Virus record (IMG/VR): IMGVR_UViG_3300017696_000161
Location: 1 to 5,692 of that record
Direction: 5' to 3' (one strand)
Length of the DNA: 5,692 nt
The position numbers were made by a program, and so were the translations under genes. The notes below the pieces were generated by a model, which had not been told where the DNA came from, made no database searches, and saw only the letters and a program-made list of their open reading frames with translations. This document shows, piece by piece, positions 1 to 5,692 of this stretch (within the stretch, counting starts at the first letter, position 1; every line of letters begins with the position of its first letter).

Positions 1-99
1 GAAGAAATTGAAGATACTGGTGCAAATGGTGCAAATTCCTATATCTCTCCAAATAATTCCGTAGAAAATTTCTCAACTGAAGATGAAGAAATTGAAGAT
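1..99 (+). repeat. End of the tandem array / terminal overlap with 5602-5692
   Basis: 1-91 is identical to 5602-5692; 16-99 is a full 84-bp A unit. Confidence 0.93.
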
Positions 100-1857
100 G
101 AGGGTATTGAAATTAAAGACAATAAGATTATAATACAATCAAAAGATAAACACAAGTTTGAAATATCATACGGTATAGCCTGGTCAATTGAAGACACTAC
201 CAGAATAATTGACCTCAAAATACCACAGTTACCGCAATGGGTTTTTACAGCTAAGAAAAAAGATGAGGTCTTAAACATACCAGTTATAGTAGACTTTTAT
301 CAACTAGAGGGTAAAACGGTATACTATATCAGAAATAAAAAAGAGGTAGTAGAGAAGCTTTACAACTTCAGAGGTCAAAGAAATATCTCAAAGAAACTTA
401 TTAGTGAAGCTCTAGACATCTGGCTAGACCGTATTGACCCCTCAAAGTACATAAAATGGGTAGATGTAAGAGATGTTGTTAAGAAGTACAAGGAATGGGA
501 GGAGATAAACCAAGACCCCATTGGTTTCTTCCTTTCAAGAGCTAAAGAGGTAGTAGGGAATGAAAAGTTGAAAATTGCGGTATTACTAAGTATTGTATCT
601 TCTCAGCTGAAGAAACTATATGGAATATACAGAGTTCACCTTATCCTTACTGGGAGTTCTGGTGTAGGAAAGTCTTCAACAATTAAATCGATGTTGAAAC
701 TATTCTATGATAACACTGATGGGGTTGAAGACTTCATAGTGCTGAAACTCACAAGGATGACAAAGGAGGCACTAGGGCGTATAAATGTTGATAGCATGGA
801 CGGGAAGGTCTTACTTGTGGAGCAATTGGATAACATAGAGGGTGTTGACTACATCAGGGAAGCCATGAGTGAGGATAGAATAACAACACTTACCACGGTC
901 AAAGACTCTGAGGGTAACTTAGTTTCAAGGACGATCGTTATCCCTGGTCAGCCAGCATTTATAACAACCAATGTTACCGCCAATGTCGATCATCAAATCC
1001 TAAATAGGTCGATCCAGCTTTACCTTAGCCCGATAGAGGATGAAAGCATTAAGGAAAAAATCATAAGGTCAATTTTAATGAGGAAAAGTGTAGGTGAAGA
1101 CTCAAAATTAAAACTTGTTACTTACGTTTGGTTAAAAACAAGACCTAACGACCCAGAGTTTACAGAGGCTTTAGCGTCAAAAGTTACTGAACTCCTCAAG
1201 AAGTTTATCAACACTAAAAACATCTACCGTGCTACGGAGATAACAAGGAATTTAATAAGAGCCACGGCATCGCTTTTCGGTCATGAGGAAATAACAATGG
1301 AGGACGTAAACTTTGTCATGGATTATTTCAAAAAGGACATTATCCTTACTACACTTGAACTTTCAGAGAGGGACTTACAGATATTGAAGTGGTTAAGAGA
1401 CCATGGTTTTGTAACAGCTGAGAAAGAAGATGAAACCAGAGACGTTACAACTTCAGAGATCTCACAAGTTATTAAGATGAGCACACAGGAGACCAAGAAG
1501 GTGTTGGACTCATTATATGACAAGGGTTTACTATGGAAGGCATATGACGGTAAGCGTTTCAGCTGGGCTATTAACCGCTACGGGTTAAGGGTGTTAGAGG
1601 AGTTAGAGAAAGAAGTTGAGGAAGAACAACAAGGAGAGGAAGAAGGAAGTGAGGTCTTAATCGATGACCGATTACTTGCTTATATCTCCTCAAAATTACT
1701 GGGGAAGAACCAGGTTACGGATGAAGAATTAAGGGGAATACTAGAAAAAACCGCACAAGCTACAGACCCAGAAGCCCAAGACTTGTTTATCACGGTACTA
1801 GAGAAGAAGAGGTTAATAAAGAATAACGGTGACGGGACATGGAAGGTTTCTCCTTAA
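1..1857 (+). CDS. Replication protein, C-terminal part: MCM-like AAA+ ATPase/helicase plus two winged-helix-like domains (5'-partial in the window; continues from 4639-5601)
   Basis: Frame 1 is open from base 1 to TAA at 1855-1857, so the TTG at 568 is not the true start. MCM-like motifs: DPIGFFLSRAKEVVGNEKLKIAVLL, Walker A HLILTGSSGVGKS (GSSGVGKS at 652-675), Walker B DGKVLLVEQLD (VLLVEQLD at 808-831), IREAM, presensor-1 hairpin-like TTVKDSEGNLVSRTIV, arginine-finger-like ILNRS (R at 1006-1008), sensor-2-like YRATEITRNLIRA. wHTH-like segments at about 1360-1584 and 1660-1854. Confidence 0.85.
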   Translation, partial: EEIEDTGANGANSYISPNNSVENFSTEDEEIEDEGIEIKDNKIIIQSKDKHKFEISYGIAWSIEDTTRIIDLKIPQLPQWVFTAKKKDEVLNIPVIVDFYQLEGKTVYYIRNKKEVVEKLYNFRGQRNISKKLISEALDIWLDRIDPSKYIKWVDVRDVVKKYKEWEEINQDPIGFFLSRAKEVVGNEKLKIAVLLSIVSSQLKKLYGIYRVHLILTGSSGVGKSSTIKSMLKLFYDNTDGVEDFIVLKLTRMTKEALGRINVDSMDGKVLLVEQLDNIEGVDYIREAMSEDRITTLTTVKDSEGNLVSRTIVIPGQPAFITTNVTANVDHQILNRSIQLYLSPIEDESIKEKIIRSILMRKSVGEDSKLKLVTYVWLKTRPNDPEFTEALASKVTELLKKFINTKNIYRATEITRNLIRATASLFGHEEITMEDVNFVMDYFKKDIILTTLELSERDLQILKWLRDHGFVTAEKEDETRDVTTSEISQVIKMSTQETKKVLDSLYDKGLLWKAYDGKRFSWAINRYGLRVLEELEKEVEEEQQGEEEGSEVLIDDRLLAYISSKLLGKNQVTDEELRGILEKTAQATDPEAQDLFITVLEKKRLIKNNGDGTWKVSP

Positions 1858-1889
1858 GCCGTGCTTTTGAATTTTCTGACTACAGCACT

Positions 1890-1911
1890 ATTAACCGAAT
1901 TCAGTTTTTTT
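1890..1911 (+). terminator. Putative oligo-T terminator downstream of rep
   Basis: T7 run at 1905-1911, about 50 bp after the rep stop, preceded by the near-palindrome AACCGAATTCAGTT. Confidence 0.45.
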
Positions 1912-1928
1912 ACAAAAGTGAGGAATTT

Positions 1929-1996
1929 TTATCACCTTCTTTCAATTTAACGGGTGATAAGATAATTATCATCCTTTTTAAATGCTTACGTGATAA
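1929..1996. promoter_or_regulatory. Putative int promoter/operator region
   Basis: IR TTATCACC (1929-1936) / GGTGATAA (1953-1960), perfect palindrome GATAATTATC (1961-1970), TATA-like TTTTTAAA (1975-1982), further GTGATAA (1990-1996). Confidence 0.45.
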
Positions 1997-2015
1997 ATAT
2001 AAACGGGCTGACGGA

Positions 2016-3044
<1,029 letters not shown>

Positions 3045-3100
3045 CTCATGAAGACGTCTAATAGCCGTTTTCTCCTTCACTCACTTCCCGCCTCATGACT

Positions 3101-3196
3101 GCTTGGATCACTTTCTATTTCTTTTCACCGTTCAGAGGTTGGATAGATGTAGTGAAGATGGATAGAGCTTGGGTCACTTTCTATTTTCTTTTCACC
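3101..3196. repeat. 29/30-bp direct repeat separated by a 37-bp unique segment, followed by a C11 run
   Basis: GCTTGGATCACTTTCTATTT-CTTTTCACC (3101-3129) and GCTTGGGTCACTTTCTATTTTCTTTTCACC (3167-3196); C run at 3195-3205. Confidence 0.85.
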
Positions 3197-4152
3197 CCCC
3201 CCCCCGATTCGGAATTCGAGTTCGGAGTTCGGTAAGGAAGGTGTGAAAGGTGGAAAAGGGTTAGCCTGGTTTGGGAAGTGATAGCTTGGGAAGGGAAAAA
3301 GCCTAGAAAGCTAAACCTGGCTCTAAGAAGGAGAGAAGGAAAGAAAGGGTTAGTCATAGGAAGGAAAGCTAGGCTAGGAAAGGTGTGTAAGGTGAAGAAG
3401 GAGAGAAAGCGAAGGAGAGAAAGCCTTAGCTTGGAAAATCGGGTAAACGGGAAAAGCTTGGAAAGGTGAAAGGGAGAAAGCCTTAGCCTAGAAAGACTGG
3501 AAAGCCTGGAAAGGTGTGAGAGGTGAGAAACACATAAACTAGACATAGACACATGCACAAAAGACCTGGGAAGAGGTGATGTCGGGCTGGGTTAGAGGTG
3601 TAAGGAGGGTAAGCAAAGCCAGGTTAGAGGTGTAAGGAGGGTAAGGTAAAACTAGTTGGATAAACTAGAAACGGGGTTAAGGGGCGATAGCCCCTTATAG
3701 ATTTTAGAAAGTGAAACTCTAGTGTAAACTCTAATGTAAAATGTTTAGAGAGGGAGTTAGGGAGGTAAGGAAACTAAACACACGCATAAAAAACTCGGGA
3801 AGAGATGATGCCAGGCTAGGTTTGGTATGGTGAGAAAGGTAAGCCAGCTAGAGAGGTAGAGGAGGTGAGAAAGGTGAAAAAGGTAGAGAAGGTGAAGAAG
3901 GAAGGTGGTAAGGTGAAGAAGGAGAGAAGGTAAGGAAGGTTTGAAAGTGAAAAAGCCTAAAGGAAGATGTTAGGAAGAAGTATGGAAGGTTAGGAAGAAG
4001 AGGAAGGAGTTAGGAAGCTGTTTGGAAGGTATGGAAGGAAGAAGGTTTGAAAGTGAAAAAGCCTAAAGGTAAAAGGTTAGCCAGGTAAGGGATAAAGTGT
4101 GTATAATACTAATTTTTAATAAATTAAACCCGAATTCGAACGGGCGGGCGGG
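3195..4152. other. Purine-rich, internally repetitive, apparently non-coding module bracketed by imperfect inverted repeats
   Basis: Purine counts: 51/60 in 3841-3900 and 49/60 in 3901-3960. Direct repeats: 29 bp (3935-3963 = 4041-4069), 24 bp (3590-3613 = 3622-3645), 21 bp (3387-3407 = 3908-3928), 45 bp imperfect (3549-3593 vs 3778-3822). Boundary IRs at 3195-3222 and 4127-4152. Confidence 0.75.
3678..3697. other. Perfect 8-bp GC-rich hairpin near the centre of the purine-rich module
   Basis: TAAGGGGC-GATA-GCCCCTTA. Confidence 0.8.
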
Positions 4153-4161
4153 CTTTTTTTT
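4129..4161 (+). terminator. Putative terminator: short GC stem plus T8
   Basis: CCCG-AATTCGAA-CGGG, then CGGGCGGGC and TTTTTTTT (4154-4161). Confidence 0.45.
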
Positions 4162-4189
4162 AGATAGTTGAAAATCCTATCATTCTTCA

Positions 4190-4286
4190 CTCTTTATTAC
4201 GCTCTTTCTACTCTTATACTACTCTTACACTATGTTTACATTTCTCTTATCATATGCTTATACTTCACTCTTACCGCATTCACTTA
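4190..4286 (+). repeat. Pyrimidine-rich tract with CTCTT(A)-like motif at roughly 11-bp spacing
   Basis: CTCTT at 4190, 4202, 4211, 4222, 4244, 4268; variants TGTTT 4233, TGCTT 4255, CACTT 4281. Confidence 0.6.
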
Positions 4287-4381
4287 TCGGTCGACCGTGA
4301 TAGATCTAGAATTAGTTTACAATAAAACATTAGGAGAAATTACCTTTTTTTTTCCTAGTTTTTAGGGAGAAAACTTCAGAA

Positions 4382-4396
4382 GTGATATTTATTATC
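4382..4396 (+). promoter_or_regulatory. Putative archaeal promoter (TATA box) of the copG-rep operon
   Basis: TTTATTAT at 4388-4395, centred about 25 bp upstream of ATG 4417 (consistent with a leaderless start), preceded by a purine-rich BRE-like stretch and flanked by GATA...TATC. Confidence 0.5.
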
Positions 4397-4416
4397 CTCT
4401 ATTTTCAAACTCTTAT

Positions 4417-4590
4417 ATGGGTGAAAACATGTCCCCAAAAAGATCCGCACTACTACTACGATTAAGAGAAGAAGATAGAGAAATGATAAGACGGTTAGCA
4501 AAGTATTATGACATCGCTGAAGCGGATGTAATAAAGATCCTAATCAGAGAATACATGAAAAACCATAATATCGAGGTGGGCTCTTCATAG
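4417..4590 (+). CDS. copG: Ribbon-helix-helix (CopG-like) DNA-binding regulator, 57 aa (53 aa if started at ATG 4429)
   Basis: MGENMSPKRSALLLRLREEDREMIRRLAKYYDIAEADVIKILIREYMKNHNIEVGSS*: beta-strand (SALLLRL), helix A (EEDREMIRRLAK), turn, helix B (EADVIKILIREYM). Lies directly upstream of rep. GGTGA at 4420-4424 precedes the alternative ATG 4429. Confidence 0.85.
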   Translation: MGENMSPKRSALLLRLREEDREMIRRLAKYYDIAEADVIKILIREYMKNHNIEVGSS

Positions 4591-4638
4591 GTAATCCGTT
4601 TTTTCATTTCGTCATTAAGTCAGAAAGTGGTGAGAAGT

Positions 4639-5692
4639 ATGGTCTTATCAAACTCTAAGTCAAATATGGTTAATAAACATAACGGTAGTCCAAGTAAGGG
4701 AGAAATGGACAGAGAGACACTCACGAAGGCGGTTGCTGAAAAAGTGAAAAAGTACAAAGAGGAGAAAAGCAAGACAGATGAAAAAATTAGAAAATATCTG
4801 GAGGAGAAATCTAAGTTAGAACGGGCGAATGCCAGTAATAATTCAGTGAGACAAGAAAATTCAAAAGTGACACAGAAAAAAGACAAAGACTCTAATAATA
4901 ATTCAGTGGCACAGCAAAATTCAACACTGGTGCATCGTAATACCGAGACAAATTCAAAAAATGTTGCACCAGTGGTAAAAAATTCTACGGAAGTAAACAG
5001 AGAGCATACTAAAAATGCACCAAATGCACCAGTATCGAATTTATCTTATGCACCAGTGCAAAAATCCAAAACTGGTGCAAATGGTGCAAATTCCTATATC
5101 TCTCCAAATAATTCCGTAGAAAATTTCTCAACTGAAGATGAAGAAATTGAAGATACTGGTGCAAATGGTGCAAATTCCTATATCTCTCCAAATAATTCCG
5201 TAGAAAATTTCTCAACTGAAGATGAAGAAATTGAAGATACTGGTGCAAATGGTGCAAATTCCTATATCTCTCCAAATAATTCCGTAGAAATAAACTCTGA
5301 TTGGGAAGAAAAATCCAATACTGATATAGGATTTAGTTCATCTGAAGATGAAGAAATTGAAGATACTGGTGCAAATGGTGCAAATTCCTATATCTCTCCA
5401 AATAATTCCGTAGAAATAAACTCTGATTGGGAAGAAAAATCCAATACTGATATAGGATTTAGTTCATCTGAAGATGAAGAAATTGAAGATACTGGTGCAA
5501 ATGGTGCAAATTCCTATATCTCTCCAAATAATTCCGTAGAAATAAACTCTGATTGGGAAGAAAAATCCAATACTGATATAGGATTTAGTTCATCTGAAGA
5601 TGAAGAAATTGAAGATACTGGTGCAAATGGTGCAAATTCCTATATCTCTCCAAATAATTCCGTAGAAAATTTCTCAACTGAAGATGAAGAAA
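4639..5692 (+). CDS. Replication protein, N-terminal part: basic/low-complexity region plus acidic tandem peptide repeats (runs off the window end; joins 1-1857 in frame, about 939 aa in total)
   Basis: ATG at 4639 preceded by GGTGA (4629-4633). Frame 1 has no stop to the window end (MVLSNSKSNMVNKHNGSPSKGEMDRETLTKAVAEKVKKYKEEKSK...TGANGANSYISPNNSVENFSTEDEE). The codon at 5602 corresponds to codon 1 of the window start. Confidence 0.82.
   Translation, partial: MVLSNSKSNMVNKHNGSPSKGEMDRETLTKAVAEKVKKYKEEKSKTDEKIRKYLEEKSKLERANASNNSVRQENSKVTQKKDKDSNNNSVAQQNSTLVHRNTETNSKNVAPVVKNSTEVNREHTKNAPNAPVSNLSYAPVQKSKTGANGANSYISPNNSVENFSTEDEEIEDTGANGANSYISPNNSVENFSTEDEEIEDTGANGANSYISPNNSVEINSDWEEKSNTDIGFSSSEDEEIEDTGANGANSYISPNNSVEINSDWEEKSNTDIGFSSSEDEEIEDTGANGANSYISPNNSVEINSDWEEKSNTDIGFSSSEDEEIEDTGANGANSYISPNNSVENFSTEDEE
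4836..4924 (+). repeat. Imperfect 29-bp direct repeat (period 60) in the rep N-terminus
   Basis: TAATAATTCAGTGAGACAAGAAAATTCAA (4836-4864) versus TAATAATTCAGTGGCACAGCAAAATTCAA (4896-4924); encodes NNSVxQxNS, related to NNSVEN of the array. Confidence 0.7.
4925..5079. repeat. Cluster of TGGTGCA/TGCACCA motifs in both orientations (iteron-like) inside rep
   Basis: CACTGGTGCA (4925-4934) / TGCACCAGTG (4965-4974) is a perfect 10-bp IR. TGCACCAAATGCACCAGTATC (5016-5036) is a 19/21 reverse complement of the array core GATACTGGTGCAAATGGTGCA. TGCACCAGT (5049-5057) / ACTGGTGCA (5071-5079) is another IR. Confidence 0.8.
5071..5692 (+). repeat. Perfect in-frame coding tandem array A-A-B-B-B-A (A = 84 bp/28 aa, B = 126 bp/42 aa)
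   Basis: Units start with ACTGGTGCAAAT at 5071, 5155, 5239, 5365, 5491 and 5617. A = TGANGANSYISPNNSVENFSTEDEEIED; B = TGANGANSYISPNNSVEINSDWEEKSNTDIGFSSSEDEEIED. The last A unit is completed at window bases 16-99. Confidence 0.95.

What the first reader, a model, noticed from the sequence alone, without database searches (positions are those of the whole stretch)
3195..4152. ~960-bp strand-asymmetric purine module delimited by imperfect terminal inverted repeats
Seen: about 17% of this compact genome is an A/G-rich tract (82-85% purine in the two 60-bp lines counted) with no credible gene. The reverse complement of the left end (3195-3222), AACTCGAATTCCGAATCGGGGGGGGGGG, aligns to the right end (4127-4152), AACCCGAATTC-GAA-CGGGCGGGCGGG, at 23/28. 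A perfect hairpin (3678-3697) sits almost at the midpoint, many of the cytosines fall in recurring AGCCT/AGCT/CCTGG/CCAGG words, an AT-rich patch (4101-4127) lies just inside the right IR, and a T8 run lies just outside. Inference: a discrete cis-acting unit, such as a single-strand/lagging-strand priming region for a primase-less replicon, an invertible or MITE-like segment, a packaging signal, or a long non-coding RNA whose ends pair. I know of no described element with this layout.
Basis: partly seen in the sequence, partly recalled or inferred. Interest (0 to 1): 0.72.

Follow-up and report, generated by a model that had tools for sequence, protein, structure and literature searches.

The report
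Shared non-coding purine module of Sulfolobales plasmids
The purine-rich kilobase is real and non-coding, but it is this small archaeal plasmid's copy of a module found in Sulfolobales conjugative and cryptic plasmids, long guessed to be a replication origin and never shown to be one.

Summary
Window 3195-4152 is 71.7% purine against 56.4% elsewhere (core 3231-4097: 74.2%). It has no credible gene. The 23/28 end inverted repeat, perfect hairpin, AT patch, T8 run and non-random cytosine words are all there.

The layout is not undescribed. The window is a circular pSSVi-like integrative plasmid carrying CopG, a pSSVi-type Rep and an SSV-type integrase. Its module shares order, orientation and boundary motifs with "section B", the putative origin of Sulfolobales conjugative plasmids. 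The shared parts are a G/C homopolymer boundary with TTCGAR repeats, hairpin(s) between two purine tracts, and a GC clamp followed by a box and phased iterons. Related tracts occur in pIT3, pXZ1, pRN1 and pRN2.

Across these plasmids only composition, hairpin and boundaries are conserved. The end inverted repeat is not. Hairpin variants (G·T wobbles, compensatory changes, G..A loops of 3-4 nt) point to a structure on the single purine strand.

Published pRN1 work shows the matching region is dispensable for replication. The closest Rep relatives lack the module.

Best reading (about 0.45): an accessory, helper- or host-dependent origin-like site, possibly used for hitch-hiking with conjugative plasmids. 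MITE, invertible-segment and packaging readings are not supported. It is a new member of a known, functionally unproven kind.

The parts
3046..3194 (+). Pyrimidine-rich left flank (27-53% purine in 60-nt bins) with two 30-nt direct repeats (3101-3129 and 3167-3196, 66 nt apart), each ending in CTTTTCACC. It probably also terminates integrase transcripts.
   Evidence: (family D12). Pyrimidine tracts ending in TTTCAC/CTTCACC precede the module in pTC, pIT3 and both Stygiolobus loci.
3195..3205 (+). C11 homopolymer at the left boundary. It is C10 in a second contig of the same sample.
   Evidence: pTC has the identical TTTCAC-C11. pIT3 has G15/G9/G11, pRN1 G17 and pXZ1 G9 on the purine strand.
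3206..3232 (+). TTCGRA/TTCGAG heptad repeats.
   Evidence: TRF reports period 7 over 3207-3232. The same repeats sit at the left boundary of pTC and both Stygiolobus modules.
3231..3672 (+). Purine tract I. It holds more cytosine, mostly in CCWGG and AGC words, and degenerate direct repeats.
3673..3699 (+). Conserved hairpin motif GGGGTTAAGGGGC-GATA-GCCCCTTATA, with the stem at 3678-3697.
   Evidence: Invariant core in pARN4, pING1, pIT3, pTC and others: 27 copies in 12 replicons, always on the purine strand. Window 3652-3707 is 93% identical to Stygiolobus L012 7005-7058.
3700..4097 (+). Purine tract II, nearly free of cytosine (GC skew up to +0.83). It contains a 12-nt tandem repeat at 3710-3740 and direct repeats at 3546-3651/3775-3879 and 3935-3973/4041-4080.
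4101..4127 (.). AT-rich patch (7% GC), a candidate unwinding element.
   Evidence: Conjugative plasmids have an AT-rich stretch between their two right-boundary boxes.
4127..4153 (+). Right boundary GC clamp with a small hairpin (CCCGAATTCGAACGGG, then GCGGGCGGGC).
   Evidence: It resembles GCCCGAAAT(T)GGGGG of pAH1, pNOB8, pARN4 and Stygiolobus, and the G6/G7 clamp of pTC.
4154..4175 (+). T8 run followed by the box AGATAGTTGAAAAT.
   Evidence: pTC has T6 followed by GAGATAGATGAAAT. Other conjugative plasmids have GGGGGTATAGAGATGAAA, which is the TCTATACCCCC motif of the literature (PMC4390865).
4176..4330 (+). Pyrimidine-rich stretch with phased short iterons: TACTCTTAT-like at 4209, 4220 and 4242 (spacing 11 and 22 nt), and CACTCTTA at about 4187 and 4266.
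   Evidence: Each homologue has its own phased iterons at this position: pAH1 has 5 at 11/22 nt, pIT3 has 4 at 21 nt, and pRN1 has GTAAGATGTC four times. Window 4244-4264 matches pRN1 885-865 at 20/21.
1839..3044 (+). Context: SSV-type integrase with an attP tRNA fragment (about 2194-2240) inside the gene.
   Evidence: Pfam PF16795 at 2.6e-53 and PF07935.
4417..4590 (+). Context: CopG/ORF56-like ribbon-helix-helix protein at the start of the rep operon.
   Evidence: pSSVi's counterpart is annotated as an ORF56-family copy control protein.
4639..5692 (+). Context: 5' part of the large rep gene. It continues across the circular junction into 1-1857 (Walker A motif GSSGVGKSS). It contains 84/126-nt tandem repeats.
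   Evidence: It is 37% identical over 379 aa to the pSSVi replication protein.

Best explanation
The tract is this plasmid's copy of a non-coding, strand-asymmetric cis module that Sulfolobales plasmids share. The same module is 'section B', the putative origin, of conjugative plasmids. It most resembles the pTC and Stygiolobus versions and was probably acquired by recombination.

I think it works as an origin-like DNA-processing site that depends on host or helper-plasmid factors, not on the plasmid's own Rep. The proposed steps are:
1. Proteins bind the box and the phased iterons at the right end.
2. The adjacent AT patch melts, while the GC clamp and the G/C homopolymer confine the bubble.
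3. The purine-rich strand, which can hardly pair with itself, is exposed as a single strand.
4. Its one strong hairpin, with a G..A loop, serves as the recognition or priming signal for complementary-strand synthesis.

In a small plasmid with its own Rep this would be an accessory. It would let the plasmid be co-replicated or mobilised when a conjugative plasmid is present, and would not be its vegetative origin.

What is shown: the homology of layout and motifs, the non-coding status, conservation of composition only, and strand-specific maintenance of the hairpin. What comes from the literature: dispensability of the related pRN1 region. What is inferred: protein binding, melting, priming and mobilisation.

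My sub-probabilities: same kind of module as section B, about 0.9. Origin-like site acting through the single purine strand, about 0.45. Specifically a mobilisation site, about 0.2.
For: 1. Same order and orientation of parts in 11 other elements: a pyrimidine tract, a G/C homopolymer and/or TTCGAR repeats, purine tract I, 1-4 hairpin motifs, purine tract II (65-74% purine over 570-1450 nt), a GC clamp, a box, and phased iterons.
2. The left boundary is 16/16 identical to pTC (TTTCAC-C11) and 89% identical over 35 nt. The right boundary, T run plus AGATAGnTGAAA, is shared with pTC.
3. The literature calls this region of conjugative plasmids an ORF-free putative origin with repeats. The repeats named for pTC1 lie inside the module I delimit (PMC4390865, PMC4872121).
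4. The hairpin occurs 27 times, always on the purine strand. Its loops are 3 or 4 nt and almost always G..A. The stem is kept through G·T wobble in 7 copies, which in 6 of them would be an A·C mismatch cutting the stem on the other strand, through one C-G to T-A double change, and through loss of a G-C pair in 3 copies. A variable spacer argues against a dimeric duplex-binding site.
5. The purine tracts do not align between elements, so composition rather than sequence is what is kept.
6. pSSVi and the three closest Rep relatives lack the module. The Rep family therefore works without it.
7. pRN1 has a related tract that shares the right-boundary boxes and a G17 boundary. That region tolerates insertions and complete deletion without loss of replication. 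Interrupting the rep operon abolishes replication even though the tract is intact (PMC1919505, PMC4234260).
8. Precedent from my own knowledge of Stedman et al. 2000, not read here: defective pING2 and pING3 spread only with help from an active conjugative variant.
Against: 1. No experiment has ever shown origin or transfer function for section B. The published assignment rests on repeats and on skew, and the skew is the purine bias itself.
2. No relaxase or nick site is known for Sulfolobus conjugation. Whether single-stranded DNA is transferred at all is unknown.
3. The window lacks the ~150-aa winged-helix gene and the TraG-like gene that flank the module in conjugative plasmids, and nothing shows that a conjugative plasmid co-occurs in this sample.
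4. The exact GGGGGTATAGA box is absent from the window, as it is from pTC.
5. Predicted single-strand folding of the tract does not differ clearly from the rest of the plasmid.
6. The pRN1 tract lacks the conjugative-plasmid-type hairpin and has ATCAC...GTGAT hairpins instead. Its dispensability may therefore not carry over.
Confidence: 0.45

Rival explanations
1. It is the plasmid's own vegetative origin. The pSSVi-type Rep, which has no primase domain, binds the iterons at 4190-4270, opens the AT patch, and host primase starts at the hairpin.
For: An AT patch, a GC clamp and phased element-specific iterons lie just upstream of the copG-rep operon. Conjugative-plasmid papers call the homologous region the origin (PMC4390865). 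Rep shows AAA+/MCM-like hits but no primase hit.
Against: pSSVi and the closest Rep relatives (L020, L021, L023) have no such tract. The related pRN1 region is dispensable, and the pRN1 origin is a stem-loop downstream of rep (PMC4234260). The rep gene itself holds a better Rep-specific candidate: TGGTGCAAA repeats with inverted copies at 4917-5692.
Confidence: 0.15
2. It is the template of a long purine-rich non-coding RNA or a primer RNA. Transcription in the + direction would give a G-rich transcript that forms a stable R-loop or acts in regulation. The hairpin would then be an RNA hairpin.
For: GC skew is +0.61, with 19 G3+ runs against 1 C3+ run. G·T (G·U) wobbles are tolerated only on the purine strand, and many loops are of GNRA type. 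All genes of the plasmid are on the same strand.
Against: There is no Rfam match and no conserved archaeal promoter at the left boundary. The left flank is full of T runs that should stop read-through. In pRN1 the ORFs lying in the related tract are reported to be expressed at very low levels (PMC1919505), although the strand measured is not stated there. The ends that could pair are not conserved.
Confidence: 0.12
3. It is an architectural element: a centromere-like array, a chromatin-binding platform, or an insulator. It would keep integrase read-through away from the copy-control operon.
For: The tract has many degenerate short repeats and enriched words: CCWGG at z = 4.6 and AGGTG 15 times against 3.6 expected. 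In the window, pIT3, pRN1 and pXZ1 it lies next to the copG-rep promoter, in either orientation.
Against: The window encodes no partition protein and no PlrA. Words differ between elements. Insertions into the pRN1 tract gave shuttle vectors that were maintained for about 200 generations under selection (PMC1919505). A kilobase is far more than a terminator needs.
Confidence: 0.1
4. It is a functionless remnant of recombination with a conjugative plasmid, carried along passively.
For: It is dispensable in pRN1 (PMC4234260). Its distribution among small plasmids is patchy: present in pIT3, pXZ1, pRN1, pRN2 and the window, absent in pHEN7 and pSSVi. pIT3 keeps a truncated piece of the neighbouring conjugative-plasmid gene.
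Against: It makes up 17% of a 5.6-kb plasmid. The purine bias, both boundaries and a perfect hairpin are kept while the tract sequence has diverged beyond alignment. That pattern indicates selection.
Confidence: 0.1
5. It is a MITE-like or invertible segment defined by its terminal inverted repeats, or an SSV packaging signal.
For: The 23/28 inverted repeat sits exactly at the composition boundaries. The plasmid carries a recombinase and belongs to the family of an SSV satellite.
Against: There is no target-site duplication. The inverted repeat is absent or different in homologues. Each arm is separately homologous to a one-sided boundary motif. The hairpin-motif scan found no multi-copy family in genomes. 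The second contig of the sample has the same orientation. The integrase acts at an att site inside its own gene. pSSVi lacks the tract.
Confidence: 0.04

Closest known systems
Section B (putative replication origin) of Sulfolobales conjugative plasmids: pTC1, pARN3/4, pING1, pKEF9, pAH1, pMGB1, pYN01, pNOB8, plus integrated copies in Stygiolobus sp. CP850M and Sulfolobales archaeon HS-7
   Same: It is an ORF-free tract of 0.6-1.4 kb at 65-74% purine. It carries the same hairpin motif on the purine strand, and CCWGG is enriched. The left boundary of pTC is the same (TTTCAC-C11 followed by TTCGAR repeats), and so is its right boundary (G/C clamp, T run, AGATAGnTGAAA). Phased iterons follow the right end.
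   Different: The window has no neighbouring ~150-aa winged-helix gene and no TraG-like or other transfer genes. It has only one hairpin copy, lacks the exact GGGGGTATAGA boxes, uses different words in the tracts (AAGGTG, GGAAGG), and has a terminal inverted repeat that the others lack. It sits on a 5.6-kb integrative plasmid with an unrelated Rep.
pIT3 (Saccharolobus solfataricus, 4967 bp), positions about 539-1445
   Same: pIT3 is a small non-conjugative plasmid carrying the same module upstream of and co-oriented with copG-rep. The module is bounded by G/C homopolymers, carries three hairpin motifs, and is followed by four iterons at 21-nt spacing. It also has a short boundary inverted repeat, though of a different sequence.
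   Different: Its Rep is a primase-polymerase of the pRN type. The homopolymers are G on the purine strand. It has a (GGGGCTAGGGCTA)n array and a remnant of the conjugative-plasmid neighbour gene.
pRN1 region about 1017-2056 (orf90a/orf72/orf90b plus the C17 stretch), with the similar tracts of pXZ1 and pRN2
   Same: A tract of about 1 kb at 72% purine, bounded by a long G/C homopolymer next to the copG promoter. It has three copies of the conjugative-plasmid right-boundary box, each followed by phased iterons. pRN1 970-811 matches pAH1 at E = 1e-13, and window 4244-4264 matches pRN1 885-865 at 20/21.
   Different: Its orientation is opposite to the rep operon. Its hairpins are ATCAC...GTGAT rather than the conjugative-plasmid type, and the enriched word is GCTG[CT]AG rather than CCWGG. 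It has been shown experimentally to be dispensable for replication (PMC4234260, PMC1919505).
Single-strand initiation or origin signals of bacterial replicons: RSF1010 ssiA/ssiB, sso of rolling-circle plasmids, phage G4 complementary-strand origin, F-plasmid Frpo (from established knowledge; RSF1010 is summarised in PMC4234260)
   Same: These are strand-specific hairpins read on exposed single-stranded DNA. They are dispensable for initiation as such and are often shared between unrelated replicons. The GCGAAGC-type G..A-loop mini-hairpins known to be unusually stable in DNA occur in six of the 27 copies.
   Different: Those signals are 50-300 nt long without a kilobase of purine bias. Their primases or polymerases are known. 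No HUH Rep or relaxase is present here. The resemblance is in how it may work, not in membership.

Membership tests
Section-B-type module of Sulfolobales conjugative plasmids | Large ORF-free region with direct and inverted repeats | tested here: met
   Each + frame carries 21-30 stops. The minus-strand ORF is within chance. Internal direct repeats are present. PMC4390865 describes section B as having repeats and no ORFs.
Section-B-type module of Sulfolobales conjugative plasmids | Conserved hairpin motif GGGGTTAAGGGGC-N2-4-GCCCCTTATA on the purine-rich strand | tested here: met
   Present at window 3673-3699, with the core invariant across 27 copies in 12 replicons.
Section-B-type module of Sulfolobales conjugative plasmids | Purine bias of 65-74% over 0.5-1.4 kb, strongest between the hairpins and the right boundary (a feature I derived here) | tested here: met
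   Window 3231-4097 is 74.2% purine. All 11 comparison modules fall between 65% and 74%.
Section-B-type module of Sulfolobales conjugative plasmids | Left boundary: pyrimidine tract, then a G/C homopolymer and/or TTCGAR repeats | tested here: met
   TTTCAC-C11 is identical to pTC. TTCGAR repeats are shared with pTC and both Stygiolobus loci. The left ends of several other conjugative plasmids were not resolved; pARN4's is interrupted by an IS.
Section-B-type module of Sulfolobales conjugative plasmids | Conserved box TCTATACCCCC (GGGGGTATAGA on the purine strand) at the right end | tested here: inconclusive
   The exact box is absent from the window. The window has the pTC-like variant, a T run followed by AGATAGTTGAAAAT. 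PMC4390865 states that pTC1, an accepted conjugative plasmid, also lacks the box.
Section-B-type module of Sulfolobales conjugative plasmids | Position between the ~150-aa ORF/TraG-like gene and the replication-gene section of a conjugative plasmid | tested here: not met
   The window encodes only Rep, integrase and CopG. The module is therefore of this type but sits outside a conjugative plasmid, as in pIT3.
Section-B-type module of Sulfolobales conjugative plasmids | Function as a replication origin | not testable with these tools
   It is called 'putative' in PMC4390865 and PMC4872121. The related pRN1 region is dispensable (PMC4234260).
MITE / non-autonomous transposon | Terminal inverted repeats, a target-site duplication, and many copies | tested here: not met
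   The inverted repeat is 23/28 with gaps. The flanks TTTTCA|C11 and GGGC|T8 share no duplication. A hairpin-motif scan of 185,579 genomes found only conjugative-plasmid-type loci in Sulfolobales. A direct genome scan with the inverted-repeat arms was not run.
Invertible DNA segment | Both orientations present in a population, with a recombinase acting at the inverted repeats | tested here: inconclusive
   The only other contig (L029, same sample) has the same orientation. The sole recombinase is an SSV-type integrase whose att site lies inside its own gene. Raw reads were not available.
Known RNA families (Rfam 15) | A covariance-model match | tested here: not met
   No hit in 3046-4330 even at E <= 1.
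Single-strand origin / ssi signals | A hairpin maintained on one strand only | tested here: met
   Wobble pairs are tolerated on the purine strand, with A·C mismatches on the other strand in 6 of the 7 wobble-bearing copies. There is one compensatory double change, 3 copies have lost a G-C pair, and loops are G..A.
Single-strand origin / ssi signals | Orientation-dependent priming of complementary-strand synthesis by a defined primase or RNA polymerase | not testable with these tools
   This needs in vitro priming assays or single-stranded DNA accumulation assays.

The most novel reading that the evidence does not exclude
The purine module is the cis-acting site of archaeal plasmid conjugation, an archaeal counterpart of oriT plus leading region. 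Small plasmids such as this one, pIT3, pXZ1 and pRN1 would carry copies in order to be mobilised by conjugative plasmids. The purine-only strand would be the one handed over or exposed, and the G..A-loop hairpins would be its priming signals.
Probability: 0.17. Interest if true: 0.75.

Novelty: new member of a known kind. Interest (0 to 1): 0.4.

Why it matters
The mechanisms of replication and transfer of crenarchaeal conjugative plasmids are still unknown. Their "origin" has been only a guess for more than twenty years.

This analysis shows the same module, with sharp boundaries and a hairpin maintained on one strand, on at least three unrelated small replicons: pSSVi-type, pRN-type and pIT3. 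In pRN1 the related region is dispensable. That changes the question from "the origin of conjugative plasmids" to "a portable accessory site".

It also gives a compact 5.6-kb test object. Deletion, inversion and hairpin mutants could be scored for mobilisation, copy number and single-stranded DNA in existing Sulfolobus genetic systems.

The value is moderate. The sequence class was already present in well-known plasmids, and nothing here proves a function.

Tried and rejected
1. Rfam at a permissive threshold and a tRNA scan found nothing in the tract.
2. The sigma-70/terminator scan only re-found the hairpin and the GC clamp. It does not cover archaeal promoters.
3. BLAST of the tract against plasmids and phages aligned only the hairpin and the left boundary. 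The purine tracts themselves do not align with any homologue.
4. I looked for the module in the closest Rep relatives from IMG/VR and metagenomes. It is absent, so there is no near relative on which to test covariation of the inverted repeat.
5. Conservation of the terminal inverted repeat was negative in pTC and Stygiolobus.
6. The idea that the purine strand is unusually structure-free was inconclusive. Sliding-window folding energies differ little from the rest of the plasmid, although tract II has zero predicted structure at 75 C and the hairpin is the strongest local structure.
7. A coding reading was rejected: stops are dense on the + strand and the minus ORF is chance.
8. The recombination motif TAAACTGGGGAGTTTA of conjugative plasmids was not found in the window.
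9. Eight bacterial MAG hits to the hairpin pattern lie in clusters of unrelated GC hairpins, with no Rfam family there. I treated them as look-alikes.
10. Greve 2004, Stedman 2000 and Berkner & Lipps 2007 (J Bacteriol) are not held. Searches for the motif string and for 'pXZ1' gave nothing useful. No open paper mentions the purine bias.
11. MAFFT misaligned the short hairpin variants, so I counted pairs with a script instead of the count of structure pairs.
Full report
WHAT THE WINDOW IS

The 5692-base window is IMG/VR contig UViG_3300017696_000161. Its ends overlap by 91 nt, so it is a circle of about 5601 bp. All credible genes are on the + strand.
- A ribbon-helix-helix CopG/ORF56-like gene lies at 4417-4590.
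- A large rep gene runs from 4639 across the junction to 1857. It has a Walker A motif and weak MCM/AAA+ hits, and is 37% identical over 379 aa to the replication protein of pSSVi.
- An SSV-type integrase lies at 1839-3044 with a tRNA-derived att fragment inside the gene.

It is therefore a pSSVi-like integrative plasmid of Sulfolobales. The finding concerns the gap between the integrase and copG.

CHECK OF THE OBSERVATION

- Positions 3195-4152 are 71.7% purine against 56.4% in the rest of the window. Four 60-nt bins reach 82-85%.
- The maximal purine segment is 3231-4097 (74.2% purine, GC skew +0.61).
- The + frames carry 21-30 stops each. The 125-aa minus-strand ORF is what a pyrimidine-rich strand gives by chance: 31% of shuffles do as well.
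- The end arms align at 23/28. The score is 27 against 14.1 +/- 2.2 in shuffles, reached by 1 of 1000.
- The hairpin at 3678-3697 is perfect.
CCWGG occurs 7 times against 1.4 expected.
- The AT patch at 4101-4127 is 7% GC, and the T8 run is at 4154-4161.

WHAT IT IS

A BLAST of the region against plasmids aligned only about 40 nt around the hairpin. Those hits fell in unannotated DNA of the Sulfolobus conjugative plasmids pARN4, pKEF9, pING1, pTC and pYN01, and of the small plasmid pIT3. The motif GGGGTTAAGGGGC-N2-4-GCCCCTTATA is invariant in its core.

Reading those loci showed that the whole layout is shared. The parts follow in this order on the purine strand:
1. a pyrimidine tract ending in TTTCAC or CTTCACC;
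2. a G/C homopolymer and/or TTCGAR repeats;
3. a first purine tract with CCWGG/GGWCC words;
4. one to four hairpin motifs;
5. a second, almost cytosine-free purine tract;
6. a GC clamp;
7. a short box;
8. element-specific short iterons phased at 10-11 or 21-22 nt.

The window's left boundary (TTTCAC, C11, TTCGRA repeats) is nearly identical to that of pTC. Its right boundary (G/C clamp, T run, AGATAGTTGAAAAT) matches pTC's G6/G7, T6, GAGATAGATGAAAT. It is a variant of the GGGGGTATAGAGATGAAA box of the other conjugative plasmids.

This region is what the literature calls section B: ORF-free, repeat-rich and the "putative origin of replication". The repeats listed for pTC1 and the TCTATACCCCC motif lie inside the module as I delimit it (PMC4390865; PMC4872121). 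A pattern scan of one genome per species found the motif in Sulfolobales only in such contexts. These were a 22.8-kb Stygiolobus plasmid-like contig and integrated copies in Stygiolobus and Sulfolobales HS-7.

WIDER DISTRIBUTION

The same scoring found tracts of about 1 kb at 72% purine in pXZ1 and pRN1, and a 480-nt tract in pRN2. In these plasmids the purine strand is opposite to rep.

In pRN1 the tract starts at the known run of 17 C next to the orf56 promoter. It contains three copies of the conjugative-plasmid right-boundary box, each followed by phased iterons. pRN1 970-811 matches pAH1 2863-3033 at E = 1e-13. Window 4244-4264 matches pRN1 885-865 at 20 of 21 bases.

pHEN7, pSSVi and the three closest metagenomic relatives of the window's Rep have no such tract. 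The module therefore moves between backbones and is not tied to one replication protein.

WHAT IS AND IS NOT CONSERVED

The purine tracts do not align between elements. Only composition, the boundaries and the hairpin are kept.

The terminal inverted repeat is not a family feature. pTC and the Stygiolobus modules have none, and pIT3 has a different 13-nt one. Each arm of the window's repeat is separately homologous to a one-sided boundary motif. The homopolymer is C on the purine strand in the window and pTC, but G in pIT3, pRN1 and pXZ1. The shared feature is thus a G·C homopolymer boundary, not end pairing. A second contig from the same sample is identical to the window over the 4.66 kb they share apart from C10 instead of C11.

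THE HAIRPIN

I collected 27 copies from 12 replicons. All lie on the purine strand.
- Loops are 3 or 4 nt and almost always begin with G and end with A (GAA, GGA, GTGA, GATA, GGGA and others).
- Seven copies carry a G·T wobble. In six of them this would be an A·C mismatch cutting the stem on the other strand.
- One copy has a C-G to T-A double change.
- Three copies have lost one G-C pair from the stem.

A variable spacer is awkward for a dimeric protein on duplex DNA and harmless for a hairpin. This is modest but consistent evidence that the structure matters on the single purine strand, whether as DNA or RNA.

HOW IT MOST LIKELY WORKS

Two published results on pRN1 constrain the answer.
- Insertions at 1098, 1572, 1693, 1758 and 1778, and deletion of the whole region, leave replication intact (PMC1919505, PMC4234260).
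- Interrupting the rep operon abolishes replication although the tract is intact (PMC1919505).

So a related module is neither necessary nor sufficient for vegetative replication of a small plasmid in laboratory hosts. It is nevertheless present in every conjugative plasmid examined, and it keeps sharp boundaries and composition while its sequence drifts.

My best reading, at about 0.45, is an origin-like, strand-specific DNA-processing site served by host or conjugative-plasmid factors. Proteins would bind the box and iterons. The AT patch would open between GC clamps. The purine strand would be exposed, and its hairpin would act as a recognition or priming signal. In small plasmids this would be an accessory for co-replication or mobilisation with a conjugative plasmid. 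The steps after "hairpin kept on one strand" are inference.

Rivals:
- the plasmid's own vegetative origin (0.15);
- a purine-rich transcript or R-loop (0.12);
- an architectural, centromere or insulator role (0.10);
- a functionless remnant (0.10);
- a MITE, invertible segment or packaging signal (0.04).

COMPARISON WITH KNOWN SYSTEMS AND NOVELTY

The module belongs with section B of conjugative plasmids by hairpin, boundaries, composition and order of parts. It fails the criterion of sitting among conjugation genes, as does pIT3.

In how it may work it resembles single-strand initiation signals of bacterial replicons. It is not a member of those families.

It is a new member of a known but functionally unproven kind. 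The new points are three. The module occurs on a pSSVi-type integrative plasmid. Its boundaries are explicitly defined. There is evidence for a strand-specific hairpin. The link to the dispensable pRN1 region may or may not have been made in papers I could not read.

Interest: 0.4.

Noticed in passing
window 4917-5692 and 1-99: The 5' third of the rep gene holds 84- and 126-nt tandem repeats (99-100% identical), each with a doubled 9-mer TGGTGCAAA. Inverted copies (TGCACCA...) lie at 4917-4935, 4965-4979 and 5016-5042. They encode a repetitive N-terminal domain, but they also look like an iteron cluster and are a candidate Rep-specific origin. Repeat number may be collapsed or expanded by assembly.
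   Followed up: partly
window 3195-3205 vs L029 2652-2661: Two contigs of the same metagenome sample (3300017696) are identical over the 4.66 kb they share, apart from C11 versus C10 at the module's left boundary. This is either homopolymer slippage in the population or a sequencing or assembly error.
   Followed up: partly
window 2152-2280: The tRNA-derived att fragment inside the integrase gene (about 2194-2240) is flanked by a 33-nt inverted repeat that is 85% complementary and rich in G5/C6 runs. The 45-nt fragment is 93-96% identical to unannotated sites in many conjugative plasmids (pNOB8, pKEF9, pARN4 and others). Unrelated integrases may therefore use the same tRNA target.
   Followed up: no
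L030 (pRN1) 760-2060 and L002 (pXZ1) 1860-2830, minus strand: pRN1 and pXZ1 carry the purine module in inverted orientation relative to rep. Their hairpins are ATCAC...GTGAT instead of the conjugative-plasmid type. pRN1 has three boundary boxes, each followed by its own iteron set (for example GTAAGATGTC four times). The annotated pRN1 orf90a, orf72 and orf90b lie in this tract and may be artefacts of composition.
   Followed up: partly
L008-L011, L013-L015, L017 (bacterial MAG contigs): The 23-base hairpin pattern also matches eight bacterial metagenome-assembled genomes (Clostridia, Asaia, Anaerolineae, Armatimonadota, Spirochaetota and others). About 0.05 matches are expected for random sequence by my estimate. 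The matches lie within clusters of other GC-rich GNRA-loop hairpins, and no Rfam family was found there. They are probably unrelated repetitive palindromes, but I did not examine them further.
   Followed up: partly
window 1-1857 vs L019 (ASV1), SSV6/SSV7-like records: The Rep protein is 70% identical to an unannotated large ORF of Acidianus spindle-shaped virus 1. The rep gene also matches hypothetical-protein genes of several Sulfolobus spindle-shaped viruses at 68-72% nucleotide identity. This plasmid replication protein family is therefore shared with fuselloviruses.
   Followed up: no
L003 (pARN4) 695-1432: The left part of section B in pARN4 is interrupted by an insertion bounded by GTGTGTCCAACAAT inverted repeats, the IS6-type ends described for ISSte1. 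The module tolerates insertions in nature, as it does in pRN1 vectors.
   Followed up: no
window 3710-3740: Directly after the hairpin there is a 12-nt tandem repeat (AGTGTAAACTCT, 2.7 copies) in the least purine-rich part of the module. It may be another binding site. I did not compare it across elements.
   Followed up: no

What the first reader, a model, noticed from the sequence alone, without database searches (positions are those of the whole stretch)
4925..5692. Iteron-like TGGTGCA motif on both strands inside rep: candidate intragenic, expandable replication origin
Seen: TGGTGCA occurs 13 times forward (4928 plus two per array unit) and 4 times reversed (4965, 5016, 5025, 5049). The reversed doublet at 5016-5036 is a 19/21 reverse complement of the array core and keeps the 9-bp spacing. 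The same DNA word encodes unrelated peptides (LVH, NAPNAPV, TGANGAN), which points to constraint on the DNA rather than the protein. Established: lambdoid phage origins lie as iterons within the initiator gene O. Inference: this Rep carries its own origin or autoregulatory binding sites within a tolerant disordered region, and array expansion would change iteron number and protein length together.
Basis: partly seen in the sequence, partly recalled or inferred. Interest (0 to 1): 0.76.

Follow-up and report, generated by a model that had tools for sequence, protein, structure and literature searches.

The report
Rep-binding palindrome inside archaeal rep gene
A small Sulfolobales plasmid hides, inside the start of its own replication-helicase gene, a 150-base DNA palindrome built from short repeats. 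Amino acids of that same helicase change in step with these repeats, which makes the palindrome the best candidate yet for the replication origin of this plasmid and virus family.

Summary
The window is a circular pSSVi-like integrative plasmid of about 5.6 kb, carried with a 91-nt end overlap. With the tandem array collapsed to one unit, TGGTGCA/TGCACCA occurs 7 times in 516 nt, against 2.4 in synonymous shuffles, and never in the other 4.5 kb.

The motif copies are the inner stem of a ~150-nt imperfect palindrome (4975-5130). It lies in the low-complexity N-terminal coding part of an MCM-like Rep gene.

All 18 close homologues with DNA, from plasmids and fuselloviruses, carry this palindrome at the same place. 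pSSVi and two other of five distant relatives carry one too. Each lineage has its own 9-mer. 31 of 48 base pairs show compensatory double changes and G-U pairs are almost absent.

Two Rep residues track the motif perfectly across 44 homologues. Asn98 versus His/Ser follows TGCA versus CACA (8 independent switches). Asp19 follows GG (9 switches). Each is the only perfect column out of 606.

The Rep protein therefore most likely reads these repeats. They behave as iterons set in a hairpin-capable palindrome, probably the origin. Origin versus autoregulatory operator is unresolved. Array copy number in the window is uncertain because of assembly.

The parts
4417..4590 (+). ORF56/CopG-like ribbon-helix-helix gene upstream of rep (57 aa)
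   Evidence: ORF. The matches are weak: ORF56 family and RHH, a PHROG DNA-binding protein. pSSVi has an ORF56 family gene at the same position.
4639..5692 (+). 5' part of the Rep-like ORF. It encodes a low-complexity N-terminal region of about 350 aa and continues at nt 92 of the window across the circle junction (939 aa in all).
   Evidence: Open frame from ATG 4639 that runs off the window end. The frame continues at codon 91-93, and the joined ORF has a single terminal stop.
1..1857 (+). 3' part of the Rep-like ORF. Bases 1-91 duplicate 5602-5692. The core is MCM-like: N-terminal beta domain, helical domain, P-loop ATPase, C-terminal winged helices.
   Evidence: About 70% identity to ASV1_C674 and SSV7_B471 and 37% to pSSVi ORF735. 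AF2 model pLDDT 73.8. All top 50 Foldseek PDB hits are MCM subunits. Weak Pfam match to the MCM P-loop.
4926..4934 (+). Upstream single copy of the 9-mer ACTGGTGCA, read as T-L-V-H
   Evidence: It is complementary to 4965-4973 (pair I9).
4965..4973 (-). Upstream single reverse copy TGCACCAGT, read as V-A-P-V
4975..5130 (.). The ~150-nt imperfect palindrome (one module), with four helices: outer, middle, inner and apical
   Evidence: DNA fold -29.8 kcal/mol, z = -9.35. Consensus structure with covariation in 14 homologues. Also picked up as a long hairpin by the Rfam e-value scan.
4983..4992 (+). Outer-stem left arm TTCTACGGAA (codes N-S-T-E)
   Evidence: Perfect 10-nt complement of 5112-5121. 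T/V, P/G and A/A peptide pairs co-vary in about 40 homologues.
5000..5008 (+). Middle-stem left arm (GAGAG.ATA)
   Evidence: Folds. Helix 2: 5 of 8 pairs compensatory.
5016..5033 (-). Inner-stem left arm: two reverse 9-bp repeats (TGCACCA AA TGCACCAGT), read as N-A-P-N-A-P-V
   Evidence: pairs I4, I5. Helix 3: 16 of 18 pairs compensatory, 93.7% paired.
5037..5067 (.). Apical region with the conserved AT-rich ends GAATTT and AAAAATCC, plus a third single motif copy (5049-5057, reverse)
   Evidence: Invariant columns in A2. The third copy is reverse here and in L020 and L022, but forward in ASV1, L008, L015, L016 and L021.
5071..5088 (+). Inner-stem right arm: two forward 9-bp repeats (ACTGGTGCA AAT GGTGCA), read as T-G-A-N-G-A
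5095..5104 (+). Middle-stem right arm (TAT.CTCTC)
5112..5121 (+). Outer-stem right arm TTCCGTAGAA (codes N-S-V-E)
5071..5692 (+). Tandem array of complete right halves of the palindrome. Units: A 5071-5154, A 5155-5238, B 5239-5364, B 5365-5490, B 5491-5616, A 5617-5692 (continuing as 16-99). A is 84 bp and B is 126 bp. All units are in frame and each carries two forward repeats.
   Evidence: TRF rows with 99-100% identity, reading of the sequence, terminal overlap.
145..147 (+). Codon of Asp19 (numbering of window:91-1854), at the tip of a basic beta-hairpin (S-K-D-K-H-K). It co-varies with GG at motif positions 4-5.
   Evidence: 44 of 44 homologues, 9 changes each on the tree, 7 of 7 supported independent pairs, p = 0.016.
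376..384 (+). Codons Gln96-Arg97-Asn98 in the basic loop R-G-Q-R-N-I-S-K-K. Asn98 co-varies with TGCA versus CACA. Gln96 partly co-varies with motif position 4.
   Evidence: Asn98 is the only perfect column of 606 (14 Asn versus 27 His and 3 Ser). There are 8 changes each on the tree and 8 of 8 independent pairs, p = 0.0078. Gln96.
1839..3044 (+). SSV-type integrase with an internal attP (tRNA fragment 2202-2257 on the minus strand). Context that places the replicon in the pSSVi class.
   Evidence: Pfam Phage_integr_3 at 2.6e-53 and SSV1_ORF_D-335, megablast to fusellovirus and pXZ1 integrases and att sites, Rfam tRNA fragment.

Best explanation
The TGGTGCA copies are binding sites (iterons) for the plasmid's own MCM-like Rep protein. 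They are arranged head-to-head as the inner stem of a ~150-bp palindrome that can form a hairpin, and the palindrome sits in the low-complexity N-terminal coding part of the rep gene.

Proposed mechanism (inferred). Rep uses a basic beta-hairpin (Asp19) and a basic loop ahead of a helix (Gln96, Asn98) to read positions 4-7 of the 9-mer. The inverted doublets then place Rep oligomers in two opposed orientations around an AT-rich centre, as an MCM-type double hexamer needs. The extended complementarity (outer, middle and apical stems) lets the region fold into a hairpin or cruciform once melted, as in the pRN1 stem-loop origin. The site would thus be the cis-acting origin that travels with its initiator gene in plasmids and fuselloviruses.

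Extra forward copies, including the 6-unit array in this window, would change the number of Rep sites and the protein length together. They could tune copy number or incompatibility.

Shown: the palindrome exists, is conserved and co-varies; the motif is confined to this region; two Rep residues co-vary with the motif.

Inferred: physical binding, helicase loading and origin function.
For: (1) Motif enrichment. With the array collapsed there are 7 copies against 2.41 in synonymous shuffles (0 of 2000 reach 7), and none in the other 4547 nt.

(2) Family-wide conservation. All 18 close homologues with DNA have a ~150-nt palindrome at the same place, with fold z-scores from -5 to -11 and a median of -9.1. 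Three distant relatives have one with unrelated sequence but the same plan of 2-3 nine-bp repeats per arm: pSSVi (z = -10.1), Msed_2283 and L027.

(3) Covariation. 87.4% of cells are paired against 75.1% in shuffles. 31 of 48 pairs have double changes, against 16.6 in shuffles and 6-14 in the slid controls (0 of 500 shuffles reach 31). In the inner helix 16 of 18 pairs are compensatory.

(4) DNA rather than RNA. Only 4 G-T pairs against 11 A-C and 583 Watson-Crick. Copies of the word are read in three frames.

(5) The lineage motif occurs outside the region at chance level in 120 kb of flanks: 16 hits against 14.6 expected.

(6) Protein-DNA co-evolution. Asn98 versus His/Ser tracks TGCA versus CACA in 44 of 44 homologues and is the only perfect column of 606. 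There are 8 changes each on the tree and 8 of 8 independent pairs (p = 0.0078). Asp19 tracks GG in 44 of 44, with 9 changes and 7 of 7 supported pairs (p = 0.016). Two homologues outside the test set fit the same pattern: Msed_2283 (42% identity, TGCCACA) has D-R-H and Asn as expected, and P0044 also fits.

(7) Internal control. The outer-stem type changes 7 times on the tree but has no associated protein column; the best has 5 errors.

(8) Rep folds like MCM.

(9) Precedent. The pRN1 origin is a 100-nt stem-loop whose integrity is required (PMC4234260, PMC3869888).

(10) The ~1-kb purine-rich non-coding region, the other candidate in this window, has no counterpart in any relative.
Against: No experiment or read-depth data bears on initiation, so origin function is inferred only from a Rep-specific site cluster plus a palindrome.

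Two of the five distant homologues (L025, an SSV10-like virus, and L014) showed no palindrome at the search settings used.

Cruciform extrusion is disfavoured in relaxed or positively supercoiled DNA of hyperthermophiles (general knowledge), so the hairpin may form only after melting.

The residue-motif correlation could in principle reflect co-evolution of the core with the peptides that the motif encodes, rather than with the DNA.

The window also has 1 kb of unexplained non-coding DNA that could be its origin.

The fuselloviruses that carry the gene also encode the conserved DnaA-like ATPase. They may therefore use another origin, leaving this site with a different role.

Rep classification rests on a medium-confidence model (pTM 0.59, TM about 0.3 for the whole chain).
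Confidence: 0.6

Rival explanations
1. Rep-binding operator or copy-control site, not the origin. Rep binds its own coding DNA to block or attenuate transcription of rep, or to pair plasmids (handcuffing) and set incompatibility. Initiation would happen elsewhere, for example in the purine-rich non-coding region of this plasmid.
For: The same evidence for Rep recognition applies. Variable copy number of the sites is typical of copy-control iterons. The window has 1 kb of unexplained non-coding DNA. Viruses that carry the gene have other replication genes.
Against: The sites lie 290-450 nt inside the ORF, far from the promoter. The extended palindrome with pure base-pair covariation in the outer and middle stems is not needed for an operator. 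The non-coding region is not conserved in any relative, whereas the palindrome is conserved in all close ones. This role does not exclude an origin role.
Confidence: 0.2
2. RNA-level element. The hairpin forms in the rep mRNA or in an antisense transcript and controls translation, mRNA stability or priming.
For: A strong conserved hairpin lies in a transcribed region. Mismatches compatible with G-U on the antisense strand (11 A-C) outnumber those on the sense strand (4 G-T). Countertranscripts are known for the pRN1 replication operon (my recollection of Berkner and Lipps 2007, not checked here).
Against: G-U pairs are almost absent among 672 cells. The same word recurs outside the hairpin and in tandem expansions of one arm only, giving 13 forward against 4 reverse copies, which a 1:1 stem does not need. 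Rep residues co-vary with the sequence of the word, not merely with pairing. The element is far from the start codon. Caveat: G-U pairs may be counter-selected at 80 C anyway.
Confidence: 0.08
3. Signal for another factor. Examples are a packaging or mobilisation signal that lets the satellite plasmid be taken up by helper fusellovirus particles, or a site for the ORF56-like RHH protein.
For: pSSVi is packaged with the help of SSV1 or SSV2 (my recollection of Wang et al. 2007; partly echoed in PMC8371274). RHH proteins bind short repeats in direct and inverted order (general knowledge). An RHH gene sits just upstream in the window, pSSVi and the Metallosphaera element.
Against: The helpers SSV1 and SSV2 lack this gene and palindrome: the only SSV2 matches to the window are in the integrase. 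In most viruses no RHH gene is adjacent. The co-varying residues are in Rep itself.
Confidence: 0.07
4. No function. The repeats are a by-product of slippage and duplication in a low-complexity, disordered linker, or of protein-level selection on the repeat peptides.
For: The region is low-complexity, rich in older degenerate repeats (NNSV..NS) and prone to tandem duplication.
Against: It cannot explain inverted copies kept in register, compensatory changes in 31 of 48 pairs, conservation from the window to pSSVi and Metallosphaera, the same word in three frames, or co-variation with two residues of the folded core.
Confidence: 0.03

Closest known systems
pRN1 (pRN-family) stem-loop origin of Sulfolobus plasmids
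   Same: It belongs to a small Sulfolobales plasmid with an ORF56/CopG-plus-Rep operon. The cis element is a ~100-nt DNA stem-loop whose integrity is required, and it is conserved as a structure rather than as a sequence in relatives (PMC4234260, PMC3869888).
   Different: The pRN1 element lies downstream of orf904, not inside the gene. The pRN1 Rep is a prim-pol plus SF3 helicase protein, whereas here it is MCM-like without a primase domain. The pRN1 loop carries a GTG primase motif. No repeated lineage-specific 9-mers and no co-varying Rep residues have been described for pRN1. There is no sequence similarity.
Phage lambda ori inside gene O (iterons in the initiator's own coding sequence)
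   Same: The binding sites for the initiator lie within the initiator gene, in the part that encodes a flexible linker, so origin and initiator travel together (textbook knowledge).
   Different: Lambda has four 18-19-bp iterons in direct order next to an AT-rich stretch, and O is not a helicase. Here 9-bp repeats form inverted doublets inside a 150-bp palindrome, with tandem expansion of one arm. The host is archaeal and the protein family is different.
Palindromic core origins of initiator-helicases (SV40 large T antigen site II, papillomavirus E1 binding sites)
   Same: Short recognition words are arranged as inverted pairs and are read by the origin-binding domain of a hexameric AAA+ helicase. 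The helicase assembles head-to-head on the two halves, and AT-rich or palindromic flanks melt (textbook knowledge).
   Different: Those helicases are SF3, with no homology to this MCM-like protein. Their origins are intergenic. Binding and double-hexamer formation are only inferred here.
pSSVi ORF735 / ASV1_C674 / SSV7_B471 / Msed_2283 protein family (Pfam PF27228, MTBMA_p00010_2nd domain)
   Same: The window's Rep is a member: 37% identity to pSSVi ORF735 and 64-70% to the viral proteins. The replicon layout matches pSSVi: ORF56-like gene, large Rep, SSV-type integrase.
   Different: The N-terminal extension here is the longest seen (358 aa, against 56-346 in relatives) because of the 6-unit array.

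Membership tests
pSSVi-like integrative plasmids of Sulfolobales | Large Rep without a prim-pol domain, homologous to pSSVi ORF735 | tested here: met
   tblastn gives 37% identity over 63% of the core, E = 4e-57, to NC_013777. No primase domain in Pfam.
pSSVi-like integrative plasmids of Sulfolobales | SSV-type integrase with attP inside the gene, and an ORF56/CopG-like gene upstream of rep | tested here: met
   Phage_integr_3 at 2.6e-53 and the D-335 N-terminal domain, tRNA fragment at 2202-2257, RHH ORF at 4417-4590 with weak matches. The layout matches pSSVi.
Iteron-type origins or Rep-binding arrays | Several copies of one short word clustered at a single locus of the replicon | tested here: met
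   7 independent copies in 516 nt and none elsewhere in the window. The same holds in 18 relatives, each with its own word.
Iteron-type origins or Rep-binding arrays | The word is bound specifically by the replicon's own initiator | tested here: inconclusive
The indirect evidence is strong: two Rep residues co-vary perfectly with two parts of the word, and two homologues outside the test set fit the pattern.
Iteron-type origins or Rep-binding arrays | Required in cis for replication; initiation maps there | not testable with these tools
   This needs minimal-replicon, 2D-gel or marker-frequency experiments.
Iteron-type origins or Rep-binding arrays | Direct repeats of about 17-22 bp in one orientation | tested here: not met
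   The repeats are 9 bp and occur in both orientations as inverted doublets.
pRN-type stem-loop origin | Long DNA stem-loop conserved as a structure among relatives | tested here: met
   z = -9.35 for the window and a median of -9.1 for 18 modules. 31 of 48 pairs are compensatory.
pRN-type stem-loop origin | Located downstream of a prim-pol/SF3 Rep gene, with a GTG primase motif in the loop | tested here: not met
   The element lies inside the 5' part of an MCM-like gene, and no prim-pol domain is present. A GTG is present in the apical region (5055-5057) but is not conserved in the alignment.
MCM-family helicases | AAA+ core of the MCM clade with an N-terminal DNA-binding domain and a C-terminal winged helix | tested here: inconclusive
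   All top 50 Foldseek hits are MCM subunits, with E down to 3e-7. Whole-chain TM is about 0.3, rising to about 0.5 on AAA-only chains, and the model pLDDT is 73.8. The Pfam MCM P-loop match is below threshold (18.5 against 23.3 bits). Hallmark inserts and the arginine finger were not examined.

The most novel reading that the evidence does not exclude
The element would be a self-contained, fast-evolving origin-initiator module. An MCM-like helicase reads 9-bp words written into the coding sequence of its own disordered N-terminus. The words (all copies, both arms) and two reading residues (Asp19, Asn98) have switched together at least 8-9 times among elements that are otherwise 75-88% identical.

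This would give co-resident plasmids and fuselloviruses private, mutually compatible origins. It would also supply a simple amino-acid-to-base recognition code (Asn with TGCA, His or Ser with CACA, Asp with GG), and would be the first mapped origin candidate for any fusellovirus.
Probability: 0.45. Interest if true: 0.88.

Novelty: new variant of a known kind. Interest (0 to 1): 0.8.

Why it matters
Replication origins of Sulfolobales plasmids other than pRN1 are unknown, and so are those of all fuselloviruses. [quoted passage not shown]

This finding gives an exact, conserved and testable candidate for the pSSVi family and for the ASV1/SSV7-type viruses. It also names the residues of the initiator that should read it. 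That would help build Sulfolobus shuttle vectors with chosen compatibility.

It is also a clean natural case of a DNA element overlapping a coding region. The element dictates the peptide sequence of a disordered segment, so mirror-image peptide pairs arise from the two arms. Its copy number and the protein length change together.

Tried and rejected
1. GC skew and cumulative skew to locate an origin. The skew is positive all along because all genes are on one strand, so it is not informative.

2. Rfam. Only a sub-threshold hairpin look-alike (a plant miRNA precursor, 29 against 117 bits) and the tRNA/attP fragment were found, so this is no known RNA family.

3. Sequence-profile searches of Rep (Pfam, NCBIfam, PHROGs, PDB sequences). 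They gave only weak P-loop and wHTH hits. The fold search was needed to classify the protein.

4. Genome-contig scans. Both found nothing. The metagenome scan found 4 loci and the two viral scans 6, including the window's own contig. Most DNA came from exact-protein look-ups.

5. Module swapping by recombination as the cause of motif changes. I rejected this for the window/P0003 pair. Their flanks around the motif are alike while every motif copy differs, and the motif type does not follow the Rep tree.

6. The purine-rich non-coding region as the conserved cis partner of Rep. No relative has it.

7. A protein column associated with the outer-stem type. None was found, and this served as a control.

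8. Hairpin energies at 75 C from my script looked unreliable because of parameter handling, and I do not use them.

9. Literature. No accessible paper describes this palindrome. The original pSSVi paper and the MMBR review were not held.
Full report
What the window is. Bases 1-91 are identical to 5602-5692, and the large ORF that runs off the 3' end continues in frame at the 5' end. The window is therefore one turn of a circle of about 5.6 kb plus an overlap. It is the IMG/VR contig IMGVR_UViG_3300017696_000161.

It carries four features:
- an ORF56/CopG-like RHH gene (4417-4590);
- a 939-aa Rep-like ORF (4639-5692 joined to 92-1857);
- an SSV-type integrase with an internal tRNA-derived attP (1839-3044);
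- about 1 kb of purine-rich non-coding DNA.

This is the layout of the Saccharolobus satellite plasmid pSSVi. The Rep core is 37% identical to pSSVi ORF735. It is 64-70% identical to ASV1_C674, SSV7_B471 and proteins of other fuselloviruses. About 50 homologues exist in metagenomes and in Acidianus, Sulfurisphaera and Metallosphaera genomes. An AlphaFold model built on 44 sequences (pLDDT 73.8) matches only MCM subunits among its top 50 PDB hits. "Rep" here therefore means an MCM-like helicase with C-terminal winged helices and no primase domain.

The observation. The array copies are exact duplicates and cannot be counted as independent. With the array collapsed to one unit, 7 copies (3 forward, 4 reverse) remain in 516 nt. 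Shuffles that preserve the protein and its codon usage give 2.41 on average and never 7 (0 of 2000). Codon permutation gives 0.15. The rest of the replicon has none.

The array is A A B B B A, with units of 84 and 126 bp, all in frame and 100% identical. The contig starts and ends inside it, so the true number of units is uncertain.

What the motif copies belong to. The reversed doublet (5016-5033) and the first forward doublet (5071-5088) are the inner stem of a much larger imperfect palindrome at 4975-5130. It has three more helices:
- an outer stem, TTCTACGGAA at 4983-4992 against TTCCGTAGAA at 5112-5121;
- a middle stem, GAGAG.ATA against TAT.CTCTC;
- a short AT-rich apical stem.

As single-stranded DNA the module folds at -29.8 kcal/mol, z = -9.35. 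Each array unit is a complete right half of this palindrome, so the window has one left half and six right halves. Further single copies of the 9-mer lie upstream (4926 forward, 4965 reverse) and in the apical region (5049 reverse).

Comparative evidence. I obtained DNA for 17 close homologues. Every one has a palindrome of the same plan at the same place in the N-terminal coding region. Codon-permutation z-scores range from -5.1 to -10.7, with a median of -9.1. Each lineage uses its own 9-mer:
- ACTGGTGCA in the window, ASV1 and L021;
- ACTGGCACA in L008, L015, L016 and L022;
- AGCGACACA or AGCGACACT in L002, L011 and L019;
- ACCGTAACA in SSV7;
- ACTGCCACA in L005;
- ACTAACACA in L006;
- GATGCA types in L017 and L020;
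- GCGTGACA in L023.

In an alignment of 14 modules, 87.4% of cells are Watson-Crick or G-U paired, against 75.1% in column shuffles (0 of 500 shuffles reach the observed value). 31 of 48 pairs show changes on both sides, against 16.6 in shuffles and 6-14 when the partner is slid by 1-3 columns. The inner helix has 16 of 18 compensatory pairs and 93.7% pairing.

The encoded peptides change in matched pairs in more than 40 proteins. For the inner stem the pairs are AP/GA, VP/GT, AS/DA, VS/DT, VA/AT, VV/TT and VL/NT. For the outer stem they are T/V, P/G and A/A. The protein sequence here follows the DNA palindrome, not the reverse.

Three distant relatives also have a strong palindrome in the N-terminal coding part. 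Its sequence is unrelated but it is again built of 2-3 nine-bp repeats per arm:
- pSSVi: 482-536 against 546-600, z = -10.1;
- Metallosphaera sedula Msed_2283: TGTGGCAAAAGTGGCA against TGCCACAAATGCCACA;
- L027: three repeats per arm.

Two other distant relatives (L025, L014) showed none at the settings used.

DNA or RNA. Among 672 paired cells there are 583 Watson-Crick pairs, 4 G-T and 11 A-C. Conserved RNA helices normally show many G-U intermediates. Their near absence points to DNA-level complementarity, with the caveat that G-U may be disfavoured at 80 C. The same word also occurs outside the palindrome and in one-sided tandem expansions: 13 forward against 4 reverse copies here, 17 against 9 in L022, and 1-4 extra 33-bp units in the P0017-P0025 population. 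A 1:1 stem does not require this.

Who reads it. The lineage motif is confined to this region. In 120 kb of flanking DNA of the 18 elements it occurs 16 times, against 14.6 expected. The motif type does not follow the Rep tree. Well-supported sister pairs differ (window against P0003, P0017 against P0027, ASV1 against L002, P0015 against P0016), and the same motif recurs in separate clades. In the window/P0003 pair the surrounding codons are alike while every copy of the word differs. The copies therefore changed in concert in place.

I then asked whether any column of the folded Rep core tracks the motif. Of 606 columns in 44 homologues, exactly one separates TGCA-type words from CACA-type words without error. 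This is the residue in F-R-G-Q-R-[N/H]-I-S-K, which is Asn98 in the window (nt 382-384). The 14 TGCA-type proteins all have Asn. The 30 CACA-type proteins have His (27) or Ser (3). The next best column has 4 errors. On a tree built without that column, motif class and residue each change 8 times, and 8 of 8 independent pairs go the same way (p = 0.0078).

A second column sits at the tip of a basic beta-hairpin, S-K-[D]-K-H-K (Asp19, nt 145-147). It is Asp in all 25 proteins whose word has GG at positions 4-5, and Asn, Ser or Lys in the other 19. Each character changes 9 times, and 7 of 7 supported pairs agree (p = 0.016). Gln96 partly tracks position 4.

Two homologues outside the test set also fit. 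The 42%-identical Metallosphaera protein (word TGCCACA) has D-R-H and Asn, as the pattern predicts, and P0044 fits too.

As a control, the outer-stem type changes 7 times but has no associated column; the best has 5 errors. The method therefore does not manufacture perfect associations. It also suggests that the outer stem is kept for complementarity as such.

One caveat remains. The correlation could in principle be with the peptides encoded by the word rather than with the DNA. The word is read in three frames, which makes the DNA the simpler partner.

Interpretation. The data show a cis element with two layers. The first layer is sequence-specific words that the replicon's own MCM-like protein most likely reads, which makes them iterons. 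The second is a larger palindrome kept by base-pair complementarity.

A cluster of initiator-helicase sites in two opposed orientations around an AT-rich centre is the logic of known palindromic origins (SV40 large T antigen, papillomavirus E1). A long stem-loop whose integrity matters is the one mapped Sulfolobus plasmid origin, that of pRN1 (PMC4234260, PMC3869888). Sites inside the initiator's own gene, in a linker-coding part, recall lambda ori in gene O.

I therefore rate "intragenic replication origin and Rep loading site" as the best explanation, at 0.6. A Rep operator or copy-control site that is not the origin comes second, at 0.2, and is not exclusive of the first. RNA-level, packaging and no-function readings are much weaker.

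Whether that tunes copy number is untested, and the unit number itself needs read-level confirmation.

Novelty. Intragenic origins, iterons and stem-loop origins are all known kinds. I found no description of this element in the accessible literature, and PMC6080066 states that no SSV origin has been functionally characterised. The original pSSVi paper could not be read, so prior mention of the pSSVi palindrome cannot be excluded.

The following appear new:
- family-wide conservation of the palindrome;
- peptide pairs dictated by a DNA palindrome;
- repeated concerted switches of word and reading residues.

I file it as a new variant of a known kind, with high interest because it is immediately testable in laboratory Sulfolobales.

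Noticed in passing
window 3060-4130 (flanks 3197-3207 and 4141-4160): About 1 kb of non-coding DNA is 73% purine on the + strand (GC skew +0.5 to +0.65) and full of short degenerate repeats. It is bounded by a C-run and by GGGCGGGCGGGC followed by T8. Two copies of a ~25-nt word (G[G/A]TCACTTTCTATTT..CTTTTCACC) lie at ~3104-3128 and ~3172-3197. None of the 26 related loci has anything similar, and its function is unknown. It could be an ncRNA or this plasmid's own additional cis element.
   Followed up: partly
window 2152-2280: The attP tRNA fragment inside the integrase gene (2202-2257, minus strand) is flanked by a 33-nt inverted repeat rich in G and C runs (2152-2184 against 2248-2280, 85% complementary).
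   Followed up: no
window 1-91 and 5602-5692: The terminal 91-nt direct overlap lies inside the tandem array. The circle is real, because the Rep ORF closes across the ends. The number of 84- and 126-bp units in the assembly may be wrong.
   Followed up: partly
window 5239-5616 (B units), e.g. 5257-5268 against 5323-5334: Each 126-bp B unit carries AATTCCTATATC and, 54 nt later, its near complement GATATAGGATTT. This makes a small extra hairpin that is absent from A units.
   Followed up: no
L016, L017, L019, L020, L022, L023, and L001/L003: In the fuselloviruses the MCM-like gene directly follows an XPD/Rad3-like helicase gene (ResIII, DEAD_2, Helicase_C_2). The plasmids (window, pSSVi, the Metallosphaera element) lack it and have an RHH gene upstream instead.
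   Followed up: no
proteins P0026, P0030, P0006 (no DNA fetched): These homologues have the left-arm peptide (NVANVAV) but no matching right-arm peptide. The stretch V-P-H-L-P-Q would encode the expected complementary word in another reading frame. If so, the DNA arm is kept while the frame differs.
   Followed up: no
L025 (MK054236, gene 1655-3586) and L014 (gene about 1777-3459): Two distant homologues (37-39% identity) show no palindrome in the N-terminal coding part at seed 9 and minimum length 12. The element may be lost, diverged beyond detection, or placed elsewhere.
   Followed up: partly
L022:3001-4040 (P0027, 926 aa): The whole palindrome module is present three times in tandem within one gene (17 forward and 9 reverse motif copies). 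This is a different way of expanding from the one-armed array in the window.
   Followed up: partly
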